Shown here: piece after piece, positions 1 to 64,000 of the stretch
How positions within the stretch are numbered: the first letter of the stretch is position 1
Layout: the number at the start of each line of letters is the position of its first letter
Assembly: GCA_017654855.1 (NCBI GenBank)
Contig: CM030338.1
Coordinates: 1,488,001 to 1,552,000, forward strand
Reading direction: 5' to 3'
Length of the DNA stretch: 64,000 nt
Source: Podospora anserina
Taxonomy: Eukaryota
The notes under the pieces: generated by a model
The model's database searches: none
The model's input: the letters and a program-made list of their open reading frames with translations, nothing else
Told to the model about the DNA's origin: nothing
Position numbers and translations under genes: made by a program

Positions 1-374
1 TGAAGAGGCAGGCTACCAACAGGCAGTATCTCCTCAACCAAGGCTTCAGTTTTTTGTTTAGGTACTATGAAGACAGGCTGGCGGAGGCGGAGAGGAATGG
101 GAGTGCGGGACAGAGGCAGGAGGCGCATTTCAATATGGCGAGGGCGTATTCGCTGATTGGGCTGGGGAATGTGGCGGTGGAGTTTTACAAGAAGGTGTTG
201 GAGGAGCCGCCGGTGCCAAAGGTGGATAGGAGTGATGAGGAGAGGTGGAAGGGGGGGTTGGCGGAGGAGGATTTGAGGGTGGAGGCGGCGTATAATTTGA
301 GGAGTATGGGGTATTTGTTGGGGGATTTGGAGGGGGCGGCGGAGGTGGTGAGGAAGTGGATGGTTTTGGAGTGA
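1..374 (+). CDS. TFC4: RNA polymerase III transcription factor TFIIIC subunit Tfc4 (TPR protein), 3' partial
   Basis: Frame open from window start: KRQATNRQYLLNQGFSFLFRYY...QEAHFNMARAYSLIGL...EAAYNL...KWMVLE*. This resembles the C-terminus of fungal Tfc4/GTF3C3. Confidence 0.85.
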   Translation, partial: KRQATNRQYLLNQGFSFLFRYYEDRLAEAERNGSAGQRQEAHFNMARAYSLIGLGNVAVEFYKKVLEEPPVPKVDRSDEERWKGGLAEEDLRVEAAYNLRSMGYLLGDLEGAAEVVRKWMVLE

Positions 375-3300
375 TTATGAGGAAGGGGGCGGGGGTATGG
401 GGGATATGAGGAAAGGGAAAAGCATGGGATGGCGTTTAGGGGGTAAGATAGGGGGTTTGTTTGTTTTTGTTTTGTTTTGTATTGTTTTTATATACCATGG
501 CATTGTGGGCGGGGATTATTTGGGGGAGGGGGGGGAGGATGGGTGTTTTTATAGGCTGTAGGGCTGGTTATATATTGTTTGCTGGCTAGCTAGTTGAGAA
601 GGAATAATTACTGTAAAATATGTGTCATATGTGTGTGTTTGGTTCTCAAATAACCCGGTCGGTGTCTGTTTGGAAGGGACCTTTTTGTCTTTTATGCAGT
701 TCTAGATTTGGGTTATGTTGATCCAAACTTTTTCAGAGTTCATTCGAGCTTATAATTGAGATATCCATAGTGAACGCTGCTCTCTTTTTCTTTTTTTTCG
801 CCAGCGAGCGCTGCTGTCTATATATTTTTTTTGTTCGTACGCAAGCGCTGCAATATTTTCCATTTTTGTCTACATTCATCGTGAGTAAGCGCTGATGTCT
901 TTTCCAGTCCCATGTTAGGTTTTTCCCAGGCATCGCAGGCGAGCTAGTTCGTTCCCATGCACCGCAGCCGAGCGGGATTGTGGTCAGCAAACGAAGGTCT
1001 ACGTTTGAAGTTGAGGAAACAAGGGTCAAACATGGCGGATTGTGTGCCGCTTGATGCAGCAGAGGCTCGCATTTCTCGCGCAGTCCATCTAGCATCGTCT
1101 CCCCTCTCCTTGTCACGGCTGCTGCTGCCGCGCTTGCTGCCTTCAGCAGCGAGCGGGTGGGCTGGTCTTGTTGAAAGGACTAGCCGGCCTAAGTAGGTTG
1201 TCCAGCGCCGCCAAGTGAGTAAGCTGTCTCTCCGTGGCTGTTGTGGGAAAACATCTCCGGGCAGGGCCGGGTACGTGCTTGGCTATCCTCCTCCGAACCG
1301 ACAAGAGAATGGGCCTTGCGCTGAACTTTGGTGGACGCTTCGTGCCCCCCTCCCGACCCAACAACACAATCACGCTATGACGTTTTCGTTCTTTAGCTGG
1401 AGAAGCTGTTGGAGAGCTGAGCGGCCTTCAGCAGTACCGGGGATCAATGAGCTTTGCAGTGAGGATAGGTAGGTAGGTAGGTCGCTGGGTGAATGGGCAG
1501 TCTTCAATGGTTAGCCGAGAGAGTCGCCAGTAAATGGGAGTTGATCTCTTCCGAGCTTTGGTGAAAATATCTTAAGCTGGGACGACTTAAAGTGTAGGTT
1601 TCTAGATTAAATGTATACAGTGGTGCTAATTGTTGGTTTTATTCCCTTTATGTCGGCAAAGGAAGTAGTAAAGATCTAAATGGATGGTGTTACACGAACC
1701 CGCTTTCTTTATTTTAGGGGCAGGGGCGAGTTCGTTTGGTTCTTGTTTATGAAGAGCTCCTAGCTATTGATATCCCTCGTATGTTGATAAATCCCCCAGG
1801 TCTTCCGGGGTTGACGGACAAATACTCGAGGGAGGCTCTTGCATCATGCCAGAAATAGTAAACATTTAGACATTCACCGAACCCCAGTCCACGTCTATGC
1901 CCACCCCCTTCGTAAGCGGAGCTGTCACTGTTGACACTGGGTGATACACCAGATATCTATCTGGTTTTGTTGGATAAATATTCTTCCAATTCTACACTGT
2001 CTTTTAGAGAGAAAGGTTTGCGAGCAAATCAGGGGTTCTTGATGTCTGCCGCCTAATCTTGGGAGAGAGCTGGAATCGTCTTCAAATAGCGAAATGATAT
2101 ATTTAACAGTATTTTCTAAATCATATCTGATCGCTTAATTTTGGGATTTGCGTTCTCTTTTATCAAGCCTGTGAGGTACTAGTAGTCTGATGTTACGCCG
2201 CAGTAGTGGTTCTCAGCCAAGTTTGAACATCCGTTTCGTAAGAGCCAGATTCAATGGGAAAAGAAAAAGGGCACGAGGGAGACAATGCAAAGCTTTCATG
2301 ATGAGAATCTCCTCAAGTAAGCAGGCAAGCCAGTTCGACATTTGAGTCACGAGCAGGGTGTTCGCCGTTGCCCCAAACTACTCGTTCTTACCCGGTGTCC
2401 TCTTTTTTCCCTTGGTTTGTTATCTCAACAAGAACGAAGAATCAGCAGGGCCCAATATCTGGAACGTCATGAAGTGATGGGCTAAGAAGAACGATTTGTT
2501 TCTTCCTCTGGAAAGTTCCTGTAATTCTCGCCTTCCTGGGCAAAGCTGTCCCTGTCTCTCTGTCCTGAACTGGATCCTACATATCAAAGACAGTCGACAG
2601 GCCGGTAGCTATGGTAGCATCTACAAACAAACGCATGCGCAAAATCCCAACGCTTAGGTGAATGCAACGCAATGTTTGTTGTGTGCCATGATCAATGCAG
2701 GCCCCAATGCTGCGCCCATTTCCCATCCGTTCCATGCCCCAAATCCCTCCCCGCCCCTCAACCTTCATCATGTTGCATCTTGGCCATGTCCTGTTTGCGC
2801 CCTGTTTCCGAGGTATCCCAGCACTCGCCAGTACTGGTAAAAATGCCATGCCTCGTCCTGACCTATCCACCCCAAATCTTTCCCTCGCACAACATCCCGA
2901 AGCCCAGCAGGAAGCTCAAATCCACAGTGAAGTTCCGGGGAAAGAAAAAAACACGAATGAAAAATGTAGAACGAGAGAGAACGAGAGACGGGGTATCCTT
3001 CCTTTCCTTGCCTTCCCTAACCTTTCCTTTTTTGCAACAGTTGTATGTTGCGAATTCCGACCGATCCGTTCAATTTCCTTGACCTTTGCCTTCCTCCTTT
3101 CCATCTCCCAACTTGACAGTAAAAAAAGAACAACATGGTATATCGACTAATAACGAAACAACATCAAACCCCCCCAAAAAATTCCAAAACACAACGCCAT
3201 GCCGTATCATAACCTCCTCAGTAACACGGTAACCCCTGCACCACGTGCCAAAACACCTTTTCACCCCCGTCAAATGCCTCACACCTCTTGCTTGCCCACA

Positions 3301-3512
3301 CGCGCCATCAACCCCAACTCCTAGAAGAAAAGCGCAACTCCGGGCTCGCTCGGTTTCACTAAAAAAAAGTTATGCGTATATACTACAAATAGACCGTCGT
3401 GTTGAAGGTGTTGCAAATGCGTGAAAAAAGGTATGTGCAGAGAAGATAATCGTAGTGTTTCTTGGGATGGTGTTCGAAAGGTGTATTTCAAAGTAGAGCG
3501 CCCAAATACGTC

Positions 3513-5186
3513 TCACCCAGGGCCACCTCGTCGTCGTCTTCCCCTGCTTGGTCCGTCGGGCCGTTGTGAAAGTACATCGCGGAGTAGTGGGTCGTCTTTA
3601 TCCTTGTCAACGTGGTGTACACGAACGTGTCTATAACCCCGGTTAGCAGCAGGTTCCATCCAAGATGGAGCGAGAAAGCGAACTCACCTCTGAAGATTGT
3701 CTGGTCTTGGATACTTGTGCTCTCTGTCAGGGCAAAATGGACACACATATCCCGGTGAATCATGGACCAGACCGTGCCGTATCATTTCGTTTTTGCGTTT
3801 GAATCCTTTGCCTCCCTCGCTACGGGGGCACCCCGCAACAGGGCAATAATGTGGCCGGGCAGAAGAGTGTACATTGGCGTGGGAGTTCAACAGGTACTGA
3901 GTAGCAAACGGCTGGGCGTTGCACCCGCTAAATTTGCAGACATAGGTCCCAATGTGTGTGACGCCCTCCAGCGGTATCGAACCTATTCGGTCGATGCTAT
4001 TATGATTAGAATTATTTGCCCCGGGGGTGGAGGCCGATTGCTCAGAACCGGGAGTGGCCGTTGAACTGCTCGCATAGTCGGATTGCCGAGGATGGCTGCC
4101 CATCTGTGCATAATACCCACCATAGGTCCCTGGAGGGCTTGCTGCTGGGTGTACAAGAGAGTGGCTCGGGGAAAGGGGTCCCCGAAAACTGTCAACTGGT
4201 GACAAAGGTGGCGGCGAGCCATGGCCGCCTAATGAAGGCAATCGCGGCGTGGTGGCAGGAGGAGACCGTGGGAAGGTAGCAGACCGCATTCTCTCATGCT
4301 CAGCAGCAACGTTGTTGCGAAGCTGATTGATGTCCCCAAAAGTAGATCGGATGGACGGAAGCGTCGGTCCGTTGTTCTCAAACCTCAGCGAGTTAAGCTT
4401 GAGGGGGGCCAAACCTTCGCTGAGGGTTGCCGATGTGATACTGTTGCTGGGAGAATGGTGACCTTGCTCGCGAGGAGAGATAGGGCCGTATGGAGGCACC
4501 GGAGGCGGTGCTGATATGGCGGCAGGGCGTTCATCCCGGAAGGAGTTTGATCGCACCGGTATTACCGGCGCCTTGAGTACTGGTGGTGGTGGTGCCGGTG
4601 GTGCCGGTGGTGGTTGTGGTCTTTGTAACCCAGAGCCAGCCTCAGTATCAGGTAGCTTCGTTTCCGTGGCGGTAGGGGCTTCAGGTTGCGCGTCCGTGAT
4701 AACTGCAGCCAAGGCACCTGCCGCCAGACTTTTCAAATCGAACCCTCCCAAACTCTCCAGCCCAGGCGGATCAACAGACATTCTCGAGCTCGTGTATGTC
4801 CCCCCGCCTTTGTCGTTGTCCCTGCCAGACTGTCGGCCCCCCGGCGAAACGGCGCTGTTTAAAGAGCCGGTGTCGTCGATGAGATCGGTATCCGCGGGAG
4901 ATTCGGGCTCGCATGGCAAACCGTTCACGCTGGCTTGGAGGGCGATGTCGTGCTGCCGATGGTTGTCCAGGTAGCTAATCAGGATCCCATCGCCCAAGGT
5001 TGGTCTCGGCATCCGAACACGCGGTTTCTTGTCACCAAAGCTAGAAGCGGAACTGATGGACTGGGGCGAGGTGATCGGCGGCGGGCTCGGAGTCGGCGGT
5101 CGGAGCGTAGGACGAAGCGGCTGCAAGAGCGGGCTGTTCCTAGGCAGGACTTCATCGGGGTCATACAGGTCGCTATCTGTATTCAT
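3513..5186 (-). CDS. C2H2 zinc-finger transcription factor (three fingers at the C-terminus)
   Basis: ORF 3684-5186 has a Pro/Ser-rich N-terminus and fingers CKFSGC..HANVH, CPVAGC..HGLVH, CPFC... The intron 3631-3687 (GTGAGT..CTAAC..TAG) completes the last finger RHVRVHH and leads to TGA at 3513-3515. Confidence 0.9.
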
Positions 5187-5496
5187 AGCTTCGTGTATGC
5201 TCGAAGGTCCTACTCACGGGTGGATGGGTGGTTGATGTTGCATCAGCTCGCCATCGATGTCGGGTCGATGGCGAGGGCGGCAGGTCGAGGTGATGGCTAG
5301 TGGGCAACCCTATATTCCTCCCCCTCACTTCTCTCCCTTTAGAGCTGGGATCACAGAGGGCAGCTCGAGGATTGGAATGTTGGTGTCCCGCCTGCAACAA
5401 AGACTCACACCGCGTCAAGTCCTCCCGCTGGGCCGATGGCAGGGTAAGGGGACAGAGCATGTAAGAGCCGCAAGACGCAGCCAAGAAAAAGAACGA

Positions 5497-5523
5497 CAAC
5501 AACAACAACAACAACAACAACAA
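5497..5523. repeat. (CAA)n microsatellite in the presumed 5' leader of the C2H2 gene
   Basis: Run of caacaacaa... visible directly. Confidence 0.9.
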
Positions 5524-8052
5524 GGCAAGGCACTCGAAGCTGGGCTGGTAAAGAAGCCGGGTGTGTTACGCGACGGCAACGGGGAGCGGTGGATGAAAGC
5601 ACGGAAAACGACCTCGCGACGGCTGGATGGAGCGGGGGTCGTAAATTGCGATCAAGAAGTGAGGAGTGAGGAGTGAGGAGGGGGGAGGGGGAGGGGGCTA
5701 GGCCTGCGTGTCCTCTCAAGAATGCGGCTCAAGCTGTGACGAGCGGTTGAAAGTGTATGGGTGCTGGGTTGGTTTGGGCCAGGGTGCAGTATATTAAACC
5801 TGGGGGTTGGGCGTATAAGTGTCCCGCATATATGGCCTTGGGTCCAGAATGACAATGCCAGCAGCGGAAGAAGTCGACTGAAAAAGGCACGGAGGGAAGA
5901 GGAGAGGTTCCCTTCTTTAAGCCGCAATGGCAGCCAGCAAGGGCCTAGGAGCGGAGGATGCACCGCAAGCTCCAACAGCTGGGGTCGGGGAAGGAAAGGC
6001 CAGAGCCAATGCGTGCAGGATTGACGGCTGATGGCCCACGGTTAAGAGTGGAGGAGGCGGGGGGATGGAGCCGCTAACAGGGGGCAGCTGAGGAGGTTCT
6101 TTGGGGAGGCTCCACTGGTTAGCAAGAGCTATAGCCCGACTTCCCGACCACACACGCACTGGACTCAACCTCACCTCGCTCGTCGGGTCCTGGTCCTCAA
6201 AGATGGACGGGATATCCGTAGTGTATGGAGATATTGGTGGATTGGGATATGCCCCGGTGTTTTGTGAGCCGGGCAGACAGGCAATTTACTAGACAAAGAG
6301 ACTGTCCGGCGATAGAGATGGCCAGACAGCAACCCGTGGTTGTCGTGCTCTCTTGTACCTTGCTGGACCCCGAGTGAGTGGTTGAGGCTCTTTTACGGCA
6401 GTGAGTACAAAGGCGCCGCCCGTGGGTCTTGATGTACTGATGGAGCTAGGGCTCGCGGCGGCTCGGTAATTAGGGAATGGATCGCGCAAACGACCGAGCT
6501 GGCCAACACAAATGCAACACGCCGATCCTGTGAACCCTGATTGTTTCCCGGGGAGATCATTCAAGAAGAATCAAGACTTTTGACAAAAGTTGACAAACCT
6601 CAACGGAAACGAACGAGAGGGCTCTGGAAAGGCGGCGGGGAAATGCTTACTGTTGGGTTACCTGACCAGGATAGGGAGCCACGGGCAGATGCTTCGCTGC
6701 AAATCAGCAGGTGAGTGCTACTTTACCTTGTGATACTGCCTCCTCTTGTTCCATCTGATGAACCTCTGCTGCTTCCACGCGTGCAACGCGAACCAGACGG
6801 ACACTGACGGACTTGGCTGCGCGGTCGTGATCACTTGGACAGATCCGAGTCGGAGTTTAACTTTAGCTGCTGGCCCTAACCATCTCGCCCAAAGTGAGCG
6901 CGTCATCACAAGCTGGAGCTGGTAGAGTTTTCACCAAGTGGAGGCACGACCACGAGATACGAGCGGAAGGAATGTGGGGGGAGGCTCGCTCTTGCAGCTT
7001 CCCAGCAGCTTCCCTCATCCATCATGCTTCGACCATGGCTACACGCGCGTCCTCGCCGCCTTTTGGACATGCACCCATTCAGTCGTTAACACCTACCTCC
7101 TTGGGCCATCGGCAGAGGGGAAGGTGGGGGAAGGGGGGGGTGGGGGGGGGTGGGCAATCGACCAAAGAATGAAGGAGGTTTTCTGCCATTCCCACCTGCC
7201 TTGGCTACAAAAGAGGATCGAGCCCAATATCTCGTCACTGACGGGCAGCCCACTCCTTTCCTTCCGCCATTCCATCCTCACCAACGGCAAGTGCAGCTTC
7301 TCAAATGGCTCGAGAGTGGTGAGATTTCCCCCACAGCGGGGCAGCACAGAACTCCAAGATTCTCTCTCTCACCTTCAACAAGCCGCTGGTTGGGAAACTC
7401 AGCCTCAACGCCGTGCGTGGTCAACAGAGCAGCATCATGTTACGGATCCGCCCGCACTTCCACTCTTGATTCACCAGCCTCTTCCTTCATCAACTCCGAT
7501 TCCTATCTACATATAAGCCGACCGCAGTCCGGATCCTTCAACATCGGCACCTTCACTGTCCCATCACGATCGTTGGCAGCATCTCCTATGCGGGTCACGC
7601 CGTTGGGGATAGCAAGGCTCGCTGTCCAATCATGACTGGCAACACTCACGCTCCCGCTGCAACAGGGACGGCACGTACCTCCACCATAGCGTTTCCTTCC
7701 GACATCGTTTTCGACTTATTAGCGACTGTCCTGACCCAGCTGCGGGCTTGCCTTGGGTATCCGTAATGAGTGGCCTCGCTACCCTGAAGCAAGAGGCCTC
7801 TCGCAGACAGACGACAGAGAGGCCATCTCGCTTCTCTGTACCACGTCGGGCCTGGTGGTGTGGTCGGTCCTGCGTTCGGCTTGGTGTGTGCTGCCGGTGA
7901 TATGTCATCGGCATTCCGACAGCACTTGTAAAGCCCGCAACTCGTGGGCAGCAATAATCCCAGTGCTTCATCAAGCCCAGTTCGTTCCACAGCTGCAGCG
8001 GTGAGGCTCGTCTACCATGCTGCTTCCAGATTTTCAAACCCCGCCGTTTAGA

Positions 8053-8076
8053 TGTGTGTGTGTGTGTGTGTGTGTG
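8053..8076. repeat. (TG)n microsatellite
   Basis: tgtgtgtg... run visible directly. Confidence 0.9.
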
Positions 8077-9312
8077 ACACCTGCTAGCCCCAGCCCAGAA
8101 GAGCAACCGTGGTTGGGCAACGAGACCAGCACGCACGCACACGTGTTACACCCAGACAGAGACGCCGTGCAGATATATCGAAACTTGACTTTAGCCGGAC
8201 CCGGACGCTAGCTTACATGGCTGCTGCTCGTGGACGAAAGCCGCCAGATGGAAACAGGGCAAAAGTGCCACAAAGCCCGAGAGGGGAGGGGGGGTACGAT
8301 TGACGTTGTAAGTGGGAGCCTCATTTGCTTTTTGTGACGACGAGTACCCAACGGAGCGCCCGACATGTGTACTCGTACGTGTCCCTCGTTGCCTCTGTCA
8401 CAGAGCAGACCCTTCTCTTAACGATCGGAAGAGGGTCGTTTTGTTACCTCCAGTTCATTTGTGCGAATGAGCGATATTATTCCCCAGACTAGATGCTTTG
8501 CCGTCTGGTGTGCGGCATTTCTACCCCGCGACTTATAGAGTCGAGCAAGGGAGCAAGAAGTGTGGTGCCGCAGCATGTTCTGCTTGGGCATTTCCCCGCA
8601 ATTTCGAGATTCTGGGGTATTATATTGCTACGTGACAAGCCTTGACAAGCCTCGAGCAATTTGCCATTCCGCTTGCTTCGAGCAACTCTGGTGATCGGTC
8701 GTCAGCGGAAGAGGCAAGCCCGCTGAAATGTCCAGATACGTCACTTTCAAGCAGAGCGCCATCCCAGGTCCATTTCCATGGCCCAAGGGGTGGCACGGCA
8801 GGTGTGTAAACCATGCGGTGGAGACCAAAAAACAGTTTGATGCTGTGCAATGGAATGTTTCTTTAGTTTTTGGCTCAAAATTGGCGGTGTTGTGCATGGC
8901 CGGGCAACCCTGGTTGATGTTTTTGGCGTGTAAGTGAGAAAGAGGCTGCTGAGGTCGTCTTTTGATTTTCCAGATCTGTATGTAGATGTGTCTGGACTGT
9001 GAACTTGATCGAGTAGCATGTACATGCGGACGAGAGATTTGTCACTCATAGTAACAACTTCCATCACGGAAACAGATCCTCTGGCTTAGGACGTCAACCC
9101 TGGGGAGGGTTATGCCGGCCAAGTTGTCGTCAGTCCAATTTGATGACAAGAAAAAAGCAACTGACATCATCACCTCGGCTCTCGCAAGAGCTACCCTTTT
9201 GTTTTCATAACAAACCTAACCCATGACAATTTTTTAGCCTCCTTCTTGGCTGAGCTGAGCCTTATCGAAACCCGAACAAAAACCAACCAACCCATCGGCA
9301 ATCCACTTACAC

Positions 9313-9396
9313 GCTGTTGCTGCTGCTGCTGCTGCTACTGCTGCTACTGCTGCTACTGCTGCTGTGGAAAAAGTGGACTCCACTTTCCGCATACGT

Positions 9397-9428
<32 letters not shown>
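9313..9428. repeat. Compound microsatellite: imperfect (TGC/TAC)n followed by (CT)n
   Basis: tgctgctgc..tactgctgctac at about 9315-9364 and ctctct at about 9401-9428. Confidence 0.9.
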
Positions 9429-9968
9429 TTAGTTGTTCTCAAGTGAGGGGAAGCGGAGTTCTTGAAACTTGGACAGCTTTTGGGAGCAGCTCCGAAGTCG
9501 CAAATTTCCAGAAAGATGGGATTTTGCGGTTATTTATTATGGGATTTGTAGATTATAGAAGGAAGGGAAATGATGGAATTTCAGATGGGGACGGGAGTGT
9601 AGGTGCTCGGCAACCCCTCGGCCCGGTGACCGGACTTGGCGGTAGGTCAATAGGACGTCGGAGACCACCGCTCGGTGTTGCTCGGCCGCGGGGAAGGGAT
9701 GCGGGAGCGGGGGAGATGCAAAAGATACCTAGGCTCCGGGAGACGGGAATGCACGCTCGGGACGATGTCGGGTCACGCCACTTGGATTTAAAAGGCTTCT
9801 AGAAAGAAAAATAATACTCTGGGTTCTTCTCTTGATAATACCATTGTTGATTATTGCAACGAAAGATAAATTCAGGGGTAGGTTTGTGGTGACGTTGTCA
9901 TGGCTAAGATGACCACCTCGACTGAAGAGTACGGCGACTAACTAGTGCAACAGACAGACATCATCATC

Positions 9969-11388
9969 ATGGCGGAAGCAATCCCAGAGACTATGAAAGC
10001 GGTGGTGTTTCACGGGCCGAAGAAGGTCGCCGTGGAGGAGAGGCCTGTTCCTAAGAGTATGTCTTTCACTCACTCACGCTCGCTCACTCACACCGTCACC
10101 ACATTTCGGTTGTCTTATGAGAACCCTCTCGTTTTCATTGGCATATATACCCATCATGCCACCCAACACACTCTTGAACGTGGAAAATGCTGACATTACA
10201 CCACAGTTAACCACCCCCTCGACGTCCTCGTCAAAGTAACCGCCACCGCCCTCTGCGGCTCGTAAGCCCCCCCTCCCCTCCGCCTTATCCCTCCCCCCCC
10301 CCCTTATCTCACTAACCCCCCTCTCCGCAGCGAACTTCACGTCTACCGCGGCCACCAACCCTCCCCAACAGGCTTCATCATGGGCCACGAATTCGTAGGC
10401 CACATCGTCGCCCTCGGCTCAGCCGTCACGTCCCTCAAAATCGGCGACAAGGTCGTCTCCCCCTTCACAACCTCCTGCATGAACTGCTTCTACTGCAACC
10501 TAGGCTGCTCCTCCCGCTGCGCCCACTCCCTGTTATTCGGCTCTGAAAAGTTAGACGGCGCCCAGGCCGCGTACGTCCTCGTCCCGTTCGGCCCAGGAAC
10601 CCTAACCGTCGCTCCCCCGTCCGATATCATCCCCGACCGGGCCCTCATCCTCATGGCGGATATTTTTCCGACGGGGTACTTTGGCGCAAAGAACGCGTTT
10701 AGTCAGCTGCAGAAGCAGGAGGCGACAGAGGCGACGGTGGTGGTTATTGGGTGTGGGCCTGTGGGGTTGTGTGCGATCATCAGTGCGATGGAGTATAAAC
10801 CCAAGAAGCTTTTTGCTGTTGATGGGGTCAAGTCGAGGTTGGAATTGGCGAGGGGGCTCGGGGCGGAGCCGTTGGATTTGAATGAGCTTGGTAGGGAGGG
10901 GATTGTAAAGAGGGTGAGGGAGGTGACGGAGGGGAGGGGGGCGGACGCGGTGGTGGAGGTTGTGGGGTTGAGTCCTGCGTTGAGGACCGCGTTTGAGGTG
11001 TTGAGGCCGTTTGGGGTCGTGAGTAGTATTGGGGTGCACAATGGGGAGATTCCGTGGGGTGGGGATGAGGCTTATGGGTGAGTTCTGTGAGAGTACGACT
11101 GAAAGAGGGAACAAAAGGCTGACGATGGGGGATAATAGTAAAAACTTGAGGGTTCAAATGGGACGGTGCCCTGTCAGGTCGATCTTCGAGGAGGCGCTGC
11201 CTGTTCTGGCCAAGAACCAGGATCGGGTGAGGTATGTTACTTTGCTGCTGCTCCTGGGAGATGGTGGGTGAGATGCTGACGATGAGAATAGCTTCATGTT
11301 CGACAAGATCATGCCCCTTTCCGATGCAGTGGAGGGTTACGACCTCTTTGACAACATGAAGGTGCAAAAGGTGATTTTCGAGCCTTAA
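9969..11388 (+). CDS. Zinc-dependent alcohol dehydrogenase (MDR family, FDH-like)
   Basis: Five exons. Introns 10057-10206, 10262-10330, 11078-11138, 11232-11291. Motifs LCGSELH, GHEFVG, structural Zn CxxCxxC..C, ADIFPTG, Rossmann GCGPVG. TAA at 11386-11388. Confidence 0.92.
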
Positions 11389-11455
11389 GTCCTCTCCCTC
11401 TCCCCTTTCCACTACTGTAATAACAATGAAAAAAAAATATATATATTAAAAAAAT

Positions 11456-11941
11456 TCAATTCTGCCTCGGCTTCACCAACCCATCATGCATCCAGTAATA
11501 AGTAACAGTCGAATCATCCTGCACCGTAGCCAACAACACCCTCTTCCCCCTCCTCGACCCTTTATACGCCAACCAGGGTGACCTCTCCTCCTCCTCCTTT
11601 GTAATCTCCCTCGACCTAGGCGGTCTGGCGTCCAAAGCATCAAAAACGGCGGCGAACTGAGCTGGGGACCATTTCTCCGAGAGGTGGAGAGGTAGAACCC
11701 ATTCTAGCTCTGCCTCCTGCGGGATACCCGCCCCCCCGTTGCCCATTTCTTTTTCTGCTCTGATGATCTCCACCTGCTCGTCCGGGTGGACGTAGAGGCG
11801 TTTGGGGGGCAGGCCGTAGAGGAGGGTCCGGGGGAGGTTGGGCTGGGTGTGGGGGTGGAGGGCGGTCCAGTCGTGTTGGTGTTGGAGGTTGTTGAGGACT
11901 ATGGCTGTGAGGGCCGAGGTGCGTTGGTTGAGGGTAGTCAT
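11456..11941 (-). CDS. SEN15: tRNA-splicing endonuclease subunit Sen15
   Basis: 161 aa with NLQHQHDW, GLPP..YVHPDEQ, EWVLP and LLATVQDDSTVTYYWMHDGLVKPRQN, typical of Pezizomycotina Sen15. Confidence 0.88.
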   Translation of the reverse strand: MTTLNQRTSALTAIVLNNLQHQHDWTALHPHTQPNLPRTLLYGLPPKRLYVHPDEQVEIIRAEKEMGNGGAGIPQEAELEWVLPLHLSEKWSPAQFAAVFDALDARPPRSREITKEEEERSPWLAYKGSRRGKRVLLATVQDDSTVTYYWMHDGLVKPRQN

Positions 11942-12581
11942 TTTGGAGTATCTGGGGTGGTTAGTTTTGAGTTTGGTAGTGTTGAGGGGTGAAGGGTGAA
12001 CTCACATGGATGAGAGGGGTTGTGAATTTGTGAGATGAAATCCTCACTCTCACTCACAAATAATGAATTTTAGTGGACTTTTTGGTGGTGGTGGTGATGG
12101 GGCCCTTGACGTTGGAAGAACGTCCAGGCGGGAAGCCACTGTGAATTGTGGGGCCTGATCCCCTGAGCAAAAGTGGGGACACGGTCTAGGGACTTACTTA
12201 CAACACCTTAACCATGGGATTCTTTTCCTGGAAGACTTGTCGTCAAACACCTGGCTTCTCGGCCATAGTAAATACACTTGAGCATCTGCTATAAGCTTAT
12301 TGTTTATCCAGTTGATCCAAGAAGACAGTGTTATATGCTCGGCTCTGTTAGACCACCTCAACAGACATTCATTGTCCCAAGAACCATGATTTCTCAACCA
12401 TCATCAATTACACCCTCATGACTAAACCAATCTGATCTCCTTCAGTAAAGCTTCCAAAAACATGTACAAAAATTCCAAACCTTCTTCCCTTGTCAAAGGC
12501 AAGCCATCACTAGAACACCTTCAAACTCCATCCCCCGGCCCACAACTCCTAGTCTATCTAAACCACCCAAATCGCAGAACC

Positions 12582-14432
12582 TCAGCTGGGATTCATAACC
12601 TTCAACACCTCCTCAATCTCCCTCGGCACATCCGTCAAATTCTCGTACCCGGTCTTGGTAACCAGGATATCGTCCTCGATCCTCACCCCTCCCAAATCCC
12701 AGTACTGCTCCAACGCCTTCTTGTTGATAAAGTGAGCGTGGTACGGAACGTCAAGGAAGTAAGCCCTGAGGTACTCCTTGCAAAAGTAACTGTTTCCTCT
12801 GTCAGCATCTCACCCTCATCACATCATCACAAGGAAAAAAAAACTCACATCCCCGGCTCAACAGTAACCACCATCCCCTCCTCCAACCTCTGCCTCCCAC
12901 CCCCAGCCGACCTCTTGGCCTTCTGCATCTGCACCACCCCCTTCCCCTGCCCATCCCCACCACCCCCCTCCTTCATCTCATCCCTAAACATAACCGCCAA
13001 CGTCTCCGGCAGCACCAGCTCCCTCTTGCTCGGACTCAACCTACACCTCGCACTCTTCACCCCACCCGCCGGACCCAAACTGCTCTTGCTATCCAGCAGC
13101 AACCTCTCCCTCCCACTAACATCATGCACCTCCAGCCCGACATGGTGTCCCAACCCATGAGGAAAAAACCCCGCTATCGTCCCCCTGGCCAGAATCTCCT
13201 CCTTGGTCCCGTTGTGCAAAATCCCCAGCCTCAACAGCTCCTCAATCGCCACCTTGCAAGCGTGGAGATGCAACGAAGAGTAGACAACCCCAGGCTTGAT
13301 CCTCTCAACACACTCCCTCTGCATCCTTAGCACAGCATGATAAATCGCCTTCGCCTCTGCCGAAAAGCTCCCTGGAATAGGGTACGTCCTCGTAATGTCA
13401 GACGCATAACAATTCCACTCACACCCCGCGTCCAAAACCACAAACTGATGCGGCTTAAGCGGCGCGTTGTTGTTGTCGTAGTGAAGCGTCGACGCCGCCG
13501 GCCCGGCACCGGCAATGATGGGGTACGCCTGCGTGTGCGCCCCCTGAGCAATACAATACCCTGCGAAAATAGCCTCCAGCTCCCGCTCGTTGCCGAGACG
13601 ACTCAGCCGTGACAAGGCAGCCCTGTGCGCGGCCGAGGAAACCGCATTCGCCCGCCGAATCTGCGCAATCTCATAGTCCGTCTTGACAACCCTCGCGGTC
13701 TCGATCGCGGGGCGAAGGGAGTGGGTGTCAATCTGCACGACGCCCTTGGGAGATTCCAGCTGGGGGGCTTGATCGGGGTGGAGGACGTAGATGGACGCGC
13801 CCGGGGTCAAGCTGGCGCAGATGTACCTGTTCACACCGGCCACGTACCGGACCTCGTCGACGTCGGTGGACGCCCTGACTTCTTCCAGGGTCGGGGTGCG
13901 GCCGTACCAGAGGATGGTGCGGGGGTCGGTGTAGGGGATCCAGAGGATGAGGTGGTCCTTGTGAAGATCATAAGTGACGGCGCAGCCTGGAAAGTTGGCG
14001 CCGGTGAGGTAGTAAAAGTGGCGGCGCTGGCGGAAGGCGGGGCCTTGGTCCGAGTCCTCGTAGTACTTGTCTTCGGCTCCGGGGAGGTAGATGATGCCGT
14101 TGGCGGTGGGGGGGAGCTTGGAAGCCACTTTTGTGACGTGGGTTTTGGCGGGAAACTTGATCTTCTCGTGAAGCCAGGCTGCGTTGGGAGGGGTGCCGTA
14201 GTCGGTCCAGGAGGCGGACCGCTTGTTGTTCCCGCGGGTTGCCGGCGAGGTCGGGGATGAAGAACCCGACGACGAGTTCTTCTTGTGTGCTTTCGGGAGC
14301 TTGACTTCGATGGCGCTGTGTTTTGCAATATCAGCCAACATGTCCTGTTATCATGCAACTCACTCACACCAAGCGGTGTACTAACAGAGCATCAAACTCA
14401 TCCACCATGACCAGGTCGTGATCGACCTCCAT
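12582..14432 (-). CDS. Xaa-Pro aminopeptidase/prolidase (M24B family)
   Basis: ATG 14432. Introns 14316-14385 and 12790-12848. Motifs [65 protein letters not shown] at 12582-12584. Confidence 0.93.
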
Positions 14433-16137
14433 TTTGACTGCTGTTTATGTCCTTGTCTCACGGCTGCTCCCAAAGATGTCTCACTGGCTCGCAGCTCTCG
14501 ATATGTGAGTGGCAGGCCCGGGCTATCCGATTGAGATGAGATATGAGAGGATGACGAGAGAGGGAGAGCGGGGTTGGTTCGAGCTGGTCTATGATTATTC
14601 AAAGCGGCGGTGTCTCGTTTTCGTCCCAAGAAGAACCGGACCGGCAGCGGGCAATCTTTCAGCGAAAAAAAAAAATCCCGATGGTGCCGATGGAGCTAGA
14701 ACCGTTTCTGTTGAATTAAATAAAAAATCCCCCAACAGAAAATCTGGAGGAGGCTGAAAGTTGGCAGCGGTTTATGAGGGTGTACTGTGGTGGTAGTGTC
14801 GCGAGTGACGGGCAGCCAGCCTTCTTATCGCGATAACGGTGGGCTGAGTGACGATAGGTAACCACCTTGCTTGCAGGGGTCTAGCAAGATGATGTTATCA
14901 CCGTTCAACACTGTCGTCAGTGGACTGCACTGGAACAGTATATGTATGGCGATCCGTATACACAAACGAAGAGGGTGGAGGAGAAAAGAAAAGAAGTCAA
15001 CCCCAGGAGGTCTCGTGGCAGATCCCAAAACGGTTATAGAGGCTGACCCTCCCACATTATTAGTCTGCTCTACTCCCCTCCAGCACGCATGTGAAAAAAG
15101 AAGGTTGCGCGTTGCGTCCCGTCCGTCGGGTGCACCGGACTCGGGTCTAGCCAGTCCAGAAGAGCAAAAACGGGACCGTTTAATTGGATCGGCCGGCTTG
15201 TGCGTTGCCGAACAGAAAGAGAGGCAGAGAGCGCTGCTTTGTCACGAACCAACCCAACAAGATGGTTGTCTTTGTTGGTGGATCTAGTAAAACGTCGGGG
15301 CAGTTTTTGGTGACGGTTGAATCGTTTCAGGTATCACAGAAACGAAAAGTCGGCAGAAACCGTTCGTGGCTGGGTAAGTAGACAACCACGGCAAGTCTAA
15401 GACGTGGGTAAATTCTCACGCCCTTCCAGTCTAAAAAGTCGACATGAGCACTCGGGCGCGCCCTATCGAGCCAGTCCAGGTCTGTCCCTGACTCGTCAAA
15501 TCCCAAATAGCTGGTTTTCGTACACCAAGAATAGCAGTAAAGACCCATGAATTCTTTCTTCTTAGGCTCGAACTCTATCTTGCTGACCGTGGTGTCTTTC
15601 CGCTCTCTCTTCCGCCATATCTATCATTTTCTTTTGCGTCCTATTACATGTACACCCCCAATAATGAATCGCTTCATCTCATTAAAACAAGAAAACCTAC
15701 ATCTCGGACTCCTCGTGTATTCCATGCTGTCCTAACAGACCTCGGGCCATCCACACACTCACCAAGGCCCACAATCCTCCCCCTCAAACTTCGTCCTGTT
15801 TTCCATGCACCATTCCGCTCTTTTGGGTATCAGGCCGCGACTAAAATGCAAAAGAAACGCTCTGTTGGGTCCAGCAACAATCCTTATTTCCTCTAGCCCG
15901 TGCCTCTTTAACCCACCGATGAATTTCCCAACCCAGTTTCCCTGACCCCGAACCCCAGACTTCGCCCAGCGATGCCGTATAAAGTTTATAAGTGTCGTGC
16001 ATAAGTGTTGTGCTGGCGCTAGGCCGAGCATCTTTGTGCCTGGAACGAAAACCTCGTGGTCCCTCCCCCTGACCCCAACTTAAAAGCTCTGCATCTAGCG
16101 TGCTGTTTTGTTGTCTTCCACCTCCTCATCCATGTGT

Positions 16138-19100
16138 CTATCGGTACCCGGAATTTTGCTGAAGCATGTCGTCCCACTCCCCTGTCGTGAAGTCCGGTTC
16201 GCCCATAATGTCTTCCATCATATCCCTCTGTTGAGGCTGCCCCTGGTGATGTGGGCCTGCGTGTGAGGCCAGGCCCTGCGGAGGAGCATGGGGCTGACCA
16301 TGCCTGGGGGAAGGCTGCATCGCAATCATGTTGGCCGTGTTGTACATCTGCGTCGCCGGGCTCATCGTATGCGGAGGTCCTTGCCCCTGAGACATCAGAT
16401 ACGGTGGGATCGGACCCATCAGTTGGCCCTCGATGTCATCGTAGATACTAGGCATGTAAAACTGCATGGAGGGTGCCGGAGGTTGCCCTGGAAGCCCGTG
16501 CGGATGTCCCGGTCGAGCATGGTGCCCAGCAGGGTCCATTAGCGGCGCATTGGGATACGCAAAAGGGTCGCCGGTGGGAAACATCATGGCGTCAACTTTG
16601 TAGACCGGGTTTGCGCCTTGCGGGTGTCCCTGCGGAAAGGTTTGGGCATGTCTCGGGGCAGGAGCCATATGCGCGGCTCTGGCTTCGGGAGTTCCCCGGC
16701 CCAACGTCAAATCCATTGGCAGTAGGTCCTGCAGATTGGAAAAGTTTTGACTCGCCAAGCTGCCCTGCGGAAGACCCAATGCGTCAAACGAGGATGTCCT
16801 CTGAGGAGGCAGCCGTGCTTCCCGTCGAAGGGCGCCAGTGGGTGGGCGAATCACCTCCTCGGACCTGCGCTGTGGAACGTCATCTTGCACTCCCGGCCGG
16901 GCTGGAAGGACCACGCTCGATTTCGATCCCGCAGGCGCTGCGCGTTTCTTGGAGGGCATTGGTCGTGTCGATGCTTTCTTGAGCCGTTCTGGCAGTTGTT
17001 CAAACAAGGGCTATGGTATGTTAGAACCATCGTCATGACGAACTTGAAAACGACACAATTTCTCGACTTACATTCAGGGCATTTGTGATCCGATCCGCTG
17101 CTAGACTGCGTTGAGCCAGACTCGCGATAACCTCCCGCCCGGTTTTGGCATCTGCTAGTATCTCGGCAGCTCCAGCCTTGTCGGGATTTTCCAGAACGTA
17201 GTATATCAAAGAGAGAATGGCGAAGAATTGCGAATAGAGAATAAACCAGTAAGGCCCGATCAGCACCGCCTGTTTGCGAATTTCGATTCCGATATGCACA
17301 ATGTTTCGAGAAACGCTGACACCCGCGGCAGCACAGTTGTAGTATCGATCGTCAATCTTCTTGCCGGCCGTCTGACGTGGGGAGATGTAGTGAAGAAACG
17401 GACGGTACAGCATCATCTGGACATGGGCGTAGCCAAATCTCAGCAGAGTTCGAACTCTACGGACCTGGCGTTAGTGCTCGTCCAAGTTGTCAGCAAGAAA
17501 GGGTTGGCGTACCTGATAACCTCGATTGGCCCATCCGGGCTGGGGCGCCAATGTGTAGGGAGCTGTTCGTGCCACTCCTGGAGCTCGGCCTCAATCTCCT
17601 TGATCCGGGCATAGCTGATCATGTATCTCGAGTTCACCCGTCCCTGATTCACACAATCCTCGACAGCCTTGACAGGATAAATGTACTTGACAACCTTTGT
17701 CAAAATGGCCATGAGCCTCGTGTGGGCATTGAAAGCTTCGAAAAAGGAAGGCGTGCCTGGCGGAGGTGTAAGTATAGCCTCGCTCGTAATGTATTCATCA
17801 TCCACCTCGGTCGGCATGGGCTGGTCGACATCGTCGTCGTGGAGCAAGAGAGGGAATCCCAAGATTGCTGAAATGTAGATGTCCATTTGCCGGACAACAT
17901 GGAACACGCGCCGTCTCGTTTCATCCTCAATCGGCGTGATCTTTTCGTGTGCTAAATGGCGATGGAGCCCCATTCGCAGGCTAGAACGTAGAGCAATGCC
18001 GAGAAAGGCATAGCAGCCGCTGATATTGCTTGTTGCTTGTAAGAAAAGAATCATGTAGACCAAGCCTTGTAAAGAAACCATATCCCGGCACTCGGCCACA
18101 TCTTGTAGGATCATCCGAGCGGATGTGTAATACTTGATTCTGAAACCAGTGTTAGAAAGCACGAATAGGAAGGCTTCAGGGACGAGACACCTACCCTTGT
18201 TCAACAGCCGCCTTGTACGAGGACGGTCCGTCTCCAGCCTCAACATCCGAGACATCGTAAACACAACCTAGGGCCAGCACCGAATAGAGAAGCCCGAGGA
18301 ATCTGTGCTCATCATTTCCCCAGGCCTCCTGAGGTGTCGAATACAGCTTGTCAAACTTTTCGTAAAACGAAGGTTGGTGGACAACCCGCAAGAGACATGT
18401 TGCACAGTTGAAGGAGTAGTAACAAAGTGTGCGGGCCCTGTCCTGGGCCGGAAGATCATAGATATTGGGAGGAGCTGGCGTGTTGGATGCCGTTGAAGGT
18501 TCCCAGAGCGAGCCGGCGTTGGAGCGAGGGGAGTCGAGGCTGAACATGCCGGCCGGACGAGATGGTCGCGGCAGAAAGGGGATGCGGTAGTCGTTGCCCA
18601 ACAGCCCCTCGAAATGCTCCTTCATCCTCCTCAGAAAAACCGCTCCCGAGGAGTTGCCATGGAAGTCCCATTCTCCGCCTTCGTTAATGTCAAGCTGCCC
18701 AATGGACTCGATCATGGACATGATCTGGGCATCCTGGCTTTCTGTTTTCTCCTGGGCTGGCGGCGTGTCTGATTTGGCTTTGGCCGCCTGCGCTCTTGCA
18801 TTTTGTCTGTTGCGGAACTCCTGTTGGACTGACGGGTCAAGATTCGGGTCGCTGAGGTCGACATCTGGCATAAACTTGCGGAGGAGCGTCTCTGCACGCT
18901 GGAGCCTCGCCTCCAAGGCCTCGATATACTGCGGAGCTGGGTTCCTGCGGCGGTTAGAGGGTTTGTCATAGGTGCACTCTGAGAACTCGGTCAGCAAAAC
19001 AACAGCAGGAGGCCGAAGAAAACTCGTTTGGTGCTCACCATAGCTGTAGACAGAGCAATGAGTGCAAGGCTGCTTGCCATCACACTTGATCTTCTTTCTG

Positions 19101-19390
19101 CGACACTCATCGCATGCTCGCGTGACCCGGCGACGCTTCTGCAGGGGCATGCTCGGGGCATCGCCAGCGCCATCTTGGGATTCAGGGGCCTCGGAATCTA
19201 CCTTGCCGGTGTCCTGGGCTGAAGACTTTAGGCTCTCGGTGGGGGAGCCATGTTCTTCCTGCGACAAGTCTGCCGACTCATCATCAGACATGCCGGGGGG
19301 GCTGTTGGCGCTCCTCCGGTTGGGCTGCGGTGCCTGCGAGGAGGGACGAGTTCGGCGACGTGTTTTGTTTTCCACAGAGGGTTCTGTCAT
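16138..19390 (-). CDS. ASG1: Zn(II)2Cys6 transcription factor with fungal TF middle homology region, Asg1-like
   Basis: [37 protein letters not shown] and MGLHR..EDETRRRVF. Introns 18979-19038, 18140-18194, 17457-17512, 17011-17071 join the ORFs in frame. The start codon is uncertain; the first in-frame ATG is at 19390. Confidence 0.85.
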
Positions 19391-22300
19391 GCTGGTGCCC
19401 GGCAATACAGGAACGGATGGCTTCCTCCTGCCTGCCCACCGTGATGAAATGCTGTTACCCCTATTCAATGATGATCCTTCAGCTTGCTCGCATGTCGTGG
19501 TAAGCCACAGAACGGGTCTGAGCTTGTCGAGGTAGCCTCGAGCACACACACTTGCTGACAGAACACGCCCGCGGCAACGGCAACGGCAAGGCCAGAAAGC
19601 TGTAGCTGGTGGACGTGGCCCGAACTGAGGGAAGTTTGGACGGGCTTGAGCACAAGCGGAGTGATCCGGTGGTAAAGTGTTTGAATTCCGCCGTGGGTAA
19701 CCTTCACATAGGTATACTTTCTAGCACCAACAAGGGGGAGGGGAGGAAGGGGGAGAGCCCAGAGTGGGGAGGGGGGTGGCTCTAGGGTAATCTATCGGTA
19801 TGTGTACGTACGGTAAGTACGGCACCTGTCCACAGCCAAGAAATCGCAGAAGCCTTGCCCGATCAAGTCCACAACTCGCGCGGAGTCTCTCGGGGCCGGC
19901 TCCGCTGATGCCCGCTTGGATGGGGGATGCTGGAGTCCCAAGCACGAGCACGCCAGATACCCAGCCAGAGGTGGGACAGGCAGAAAAATTGGACGCCGAC
20001 ACGAAATGTTTGGATGAGTTATCAGGATCCCGCAGCAAAAATGGCCCTGTCAGTGGGCCCCGCCGTAGGGATACGTTTGGCAACAAGAGAACAGTTCGAA
20101 GAGGATCTGAAAACCGTCGAGGGGCGCGACGTCAGGGAGGGGCCGCTGCTGGTTCGGTCTAGTGTGACACGGACGCGAGACGAAGCAAGTCTTCTTGCTG
20201 GTAGTGGTGTGGTAGTCTACCTACTCTTGCGGAGGAACTGTCGCAGATACCATGAGGGATTGAAGAAAAGCCAACCGCGGCGGGGATAAGAAATGCCGTC
20301 AAAAAATATCCAACCGTAACCGCAAAGCCAATTGAGAAATATTGTACGTAGTAGTCCGGACTCGCCGTTGACCAGCATCCCATCCCGAGAGATTGACAAC
20401 ACCGATGATCTAACGCCAACAGGCAAGTGATGGGGTTCGATGACTGAACCGCAGAGTGTGCCTTGCCTGTCTGTCTGGCATGTCGGATGTGTAAGAGGGC
20501 CAAGACTGTCCCCAAGGTAGAACAAATCCTGGGCTCGCGCGATGGTCAAGAATTGGGGTCGTCTGGTTGGCCAACGAAGGGGTCTCCAAGCGGTGGGGGA
20601 CCCCTGATGACGGGGCTGTCAAGGATCATATCAACGTCGATGAGATCAAAGCTTGGGCTTTGAGGAACACCCATCAAACAACTCCCGACGGGAGTCATCC
20701 TCCGCGTATAGCGTACCTACCTATGTTAGTGTAGACCCCAGAAGTCAGTTTGTATATGTGTGCTGGATCTGCCATCGGTGCCATCTCAACTACGAGCACC
20801 ACTCTACCTGCAGGTATGTAGGTAATCCTGTACATGTCTGTGTGACATGAGTGTGAGTAAGCAGAGCTGTGAGGCGACCAAGAGATAATAGACAGAGACG
20901 GCAGGACACGAGGATAGGAGCGCGTGCGATGTCTCGTTGAGCCAGTCCAGAATCAGCTGCTGCTATTTTTTTCTTTATTTGTTTCGCGGGGAAGCTGGCT
21001 GCACGAGGCCTCTGTATAAAGCAGGGCGACGTAAGACGATGATGCGGGCTGTAGAGAAAAGACGGGTAGCGGGATGGCGGGAGAATTGGGTTGTGCAGTT
21101 GCGGGTATTTTCGAGCATCTCTATGTCTCGGTCCCACCATCCATGCCACATTGACAGTGGCCCGTCTGGTTGTTGACAAGACCCCTCTGCTGGTCTCCTC
21201 CGACTTCAGGAACCGAACCGTCCAGACCTCAGGCACTTGCTGGGCATCCAGTGGAGAGTCATCGCCAACCAGTTGCTTGCTGGTCACGGCCCAAGAACCC
21301 CAAGAGCGAACGCCAGGACGCGCCAGAGCGCCAAGTGTCTGCTGTGTGCGCTCGGCGGCTGCATGTTGGCGAAGAGGGACGAAAGGGATGGCGGCCAATA
21401 TCATCTAGTGGGAATTCCGAGGAGTCGAAGGCTTATTCCCGAGTTGAGCTCGCGAGCGATCGAGGAGAGGGGGCTGGGGAGTCCATCCTCGAGCTCTTGA
21501 GTTAATGCAGTGACAATGTTGAGCGTCTGTGGTGCTCTCCCACACCCCGCCCCAGATATACAATAGTGTACACCATAATGTCGCAGAACCACCACATTCC
21601 GCGTTAGTCTAGCCGCCTGCTGGTAACTGTTGATCAGTGGGGGAACAAGCACTATCGACCCAATGCGTGTGCCTGTCCCAGGCGCCATGGGGAAGCTTCA
21701 TCTTTCGGGGAGACGGCACGCCCTGTGCCTGACATCTGGGAACGGGCAGCGATTGGCTCCCCCTTCAGGATGGGGGGAAAACGTCGCAGTTGAAACGGCA
21801 GGGCGTCAAGCAGCAGTCGAGCATCTCGTGAAAACTCTTCCAGGTTCCAAGGGGGCCGACAACCGCGGCCGTGGGCAGGTGTGTTCGCAAGCTGTGCTTC
21901 CAATGTCGTTGTGGGAAAAACGGAGCGTCATCATGAGATTGCATCCTTGTGGAGATGCCAAGACACTGAGGGGCCTCGCTAACATCTCGGCAAGGGCTCG
22001 GCACACGTCAAAGCCTGGCTTGCAACGGAAATCAGGTCATTTGTACATCAGTACATGCGGGCACTATTCCGCTTTGGACCGCCCGTAGACCTGTCGGCGA
22101 ATCACAGCGCCGCTCTGCAACGCAGACTTTTCGCAAGAGGTTAGGCATATACCTCTGCCACGGTTATTAATGTTAACGCGACAGGGGTCTTTTGGTGGAA
22201 GTTGCGCTGGCCGCACTAAACATTTACTTCGCCTGCGGAATTGTAGAGTAGAGATAAACGACAACAGGCGACGCCCAAAACCACCTGCTGTATAAAACTT

Positions 22301-23600
22301 TTCGGTGCAGGATGGTTCTCTTGCACACAACACCCCGATTCGCTTACCTTTTCCGTCTTGCGGTTAGACACTTTGATGGTTGTAGTAGTACCAAACTGAT
22401 AGCGATGGAGTCCCTCAACCATTCCACTTATTGCACCGTATCCCCGTATCCCCGTATCCCAAGCATCTAGCGCCCACATCCCGAGGCAGTCCGAAGAGAG
22501 AAAAGGGCAACACATGGACGTTCTGGTGGGTTGTGGTCATGTGCCTCTCTGCAGTGCTGCTTGCCCTTGCAAGCCCAGCAAGGCGGCCTGTCAGCCTTGC
22601 GGGAATCGTGCCGTCTTTTGGGGCGGAACCATCAAAAATGTTCCGAGATATCCGTGATCCTGGCTGCCTAGACTGTTATCCCCTGTCAGAGCGAGCCTAA
22701 CCTGGCAAAATCAAGATGGAAAAGTTGCGAATCTCATCTGCATACCAAGGCCACCCGTCTGTCGCATCCATCTGCTTGTGCTTCCACCATAGGCTGAGTG
22801 GTGTCTCGTCGACAAAACGAGCCTCTAACAGATCTTAACGTGACGGTAATCCACAGCAGTTGCGAGATTCCAGGTTGTTTAAAGTCGCCAAGGTCCACTC
22901 GGCTATCGCCGAACCAATTGCACGACAACCAACCGATGACGCGGTGAGCTACATACCGTTCTGAGAACTTTTGAAAAGCTTGCGGTGAAGTTTGTAGCGA
23001 ACGATGAATCCCAACAGGGAGGAGGTGCGTATAGTCGGCTAATCGATGAGTCTGAGGACGGCCCCAAACCGGAGTATGTCTATGCATTATTTGCCTTGGC
23101 AAAAGTCGACCGTTTTTACAACCTGAATTGAGAAGCTTATCATTCAACACGGAATAAAATGGAGAACCGAAAAGGGGTGTAACTAATCGCGGGATTCGGA
23201 GATGCTGTGTTGACATGAGCTTCAAAATGAGCCGTAACAACGATATCCTTGAGAGAGGCATTCACATGACAAAAATGACTTTTTGTAGATACGGCGGCTC
23301 TGGGTGGACATCAAGCGACTGAAGGTTCAAGGTGAGCAAAGGACGCAGGGCCAGGGACGGTGTCTCCGGTGAGTTCCGTAATCCGTACCTATGCCCCGCA
23401 CCGGTTCCCCACCATACCGTGCCTACCCCACCATCCGCCAACGAGAGCTCCATCTTATCGCCAGGCTGCAGCTAGCTGACCATCCATCAACTTATCTCTC
23501 GTCCAGCCTTGCCTAAACCATCGACGTCAACCAGGCCCAGGTATCGCAACATCTTCTCAGCCTTGCGTTCTCGACTCCATTCACAAAACCAGCCGCAAAG

Positions 23601-25188
23601 ATGGCCGACCCTCTGCTGGAGTTCTTCACCCAGATGGACATCCAGGGCGGTGTTGTCGTTCAGGGTGAGTGTGCCCCTCTTCAACGACCGAACCCCGCGA
23701 TCCATCTCCCATTGCAATATCACCATTACGATCAACAACGGTAACTAATTGGTATGTACTAGATTCCCCCAAATTTGATCTCGATCTCTATATCCAAAAC
23801 TACCGCGGCCGTACCAGATTTGACCGTCTCCTCCTCATCGGCCGTAGCTCAGTAAAGCTCTGCGTCGAAGCTCTCAAGGCCGCCCTCGCCGAAGCCAAGC
23901 GTGGCCGCGACACCCAGCGATACAGAGACGTTTTTGAATACCTTCGCGTAGCTGCTCCCAATGACCCCGATGCCGTCTTTGATAAGAAATGGGTAGACAG
24001 GCAGGACGTCGCCAACCATGAAGAGACCCAACGGCTGCTCACCGAGCTAAAGGGATATAAGAACAACCTTGTCAAGGAGAGCATCCGGGTAAGCATCACC
24101 AACCTTCTTTCACGCAAACCATTCTAACCGTATGCCAAACAAAAGATGGGCAACGAAGACCTAGCCAAACATTACGAAGCAATCGGCGACCTCAACGCGG
24201 CCTCTGAGCACTACTCCAAAATGCGCCCCGACGTCTCCACGGCGAAGCACGTCATCGACGTCGGCAAACACCTCGTCCGCGTGGCCATCCAAAGAAGAGA
24301 GTGGAGCATGGTCGCGCCCCATCTCGTAAAGATGACGCTCGGGGGGCAGTACCCCGAAGAAGAGCGCAACGCCCAACCGTTCATCCGCGTAGCTTCTGGC
24401 ATCGCCCTCCTCGGCCAAGAAAAATACTGGGAAGCGGCCCTCTCCTTTCTCGACGCCGACCCAAACGTCCCGCCAAAAGCCTACAATGAACTCGCCAGCC
24501 GTAACGACATTGCCGTCTATGGCGGTTTGCTTGCGCTGGCGACAATGGACCGCAAGCAGCTCCAGAGTATGGTGTTGGAGAACCAGAATTTCAGAGTGTT
24601 TCTGGAACCGGAGCCGCACATCAGGCGGGCGGTGACGATGTTTGTTAATGGGAGGTATTCGGCTTGCATTGAGATTTTGGAGGGGTACAGGACGGATTAT
24701 CTGCTGGACATCTACCTCCAGAAGCACGTCAGCAAGATTTATGCCAAGATCAGGAGCAAGTGTGTGGTGCAGTATCTGATTCCGTTTTCGTGCGTGAGTT
24801 TGGACACGCTGGAGAAGGCGTTTGGGAGTCCAGAGAGGCCGATTGAGGAGGAGCTGGCGGTGATGATTGAGGAGGGGGTCTTGGAGGCGAGGATTGATGG
24901 GCTCGAGAGGGTAAGCTTTACTGCCTTTTTTTGTTTTTTTGGATTGTCATACGGTGTGCTAATGATGAATAACAGCTCGTCAACACAGTCAAGATTGACC
25001 CGAGAGCTCAAATGCAGGCTTCGGCATTGGTTTCTGCCGAGAATTACGAGAAGCAGGCTATTGAGCGGTTGAGAAGGATGGCGATTGCAGCTGCGGATTT
25101 GGAGCTGATGCCGACCAAGAAGCAGGGGTTGCATCTCCCGCTTGGTGGTGATATTTCTTTTGGGGATCAGGAGATTGTGATGGGTTGA
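23601..25188 (+). CDS. CSN1: COP9 signalosome subunit 1 (PCI domain)
   Basis: ATG 23601. Introns 23665-23762, 24089-24145, 24911-24975. Motifs YRGRTRFDRL, ELKGYKNNLVKESIRMGNEDL, DIAVYGGLLALAT, DYLLDIYLQKHV, LEARID. TGA at 25186-25188. Confidence 0.93.
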
Positions 25189-25519
25189 GACAGACAAGTC
25201 AGGGTTAGGGATTATTATGATATGAAACGAAACGAGATAGCATTGGTTTTTGAGTTTTTGTTTTTGGCATTGCCCGTTTGCGTATACCGGGTAAAGGGAA
25301 AAGGAGTATGGGGATAAGCATAGTAGTTATGAGACATTGAGAATCCACGAGTACAGCACGAAGGCTGAATCCCGGAATCGAACTGAGATCATCTCTTAAT
25401 TTGTCCTTGCTGATTAGTTCTCCAAAACTGAGGTTGTCTAGTTGTTCCATGTTTATGTTGGGGTATCATTTGTTCTACAGCATTTTCCACCTTCCCACAT
25501 TTTCCCGTTTTCTTTCTGT

Positions 25520-26605
25520 CTACCCCATCAACTGCCTAATATCCTCGGGCGGCCACCTCACCTGCGCAAACGTCAAGCACCGCTTGATGCTCTGCAGATA
25601 CTTTCTCGTCACCTCGCTCCCCATGATATGCCCCCTCTCTCCGTTATGGAGCTTTTCTCTTGCGCTACGTTCGTGGATACCAACCATGGTGACACCAATC
25701 GGCCAGGCGGCCTTTCCGATGCTCAGCCGTAGATACCCATCATTGGCATCGACGTATCTCTTTTCCTGGGCGGCCTTGACAATCTCCACGATGGCTTCCA
25801 GGATACTCTCGTCCAGGCCCCCCTTTTCGAAAAGCCGGAATAACGGCGCCATATTTTCCTTGGATGACACCATGGCGTTGATTGCTTGCTGGCCGGCGGT
25901 GGTGTCGGCGTTGTCTTCTCTTGCGAGCGCGGCTTCCCACTCGCGGAGGATCATGTTGAAGTAAGAGGCCAACTGGCGGTAGAGATACTTCCTTGCCTTC
26001 CTGTCGGTAGCTGGAGGGATCTTGTCCGGTACTTTCATGTCCTTTTCCTCGACAGGGAGGAGTTTGGTAGCGATTGGACCTGCAGAAAGAGACTTTGGTC
26101 TGGTAACCTTTCTGTAGCGACGTAACCTTGAAACGTGGGACTCTCCGAACAATATCGCCGGCTGGCCTAGCTCTCGGAGTTTGGACTTGAGTTCATCATC
26201 GGGGATGTCGGTGTGGTCTTGGTCGTCGTCGGAAGAGGCGTCAGAGTCGGGTTTGGGGGTGGCGGAGGAGTCGTCGTCGGTCTTGGGGGGGAGTTCTGGT
26301 AGGCCTAGACGTTTCCTTCGGGCTCGTTCCTCTTCGGCTTCTTTGGCTTCTCTGCGGAGCCGGGATTCCTCGGCGAGTTTCTGGCGTTTCTCCTCGCGGG
26401 CTTTGGCTTCCTCGGCGGCTTCCTCCTCGCGCTTGCGTTTGGCGGCTGCTCTGGCGGCCCGTTGTTCTTCGAGGGCCTTTTGCTCGGCTAGGTAGGCTGC
26501 TTGGCGTTGGGCTTCGGCTTCGCGGCGGGAGATGTACTTTTGGGGTTTTTCCTTTTCTGGTTCTTTCTTGGCTATCTCCTTAGCCATGAGAGAGGCAAAG
26601 TCCAT
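25520..26605 (-). CDS. PRP18: Pre-mRNA splicing factor Prp18
   Basis: 361-aa single ORF with the SFM motif LRELGQPAILFGE and the Prp18 domain YLRLSIGKAAWPIGVTMVGIHERSAREK..TRKYLQSIKRCLTFAQ. Confidence 0.95.
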   Translation of the reverse strand: MDFASLMAKEIAKKEPEKEKPQKYISRREAEAQRQAAYLAEQKALEEQRAARAAAKRKREEEAAEEAKAREEKRQKLAEESRLRREAKEAEEERARRKRLGLPELPPKTDDDSSATPKPDSDASSDDDQDHTDIPDDELKSKLRELGQPAILFGESHVSRLRRYRKVTRPKSLSAGPIATKLLPVEEKDMKVPDKIPPATDRKARKYLYRQLASYFNMILREWEAALAREDNADTTAGQQAINAMVSSKENMAPLFRLFEKGGLDESILEAIVEIVKAAQEKRYVDANDGYLRLSIGKAAWPIGVTMVGIHERSAREKLHNGERGHIMGSEVTRKYLQSIKRCLTFAQVRWPPEDIRQLMG

Positions 26606-27285
26606 GGTGGGTGGTGGGTGGTGTGTTGATATATGGTGTTGGTGATGGGTGGAAGCCTTGTGGTGTGTCCTGGGGGTCGGATATCAGGGTCTAGCGAACC
26701 GTTGGAAGCCGGGGAAAAGGCTGGAAAGGGGGTGTCACACAGCCAAAACAAGAGGTGAGGTTGGAAATGGAGAGATGAGGTTCCGGGAGCTGCAAGTGTT
26801 CGGGGAGTGCTCCGCTAAATAAGGTCGGCCCCAATGTCGTTGCACTAGCGTGATGCGGGAAGAGTGCTGCGCCACGATCTGGACCCACTTTGTTGACGGA
26901 TCGGCACCGGCAGGCAAGGCAGGTACTGAGGTACTCAACACGGACACACCCTGCTTGTGACAAGAACTTCACGCCCCCTGGGCTGGTTGTGGATGATATC
27001 CTCAGTCTCTGATTCCCAAGGTGGCCCGCGAACCGGGGCAGCCGGGTCGAACCTTCAGGCCGGAGTGGAGGAGAGTGAAAGCTTATCTTAGAAGGCGCCT
27101 TCCACCGCTAGGGAAGCCATTGCCCTGGGGCGTGTAACTTAGAATACGCTTTCCGAAGTCCTCAAAATCATGACAAGTCTTGTTTTCTCTCCCATAAAAT
27201 TTCTAAACTTGCCCAAATCATCTTACTACTCGTGCCCCGCGAACAAGGAGCTCTGTAAGCCATCATTGGCAGCCATCTTATCATC

Positions 27286-28087
27286 ATGTCTTCATCAAAT
27301 GGAGCCCAGAAACCAATCCACTCCAGAGTGAAACTTTTCTACCGCATCAATGTTCCCCATGAGTATGTCATCTCAAGACTGTGTATTGTGCTTGATACCG
27401 GTCAGCAAAGCTAACTGCACCTGTGTGATAGGCCAGAAGAATTTATCCAGGACCCCTTGCCTGCCCATGTTGAGCTTGATATCCCAATGACATGGTATGA
27501 CGTCGTCCAACTCTGGCCTTATTAGGCTTGCCAGTCAGCTCAGCTAACATTGTACTCTTGACAGCACAGTCAAAGACCTGGCTGATATCATGAAGAAGAA
27601 CTCGAGAAAAATCTTCCCTTCTCTTTCCGTCGGCACCCGGCTCTGCTTCCGCACTATGGACCGGTCAATTTACAGCACAAAGCCAAAATACCTTCCGTCA
27701 CCTTACGGCAGTTACGTTATCGGTCGAGGTTACCCAGGCATCGATTTACCCGCACGAGACGAGAATGACCCAGCGAGCCCCAAGCCAAAGCTCCGATGGC
27801 TGGATGGCGCTTACATTGTCTGTACCATCTTTCCGCCACTACCCAGCGACGAAGACGAACTCATTGTACCACCTGCGCTGCCGTATAAGATCAGCAGGCT
27901 AGGGCCTGATCAGCCTGGAAAGGGTATCGTAGTAGGGGGTGACCGGACGGCAAATGGAAAGGGAAAAGGACGTGAAGACGAGGATGAGGATCCCCGTCCG
28001 CCGCGCCGCGGCAACACCCGTGTCTCTAAGGGTACGTCAAGGGGACCTACTTCAAGAACGCGGGACAATGATCGCCGAGCTAATTAG
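27286..28087 (+). CDS. Divergent Sin3-associated polypeptide SAP18-like protein; possibly extends to 28456 through an in-frame UAG
   Basis: ATG 27286. Introns 27363-27431 and 27495-27564 give ...VKLFYRINVPHEPEEF..LPAHVELDIPMTCTVKDLAD..PSLSVGTRLCFR..SYVIG..DGAYIVCTIFPPL. This is collinear with the fungal SAP18 pattern as I recall it (LKLFYR..H..EF..LP.H..CTL.EL..GTRL.FR..VIG..DYI.C.I.PP). Confidence 0.72.
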
Positions 28088-29352
28088 GAGTTTGAATCCC
28101 GAGAAGATGCCTCGGGGGGTGGAGTCCACGGTCAGAAGAATGGTGTAGGGGGTTCTGTTGATGAGTTGATAAATTCGGAAGTTGATCGGGAGTGGGAGGC
28201 CTTGAAACGTCAATTGCAAGACAATCCGGAGCGAGCCCTGGATGGCGTATTGGAGATCACAAGGCGTCTAGCCGCGTGTTTTCCTTCGAATGGATCTGGT
28301 ACTAAAGCCAGCAGGGCTGGTCCCAAGAAAGGCGAAGGATCTTCCAACAATACAGCCAAAGCGAGAGATAAAGGCAAGGAAAAAGAAAAGGAGGATCCCA
28401 AGACACCGGAGAGTTGGAAGCCCTATGAATATGACCGTTTCCAGAAGAAGAAATAGCCTGATTGATAAAGGGCCTCTGTTGCGGTATCAAATTCTGTGTT
28501 AGAAACCGCCGCATCACTACACAGCAGCGTAAATCAATCATAGAGCGACGAAGATCACCATAGAGCACCGGCAGAGATCATGTTGTATTTTTAAGATTAC
28601 GATAGATTACATACTGGGGGAAAATGAGGAGTGTGTTTTTCTAGCGCACTGTGTGTAGCCCAGGGCCCTATAAATTGTCTCTGAATGTCTATGAACTATC
28701 TTCCAGAGGCCTATTGATTATTCTGAAGGCCTGGCACAAGGCTGACGTCGACCAGATGTGAGACTCCCGCAACGTCACACCTACCTACTTTCACGCAGCA
28801 AGTATTGGCCATTTCTAAACCACTGGTTTCACACCCTGGACAAAATAGCTGGCACTGCAAGGCAGTAAAACATGGTCAACTGCATACTTTTATGTTTTTA
28901 AACACGAAACATGTCTCTTGGTTGCCTTTTAAGGCCTGTTGGCTATCTTTGGACGAGGTTTGATAATATCTTGAGGCGTGGTTCAACACCCATGTTATCT
29001 GCATCCAGTTACTTTGCGGTGACAGTGATTTTTGTCCAGTGCGTATTTTTTGGCGCCACCAGCCCTTGCTATCTCTATTAGCTGCCTTGAATAACGACGG
29101 CATGTGTGGGTCTGTGACGCAGCGAGAGACACGCTTCACTGTGGAAGTGGTAAACTTTTATATATACGGGATTTGTCTGCCTCAGGCAATGATAACATAT
29201 CCACAGTCACCAAAGCAAAGCACATCATTCTGATCTTGCACCCTAGAAATGGTTCTGTTGTGTAACCCCCTCTGACAGCTTGCTTTGTGTCTGTCTTTGA
29301 CGCCCCCTTCTCATCAAGATATGTACACTTCCCCTCCGCTGACCTCCCACGT

Positions 29353-30152
29353 TTAGCGCTCGGCGAGGAGATCTCCCCTGCGCTTTGCTCGGAGGTCCCA
29401 GGCGCCCTGATGGAAGAAATGATGTTAGGTTCGTATGAAAGTAAGTGAAAGAGTGGGAAACTAACATCCCACTTCCAGCCGATGTAACCCACGATTCCGG
29501 GGATGACAAAGACGTAGAGGGTGGTGAGGAAGCCGGTTCGGGGGGTCCAGCGGAAGTACTTGTAGCGATTGATTTGCATGTCTGTGTGGGAGGTGTTAGA
29601 ACATGTTTTGATGCTGTTTTTCCCACATCCCATGATCCCGAACATGACCGCTTGCTCGCTGAATCCGTTGCTTGCTTCGTTTTGGGGGGGTGTAGGGCCG
29701 TATTTCCCCTTCTTGTGTGTCTAAATATCGAACAATATCTCTCTAGTTGTAGACGTTGTTGTTCGTTTCGCATGACCGCCTCGCCTCACTCTGATCGACA
29801 CTGTCTTCCGCTCAATTTTTCGGCATTGTCCCTCAGATCCGGGAGCTTCGGGTTGTCTTTTCGCATCTCCAGTCTTTTGTCCACCAATCGTTCGTTCCTG
29901 CTGTCGGTCTCTCGTTTCACGGTCGGGTCTCGGTCTCGAATCTGGGGTTGGCGAAGCAGGCGGTCCACGGCCGTCTATCACATCCAGATCTTCCAACAAG
30001 CATAATCAACAGAAACAAGACCACGTACTGTTCAACCGGACAAACGCCGGGTCCATGGCGACCTCTGTTCAGAGCTCCAGTTAGCCTTTCATTCGCACTC
30101 CTCGGGAGGGCCACACTGGGGAGAACAAACTGTGATGCTGGAGGCCGGCCAT
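29353..30152 (-). CDS. NADH:ubiquinone oxidoreductase accessory subunit B15 (NDUFB4-like)
   Basis: Exons joined by introns 30065-30130, 29582-30028, 29407-29465 give MAGLQHHKVAMDPAFVRLNNMQINRYKYFRWTPRTGFLTTLYVFVIPGIVGYIGWKWDGAWDLRAKRRGDLLAER*. It has DPA, FRWTPRT and one TM helix. Confidence 0.88.
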
Positions 30153-31084
30153 TCTGAAATGTGTTTAGTGGCTTGCGCCGGCTGCTACAACTGGGGAAAA
30201 ATGGGGTGGTGGTGCGAGGTTTGGAGGTTGTCGTCAGCGACAAGACACGCTCAGTCGTCAATTGACGTTCTGGATGCTGGCTGTTAGGCGGCTGGCTTGG
30301 CACCCGCCAAGCTGGGGGGGAGGCTGCGGGAGAAGAAAAGTGGGGAGCTAGGCTGGGTCACGTGAATGAGTGGTTTCTCATTTTGTCTCGCAGTTTCAAG
30401 CTGGATGCAATTGGCAGGCAAAACGACGTCTCTGAAGGGTCACAGGTAGGAGCTTCAAAATTGAAGCTCGTTGAGCTTTCTTTGAACCCTTTCCTTTTTC
30501 CCACGTATTCCGTGTTTGGTTGTTCACGGCACAGAGCTTTGGCCAGACCATCACATGCTTTGCTCAGCTCCCCCACCCAAGCTTCCAATCTCTTCGAAAC
30601 CCGGGGACTTGACCGTTGAAATGTTCCATTTGCAATACAACGGCATTGAGGCTCCACGATGAATTGCTTAATCTTCTGAAAAATGAGGCTTGATATTGAT
30701 CCCTTTGTCTCACGATGTGCCACTGGGGCCAAGGCAAGGCTCCGCGTATTCTCGCATGACTTTCCAACCCCCACCACCAATTCCTTCCTGGTTGATCACA
30801 TCTGCAGGCTTACGACACGACAGGGCCGTCGTGGAACTTTGACTGGAGGTATCATCGGCGATTGCTGGCTCAGCCTCGACGCTATTGGCATCGGAATATG
30901 CCTGTTATCACCACCTAAGGAAATGCGGTCAATAACAATATGCCTGGGCTTTTTGATTTTTGGAGATACTACACTACTTGAGACCAACAAAACACTCCGG
31001 GGTTAGTGCCGTGCGGCCTGACACCGGGCTCGGAGGAGGCGCGGGTCCGGCAGAGCCCCAGCGCGGGCGGGGGGGTTAGCGCCA

Positions 31085-31092
31085 TGACGTCA
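31085..31092. promoter_or_regulatory. Possible ATF/CREB (bZIP) site
   Basis: Perfect palindrome TGACGTCA about 700 bp upstream of the hydrolase gene. A single 8-mer could be chance. Confidence 0.3.
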
Positions 31093-31803
31093 AATTGCAA
31101 AGAAGCAACAGCACAACTCGGACGAGGGGGGAAAGAAGCATTCATCAATCAAAAGATTCTGAAAATAGCACTGACGAAATGATGGGCAAAAAGGAAAGAA
31201 GTTGTCAAGTGTTAGGCATCAAAAATACGGGTAGTATCAGACAACGGGGTCCTGCCTGATTGGGTTTTTTGCACCGCCGCGATTATGGGGACTGGGGAGG
31301 AAACACATTTGAATGTTCGCTTCCGCTCATGGAACCCATGGTTGCTGCTGCTGCAATGTTCCAGAAATCGAGACAAAGACCCAATGGCCCGGCCAGAACC
31401 ACGGGGATCGATCTGATCCTTTCAATCCGAGCCATTTACCTAGCCGCATTCAGCCTCTCAGCTTACCATATCACTCAACCCTAAATAACACTGTCTTCGA
31501 AACTGGATACTGTAGGGGACGGCTTTTTCCTTTTCTCTCTTTTCTTCCATCATAAACCTCGACACTTTTTTTTTTCTCACCTCTTTTCCTCTCCTGGATT
31601 GATTTGTCTCTGACATTGGCAGTTCATCCCCATCTCTCATCGATAGGCACCAGCTTCTATCCAATAGTTCCCATTGTTTATTTTTATCCCAACCTGGACT
31701 AACAGCCCCCTGCCAAGCAAAAGGCGCACGCAGCCTTGTTGATGTCGAGCTTGAAGTCCCCTCTTATGCTGAGGCATCTCCCACCACATTTTCCACTCGC
31801 ACA

Positions 31804-34275
31804 ATGACTGCCATGGCAGCAGCACCACCGGTTTCGGCATCTTTGGAGACAGATATGGCTCGGATGACTCTTCCGCCAGTCGTGACGGAATTCCCGCCAC
31901 CACCGGCGCATGAACAGAATGGAGGACCCGCTTCTTCTTCTTCGGATGGCGCGGAGGACGATGACGACTTTGAAGATGATCAGGCCGACGCCCAATCACT
32001 CATGCAGCCGGCTATCAGCCCACTGGCCACGCTTTTTACGTCGCCAAAGACCCCCGCTGCGGAGAGGATGGCGGCTTTTGACCAGATGTCGGGGGGTGGC
32101 ATTTTTGAGAGGATCGAGGACGACCAGAGGCCGGGGATGGCTTCGCTGGATGGGACTTCGAGCCATGACAAACTACCACCACCACCTCCAAGTCATTCGT
32201 CCGAGCCAATGGCTCGGATGGCAGGAGCTACGGAACCAGCAAGTTCTCAGGCTCCTCCCCAACAACAACCCCCTATTGAGCGTATGCCAACACCATGGCA
32301 GGCAGGCCCCAAGCAGTTTCACATCACCGAGCCGGGGAGGTGGTCCTCCATGTCTATGGCCATTAGGAGCCAGTCATCAAGACACAAACGCGCATCTTCA
32401 GTTAGCGAGAATGCTATGCTGAAGAGACTCTCCAAGGCTCTCCCTTCGATATCGATTCCGTCCGGGTTCATGCCTAGCATCCCCACACCGCCCTTCTTTT
32501 CGTCTCACAGTTCCAGCAATAATACCTCACCTCAGAAGGACGAGCGGACGCCGAAAACACCGCAGACTGGTGGGATTCCTGACAGTAGCTCCCAAAGATC
32601 TGGCACCCCCAGGACCTCGTCTCTAAGACGAACAACCTCGGACGACTCACTGCTTTATCACACTCTGTCTCGAGTCTCCTCCCTAGGCGACGACACCCGC
32701 TTCGCCCACGTCCGCGAGCAAGTCAACGTTCGGATGAAGGCCATCCTCGACAGCTTTGAAGGGCCTTCGTTCAAAATGCCTCAGATGCCCAATTTGTTGA
32801 ACACGCCCCTTGTTAAGAAGTCAGCCACGGAGCCTATCTCCTCTTCCACCCCTCACCGCTCCGGCTCTTTGTCAACCACCACTACCGCCCCGCAGGATCC
32901 CTTGGACAAAGTTCTGGAAACCCTAACAGGCGACATCGTCATCATGGGCGGGTACAGGGGTTCGATCCTCCGCTCTGCCAAAGCGCCCCACCGCCGGCTA
33001 TGGGTACCAGTCAAAGTCCAGCTCAACATCCGAAAAGTCAAGCTCGAAGTCGGCCTCGACCCCCAGGATGAGCTGGACATGGGGAAGTCGATTTATGCAG
33101 ATGGGATGCTGAAGAATATCGGTCCAGTGGACATCTCTAAACGACTCTTTAAGCGCTTGAGAGAATGCGAAAACGCGCGAAGCGGAAAGTTGAGAGTTCA
33201 TGATTATGGCTACGACTGGCGGTTGAGTCCACATTTGCTCTCCAAACGACTGGTCAAGTTCCTGGAGGGCCTCCCCTCCAACCGGGCCGGGACTCCACCG
33301 TCGGAGAGGGGGGCGTGGGTGATATCGCACAGTCTGGGCGGGATCATCACCCGTCACGCGGTCAACTCCTCCCCTTCTCTCTTCCGTGGCGTCGTCTATG
33401 TCGGCGTCCCGCAACGGTGTATAAACATCCTCGGGCCCCTCCGCAACGGGGACGCGGTGCTGCTCAACGAAAAGATCCTCACGGCGCACGTAAACTTTTC
33501 CCTGAGGACAACGTTTGTTTTTTTGCCCGAGGACGGGTTTTGTTTTGTGGATAAGGAGACTGGGGAGGAGCACAGGGTTGACTTCTACGACGTGAACGAC
33601 TGGGTTCAATACCGGCTTTGCCCGTCAGTTTCCGAAGCTGCGCTGCCGGCGGTGGGGAAGGGGAGCAATGGGACTTTTAGCTCGTTGTTGAACTTGTCGG
33701 ATTCGTTGGGGAGTTTTCAGCCCTTGAGGAGCAGGAGTAATACGCAGACGAAGCGGGACAGTGGTGTTACGCTGGCGGGGAAGGATAGGAGTTTGGCGCC
33801 GCAGATGGGGTCGTCTGGGGACGATAACAGTCCAGTTGACAGCAACAGTCAGAGCGACAAGGCGAAGAACCTGGCGTATTTGGCGAGGACGCTGGCGGAG
33901 ATCAAGCAGTTTCGTGCGGAGCTCGCACACAACAAGGCTCACCAACAGAGTAATGCTTACCCTCCTTTGGCGGTCATCTACGCAAAGGACATACCCACCA
34001 CGTACGGCTGTCGGGTTTCTGGCCGGGAGGGCATCGCGCACGCTGATGCGTACGATGATCTCATGTTCAGGTCTGGGGATGGGGTGGTGCTGGCAAAGGA
34101 GGCGATGTTGCCGGAGGGATATGAGGTTGTCAAGGGGGGAAGGGTCTGCACGGATAGGGGGCATATCACCATGCTGGGGGATTTGGCTGGGGTGGGGAGG
34201 GCGTTGGAGGCGGTGGTGAGGGGACGACAGAAGGGGATTGGGATGGGGGTGCTGGAGGGGAAAGGGGGTAAATAA
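31804..34275 (+). CDS. Alpha/beta hydrolase, LCAT/phospholipase-like (yeast YJR098C-like)
   Basis: 823-aa ORF. Disordered N-terminus, then IVIMGGYRGSIL, YGYDWRLS, nucleophile elbow SHSLGG, GDGVV and a C-terminal His (RGHITML). Confidence 0.85.
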   Translation: MTAMAAAPPVSASLETDMARMTLPPVVTEFPPPPAHEQNGGPASSSSDGAEDDDDFEDDQADAQSLMQPAISPLATLFTSPKTPAAERMAAFDQMSGGGIFERIEDDQRPGMASLDGTSSHDKLPPPPPSHSSEPMARMAGATEPASSQAPPQQQPPIERMPTPWQAGPKQFHITEPGRWSSMSMAIRSQSSRHKRASSVSENAMLKRLSKALPSISIPSGFMPSIPTPPFFSSHSSSNNTSPQKDERTPKTPQTGGIPDSSSQRSGTPRTSSLRRTTSDDSLLYHTLSRVSSLGDDTRFAHVREQVNVRMKAILDSFEGPSFKMPQMPNLLNTPLVKKSATEPISSSTPHRSGSLSTTTTAPQDPLDKVLETLTGDIVIMGGYRGSILRSAKAPHRRLWVPVKVQLNIRKVKLEVGLDPQDELDMGKSIYADGMLKNIGPVDISKRLFKRLRECENARSGKLRVHDYGYDWRLSPHLLSKRLVKFLEGLPSNRAGTPPSERGAWVISHSLGGIITRHAVNSSPSLFRGVVYVGVPQRCINILGPLRNGDAVLLNEKILTAHVNFSLRTTFVFLPEDGFCFVDKETGEEHRVDFYDVNDWVQYRLCPSVSEAALPAVGKGSNGTFSSLLNLSDSLGSFQPLRSRSNTQTKRDSGVTLAGKDRSLAPQMGSSGDDNSPVDSNSQSDKAKNLAYLARTLAEIKQFRAELAHNKAHQQSNAYPPLAVIYAKDIPTTYGCRVSGREGIAHADAYDDLMFRSGDGVVLAKEAMLPEGYEVVKGGRVCTDRGHITMLGDLAGVGRALEAVVRGRQKGIGMGVLEGKGGK

Positions 34276-34757
34276 AAGAAAGGGAGAAACAGGACAGAAA
34301 AATGATACCCATTGATTAGACCTATAGCGAACCGAGACAATTCAAACAAGAATAAACAGGATGAGGAACCACTCGTGCTCACAGAAGGTAGGACAAGTGC
34401 ATTCACAGATGCTGTATGTTCACCAGACCAAGGCAGTACCTGCTTGATCATAGCCTCGGCATTCCCCCAATGATTGGGTCAGGGGTAAGCTATGTGCTAC
34501 CAGGGTTGATCAAGACAGTACCAGCACATCACTATTCATACATCACTATTCACACATATCATAATATAAAAGAAAGGCATGTATAACTAGCTACTCCAAG
34601 TGCCAATCTGAAAGCCATACTAGCAAGTCCTTTTCTGTAGACCATCCTCCTCAAAAAAAGCGTCCCCGGCAAAAACCAACACCGTAAAGACCCGCGCTCA
34701 ACCTATCCTCCCATAACAGCACACTCAAAGAGAGCTAAAACGCTGCACAACAGCCCC

Positions 34758-36067
34758 TTACTCCTCGTCAGAGTCCTCCTCCGACTCGGCCTCCTCAAGC
34801 CACGTCATAAAAGGCTCGGCAGCCTTGCGGATCTTCTTGGAGGTAGAGCCATCGACATACCTCTTGGAAGACTTGGCACCCCACTTCTTCAAAAAGTCCT
34901 CAGAGGCGAGATCAAAGTGGTAGTAGAGTTGAAGGATCTTGACAATCTTGTCATAGTGCTCCTTGCCGAGCTCGGCCAAAAACTTCTCGGTGCCACCGAG
35001 GAGAGCCTTCTCATGGCGCTCAGAAGTGATCATCTATATCAGGTTAGCATTCTTCCAAATGAATACCATGTAAACAATACACATACAGTCTTGAGCATGC
35101 CTTGGCGCTTGGGAATCTGAGAGAAGATGTTCTCGTTGAAAAGTGTCATGACCAACACAATGAGGGTGCGATGCTTGGCCTCGATGCCGAGCTCCTTGGC
35201 CTTGAGGTAGATCTCGACATCATCCACGTTGTCGACACCTCCCTTGGCGTTGGCCTCAGCCTGGATCCAGTCGGCCAGCTGGTCGTAGACGGTGTTGCCA
35301 CCCTCTCCGTCCTCGTCCTCGTCTTCACCGTTCAGCACGAGCTTCGCCTTGAACTCGTCAGGGAGGACCTGCTGACGAGCCTTGACAGCTTCCTCGCTCA
35401 TGTCAACGGCCCACTCAACCTCCTTGTCGGCAACAGGCTTGCTGTCAAGGTTCTGAGCCTCCTTCTTGATCTTGCGAGTCAAAGCATCATCGTCACTAGC
35501 AATGTCGATGTCCCCGTTGGGGGAGGGCTGGTCAGAGCCGTTCTCCTCTCCGGAACCGTTGTCCTTGCCACCGTTCTGCTTGGCCTTGCGGGCAGCCTTG
35601 CGCTCGGCCTTGTCCTTCTTGGTCTTCTTGGGCACATTCTTGAGAATGAAACCGCTCAACTTGAGGCGCAAATCGACATCGGTGCGCTGACCGCAAGCCT
35701 TGCAGTCGAGCGTGATGTGGCCGTCCTTGATATGGACATCCGTTTCGGGATTCTTGCACTTCTTGCAGAGGACAAACTTGGAGATGAAGCCATCAAGAAG
35801 CTCTTGGAGCTTGTTAGCCTCGTGAGCACCGTTGATGATCCAGCGGTCGTCGGCGGGATCAATGTTGGTCTGGGCACCCAGCTCGAAACCGAAGTACTTG
35901 ATGAGGTAAGAGCCGGGGCGGGCCAGAGACTGAGCAACGCTGCTCAGGTTGACAACAACGGTCTTGATGCCGTTACCCTTGCCTTCGATCTTGGTCTGGA
36001 TACGCTCCATCTTGTAGCGATAGAAATTGTCGGAGACATCGCGACGGACGTTGACGAGAGCAGCCAT
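34758..36067 (-). CDS. TIF5: Eukaryotic translation initiation factor 5
   Basis: [26 protein letters not shown], zinc ribbon [14 protein letters not shown] and W2 domain end [15 protein letters not shown]. Intron 35034-35086. Confidence 0.97.
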
Positions 36068-36200
36068 GATTGCGGTGTTGATGATTTTTTTTTGGTGAAA
36101 AAGACTGAGCTGATGGGCTAGTGACGAGAGAGGTCGTACTGGCGAAGGACAGACAAGCAGATATCGAGTGCTGGCGCGGGTTTGTTGGGGGTTAACGGTG

Positions 36201-36378
36201 TCAGTAAGACGTAGGGTGAGGACTGGACATGTGGTGATGCTGGTGATGATGCTCAAACATGGGCAGAGAGTCAACCGTCGGAACTGGTGTTGGGACTACA
36301 AGGTTTCGGCGCTATGCGAAACGGATGCAGCTTTGGGGGGAAGTGTCGAGAGACGGAGTCCTTGTCGTGCTGATACAT
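36201..36378 (-). promoter_or_regulatory. Upstream ORFs with poor-context AUGs in the eIF5 leader
   Basis: uAUGs tttATGt (36378, stop 36271), cccATGt (36260) and cacATGt (36230; shared stop 36201). The main AUG is atcATGg. Confidence 0.7.
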
Positions 36379-37807
36379 AAACAACGCTGTGCTGCGTGTC
36401 TTGGTTATGTGTGTGGTCGTTGGTGTCGCGGGGACGAGAGCGGCCTTCGTGGTGGTGGTAGTGGAAGAGGTGAAGTGAAGTGGGTTTGGTTGATGGCGGA
36501 TCAGCAAAAGAGCAGATGCGAAATTTTTGACCTGGCGCTGGGTCCTGGGATGATGGATGCTGGCTGAGCGGGGAGTGGATCTGCCCTGCGACAGTGAATA
36601 CTTTTGTTATAAGAGTAAGTCCCTGCTCCGGCAGCTTGGCTGGTAACAGATGAAGAGAAGAGAGTTGCCCGTACCTCTTGCAGTTGTTTATTCGTGGATG
36701 GAGGAGAAAGAAAGAAAGAGATTTTTGCGACAAGCGGGCAGAGGTCAAATTATAGAACCCCATACAAAAAATTAAGGTTCCAGGCACCTGCCCACTGGCC
36801 ACCAGGCAAACCAAGGCCACGCAGGAAAGGTCTGTGGTGGAGTGGATCGCCCCCCGCTAAGCGCATCTTTGGCTACCTAAACTTCATCACCCGCGAATCT
36901 CATGAACTCAAACCCCGCCTTCCTCTGCTGACTTGCCCCGCTCCTTCTACTGGCCTTCTGTTTCTGGGCCGAGTTGCAGGCGGCAAAGCAACCGAACACG
37001 TTCTTTTGATTTTTCTTCGTATTGTGCGTGTTTGTGTGCCATGTGCGTGGATTTTTCCAAGCTTTCTTCAAAGAAGCCCTTTGCCCCTCCCCCCTCCCCC
37101 CTCCAAGCAGCCCGCCCTTTCCCCCACTTCCTGCCGGACTCAGGCTTGACAAACACAACCCGAAACACGGGAGGCGGCCTGTATTTCGATGCCCAACACT
37201 CTGCCTGCTTACGGTGCAATCTGGATTTGTACGGCAATTGTTCACTCTGCTTGGTATATCAGGTATCAAACAGCTATTCCACGTGACAGGTAAAAAAAAA
37301 AAGCCTTGGTAGCTTTTCACAAGGCACAGCTTTGGCGTGCCACCGTCTCCAATATAAATTTGGCCACCGGTAATATGGTACGATGCATTTGGCCGGCTGT
37401 CCGGACGTACCGCGGGCCCTTGAATTTTATCAGATCGGTCTATCAAGGTTTACCCAGCCCCCGGTATGTTGATATGGCAGTGTTGTCTTACATGACAACA
37501 TTGTCGACTGCCAGGCGATTGGCCATTCAAGCAGAGCCGCACGCTGAAGAGTCTGACAGAAAGGCAAGATCAGAGCCAGACCGGTCCAAGATATCATTTT
37601 ATTAAAGAATTACAAACAGACATTTGGGTTTCAGCTTTGTATCCCTTCCATCATACACTGCCCGTGTATCATTCTGACCAACCCCCCTTTCTGATCTTTC
37701 ACTCCATACAAAGCCAACCCACAAATACATATACTAAAACAAAGTTCAAAGACAAAAAAAGACAATAAATTAGCGAGGGTATTTTGTATCTCACTCCCCA
37801 AAATCAA

Positions 37808-38635
37808 CTACCTCCAAAACATCATTCCAATACCAATCACCGTCCCCATCACCAAACCCAAGTTGCTCCTCTCCTTCAAAGACTCCCCAGCATTAACAGC
37901 CAAAACAGTATCAAACGGGCTTCCTCCTCCCCCTCCCGGAACCACCACAACATTCTCTTCATCACCACCCCCCGTCTCAGCCGGCGCCTCCTCACTACTA
38001 GTAGCACTAGGCCCAGCACTCTGCACAAAAGTCGGGATAATCGTCGGCAACGACGTAGTGGTCTCATCCCCTCTAACAGCCTCGCTCGTCGTCGTTGTCG
38101 TCGTCGCCGTCGTCGTCTCCACCACCGCACTCGAGCTCGTAGGAGGACGAACTGTAGTAAACGTCAACATCTCATCCCCTTGTCCCTCGCTCCTCGTCAC
38201 CGTCGTCTCCCTCACCATCGTGCTGCTCGTGCTAGCCGTCGGCCGAATGGTGGAAGTAACAACAGTACCTTGCCCCGGCGCCCGACACAGCGCCTGACCC
38301 AACCCGCCCTGCAGCGCCAGCCACAGCCACGACCCCCTGGTGACAGCCACATCGGAGCATCTCTCCCTCAGCGAGTCCTCCTTATCTCGAATACCCCGCC
38401 GGCAGGCAATCGTGCATTGCCCTTGTGCAATGTCGAATTTTCGGCAGTTGAGTATGGGCGCGTTGTAGGACAGGATGCACGAGATTGGGATGGCGAGCGA
38501 GGGTATTAGTTGGAGGTCCGAGAGGGAGAGAAAGCTGGCCGACGTGACCGAGGAGGTGTCGTCTTGGGCGGTGGATAATGAGGATAGTGATAAGATGGTG
38601 AGGAGGAGATGCGGTATTCTGTTGTGGTTGAACAT
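37808..38635 (-). CDS. Secreted, probably GPI-anchored Ser/Thr-rich cell-surface protein with an N-terminal 6-Cys domain
   Basis: Signal-like MFNHNRIPHLLLTILSLSSLSTAQ, six Cys, T/S-rich stalk and hydrophobic C-terminus LGLVMGTVIGIGMMFWR. Confidence 0.8.
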   Translation of the reverse strand: MFNHNRIPHLLLTILSLSSLSTAQDDTSSVTSASFLSLSDLQLIPSLAIPISCILSYNAPILNCRKFDIAQGQCTIACRRGIRDKEDSLRERCSDVAVTRGSWLWLALQGGLGQALCRAPGQGTVVTSTIRPTASTSSTMVRETTVTRSEGQGDEMLTFTTVRPPTSSSAVVETTTATTTTTTSEAVRGDETTTSLPTIIPTFVQSAGPSATSSEEAPAETGGGDEENVVVVPGGGGGSPFDTVLAVNAGESLKERSNLGLVMGTVIGIGMMFWR

Positions 38636-40267
38636 TGTGTTTGGTGTGGTGAGCTGCTGATATGATTCAAGAAGGACGAGAAGATCCAAAGTAAAAAGTC
38701 GAGCAAAGGTGAGTGAGTGGGTTTGATCGTGTGTGTCCCCCCAGGAAAAAGCCGAAACTGGATCTGCTTCAATGGCGGTAGATCCGATCAGTTCGACTGT
38801 CAATGCGGCTGAACAACCGTCCGTCCTGCCGGACACAGCACTCGATTCGAGGTTTTGCCTTATCGTCGGTCGTCTCGTGATGGTGGGGTGGTTTTCTTCT
38901 CGTTGCTTTATGCCGCCTGTGTCTGGTATGCTTTCGAGGTGGTGATGAGGATCCAGCAGATAAACCCCAGCCGTCGCCCACTCGAAGATGAACAACAATT
39001 AAACCCAAGGTCACCTCTCAACAAAAGGCCTCCAGTCCTGGCAGTGCCTCGCAAGTGGCAAAAGAAAGAAGAGACGAAATGTAAGTCGGTGAAGGTCAAA
39101 TGGCTGGGTCAATGAGGTCAGACCAAAGAGGCCCGAGTCGATCTTTATGGTGTTGATATGGTCGCTACTGCTCCTATTGTTGTACCACACTCCTTCCCGT
39201 TCAAGCCAAAAAAATTACCAACAAACGGCAAGAACAGATCAAACAGAAGAGAAAAGAAAGAAAGATCGAAGCACAGCTTCCTCAGGTCGAAAAGAATTGG
39301 AAAAAACCAGTTTGCGCCCCCTTCACCAACGGGTGTGGAATGGGGAATGACAAACAGACAAGAAAGAAGAGAAGGTTGGGTTGGGTGTTGGAAAGACTTC
39401 CCCGGGCCGATCGACGAGCCTTTACCTTACCACCACAGGGCAAACACAGCATTCCAGGCGGAAGGTAGGTAGACAGGCGTCCATGTCGCCCATATATTCC
39501 ACCACCACCACCACCACCTTGACCCAACCATTCCCCCAGTCCAGTCCTATCAACCTCACCATCCCACCATCCCATTCCATTGGATCCCACCCTCCTCTCT
39601 CGAAGAAAAAAAGGGCTGGATCAAAATGACGAACAGATTCTGAGACAAGGGTTCATCCTCGACCGTTCGCACCATCCACTCGCTTCCCTCTCTCCCTCGT
39701 CCACGCTTTTGGGTTACACCACCCTCGCAGCCAATTACCTCCCCAAGAAGTGTGTGCTCGGGCGCCAAAAAGCGTTGAAACGAAACAGAGCTCGCGTTTG
39801 AGAGGCTGCCCCTTTGCTACCCCTGATGCGGCTCTGATTGGTTGCTTCAGAATTGGGCTTGGCGATGGTAGGTTGTGCGATGGTACACAATGGTTGGAGT
39901 GGCGCTCGGACCATCAAGGGGTTGGATATCTGTGCCACCGCTCATGATAGTACCCCTGAGCCAAGGACGATGTTGAGTGAAAGGCAGGTGAGCTTCTTTT
40001 GTAGGTGTAACTTGTGTTGTTGTTGTATTATCATATTTGCTCTCTAGACACCAGCGTTGTAGCCCAGCCTAGCCTTGTAAATCTGTATTGTGTATCTCAA
40101 CATTCATCGTTGAGATGCCGTCGCTCTTGTGATGCCATATGTTATAAACCCGAATCCATATCAAATCCAAACCCTGTGAACTCCCTATACCCATGCTCCA
40201 TACCCCATATCCCAAACATAAACGCTCAACAATATCATAGTATACAATCCCGCTCCCATAGATGAAA

Positions 40268-42084
40268 TCACGACCTCTTCTGCCCCATCTCCTCCCCCGC
40301 AAAATCATCCCACTCCTCCCCCAACTCCCCCAGCCCACCACCACCACTCACCCGTCTCCCAACCCAAATCCCCCCAGCCGTCAACCCGCTCGCAACCAAA
40401 AACCACCCCTCAAACCACCGATCCACAAACGCCGGCTCCAACGCGCTCTCCAACGCATCCCCCACCGACCTGCCCACCTCCTTCGGCAAACTACTCCTCA
40501 GCAACAACGCCGCCGAAATCACATACGTCGCAGCGATCTGCCCTATCAGCAGCGCCAAGTTCGCTTGGGCTTGATACAGCACCCCCGGCATCCACTTCGC
40601 AAACAACCTAAACGTCTGCAGGACCGAATTCGCGCTCGCCGCCAGTATGACACCCGACAACAAAAAAGAGATCTGACGCGCCCAGGCGAGTTGATCCAGT
40701 TTCGGGTCCCAATGTTTTGCCAGCAGGCCCAGAAACCGGGAAATCGGGTCCGACGACGAGAAAGAAGGCGAGTAAAGCGACGACGGGTAAGAACTCAGGT
40801 TCCGTTTGAGCGTGGTAAGAACCGTAGCAAGAATGCGATACACGCAATACCCCGCAAAAACATACTGCGGCACCGCCAACACCCTCCCCACCACCGTCCC
40901 ATCCCTCGCGTGAGCCTTCTGCCGCGCCTTCAGCTGCGCCAGACTCCCCGCCAGATTCGCCTCCATAGTCTCCAGACCCGAGATTTCCATTTGTAGGGCT
41001 TTAATCTCTGCTTGTTCAGCACTCGTCCCCATTCCCCCAGTCACAGCCTTGATCCCGCCCAAAACCTTCCCCATGATGCCATTTGATCCCTGGTGATGTT
41101 GTTGCTGCCCCCTCCCACCCCCTCCGCCATCTGCGCCTTCCGCTGCAGACTCCTCAACCGATGTTTCTTCGTAACAAGCAACTCACTCGTCGCATCCAAA
41201 CCAGCTTGCTTCCTCGCAATATCCGTATCCGTAATCGGCCGCCGTTTATACGCCCGGTTATCACTAAAGATATGCCACGGGCTGCTCACGCTCGCAAACC
41301 CCGACAGCAGCGCCATGCTCAATATACCAATAACCCCTATCCTTTCCAAACACGCCCTCGACAGTCCACCACCACTCTCCCCCCCTCCTGACATCCCACC
41401 ATCAACCCTGGTCCTCTGAACCACGCCCGTAATCCGCCCCATCCACCCCCCAGCATCCCCAGCATCCCCATCCCCCCCCCCCACAACCCTCCCCAACCAC
41501 CAAAAACAAACCAACCACCCCCCAAAAACCCCCATCTGCAACCCCCAAGCAACCCTACTCCTCTTCCCCCTCCCATCCCTCCCCAACCGCAACCCCAACC
41601 CCCCCCCAACAACAGATTGCACCTCCAGAAATGGTATAACCCCCACCAGCAAAACCAACAAAGTCGGAACAGTAACCCTCAACCCCACCGTCCTCGCCGT
41701 TGGTATCGCCTCTGCCACCTCAGCTAGTATCAGTTCCGCCAGCACCGCGCTCAACCCTAGTGTCCCAGAAAAAGTGTAGGCGGCGATTTTCCGCCGGGGC
41801 GACTTGCTCGCGTGCTCCTCGTGCGCTTGACGTAGCGACAAGGGCGCAGACGCAGGAAGGAAGTGGTCTTCCCCGTCGGAGATGCCTGATGAGGCTGAGG
41901 AGGAGACGCGAGACTGGAGGGAGGCGAGGTGGGGGAAGAGTTTGGTTAGGGAGATGGAGAAGACGAGGAGGAAGGTGAGGAGGAAGGGGGTTAGGGCGAG
42001 GAGGGTGGGGATGCTGAAGGTGGAGGGGAGGCAGGAGGTGGAGGTGGAGGTGCAGGTGGTGTCGGAGTCGGAGTCGGGGGGCAT
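40268..42084 (-). CDS. GPR89/GTG (Golgi pH regulator / ABA-GPCR-like) membrane protein, interrupted by a 1-nt frameshift near 41110
   Basis: 5' ORF has CLERIGVIGILSMALLSGFASVSSPW. 3' ORF has EISGLETME, YCVYRI, SDPISRFL, QISFLLSGVI, QIAATYVISAALLLRS, FVDRWFEGWF. The two halves are in different frames with no intron signals at the junction. Confidence 0.85.
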
Positions 42085-42489
42085 TCTTGCTCTGGTGGTG
42101 ACGGTCGCGAGGATGAAATAGAAGGTAGATTTGCGTTGAAAAGTTTTGGTTGTTGTTTAAGGGTATGTTTAATCGCCTGCTGCGGCACTCTCGGATTTGG
42201 CTTTCGGATTCGGTGGACCAGGCAGGCAGGCCTTGTTTGTTCGATCGTCGTGGCCTTGGTGATAATCAATCAACCAATCCGTCTATCCCAATTATCCGCT
42301 CGTGATCGTGTGTCGTGTTTGCACTTGCGACTACCTCTGCGCTGCTACTACTCCTGGTGCTCGGGCTGGCGGCGCTGGTGGTAGTGGTGGTTTGCGACAA
42401 GACACAAATGACCAGAGCATTATACCATATCCCTTTCTACTTCCGAAATTTATGTGTCAACTCAAACCCTTGCTGGTGTGTCGTTGGGC

Positions 42490-42513
42490 AAAAAAAAAAA
42501 AAAAAAAAAAAAA
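42490..42513. repeat. Poly(A) tract of about 23 nt
   Basis: Visible directly. Confidence 0.85.
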
Positions 42514-43241
42514 GGATCGGAATTCTGGTACACACTCCTTGTACGTAAAAGCTGAAGCTCGTTTGTGTCGTCGTCGGCGGAACGTTTGCACAGGAACGAA
42601 AAGCGATGGGCATGACGAACGAGAATGGGCGCGTCTAGCTCAATGGCCGGCTGGGGACCCCGGATTTTTCTGTAAGGGAGCTTGGACCATTCCCCGCCAT
42701 CCACCTATCCATCAGCCTCACTGCTCTTGGCTGCCTTTCAAACGTGAGACTTGCCCGATGCGTAAAGACACGTGGACGTTCTCAAACAGAAACAACAACC
42801 AAGAGAGAGAAAAGATGAATAGCTATTATATATACACCAGGACCTAGAGGATCGCTGGAGTTCTGCCAGCCCATTGATAGTAATATACAAGTTACGGATA
42901 CAGTTAAAGCGCTTCTCTCTTCCTGCTTTGGACATCCCATCCATCAAGCACCCACCCCTTCTCGCCAATATCTCACTGTGTACTTTCTATAACGCATCTC
43001 AACTCCCCAACTTCCCTCCACTCATCTCGTGTAAAAGTGCCAAAGCCTTAGGTAGAGCAAATTTCCGCTACTGTCATGTTTTGTTGGAGCCCAATCCAGA
43101 CCTGAAGTTTTGATTCGAAAGAGAAGAAAAACAGCCTCTCCCGTTTCCTTATTCAGTTTCAATTGCGCCCCAACACCTTGCCGTGTGATAAAAGCCAAAA
43201 TCCACCCAAAAAGAGAGAAAGAAAAACGAGCGAAATCAATA

Positions 43242-45758
43242 TCATCCACTGGTCCTATCCTGGGACTCATCGTCGTCGTCTTCTTCATCCACCTTTGTAG
43301 ACTTCAATAAAGCCGCAGCCTCGCCTACTTCCATATCGTGTAGTCGTTTCTTCTGCTCCTGTTCCTTGATGATTTCTGTCTGCTTTCGCGCCCCATTCAA
43401 GTGCGGCGGTGACGAGACAGCCTCCACCTCGAAGTCGTCGTCATCGTCCCCGCTATCATCATTGTTATCGTCGTCCTCATTGTCGTCGTTGTCACTTTCG
43501 TTGGCCGGTGCTGCTGGGCTTGGTGAAACCGACGCAGTTCCGACAGACGAAGGGGTGGCTAGCGCCGACGGGGATGATCGGCGAGAGTTGGACCCCTTGG
43601 GGTTGTACGGCTTTATCGTGGGGTCGAACCTGGCCGGCAGGCCAATGGCTGCTGCCACCCGGTGGGCTTCCTCGTCGGCCGAGATGGCCTTCTCCAGCTC
43701 GTAGATACTGCTCGTCTCGCTATCCGCCTCGTGTTTTCCAGAGTTATAAGCCAGCATCTGCGCATAGCTCTGTCGACTCGGGTCGTGGGACCGCTTCTCC
43801 TTCTTCTTGGCTCGTTTTTCGTCGGGCCTAACCACCACAACCGGAATAGGGATGTACTGAAGGCAGTATTTGGAGAAAGAGTTGCGCGTATTGACCAGAC
43901 CCTGAATACCACCCATCGAGCGGCCCTTGGTGCCAACCACCAACATGGAGGGGTTGTACATGCTAAGCTGGGGGGGGTTTAGGTTAGCATTCGTACCCGC
44001 ACCGTGGGAAGAAAAACATGTATACGTACTAGCTGCTGGAAAGTGTCGTGGAGCTTGCCTACAGCATATTCGAGGACCAGTTTGATGGCCCTGTTGTGTT
44101 CGTTCTTTTCCTGAATGGATTGGAGTAGCTTTTCCGCGTCCTCCTTGTAGTTCTTGTCGACCCGAAAGGGGGTTTCCACCACCCTCACACAGATCACCTC
44201 ATCGCCGTCGTCCACCATGTTGGTGAGCAACCAGACCAGCGCATAGTCGGAATAGGAGTGCTCATCAAGGCCAACCATAAAGGTGCGGGACCGGCGTGAT
44301 GCTTGGTAGCCGTCATGTTTGGCGTGAAGTGTCAATGACGCTGGATTGTTCTTTGTCGCTTCGCCAACCGGAAGGTTGTCAAAACCGACATGCGATCGAA
44401 ACCTGTGGGGCGCAGGGCTTTCTGTTAGCATCGCCATGAGACGTTGGGTGTCTTCTCAGCCAGACAATTGGTAAGAAAAGTGGCCAGGAAACCAGTTCGG
44501 AGTAAGAATGATAATGGTGCAACGGGGGTCAACTAAAAGGGCAGATAGGTGCAGGGATGACGGAGGCAACATATATCGTCGAATAAGGCCACTGGGCTTC
44601 TAGGAGGCTCGACAGGAACAAGCTTAGTACCGTTAAGTATCTGGAGGGCCGGGGAGGGGAGAATGACGCAGGGAAAACGTGACGCATGTACATCACAGCC
44701 ACAGCCCAGAAAAACACATGCGCAAAAAGTGAGAAGAGAGAGAATGGCAGACCCCTCACTTGACACGCTGCTCGGCTAACGGGATCTGGGCTGGAGGCAT
44801 GACATCTGTCGAGCGAGCCCGCCGTCTAGCGAGTGATTTGGTGGGGTGGCGGGGTTCTAGTGGTTGACTTTGGGGTGGGCTTCATCCATCGGCGCCTTTT
44901 TTTTCCATGATAGTCTGCTGAGCGATGATGCGAGCCAAGTATCCCCAAGAAAATTGCGCCCGCGGCTTGCTGCTGGTATAACCTCCCGTTTGTCCTGCCA
45001 CCACGCACCGAACCAGCTCGCCAGCATCATCATGATCATCGTATTCTTCTCTCCTTGTGCCACGCGATATCCTCCAGACGACGTTTGGTAATGGGATCAG
45101 AGGTTCACACACAGCTCCAAGGCCGGGGGATATGCAATCATCCGGAAACAAGAGCTATCCCCGTCCAAAAAAAGGACCACTTGGACCCGTGTGCACAAGC
45201 ACAGGTTGCGCGTGTACCTCGACTCAGCCGAACGGGATCGATCTGCACCACACCGGAATGGGGGTCGGAAGGGGTCAGGTACACATGCAGGTAGGGTCAG
45301 ACTTACTTCACAGGTTCGGGCGACGCCTCCCGGAGTCTCGTTTTTATATCCGTTTTCCGGTGCGCGCCTTGCGGGAGGCTTGGATTTCGAGGAGGGCGGA
45401 ATGTGACAGAGGCCGTCGAGGATTTTCTAGATGCGACGCCCGGCCGGTTGCTGCTAGCATTCGAGGCTTGTCGCAAATCATCCACACCGTCCTCTGCCGA
45501 GTTGGACGACGACGTAAAGGTGTTGGTACTAGCGCCCGATGACGCCGTCGCCAGTGGTGGGAACGGTATGGTTGCGCCGGGCGATGTCTGAGGAGACTGC
45601 GGGGGGCTTATGTTGGCGGCGAAATAGTCGGTGGGAGCTTTAGAGGTGGTGGTAGTGGTTGTGGTTGTGCGCGGCGAGACATCCGAGTCGGGGCTCTTCG
45701 CCGCCTTGGAGGAGGAGATCAATCCGGCAACATTTTTTTTGAATGTTTTACCGGCCAT
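43242..45758 (-). CDS. Universal stress protein (USP) domain protein
   Basis: Exon 1 45307-45758, intron 44403-45306, exon 44030-44402, intron 43968-44029. Motifs RTFMVGLDEHSYSDYALVWLL..DDGDEVICVRV and MLVVGTKGRS..SFSKYCLQYIPIPVVVVRP. Confidence 0.85.
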
Positions 45759-48700
45759 CGTAGGTCGGATATGTGCGTATGGGAGAGTCTGGGTAGACGG
45801 GTGCTATGCCAGTGCTTGAGCGGCCTCACGGAGAGGCCAGCAGAGGCTATCCAACAACAACAACTTGCATAGAGCTGTTGGAAAACTCGGTTGGTGAGAT
45901 GTTCCCACTTGGACTGGTGCTGCTGACGGCACCAGGCAAGCAACGGGAACTTGCTTCCAGGAGGTGGTGAAGAAGGTGCTTGCTCGGTGAGCTTCGTCGC
46001 AAACGGCGTCGAGTTGATTTGTTGTGATTTTAAGCTGTGGCTACTGGGTCTCGTCCCGGCAAAGGTTTTGACAACGGATGTGTGTTATGCTGAACTTGTT
46101 GATGGATGAGAATATGAACAATTTGAATGTATGTCGATGTTGCCTGTTGGAGGGGGGAAAGCTCTCTCTCAGATGGTTCGCAAACGGAAACTGCACTGGT
46201 TCAAGCAGAGCTGGGTGGTCGAGCAGGTGGGGCACTCGAGGGTACTTTGAGGAGTCTTGGTCGTTGTGCTTCTCTTGTCACGCAGCCAAACGATACTCTC
46301 TCGGTACCGTGATGCAATGTATGCAACGGTTTTATATGGAGCAGTAAAAGGAGATGGCACGAGGCGGGCGAGGTTTGGGAAGGAAGAAAGGGAAAGTCAG
46401 AAGAGGCCAAGCTGTGGATGGCACCCTAGTGGTTAGATATCTGATCCCGTCTTAAGAGCGTGAGAGCCAGACAGAGCCGGACCCCAAGTCACCACCGCTT
46501 CCATTTTTTTCTTTTGTCTTGGCGGGTGGGCTGTTTCCTGGCTGTCCAATCTGGCAAGGGTATGAAGGGTCCAGGAAGTGCCAGGGAAGGGAAGTCGGTA
46601 CGGCATGGAGAGGCAAGACCGTTAATCTTGCTAGCGGCCTTGCGTTGTCCATCATGGTGCAGCTTTGGTGCAGCTTTGATGAATCTGGATCACCAGACGG
46701 CTATTCGGCCACCCTGTCCCTAGCCAAGCTGGTCTAGCACTGTCCCGGTAGCGTCGAGACTGCCACGGCCTGGACCTGGACCTTGACGCGGGGCACTGCG
46801 AGTGACGCACATCCGCCAGTCTGAATAGCAGCGGCCAGTCCCGAGAGCCGATCACTGACCTCCAATTCTGTCATCCAACTCTCTCCCAAGAAGCTTCGGA
46901 CAACGGGCAACCTGGAACACCTCGAGTCCTGTAACACATCCGCACCTGTTGTGCGGCGAAACACAACAGGACCAAGCTTTCTCGACCGGCCAGGCGATAG
47001 AGCCTTGGCAGCCCGTAGCTCAGGTCTGGCACAACACGTCGTCGTCTTTGCCTCTTGTCTCTTGTTGCTCGTCTCACTGGTCTCGTCTCGGGTGGGTGAA
47101 CAACGAAGGATCCCATTCGGTGACCACTCCTGGGAGCTCCCGGTCTCAATAAAACGCACCTTTACAGGTCACTTGAGCCCTTGACATCCCGGGGTAGATG
47201 TGGTATGTAGAGATGGATCTAGCATCTGCCCAATACCACCTGGTACTGCTCCCGTTGAACTCCCATCTCCCGCTACTCTGCCGCCGACACTATTACTACC
47301 GCCACGCTGGACTACCGACCGCTGCCGCGCCCACCACCACCACCAACAGCCACTGCCATCAACATCATCACCATCGTCGGCAAGCTGCCTTGCTCGGATG
47401 TGCCCTTACACCATCCACCACCCGCCCTACCCCCGCTACAGATTGGCCTTGCAGAAACAAGACGGCAGCAACGGCAGATGACCCCACCACTGATGGCAGC
47501 GGGTGGTCCTTGGGTTGTCTTGGGAAGTCTTGGAACGAAGGTCCAGCTTCTGCCGCCAAGGTGCTAATCAGTGGGGCTGCCGTCAGCGAGGTCTTGTGAG
47601 GGCAAGCCACCGTCCCCCGGAACCGTCCCCGTAGGTTTACCGGTAGGTCACTTCCCTTCTCTACAGATACAGGAGAGGGGGGCATTGGAAAGCGGTCAGT
47701 GAACTACCTGATGATGGAGCAACAGCTACCTATCCACTTGCTACCGCCACAAGCAGAAGGTGAGACTGCCCGTGCCTGTACATACGGAGGGCGGGAGGTT
47801 TCCGTGATCTCTTCAGGGTCTCTTTTGCCAAGTGTCTTGTCTCGGACACAGGGCTGGCTGGGAGGAGAGAGAGAGAGAGGCAAGACATTTGTTACTTGAT
47901 CGGTATGCAAAAGCCCCGATATCAAACAACCACCCGGCACCTTTTACATACACCGTCTGTGTACCTCTCGCTCTCTCTCCGTCAATTCCATTCCGGGATA
48001 TGAGCTCATCTATTATCGCGTTGCTGTCGGAATATCCGGAGGGGGGTCCGCCCGCCCTTCTTCGTATGTGTATTGGAAATCAAAACATTGTCCACCCATC
48101 CATCCAGCATGTGCTACCGACGAAGAATAAGGTCGGTCCAACAAGGAAACGCACAAGAGATTCATGACGATGCTTGGGGCTTCGGCACGGTGGTGGGCTG
48201 GGCTTTTGCGGGACAAGACTCGAAAACCGACTTGGCAAAATGAGACGTACACTACGCTACACTATCAAGCAACAAAGTTGAGGTTTAGATAGAGTGATCT
48301 CCAAGGCTTGCTTGAACCTATAAGGGTGGGAGAGCCTCCTTGGGCGTGCGGCTTGCATATGCATGCCTCTTTCTCACACACACACATTCACATTTACAAT
48401 TCAATCTTGTCACGACATACAACTTGGGGGGAAATGGGAAGGAGATAGCCCGAACGGCCGACAACATCCGAAGATGGAAAAAAACGTGTTGTTGTACAAA
48501 GCTAGAGCTTATTACAGGACTCCTCTATCCACCGCGTCGTCGGCGGCGGAGGCGGCGGGGTAGCATGGAGGGGAGGGGAGGGGTGTGAAGTGAGTTGTGT
48601 GGTTCCAGATCTCTCTCTGTGGGTTGGTGGTGGTGGCTGGTGCGTGGGTGGGTTTGGGCTTTGCTAGCAAGTGTCCATCCGGAGGCCTCCCTCTCAAAAC

Positions 48701-49397
48701 TCCTCTTTGTGAGAGAGGGACTCCATCACCACACCGCATCATTCTTTGACGAGAAGGGAAAAACGTGGACAATTGTTGCGTTCCACTGCTTGACACCTTT
48801 TTTTCTTTAAGGTTTCAGTTTGTCATCTCCGGCTTGGCTCTTTTTTGATGGAGGGAGGGAGGGGGGGAAAAGTCTTTGGGGCAGGGTCTTTGATGGATGA
48901 ACATGCATGCATGCAAGACTTTGATAGTGGTTTTAGAGCTGGGAAAAGACTTTTTCTTGAGAGTAATAAGAAGAATTGTGTAGAGCATGAGTCACTTACG
49001 GCGACATAATTTCTAGACCAGGTCGGTCTTCAGTACCTTATTGGTAGAATGCCTCTTGGGCACCCAATTCATATCTCCCAGCACTACCTGACTTGAGCCT
49101 GTGTAAAACACACCTAGGTAGGTACCCAAAGTAACACCAAGCAACCCGTACATTGTGAGAAAATGTCGGTACTTGAATAGACGCCGGCCCAGGTTGATAG
49201 GGTTCGACTACTTGTCAAACGCAATGTACAAATGCACATGGTCAATAGAGTAAGTAATGCAAGTTGCTCCACCAAGCCTAGAAAAAAGGAATCTCTTAGA
49301 TGACTGGCAACTCGGACCACCTCACCACTAGCTGTACAGACCACCCTGCCTACACCCAGCGATCAATTCAATCAATTAGCCAGCCAATCAAACTACC

Positions 49398-49666
49398 GCA
49401 AATATCCAACCAACACAAAATTGACCGTGCGGGCCACTTCTACCTACAGGAGTTTGGCTTCACCTCGGTTTACCTCTAAGCCGATTCCCAGGCCCGATCA
49501 AATCCACCATGATTTCTTTTTTTTCCTCATACAAAGCTCTACCTTTGCAATTTCCAGCCTGATTTTCCGCTACTTGGCAAGCCGGAGGCTGAGCCGGTAG
49601 ACGGCAGCTACACCTATATTAGTATGGTAGCCCGCACGGACAATTGCGTGTTGGTTGGGTATTTGC
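49398..49666. repeat. Imperfect inverted repeat: 37-bp core arms with 195-bp spacer
   Basis: 49398-49434 gcaaatatccaaccaacacaaaattgaccgtgcgggc matches the reverse complement of 49630-49666 (gcaaatacccaaccaacacgcaattgtccgtgcgggc) at 33/37 positions. Confidence 0.85.
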
Positions 49667-51550
49667 AGTAGACGAATTAGTTAGGCGCACACACTACCGC
49701 ACTCATTCAATTGCGACTTAGCTGCACTACACTCAATTAAAGTACATGCAAGTGCAATAGGCTTTCCCAGTAGTAAAAAAGGCATTAATACAAACCACTT
49801 ATTATATACTTATGTGGTGGTGTCGTGCCTTTAATTCGAGAGTGTAGCCTCGGTGGTGAACTTCATGTTCGAAGTCCTAAATTTTGGAAGAAATTTGGAA
49901 GTACTGTCAAATTAGGCCTAGTTGGAAAGTAAGCTTTGGCCCATTTTGGGAGGGTGGTCAGGTGACCTAGCTTATAGAATATGTGGGGAGGTGGTTCGAG
50001 TTGCCAGTCAGTTAAAAAAGTCCGAAAAAAAGAAGTTCAGATCTCACTTTCAGAGATGTGTACGTACCTTCTAAATACTCCGTTACACAACCTCAATCGG
50101 CACGGATTTCGGGCATGGGGGGAACCGCCCTTCCAGCTTACCTTGCGTCAGAGACAAGTTAGGCGCCGCCGGCCTTGTGCATAACTTGCTCTTCTTCTCG
50201 ACTGGTACGTATCTGGCTTCTGCTCCTGTATGCAGGACCTCGGAGGTGAAAAGTCTTGGATCACCAAAAAGTCCACAGGGATAAGTTGGTACCCAGACAT
50301 CCTTAGCTCCCCCAAGACTTTTGGGCATCCCTCTTATTAGGCGAGAGCGAGAGAGAGAAAAGAAAAAGAGACTCGTGAATTAAAACTGATCATCTTGTCG
50401 GACTATGAGATATGCAGGCGAGCTTGGAATCTGCGCTACCTATACTACCATCCAAAAACAGGTGGGTATAAAACACCTTGCTATGTCTATCCCAAGCAGC
50501 TTCCTAAACATATACATGAGCTGGGTAAACAAACAGTGTACCATCCTACACCAGACCCAAAAGCAGCATATAGCTCGTCCCCCTATCCCGAGTACAATTG
50601 GTCGAGATCGACATCAAACCGGCCACCCCTGGAGCTACATCAAACACATGTGTGGTCGTCATTGTGCATATCAGTCCCCTACCTGGGAGAGGGGAAGAGG
50701 TGAGGGGGAGCTTCCCTCGGACGGGCCAACACGACAGCATTTCACATGTCACCTCACCCACCTCATCAGGCCATCTCACCAATTGCACGACCACCACAGC
50801 ATTACGTACCGTACCATACCAGCATCAGCATATCAAACTCCACACCGCCAGTAAGAATCACCTTCACCATATGTTCTATGCATATGGCTCGTACAAAACA
50901 ACCCAGTCATAATCTTCCTGTCACCAGCTACGTGTGTTACAATCATGATAACAACCATCTTGCTTTCAAATCCACATTGTATTAAAGATCGCTGTCCGAA
51001 GCTGGTACCATATAGTAGTAGCACCCTGCTTAATTCCCCAGAAACATACCACACAAGCCGAAAAGCCGCTTATCACCGCTCTCCATTCCTGCCGTGGCTC
51101 TTATCTCCAGGGAAACCGGCGATCCTCCAAACTACCTCGGGGTATACTCGGCCGCTGGCCAGTCTTGTCTTCCCTCGACCGGACTTTTCGGAGGCCCCCT
51201 TTTTCTTAAATGTTTCCCGCCGTTCCATACCGTCTACCCGCCGCGCGTTGTCATGGTATGTGCTGCATATCGTGCCTCCCTTTCAGGCAAAGAAAAAAAG
51301 AAAAAAAGCTTTCCATTTTGACGCCTGATATGCAATGCTGCAAACCACAGAAAAGGTACCTTGCGTGCGTTAATCCACCCCGCCCATCCAGCTCCTTGCT
51401 TTTGTCTTTCCGTTACCGTGCCCTACATAAATCCCCGGTGAGATGTACACAGCAGACTGGGTATCAGTATGACCCAATGGAGAAATATCCATTTTGTGTC
51501 ATTCCCATCTCAGCCGAAACCCCTGGTCCCTGCGGTGTGATATTGCTCCT

Positions 51551-53129
51551 TCATGCATAAGTGCGCGAGAGGTTGCGGAGATACCAATCAACGAGCTTGC
51601 GGCCCATCTTGGCCTCCGAGATATGGATAAGGTCCTGCATGATGAAGTCAGCATATGCCTTGTCTTGAGATGAACAACCAACAATAGATCAAAACTTACA
51701 CCTTGGAGAGCATAGTCGAGGTCGCTGGTGTTAACCCACTCGCCCTCCAAAAGAGCACCCTCGTTCCACCGGATCTGCTTGTTGCGCTGCTTGTTAACAA
51801 ACAGGATGGAACGGAGCTCCTCGGGCTTGACGTCGAGAAAACCAGCCAGCTTCTTGAGGTCCATGGTGGTGTAAAGACGGAGGTAAGACTTGATGGTGGG
51901 GTTGAACATGTTGGTCTTAACCTCCTCCATGAAGATGGAAAGGTGATGCTCAATGGGGTCGATGTTGCTCTCGGGGGCATCAAAGTTGGGAGGTACGGGA
52001 GAGATGAACTTGGGGCACGCAGTGCGGAAGAGCTCCTCGAAGACGGGGAGGGACTCGGGGCCGCCACGCTGGAGCTTCAGGAGCTGCTCGCCATACTTCT
52101 CACGGAGGGCTGTGTGGATGGTGTCATCCAGACGAGTGGGCTGGAAGGCAACGCAGATGGCGATGAGAGCGAGCATCTGGTCGCTCTTCTTGTTGATGTT
52201 ATCGTACTGCGCGTTCTTCTGGAAGTTCTTGGTCCTGGAGACGTAGATCAAGATGTGGCTGAACATGCGGAGAGCGTCGGCGTAGCGGCGCATCATCATG
52301 TAAGAGAAACCCACATAGTAGTATGTGGTGAAGTGGGCAGCCATGACACGGGCGAACATGGCCTTCTTGTTGAGCTCAATGTCGTCGAGAGTCTTAAGCG
52401 CGAGGCTGAAGTCACCGAGAAGGCAGTGGACCCGGAGGAGGCCAATGATCGAGAAGTAGCCCAACATCTTGTAAAGGGCCTTGGATCCGTAGGGACCGGC
52501 GACAAGGGCGGCATCCTCACCGCGCTTGGTAGCCTGGAGCTGTTCCTGGATCTGAGACTTCTGGATCAAGGAGTAGAGAACGTTGAGCACGCTGTAGCAA
52601 CCCCAGGTGTTTGGGTTCTCCTTGAGAAGCTGAGCCTCCTCCTCGTTGTTTCCCTGCCGCGCGATCCTCGCCCGGTATGTGGAGAATGTGTTGAACTGGT
52701 AAATGAATTCATCAATCACATCCCAGGCCCAGTAGTACTACCCTCAGTATCAACGTCAGCTTGTTGGCCCTCAACATGTAATCCACAACCCATTTCGGCT
52801 GAGGTATAGTGCAAACTGACCGATGGAGGCTCGAGATCGACGGGGCCTTCCGAATTAAGGATGTAGTGGAACAAGCTGCAGTAGTTGTCGTAGCTTGAGA
52901 ACTTGGCCTCGAGCGTCGCCTGATAATCCAAGGGCTGAGCGGCCTGGAGTAACCGGGCCTGGAGATCGTCGGCAGCCTGGGCAAGGGCAGCCTGGTCGAG
53001 GCCGTCCAAATCGTCGTCCTGTCCGTATTGGACCTGCTCCTGGTAGTCGGCGACGAGGGCCTCCTCCTCAACATCACTATCGTCCTCCATGGCCCGGATA
53101 GGGGCCATACCCTGCTGGAAGGCGCTCAT
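51551..53129 (-). CDS. Eukaryotic translation initiation factor 3 subunit L
   Basis: Introns 52738-52820 and 51635-51699. Motifs SYDNYCSLFHYILNS, WAWDVIDEFIYQF, LGYFSIIGLLRVHCLLGDF, YYVGFSYMMMRRYADA, CPKFISP, SYLRLYTTM. TGA at 51551-51553. Confidence 0.95.
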
Positions 53130-53911
53130 GATTTCGAACTCGTGATAGGCAAACTCGGAACTGTAAATCGACGGGTCGGTTTTGCGGGGGGTTCGTCGGG
53201 GCGGTGGTAGGGTCGCGGGTGGATGGACTGGTTTGTGGTGGTGGTGGCCGTCAGTCGCAAAAGACCCAGAAATGGTTTGCTGCCGGGGGTGGGGCTCAAT
53301 TTTTTGTGCTTGAGGGGCTGCCGTTGGACAAAGCGGTGAATTTTGATATGGCAGCTGCAGCGCCGGTTTAGGGTTTGGTGTGTAAGTAAGCAATTAAACA
53401 GTACTGGCAGAATTGTTGGTGGCTTTTAGCTGCATAAGCTCCGATTGGTGCATTTTTGTCGATCGCTTTGATGCAACTTTGATGAATCACTTTGAATCAA
53501 GCTGCACAGCATGAGCTTCGCCGCAGCGAAGAGTCATCGGTGTAATCTCAGGCCATTTTGACAATTATATAGCTTCCTTACGTCAACAACTTTAGAATGA
53601 AGATATCTCGAGCTCACATGTGCTTACAAACAGCTTGCCATTCAGTTCTTGGCCCCACCTGTGACAGACCGATTCTCCCAGTTTTCTGAAGGAGGGCTTG
53701 GTTTTGCCCCGCCAAATATTTTGGACCACTTATCTTATCGTCAATCCCACTTCCATCCCAGTTCGACCATCGAGGTGTTGGATTACGACGCATATATCAA
53801 CCTTCTGTTGTCACCCTTGATAGAAAAGTCTAGAGGTGCTCGTTGTTTATATTCAGAAAATACCAACCCTACCAACTGTACATTTCACACCCACCATCAC
53901 ACACATTCACC

Positions 53912-56900
53912 ATGCCGGTCGTTAGTCCCGAGAAGCTGGCAAAGCTCCAGCAAAACGCCGACGATGTTCGAAATGTATGTCATAGATCACATCTCTCTCA
54001 CACATGGGTGAACCTCACTGACGCCTCATAACAGATCTGCATTCTCGCGCATGTAGTAAGTTGATAAGTGAATTTTACACATATCAGCATCACCTGGACT
54101 GACAAGAGCTAGGATCACGGTAAAACCTCACTTACAGACGCTCTTCTTGCCACAAATGGCATCATTTCACCGAGATTGGCCGGCAAGATCCGCTACCTCG
54201 ATTCCCGTCCAGACGAACAACTGCGTGGTATCACCATGGAATCATCAGCCATTTCTCTCTATTTCTCCATGCTGAGAAGGTCAAGCCCAGAGGCTACCCC
54301 TGAGCCAAAAGAATATCTCATCAATCTCATAGACTCACCCGGGCACATCGATTTCAGCAGTGAGGTCTCGACGGCATCGCGACTATGCGATGGGGCTGTT
54401 GTTCTGGTGGACGCAGTAGAGGGTGTATGTAGTCAGACGGTCACAGTACTCAGACAAACGTGGATCGAGAAGTTGAAGCCATTACTCGTCATCAACAAAA
54501 TCGATCGCCTTATCACCGAGCTCAAGATGACGCCGAACGAAGCCTATATTCACCTCAGCAAACTACTAGAACAAGTCAACGCTGTTCTGGGTAGTTTCTT
54601 CCAAGGCGAGAGAATGGAGGAGGATCTGAACTGGAGAGAGAGAATGGAGGAGCGCCGAGCCCAGGCTGTGGCAAACAAGGAGGCCCAATTGGTGGACCAG
54701 CAAAGCGATGCCGGCGATTTACAGTTCCAAGAAAAGGACGACGAGGAGATCTATTTTGCCCCTGAAAAGAACAATGTCATCTTTGGCAGTGCCATCGATG
54801 GCTGGGCGTTCACAGTACGGCAATTCGCTGGCTTGTATGAGAAAAAGCTCGGCATCAAGCGCAGCCTCCTTGAAAAGGTCCTTTGGGGCAATTTTTACCT
54901 CGACCCGAAGACCAGGAAGGTTCTCGGGCCAAAACATCTGAAAGGCAGAAACTTGAAGCCTATCTTTGTTCAATTGGTGCTCGAGACTATATGGGCTGTC
55001 TACGGGGCCACCGTGGGTGGTGACCACGGAAAGGGGGATCCAGCTATGCTGGAAAAGATCACAAAGTCTTTGAACATCACCATGCCACCTCATATTCTGC
55101 GCTCCCGCGACCCGAAGTTACTTCTTACCACCGTCTTCGCGTCCTGGCTTCCACTCTCGGTGGCACTCCTGGTTTCAGTTGTTGAGTCGCTACCTTCGCC
55201 CAGAACCGCCCAAGCCGAACGTCTTCCAGAATTGCTGCAAGAAGTGCCTGGTGCGGACCAAATCGATCCTGCCATCAAGGAAGCCATGGTCTCATTCAAA
55301 AAGGAGAAGTCAGACCCCATGGTGGCGTACGTGAGCAAGATGGTGTCAGTCAAGGAGAGCGAATTGCCAGAAAACAGAAGAAAGGGGCCAATGAATGGCG
55401 AGGAAGCCCGAGATCTTGCGAGAAAGAAACGCGCCGAGGCACTCCGTGCACAGAAAGAGGCGAGAGGCGACAGAGAGGATGATGACGTTCAATTCATCAC
55501 GGATGGACTTGCAAGCGCCTCTCTTGAGACCCAGACACCAGAAGAGGAGGAAAAGCCTGCCGAGACCGAGCATTTGATTGGTTTCTCTCGTATCTACTCC
55601 GGAACCCTCTCTGTCGGTGACGAAGTTTACGTCTTGCCACCAAAGTTTTCGCCAGCCAATCCGCTTGCTGAGCCAGTTCCCAAGAAAGTTAAGGTTGAGG
55701 CACTCTACATGATGATGGGCCGCAATCTTGAGCTCCTGGACACAGTCCCGGCTGGTGTGGTCTTTGGCATCCGTGGGCTCGAGGGTAGCGGCCTGCTCAA
55801 GTCTGGCACAATATGCAGCCAACTCGAGGGATCTGTCAACCTTGCTGGTATAGCAAACCTGCACGGCAAACCCATCGTCCGTGTTGCTCTTGAGCCGGAG
55901 AATCCATCCGACTTGGACAAGATGATCAAGGGTCTCCAACTGCTTGTGCAGAGTGACCCTTGCGCCGAGTATGAACAATTTTCTACCGGTGAGCACGTCT
56001 TGTTGACTGCCGGTGAACTGCACCTGGAACGCTGCTTGACCGATCTCAGGGAACGCTTTGCCCGCTGCGAGATCCAGGCCAGTGCCCCTATCGTGCCCTA
56101 CCGTGAGACAATCGTCCGCGCAGAGGAGATGCGTCCTCCGGTCAACAAGGATCTCGGTCGTGGTGTTGTCGTTGGTGTTACCAGCTCCAAGCAAGTCACC
56201 ATCACTCTTCGCGTGAGGCCACTTCCAGCGGAGGTCACCGACTTCCTAGGCAAGAATACCGCCAGTATCAAGACTCTTTACTCAGGCCAGAAGAATGGTG
56301 ACGATGAAGGCTCCGTAGCCCAAGATGATTCGTCCGAAGCAGATGCCGTAGAGGACAACGACCTCACTATCACCAAGGCTCTTACCGCAGAGGAGCTGTC
56401 CAAGGAACTTCAATCCACCCTTGACAAGAGCGAAAAGGCCCGCGACGCCTCCATCTGGAAGGACGCCGTGGATCGCATCATCTCTTTCGGCCCCAGGCGC
56501 ACAGGCCCGAACATTCTCATCGACGCGACCAAAGACCAGTTCTTCCCCAAGGCCTTTGCCGCTGACAAGGAGGCTGTTGCCAGGGCCGTCAAGATTTCTG
56601 GTGATGAATCCCTCGACGCCCGCCACTTCAGCGACAAGATCGCCTACGCCTTTCAGCTCGCCACCCATCACGGACCCCTCTGCCACGAGCCAGTCCAGGG
56701 CATTGCTGTGTTCATTGAGGATGTCTCTGTCAACATTGAGGGCAACGTCACCGCTCGTGACCACATCAACCGTCTCACTGGCGAAGTGATCAAGACTGTA
56801 CAGCAATCCATTCACAAGGGCTTCCTGGATTGGTCACCCCGTCTAATGCTGGCCATGTATTCTGTTGAGATCCAAGCAGGCAGTATGTTTTCCCTCCTCT

Positions 56901-57329
56901 CCCTCTTCCCCCTTTAACTTGGTATACTAACCTCCCTTTCCTTCAGCCGAAGTCCTAGGCCGCGTCTACGACGTCCTCACCCGCCGTCGCGGCAAGGTCC
57001 AATCCGAAGCCATGAACGAGGGCACGCCCTTCTTCACCATCGTCGCCACCTTGCCCGTTGCGGAATCTTTCGGTTTCGCGGATGACATGCGCAAGCGCAC
57101 ATCTGGTGCTGCCCAGCCTCAGCTTATTTTCACTGGCTTTGAGATTCTGGACGAGGACCCGTTCTGGGTGCCGTTTACAGAGGATGATCTGGAGGATCTG
57201 GGCGAGTTTGGTGACAAGGAGATCGTGGCGAAGAGGTATATGGATGGGGTGAGGAGGAGGAAGGGGTTGTTGGTGGAGGGGCGGAATGTGGCTACTGATG
57301 CTTCGAAGCAGAGGACTCTGAAGAGGTAA
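53912..57329 (+). CDS. RIA1: Ribosome biogenesis GTPase Ria1/Efl1 (EF-2-like)
   Basis: RNICILAHVDHGKTSLTD across introns 53975-54034 and 54056-54112, then RYLDSRPDEQLRGITMESS, DSPGHIDFSSEV, NKID, GELHLERCL. Last intron 56883-56946. Ends ..ASKQRTLKR*. Confidence 0.96.
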
Positions 57330-57597
57330 AGGTGATAGAATAGGGGTAGAAGACACAAGATTGGTGAGCAAAAAGAGACAATATTGTGCCCCAAATGCCG
57401 TGGCCATCTCTTCTCAGGCCGGAAACAAGGCCAAAGTATCATAGGTTCATTTCATCTATTATCATATTATTAATGATGCTAAATATTCCGCTCTGTCACG
57501 CACTGCCCTTCCTCCTCCCATTGCCCCTTGCTTTCCTCCCATGCAAACATGAAAAAGCGAATGTACAAGTCCAACCTTTCGACCAGACCAGACCCAA

Positions 57598-57628
57598 GCA
57601 GCCAGCCAGCAGCAGCAGCAGCAGCAGC
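57598..57628. repeat. (CAG)n-type microsatellite between convergent RIA1 and ceramide synthase genes
   Basis: gcagcagcagcag run visible directly. Confidence 0.8.
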
Positions 57629-57964
57629 ACAACGCCCCAACCCCATTGCTTGCTAAAACCCCCAAAATAGTACAAAAAAACGAACGACATATATATACTT
57701 GCAATAATTTTTTTACGCATCCGCCTACCAACCACCCACCCCCCAACCCCAACCCCGACCACTCTATACCATAAACCCTGCCTGGTTTTCCATGATCCAT
57801 CCCTTCCAGTCGTCATGCCCATTTCATCCATCATTTGCTGGCTTGATTCTTCTCAAAAGAAAAAAAAAGAGACAAGACAAAGATTATTAAAAGATGTAAA
57901 AACCCACTCCCTTTACTTTCCCATCCCCTCTCGAATCGAACAAAAACCACTTTTCTCACTCCCC

Positions 57965-59337
57965 TCACTTCTTCTTCCCGTTCTGCTGCTCCCCCTCATC
58001 CCCACTCCCCTCATCCTCACTCCTATCATCACTCGCCTCCCGATCCCTCACAAACCTATACGCAATCCTCACAATGAAAAACAACCAAAACAGATTCAGC
58101 GCCTGCAAGCTCCCCAGCAAACCCCCCGTGATCCAAAACGCCAAGTCACACTTGTAGCTGCCCCCCTCCCAGTCCATGACATACGGCCCGACAGTCTTGA
58201 ACTCATTAAACAAGCTAACCAAGATCTTCAAGTTCAAAAAATGCCTCAGGTAGATCCAAGAGCACATAAACAAGAAATAGTACGGTCCCGTGATCGGATG
58301 GTCGACATAATTCAGCGATTTGGAAGTGGCGAGGAAAAAGTCCGAAATGTCGTGCGTGATGTACACCGCAAGCCCCATATACGTAAAGTGAAACCTGTAG
58401 CTCAGACCGATGAGCGCAAGCGAGACGATATGGTGGCCGACTAGCTCCTTAAAGTCCTTTCGTGGCTTCTCCATCCCAAGCAACAACACAATCGCCTGCT
58501 GGGCCCAGTACGCCGCCTGGAAGAGATAATAAAATTTAAACGCCCCGTCGTGCGTCTTGTGCGGGTAACCTTCGTACATCCCCACGACATCAAAGTACCA
58601 GATTGGCGTCCTCGACATGACCCACATGCCACACGGGCCCATGATGCCAAAGTAGAGCGCCGTGTACATCTGCTCCATGTATCTCGCCTGCTTCCCCCTC
58701 GACTTGAGCCCGACCCAGCGGGAGAGCGGGCGGAGGACCTCCTGCATGATGAACTCGCGCGTGAAGGAGAGGACGACGGTGTAAAAGGTCACAAAGGCGA
58801 TGTCCCAGAGCCCCTTGCCGTACTGGACGTGGGTCGCCCCCGGGGTTTCCGACAGGGGGAGTCTGTACGACAGGAACAAAAAGTGGGAGAGGGGGTTGGA
58901 GGAGGTAGGGTTGATTGCGTAGCCGAGGAGGAAGCAAGACAACAGGAACAAGGGGAGGACCCAAGTGTGTTTTACGCACGTGTGCTTGACTCGGCGGAGG
59001 AGGGTGCGGGCTTTGCGGCGTTTGGAGGTGCGTTTTGTTGATGGGGGGGAGGGGGGTTCCTGAATGGGAACAGACACATCGTGAGTTAGTTTTGGTGTGG
59101 TGGTGTTTACTTTCGAAGCGGTCAGGAGAGAGCGAGCGATAAGAAAACACATACATTGGAGTGGGCTCCCTGGATGTGCGCAATGCTCGTAGCAAGCGAC
59201 GGCGAGCCGGTGTCGCCCACTTTCAAGTCATCTCCCAAGATGCTCGCCTTTCTCGTCCTCCTTCGCGTCGCCGTCGCGCTCTCGGTGGTGGTGGTGGTGC
59301 CGGGCAGAGGCGGGAAGGGCTCTGATCCCGTCTCCAT
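57965..59337 (-). CDS. LAC1: Ceramide synthase (TLC domain, Lag1/Lac1 family)
   Basis: ATG 59337, intron 59060-59154. Lag1 motif RKDFKELVGHHIVSLALIGLSY..HDISDFFLATSKSLNY, WIYLRH and C-terminal DDRSEDE. Family is secure; LAG1 versus LAC1 naming is not. Confidence 0.9.
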
Positions 59338-60447
59338 CTTTGGTGGTTTTAGGTAAGGAAAGCTGTTCAGTTCTGTGTCGTAGGGCGCCACAACGCGGCC
59401 GTTTTAATTGTTCGTTCGTTCGCCGGTTTGTGTCTCGGGTTGGGCAAGGAAGAAGAAAAAAAAAGGTTTGGAATTGTCGGAGTCGGAGGCAAACAGCTCT
59501 CGAGCCAGCCAGCACAGCGCGCGGACTTGATTTCCGAGGGACTGGATGAGACGGGGGTTCCAAAAACTGCAGGGTTCCCGCAGAAAAAAAAGGCTTCGAT
59601 TAGGTAATGGATCCCTGCTTGTGCCTGCTGACACTTCCAGACGCCGCCTCTAAGAAAAGTGGTTGCAGGTAGGTATGCGTGTAGGGACTGGCACTGGCTG
59701 TAAAGACCCAAATCCCCTTTGTTGATTGTTGACTTCAAGGATAAATAAAGTGGTCAAATCAGTTCAAAACGCCGTGTCGCACAGCACGAACGAACTGACG
59801 GTGTTAAAAGTACACTGTGTAGTCGACGGGTCCGCGTTTGGAGAAACGGCCAATCGACGACGGACAACAACTGAACCCCTGATTTTAGGGGACCGAGACC
59901 CACAGGTCAAGTGCGAGCCCCTTTTTCTGGAAGCCAGCTGCCGTTCTCGACCGAGTCTTTGGATACAATGCTGACTGCTGTGTTAACAACCAAAAGTGTT
60001 ATGAGAATCTAGAGCGTAGTAAGATCGTGCAACACAAGCTGACAGACCAGACACATGGAAGCGGCATGGATGGCAGAAATAACCGTACTTGATTTTCCTT
60101 CACCAAAACCTCCCGTACAAGCTAAACGATAGATCTGACACCTTGCTGTAGCAGATCACATAACCACTGCTTTTCCCCCCGAAATAAATCACGTCCCAAC
60201 TAAATAGACGAGAACGTAAGACTACTACTCGTGGTGTGATTCAAAATCCAAAACACTGTCGATATATCGACATCCCATGAGACCATCACTTTTTGTGGCA
60301 TCCAAAAGCCCAATGAAACAAAACCCTCCGAAAACCCCCTTGAAAATGCTCCGTGAAATAATATGCGCGCCTGCTATGCCCATAAAAATACACAACCACA
60401 GCCAAAACAATCGCCCGGTATCTTTTTCTGGTCACGTGTATAAACCT

Positions 60448-62730
60448 TCATGAAGGAGCGCGGCCACCAGAATCAGGACCAGTATCTGGGCCTGGTGTGG
60501 AATCAGAGTCCTGTGATGGGCCCCCTCCTTCAGGCCCTCCCAAATGTCGACCAGAGGAAGGCTCTGTAGGTCTCACCGTGTCCGCAAATGATATCTGAGT
60601 GCCACTCGGGGTAACTTGAGGTCTCGAACTTGTCAAGATCGAAGCCGAACGACCAACCAGCGTAGTAGGTGACGAATCATTGGTTGGTGACCTCAGATCC
60701 GAGACTGCACGAACTGGGGTTGTCGCTCGTTGGTATTGAAGCTCCTCATCTTCCAACAGTTGGGCGAGAGCAGCCCCTCGGCGAGGTGGTGCTGGAATGA
60801 CCGTCACAGGCAGACTATCCGTGTCTGGAGCTGGCCGGAACTTCTCCCGCAACCGCTCAGCCTGATTTGCTGTGAACTCTTCAAATCGGCCGCGGATGTC
60901 CCACTTCCCTTCCTCTCTTGGTGACTTCTTCTCCTCAGACGAGACGGCATTCTCCTCATCACTCCGCCGACTTCGCTTAAAAGAGAAGCTCGGTGTGAGG
61001 GTCTGCCATCTGCTGGACCCACCTCCCTGTGGCCCTTGGCCTTCATCTGCTGGTCTCCGGGGTGGTTCAGTCCGATGGGTGCTTCTACCATCGCTACTTC
61101 GGCTTGACGATGTGCTGGCTGTGCGTGATAGGGCACTTGTGTTGTGTGGCGGCGGCGGTGTGGCTTGCGATGCCGAGTCTGTGTTTTGGTGGTAACGAAC
61201 TGCGTACACCGTGCTCGCAGCGCTCGCAGTGTCTGTCCGACTGATGGGTGTTGCTGCCGGCGCTGGTCTTGCTGGCCAAAGCGGTGGTTGCAAAGATCGT
61301 ACTCGGTCATGATCCGATGGCTGTGGTGTCGTTTGCGTTGTTGTTTGGTCAGCTGGATCTTGATCCTTCTTTGGTCTCAGCCGAGACCTGTACTTGGCCT
61401 TCATGGCGATTACCGAGGGCCATGTATTTCCTCGCTCTCCTTGGGTGGCTGCTTTTTCCTTTGGTGGATTCTCGACGTACATCTCCTTATCCCCGTCATC
61501 ACTGCCACTCCCTTTTCTTCTGCGGCGAGCACGACCGTCAGAAGTCGTGACATCGAGCATCTCGTCTCCGTCAAACACCTCTCTTCCGAGAATACCGTCT
61601 CGTTTCTCTTCCCGTTCCAAAGCTTCGATTCTTTCCACCCACTCCCAGACAACCACACTAGCGGCAGCCGCTCCCACCCATCTGACGTACTCCCCCCAGC
61701 CGGTGAAGTCTGGCTTTGCTATATCCAGAATAAAAAAGACCACGGGAATAAGTACCGACATCAATGACAGGGCTGCCATGAGACACATGTTCTTCATCTG
61801 CGGATGATAGAAGGCATATCGCTTCTTCATCAGTGAGTAGTAAACCACCCAGGCGGCATACAACACCCCGAGAGCAAGCGTGAAGAGGTAGCTGAGTGCT
61901 GGGATGGCATCGGAAAAGGAGCCGGGCCGGTTCGAGCCCGTCTGGTCTGTATATCGAAAGCTGTTGAGAGATTGGAAGATGACGTCGAGCGTGATTAGCG
62001 CAAAGGCGGTCCACTTGATGATCACCTTTTCTCGCTGGCGGGGAAAGAGGCGGATGAGAGTTTGGGCTTGTGCAAGCCACAGAAACGTGTTGGAGACAAT
62101 TCGGATTGCTTTTAGCTCGTTGCCACCCAAAACCTCCTCCTGTAACGCCTTCGCATTCTGAATCTGATAAATATATTGCTCCTCAGCAGCCTGAAAGGTC
62201 GCAGCAGACGCAATGGTGAGTGAGATAACGACAGACAGAGCCGCCACTTTTTGGAACCACGGTCTGCCTCCAATCGTCGGCCCCGAGCCGCTGTGAGTGA
62301 ATCCTCGTCGACCAAGAACAACAACTCCACCATCCAGGAAAGATCGTGGCGTGACGAATAACATGATAACAAGCATATACGCAACTACTGTCGTCGCCGC
62401 AAGCGCATAGCACTGAGGAAAGGTTGACGCATAAAAGGGATCGCGGAAGTCGGAATATGTCCATCCATCGTCGTCCGGCATTGCCCCTACATTCGGATCG
62501 AGCTCGACTGAACCACCGCCAGCGTTGGCAATGATGGCTGGTGGAGTGACTGGTGTGCATAGTGGCCGGAAAGCGGCCGAGGCTGTGAGGGTAACAACAT
62601 CGCCATTTGGCATGGACAGAATACCGCCGACCGGGAGATTGAGAGCACCGCAATTGCGACCTTTGGATACTAACGGCGCGTCGGTGGGCACGGGGCCCGC
62701 GTTACCGGGAAATAGCTGCCGGGCTTCCAT
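60448..62730 (-). CDS. palH: Ambient pH sensor, 7-TM protein PalH/Rim21
   Basis: 760 aa with DFRDPFYASTFPQCYAL, GRPWFQKVAAL, FLWLAQAQTLIRLFPRQREK, VVWEWVERIEALERE and a long cytoplasmic tail. Confidence 0.95.
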   Translation of the reverse strand: MEARQLFPGNAGPVPTDAPLVSKGRNCGALNLPVGGILSMPNGDVVTLTASAAFRPLCTPVTPPAIIANAGGGSVELDPNVGAMPDDDGWTYSDFRDPFYASTFPQCYALAATTVVAYMLVIMLFVTPRSFLDGGVVVLGRRGFTHSGSGPTIGGRPWFQKVAALSVVISLTIASAATFQAAEEQYIYQIQNAKALQEEVLGGNELKAIRIVSNTFLWLAQAQTLIRLFPRQREKVIIKWTAFALITLDVIFQSLNSFRYTDQTGSNRPGSFSDAIPALSYLFTLALGVLYAAWVVYYSLMKKRYAFYHPQMKNMCLMAALSLMSVLIPVVFFILDIAKPDFTGWGEYVRWVGAAAASVVVWEWVERIEALEREEKRDGILGREVFDGDEMLDVTTSDGRARRRRKGSGSDDGDKEMYVENPPKEKAATQGERGNTWPSVIAMKAKYRSRLRPKKDQDPADQTTTQTTPQPSDHDRVRSLQPPLWPARPAPAATPISRTDTASAASTVYAVRYHQNTDSASQATPPPPHNTSALSRTASTSSSRSSDGRSTHRTEPPRRPADEGQGPQGGGSSRWQTLTPSFSFKRSRRSDEENAVSSEEKKSPREEGKWDIRGRFEEFTANQAERLREKFRPAPDTDSLPVTVIPAPPRRGAALAQLLEDEELQYQRATTPVRAVSDLRSPTNDSSPTTLVGRSASILTSSRPQVTPSGTQISFADTVRPTEPSSGRHLGGPEGGGPSQDSDSTPGPDTGPDSGGRAPS

Positions 62731-64000
62731 GACGCTGATTGAGGGCGGCCTTCCGCCTAGTTTCTGTTATTGCCCAATCTCCATGGAATTAATTCCTCGA
62801 ATGAAGCAGTCGTCCTCTCGTCGCAGGAAGGCTGTGGGCGCGCAGCGACGAGTTGTCAGCAGCTCCGGGGGCGGAGAAGCCACACAACCGCGCGGGTGGC
62901 AGGTCAGGTCGTCGTCGGGTTTGGTTGCGTCGCGATGGTACTACAGGTGTCTAGGGATTGATGAGCTGACAATCAGGATGCCGTCGCGATGTTTGGCGTG
63001 GGGGAGACGATCGCAGAGAGGGCTGGGCGCCGAGAGATGCTCGCAGTCGGGAATCGACGGGTGGGCTTGGAGAGCGGGTGAAGGCAAAAAAACGCAACGG
63101 CAGCGTTGTTGTTTGTGGAGGTTGAAACGGCGGCTGGTCGTGTCTGGCGTCAAGTCTGTCGATTTTGTCGTCGCTCTGTCGTCCTGTCTCAACGGCCGGT
63201 CTCGAAGACGTTTGAACTTTTGAAAGTTTGATGGTGAAATGATTAATAGCCGGGAGTGTAGAAGGGATGGCCCTTCTCAACCCTGCAAAATTGGCCTGGA
63301 GTAAAGAAGCGGAGATACCGTGCCTGGACTGATGAGAGCGCACTGTCCTGAGGGAGGTGACAAAGGGTCAGGTTGCGCTGGCAAATGAAAACTGGGGTGG
63401 TCGTGGTGGTGGTACTGTTGCCGCTAGCATTTCAGTGTTCAGCTGCCTGTCCAAGCGAAGTGCAAGCGCCTGCACACCTCGGCCAGTCTCACCGCTCGAG
63501 GCCTATGAAAAGAGAGGATTCGAGCTGTTGAGAAACGAAGGGACAAATCTCAGTGTGACAAGTTGCTTGCTTGCTTGCTTCCTTTGTGTTCTCCTCACGA
63601 TGCTACCATCAACAGCAATACCGGACGTTGTAAAGTGGTCTTGATTACTTCTCGACGCTTCTCCGTCTTCCGTAGACAAAATAGGGGTGCTGTTTAATTA
63701 GCGCTTATCACTGGATGGCTATAACCAAGCGGGAAAAAAACAAGCGGCCGGGCAGCACTCGCAGCACAACAACGCTCCTCCAGCGATCTGCCAGCTTTTT
63801 TCTGATCCCAGGCTCGCACTGTACGTCTTGGTTGCATCTCAACGCGCAGCGGGGATTGATTGAAAATGTGGTCTGCCCAAGCACACCAAGCACGACAAGA
63901 TTGGGGCGCAGCGTGATTCTTCGTCACCCCAAATGAGCCATCCTGTTTTCCACCACAGAAATGTTACTTAGGTGGTCTTATTCTGACGACGTGTTCCCTG

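What the first reader, a model, noticed from the sequence alone, without database searches (positions are those of the whole stretch)
27286..28456. SAP18-like gene split by one in-frame UAG: candidate stage-specific A-to-I stop-codon editing that adds 122 aa
Seen: ORFs 27590-28087 and 28166-28456 are in the same frame. The only interruption is ...GCT AAT TAG GAG TTT GAA... at 28085-28087, followed by 122 open codons. The extension looks like protein: an amphipathic helix VDELINSEVDREWEALKRQLQDNPERALDGVLEITRRL, and a DKGKEKEKEDP motif echoing GKGKGREDEDEDP before the stop. The A at 28086 has U at -2/-1, G at +1 and A at +3. It lies in the 7-nt loop of a possible 6-bp hairpin (CGAGCU-AAUUAGG-AGUUUG, 28076-28094, with two G:U pairs). 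Established: Sordariomycetes such as Fusarium and Neurospora perform sexual-stage A-to-I mRNA editing that prefers UAG contexts in hairpin loops and converts premature UAG to Trp (e.g. F. graminearum PUK1, AMD1). Inference: a Sin3-HDAC/ASAP-type subunit with a short vegetative form and a long edited fruiting-body form.
Basis: partly seen in the sequence, partly recalled or inferred. Interest (0 to 1): 0.82.

Follow-up and report, generated by a model that had tools for sequence, protein, structure and literature searches.

The report
Likely edited stop in Podospora SAP18
A Podospora chromatin-repressor gene stops at a UAG followed by 122 further codons that look like real coding sequence, and indirect RNA evidence suggests the stop is sometimes rewritten by RNA editing, an ordinary mechanism in these fungi but unconfirmed here.

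Summary
The gene is Podospora anserina Pa_7_5890, a divergent SAP18 annotated as 220 aa. It ends at TAG 28085-28087, and 122 open in-frame codons follow.

RNA contigs from four runs confirm two upstream introns. Three runs read straight through 28032-28106 with TAG intact, so the candidate in-frame intron is not removed in the main mRNA.

The extension looks coding:
- Openness has p of about 0.003-0.011.
- Its codon usage exceeds all but 8 of 1058 non-ORF windows and all but 3 of 276 open simulations.
- With the late stop, the 3'UTR falls from about 480-540 nt to about 110-175 nt.

Annotated orthologues in four other Podosporaceae species (three other genera) stop at the same residue.

No A>G read was seen. 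In the deepest RNA run, however, contigs end exactly at 28027 and restart exactly at 28087. That pattern is expected from de Bruijn branch points at A28028 and A28086, both UA sites.

Best reading, at about 0.6: sexual-stage A-to-I editing turns UAG into UGG and gives a 343-aa isoform. This would be a new member of a known kind. Stage specificity, orthologue DNA and function are untested.

The parts
27286..27362 (+). exon 1 of Pa_7_5890 (starts at the ATG)
   Evidence: RNA contig joint 27362>27432 in X1, X4 and X5. The translation equals P0006.
27363..27431 (+). intron 1, 69 nt, GT..AG
   Evidence: Skipped in contigs of 3 of 4 laid RNA runs. X2 has a contig end there.
27432..27493 (+). exon 2
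   Evidence: joints; matches P0006
27494..27563 (+). intron 2, 70 nt, GT..AG
   Evidence: Skipped in contigs of 4 of 4 laid RNA runs.
27564..28084 (+). exon 3 coding part: rest of the SAP18 domain plus a charged tail ending ...SRTRDNDRRAN
   Evidence: Pfam SAP18 at 33.1 bits on the whole 220-aa protein.
28085..28087 (+). annotated stop UAG; A28086 is the candidate edited adenosine (UAG>UGG, stop>Trp)
   Evidence: Orthologues in four other species are annotated to stop at the same position. X4 contig 5 starts exactly at 28087.
28076..28094 (+). 6-bp, 7-nt-loop hairpin with A28086 as the 5th loop base
   Evidence: -2.4 kcal/mol; 11 of 200 shuffles as good. The base rate of loop position among UA sites is 18 of 42.
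28088..28453 (+). 122-codon in-frame open extension with coding-like codon usage; no Met codon inside
   Evidence: A helical hairpin is predicted at extension residues about 24-64 with pLDDT 56-70, in an otherwise poor single-sequence model.
28454..28456 (+). second stop (also TAG), with TGA three codons later
   Evidence: No contig break here in X4.
28457..28629 (+). 3' untranslated end of the mRNA
   Evidence: RNA contigs end at 28566 (X2), 28573 (X1) and 28629 (X4). There is no coding signal.
28028..28028 (+). second candidate variable adenosine (UAAG; AAG Lys > GAG Glu)
   Evidence: X4 contig 4 ends exactly at 28027; context.
28040..28040 (+). A>G difference (AGG Arg > GGG Gly) in a spliced public RNA-type contig product (P0010); the -1 base is A
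   Evidence: A 5-nt hairpin loop is predicted. Editing versus strain difference is not resolved.
28032..28106 (+). candidate 75-nt in-frame intron: present as sequence, not used in the main mRNA
   Evidence: Contigs of X1, X2 and X5 run through it with 0 gaps. No joint appears in any of the 4 runs.

Best explanation
The locus is the SAP18-family gene Pa_7_5890 of Podospora anserina, or a strain with an identical protein. One mRNA of three exons runs unspliced from the SAP18 domain through UAG 28085-28087 to about 28570-28630. In most RNA the UAG stands and gives the annotated 220-aa protein.

I infer that during sexual development the ADAT-type (Tad2/Tad3) A-to-I editing known in Sordariomycetes deaminates A28086, so the codon is read as UGG (Trp). 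Translation then continues for 122 codons to a second UAG and yields a 343-aa isoform. Its added part is a predicted helical hairpin followed by a charged, disordered Lys/Glu/Gly/Ser tail.

Shown: the gene model, the unspliced mRNA, the retained TAG, the coding-like extension, and the conserved stop position.

Inferred: the editing itself (from contig break points), its stage, and any function of the long form. That function could be altered Sin3-HDAC/ASAP partner binding, or dosage control as a destabilising tail as described for FgDbf2.
For: 1; contigs of X1 (27564-28573), X2 (27564-28566) and X5 (27978-28397) cross the site unspliced with 0 other letters. Stop and extension therefore lie on one mRNA.

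2. Openness: 60-219 of 20000 simulations reach 122 open codons.

3. Codon usage, which is independent of openness:
   - Frame 0 of the extension scores 0.192 bits per codon. The gene's own exon 3 scores 0.103, and 180 coding windows average 0.297.
   - Only 8 of 1058 non-ORF windows (stops skipped) and 3 of 276 open simulations reach the extension's score.
   - The sense frame-0 model is the best of six frame models.
   - The sequence after 28456 shows no such signal.

4. The 3'UTR would be about 480-540 nt with the early stop and about 110-175 nt with the late one (contig ends).

5. The stop position is conserved. Annotated proteins of five Podospora species, Cercophora samala, Triangularia verruculosa, T. 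setosa and Apiosordaria backusii all end ...SRTRDxDR[RQ]xN. The stop is therefore old, yet the downstream frame is still open and coding-like in this genome.

6. Contig break points in X4, the deepest run (depth 94 and 197):
   - One contig ends at 28027 and the next starts at 28087, both laid over their full length. Nothing is laid between them.
   - Logan uses k=31 and reports contigs over 150 bp (passages read). Pieces between two branch points 59 nt apart would therefore be dropped.
   - The ends abut A28028 and A28086, both preceded by U.
   - Only 42 of 1010 mRNA positions are such sites, so the chance of both ends abutting one is about 0.0017. Only 1 of the 10 TAG triplets in the mRNA coincides with a contig end.

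7. The site context (U at -1, G at +1, A at +3, hairpin loop) fits the published preference (review PMC11156358, section 5 read). Stop-loss editing affects hundreds of genes in F. graminearum and N. crassa.

8. A preprint reports the gene as differentially expressed during sexual development (10.1101/2024.12.09.627484, passage read).
Against: - No contig or read with G at 28086 was seen. Table 3 lists no other letters in any of the 4 runs.
- No 343-aa read-through product exists in the protein collection. One search found 3 hits, all covering only 56-57% of the query. One search found 42 hits, and the five closest are 220-245 aa.
- The extension has no homologue among 1.84 billion representatives, apart from a C>T-converted copy of the same locus. 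Conservation of the extension is therefore unknown.
- The contig-end argument is an inference about an assembly graph that I could not inspect. A strain mixture in that run could also produce branches.
- The hairpin is weak (-2.4 kcal/mol), and loop position has a 43% base rate.
- A28086 is the 5th base of the 7-nt loop, not the 3rd as A34 is in a tRNA anticodon loop (recalled).
- GC3 of the extension is 0.484, below the 0.60-0.76 of the 17 ORFs used for training (those with GC3 of 0.6 or more, out of the 24 long window ORFs, which range 0.436-0.764). The gene's own exon 3 is also low, at 0.538.
- My searches found no published editing catalogue for P. anserina.
Confidence: 0.6

Rival explanations
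1. Plain stop codon. The 220-aa protein is the only product, and the 122 open codons are an untranslated 3'UTR that is open and codon-biased by chance or through composition. The X4 contig ends have another cause, such as a strain mixture or an assembly artefact.
For: - All covering contigs read TAG.
- All nine annotated orthologues stop here.
- No homologue of the extension exists anywhere.
- Genome-wide, a 0.3-1% chance of openness would give some tens of such genes. First-stage readers pick them out, so there is a selection effect.
- The extension is rich in low-complexity Lys/Glu/Gly/Ser.
Against: - Openness and codon usage together are improbable: about 0.005 times about 0.01.
- The sense frame-0 model wins among six models, as it does for exon 3, while the true downstream UTR shows no signal.
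- An old stop, shared by four genera, should have let an unused frame decay.
- Both contig ends fall exactly on UA adenosines, one of them the predicted site.
Confidence: 0.22
2. The extension is translated, but by ribosomal readthrough of UAG or another recoding event, not by RNA editing.
For: Explains the coding-like extension without needing any A>G, and none was seen. Readthrough extensions are known in fungi for peroxisomal targeting (recalled, not checked here).
Against: - It does not explain sequence heterogeneity starting exactly at 28086 in X4.
- The UAG-G context is not a known leaky context (recalled).
- The extension ends ...RFQKKK, with no PTS1-like end.
- Editing of UAG is the documented, frequent route in this class of fungi.
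Confidence: 0.08
3. A minor splice isoform removes the stop, using the in-frame intron 28032..28103/28106. This joins the SAP18 part directly to the extension.
For: A GTACGT donor, a CTAAT branch-like site and AG acceptors give 72- or 75-nt in-frame introns. Contigs drop rare variants, so a minor form could be missed (caveat).
Against: - No joint appears there in any of the 4 runs, while the two real introns show joints. Three runs cross the stretch unspliced.
- The X4 contig ends (28027 and 28087) do not fit these junctions. Those junctions would place the ends at 28031 and 28106 or 28104 (my reading).
- The intron would delete the most conserved tail, RVSKGTSRGP.SRTRD.
Confidence: 0.05
4. 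Assembly or sequencing error: the genome really has TGG.
For: None found.
Against: - Five DNA-like runs from two studies hold 1.00 of the 165 sampled words.
- RNA contigs from three studies read TAG.
- Five separately annotated Podospora species end the protein here.
Confidence: 0.01

Closest known systems
Stop-loss A-to-I mRNA editing in Sordariomycetes (for example FgDBF2; 403 genes in F. graminearum, hundreds in N. crassa)
   Same: The canonical UAG stop has U at -1 and lies in a predicted hairpin loop. The in-frame extension is charged and largely disordered. The gene is regulated during sexual development.
   Different: Editing is not demonstrated here. The extension is 122 aa with coding-like codon usage and a predicted helical hairpin, against the 24-aa disordered degron of FgDbf2. 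The species has no editing catalogue that my searches could find.
Premature-stop-correction (PSC) editing, for example F. graminearum PUK1 and AMD1 (71 genes)
   Same: UAG>UGG would be needed to make a substantially longer protein. 36% of the 343 aa lies behind the stop, and that part looks like genuine coding sequence.
   Different: In PSC genes the stop interrupts a recognisable conserved domain or CDS. Here the SAP18 domain is complete before the stop. The extension has no homologue or Pfam domain, and annotators in nine species treat this stop as the gene end.
SAP18 (Sin3-associated polypeptide p18, Pfam PF06487), canonical Pezizomycotina form of about 270 aa
   Same: It has the ubiquitin-like SAP18 domain. 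hhalign gives 96.7% probability over residues 8-97 of the exon-3 product, and Pfam scores above the cut-off.
   Different: It is very divergent: 33 bits, against 122 bits for a Xylariales SAP18. The Podosporaceae proteins lack the Arg/Gly-rich tail with the G[DE]W.RGERLP motif found in 32 of the 35 distant homologues aligned. They carry ...RVSKGTSRGP.SRTRD.DRR.N instead.

Membership tests
SAP18 (Pfam PF06487) | Whole-protein score above Pfam's gathering cut-off | tested here: met
   P0006, whose exon-3 part is identical to the window translation, scores 33.1 bits against 27, E 7.7e-8. Exon 3 alone scores only 15.2 bits.
SAP18 (Pfam PF06487) | Association with Sin3-HDAC or the ASAP complex | not testable with these tools
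   There is no interaction data. The name rests on homology and on the preprint's label.
Fungal sexual-stage A-to-I mRNA editing site (stop-loss / PSC) | A in DNA but G in a fraction of the RNA at the site | tested here: inconclusive
   No other letter is listed in the 4 RNA runs. X4 has contig ends exactly flanking 28028..28086, which is consistent with branch points at both adenosines. Only contigs were available, not raw reads.
Fungal sexual-stage A-to-I mRNA editing site (stop-loss / PSC) | Restricted to, or strongly enriched in, sexual structures | not testable with these tools
Fungal sexual-stage A-to-I mRNA editing site (stop-loss / PSC) | U at -1; A or G at +1 and +3 | tested here: met
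   The context is UUAGGA. The preference is taken from review PMC11156358, section 5.
Fungal sexual-stage A-to-I mRNA editing site (stop-loss / PSC) | Edited A in a predicted hairpin loop | tested here: met
   A28086 lies in a 7-nt loop in the 19-, 61- and 101-nt folds. This discriminates poorly, since 18 of 42 UA sites do the same.
Fungal sexual-stage A-to-I mRNA editing site (stop-loss / PSC) | In-frame downstream ORF on the same mature mRNA | tested here: met
   122 open codons. Contigs of 3 runs span both parts unspliced.
PSC-type (restorative) editing | Ancestral or orthologous TGG (Trp) at the stop, with a homologous downstream protein in relatives | tested here: not met
   No homologue of the extension was found. 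hhalign stops at the SAP18 domain. The idea that the codon matches the conserved W of G[DE]W.RGERLP failed, with 1046 of 2000 shuffles scoring as well. Orthologue DNA could not be obtained.

The most novel reading that the evidence does not exclude
The UAG is a family-wide, conserved editing switch in Podosporaceae. The stop and its flanking RNA are kept because sexual-stage editing turns a short vegetative SAP18 into a 343-aa form. The added helical hairpin and basic tail of that form would change Sin3-HDAC/ASAP targeting or stability during ascus and ascospore development. That would be a functional, domain-adding stop-loss edit on a chromatin corepressor, together with neighbouring recoding sites (K>E at 28028, R>G at 28040).
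Probability: 0.3. Interest if true: 0.6.

Novelty: new member of a known kind. Interest (0 to 1): 0.45.

Why it matters
Stop-loss editing is common in Sordariomycetes, but the 2024 review reported no functionally characterised case, and the one I read, FgDbf2, adds a 24-aa degron. A 122-aa extension that looks coding, sits behind a stop conserved across four genera, and belongs to a histone-deacetylase corepressor subunit regulated in sexual development, would be a good test case. It could show whether editing adds function to a protein rather than only lowering its dosage.

It would also give a first concrete editing target in P. anserina. That species is a genetic model in which TAG>TAA and TAG>TGG alleles are easy to make. 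If the site turns out not to be edited, the locus is simply a gene with an oddly coding-like 3'UTR.

Tried and rejected
- RNA runs: no listed holder is on record as RNA. The RNA nature of X1, X2, X4 and X5 was inferred from skipped introns. The parts of X4 and X5 without cover carry no weight beyond the exact contig ends discussed.
- Whole genome and relatives: none is held for this window (error).
- Orthologue DNA: the metagenome scan with alignment A1 gave 290 pattern matches and no relative. A degenerate DNA pattern for the conserved tail gave 0 matches. The codon at the stop and the downstream frame in other genera therefore stay unknown.
- Homologues of the extension: one hit in 1.84 billion representatives. 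That hit, P0012, differs from the window only by changes explicable as C>T, so it looks like bisulfite-treated DNA of the same locus. It was rejected as an orthologue.
- The idea that TAG matches the conserved Trp of G[DE]W.RGERLP in distant SAP18 tails was rejected.
- ESM Atlas look-alikes of the extension: best score 0.76, below any useful level.
- Pfam on the extension: only a sub-threshold CBL hit, E 0.054.
- The AlphaFold single-sequence model is poor (mean pLDDT 43). Even the SAP18 domain was not folded, so it was used only for the helix hint.
- The bacterial promoter and terminator scan is irrelevant here and found nothing.
- Earlier findings of this scan: nothing on this genome, sequence or topic.
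- Literature: 'Pa_7_5890' occurs in one paper only. No P. anserina editing catalogue was found. Supplements are closed, so Fig. S5AJ and the tables of 10.1101/2024.12.09.627484, and the site lists of the editing papers, could not be checked.
Full report
**What is there.**
The region holds one gene on the + strand.
- ATG is at 27286 and TAG at 28085-28087. A stop-free frame of 122 codons follows, in the same frame, up to a second TAG at 28454-28456.
- The product up to the first TAG is identical to PODANS_7_5890 (Pa_7_5890) of Podospora anserina S mat+, annotated as 220 aa.
- Four further Podospora species carry 220-aa proteins in the same 90% cluster.
- Pfam places the protein in SAP18 just above the curated cut-off (33.1 against 27 bits). 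hhalign against 35 distant SAP18 proteins aligns the domain at 96.7% probability.
- A preprint on P. anserina sexual development calls the gene SAP18. It lists it among differentially expressed chromatin genes, with a profile 'in contrast' to KAT1/Hos-2, which rise until karyogamy and then fall (10.1101/2024.12.09.627484, passages read).

**Transcript structure.**
I laid the Logan contigs of four coded runs from four studies.
- They are RNA in fact. Two GT..AG introns are skipped: 27363-27431 in 3 of 4 runs and 27494-27563 in 4 of 4. This reproduces the annotated protein exactly.
- Across the critical stretch, contigs of X1 (27564-28573), X2 (27564-28566) and X5 (27978-28397) are colinear with the genome, with 0 other letters and 0 gaps.
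The UAG and the extension sit on the same mature transcript.
- Contigs end at 28566-28629. The 3'UTR is therefore about 480-540 nt if the first TAG is the end of the CDS, and about 110-175 nt if the second is.
- An assembly error is very unlikely. Five DNA-like runs hold all sampled words, the RNA contigs read TAG, and five species are annotated to stop there.

**Is the extension more than chance?**
- Openness alone is moderately rare: 60, 93 and 219 of 20000 first-order Markov simulations, for three composition sources. The other sense frames hold 5 and 8 stops.
- I then tested codon usage with a model trained on 17 long, GC3-rich ORFs of the window.
- Frame 0 of the extension scores 0.192 bits per codon. 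That is higher than the gene's own exon 3 (0.103) and inside the range of true coding windows (mean 0.297, sd 0.17; 47 of 180 score lower).
- With stop codons left out of the scoring, so that openness is not counted twice, only 8 of 1058 windows from stretches without long ORFs reach the extension's score. Only 3 of 276 open simulated sequences reach it.
- Among six frame models (three sense, three antisense), sense frame 0 wins for the extension, as it does for exon 3. The 300 nt after the second TAG show no preference.
- I conclude that the extension is, or very recently was, translated in this frame.

**The stop is old.**
- A profile search recovered orthologues from Cercophora samala, Triangularia verruculosa, T. 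setosa and Apiosordaria backusii. All are annotated to end at the same residue after a strongly conserved tail, RVSKGTSRG(P)P.SRTRD.DR[RQ].N.
- An unused frame behind a stop shared by four genera should have decayed. That it has not in P. anserina argues that the stop is bypassed at least sometimes.
- I could not obtain the DNA of these relatives. Whether they have TAG and an open downstream frame is the main open question.
- The extension has no detectable homologue among 1.84 billion representative proteins. The one hit is the same locus with every C read as T, which looks like bisulfite data.

**Evidence on editing itself.**
No contig shows G at 28086, and no 343-aa read-through product is in the protein collection. 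There is, however, an indirect signal.
- In X4, the deepest run (word depth 94 and 197), one contig ends exactly at 28027 and the next begins exactly at 28087. Both are laid over their whole length, and nothing lies between them.
- Logan assembles with k=31 and reports contigs longer than 150 bp (PMC12424806, passages read). Between two graph branch points 59 nt apart, every piece is at most about 119 nt and would not be reported.
- A contig that ends at 28027 and one that starts at 28087 are what branches at positions 28028 and 28086 would produce.
- Both positions are adenosines preceded by U. Such sites are 42 of 1010 positions of this mRNA, so the chance that both ends abut one is about 0.0017.
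- 28086 is the one TAG of ten in the mRNA that coincides with a contig end.
- None of the canonical splice junctions I could construct reproduces these ends.
- Separately, a spliced public contig product (P0010) differs from the genome by Arg>Gly, which is A28040>G, in the same 60-nt stretch. That site has A at -1, and a strain difference cannot be excluded.
- Taken together this looks like a small cluster of A/G-variable sites in some RNA samples. It remains an inference from assembly behaviour.

**Site features.**
- U at -1, G at +1 and A at +3 fit the published preference (PMC11156358, section 5 read).
- The hairpin exists but is weak: -2.4 kcal/mol, with 11 of 200 shuffles as good.
- Being in a predicted hairpin loop is true of 18 of 42 UA adenosines here. 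I give it little weight.

**What the extension might do.**
- It has no Pfam domain and no Atlas look-alike.
- A single-sequence AlphaFold model is poor overall (pLDDT 43). Its best-scoring part (56-70) falls on two helices covering roughly VDELINSEVDREWEALKRQLQDNPERALDGVLEITRRLAACF. The rest is a charged, disordered tail.
- The 'echo' of GKGKGREDEDEDP is a 30-nt, 70% in-frame repeat of low complexity.
- Two models are open. One is a partner-binding addition to SAP18. The other is a destabilising tail of the kind shown for FgDbf2, where stop-loss extensions are reported as disorder-rich and longer than in controls (PMC13123824, passages read).

**Comparison with what is known.**
- Editing of UAG to UGG by the Tad2/Tad3 machinery during sexual development is established in several Sordariomycetes. 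There are 71 premature-stop genes and 403 stop-loss genes in F. graminearum, and hundreds in N. crassa.
- This locus would be one more stop-loss case, in a species for which my searches found no editing catalogue.
- It is unusual in the length and coding quality of the extension and in the kind of gene involved.
- It does not meet the test for restorative (PSC) editing. No relative with Trp and a homologous downstream part was found. My idea that the codon matches the conserved Trp of the G[DE]W.RGERLP tail motif failed a shuffle test, with 1046 of 2000 shuffles as good.

**Verdict.**
I put editing of A28086 at some stage at about 0.6, and a plain stop with a chance coding-like UTR at about 0.22. 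Readthrough, a minor splice form and an assembly error share the rest.
- Novelty: new member of a known kind. Interest is moderate.

Noticed in passing
window 28238-28441 (the part of the extension matched by P0012): The protein collection holds a 68-aa 'protein' (P0012, from a Logan contig). It is this locus with every C read as T (T>I, A>V, P>F/L, S>F/L, R>C; Q>stop at its end). It looks like an assembled bisulfite-treated library, an artefact that can pass for a 68%-identical homologue.
   Followed up: partly
window 28040: A spliced public contig product (P0010, 220 aa, contig 1305 nt) has Gly for Arg. This is A28040>G, at a residue invariant in the aligned Podosporaceae orthologues (P0006, P0004, P0005) and present in T. 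setosa by inspection. The site sits in a predicted 5-nt hairpin loop, but with A rather than U at -1.
   Followed up: partly
window 27286-28087, compared with P0015-P0051: Podosporaceae SAP18 is strongly diverged: Pfam 33-43 bits, against 122 bits for a Xylariales protein. It lacks the Arg/Gly-rich tail and the G[DE]W.RGERLP motif present in 32 of the 35 distant homologues aligned. No Neurospora, Sordaria, Chaetomium or Fusarium protein appeared among the 42 hits of the profile search.
   Followed up: partly
window 28454-28465: The extension's own stop is also TAG, followed by CCT GAT TGA. A second UAG>UGG edit would add only three residues. No contig break occurs there in X4.
   Followed up: partly
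window 25523-26683 (-) and 24128-25069 (+): The upstream neighbours are a Prp18/PRP4-domain splicing factor (176.9 bits) and an RPN7 + PCI domain protein (113.8 and 52.3 bits).
   Followed up: no
window 31603-34272 (+): An 890-codon open frame with coding-like GC3 (0.644) and no Pfam match at E <= 0.001.
   Followed up: no
window 27965-27994 and 28370-28399: A 30-nt direct repeat at 70% identity, spaced 405 nt apart and in frame. It encodes KGREDEDEDP before the stop and KGKEKEKEDP in the extension. It may be low-complexity chance or the trace of an old internal duplication.
   Followed up: no
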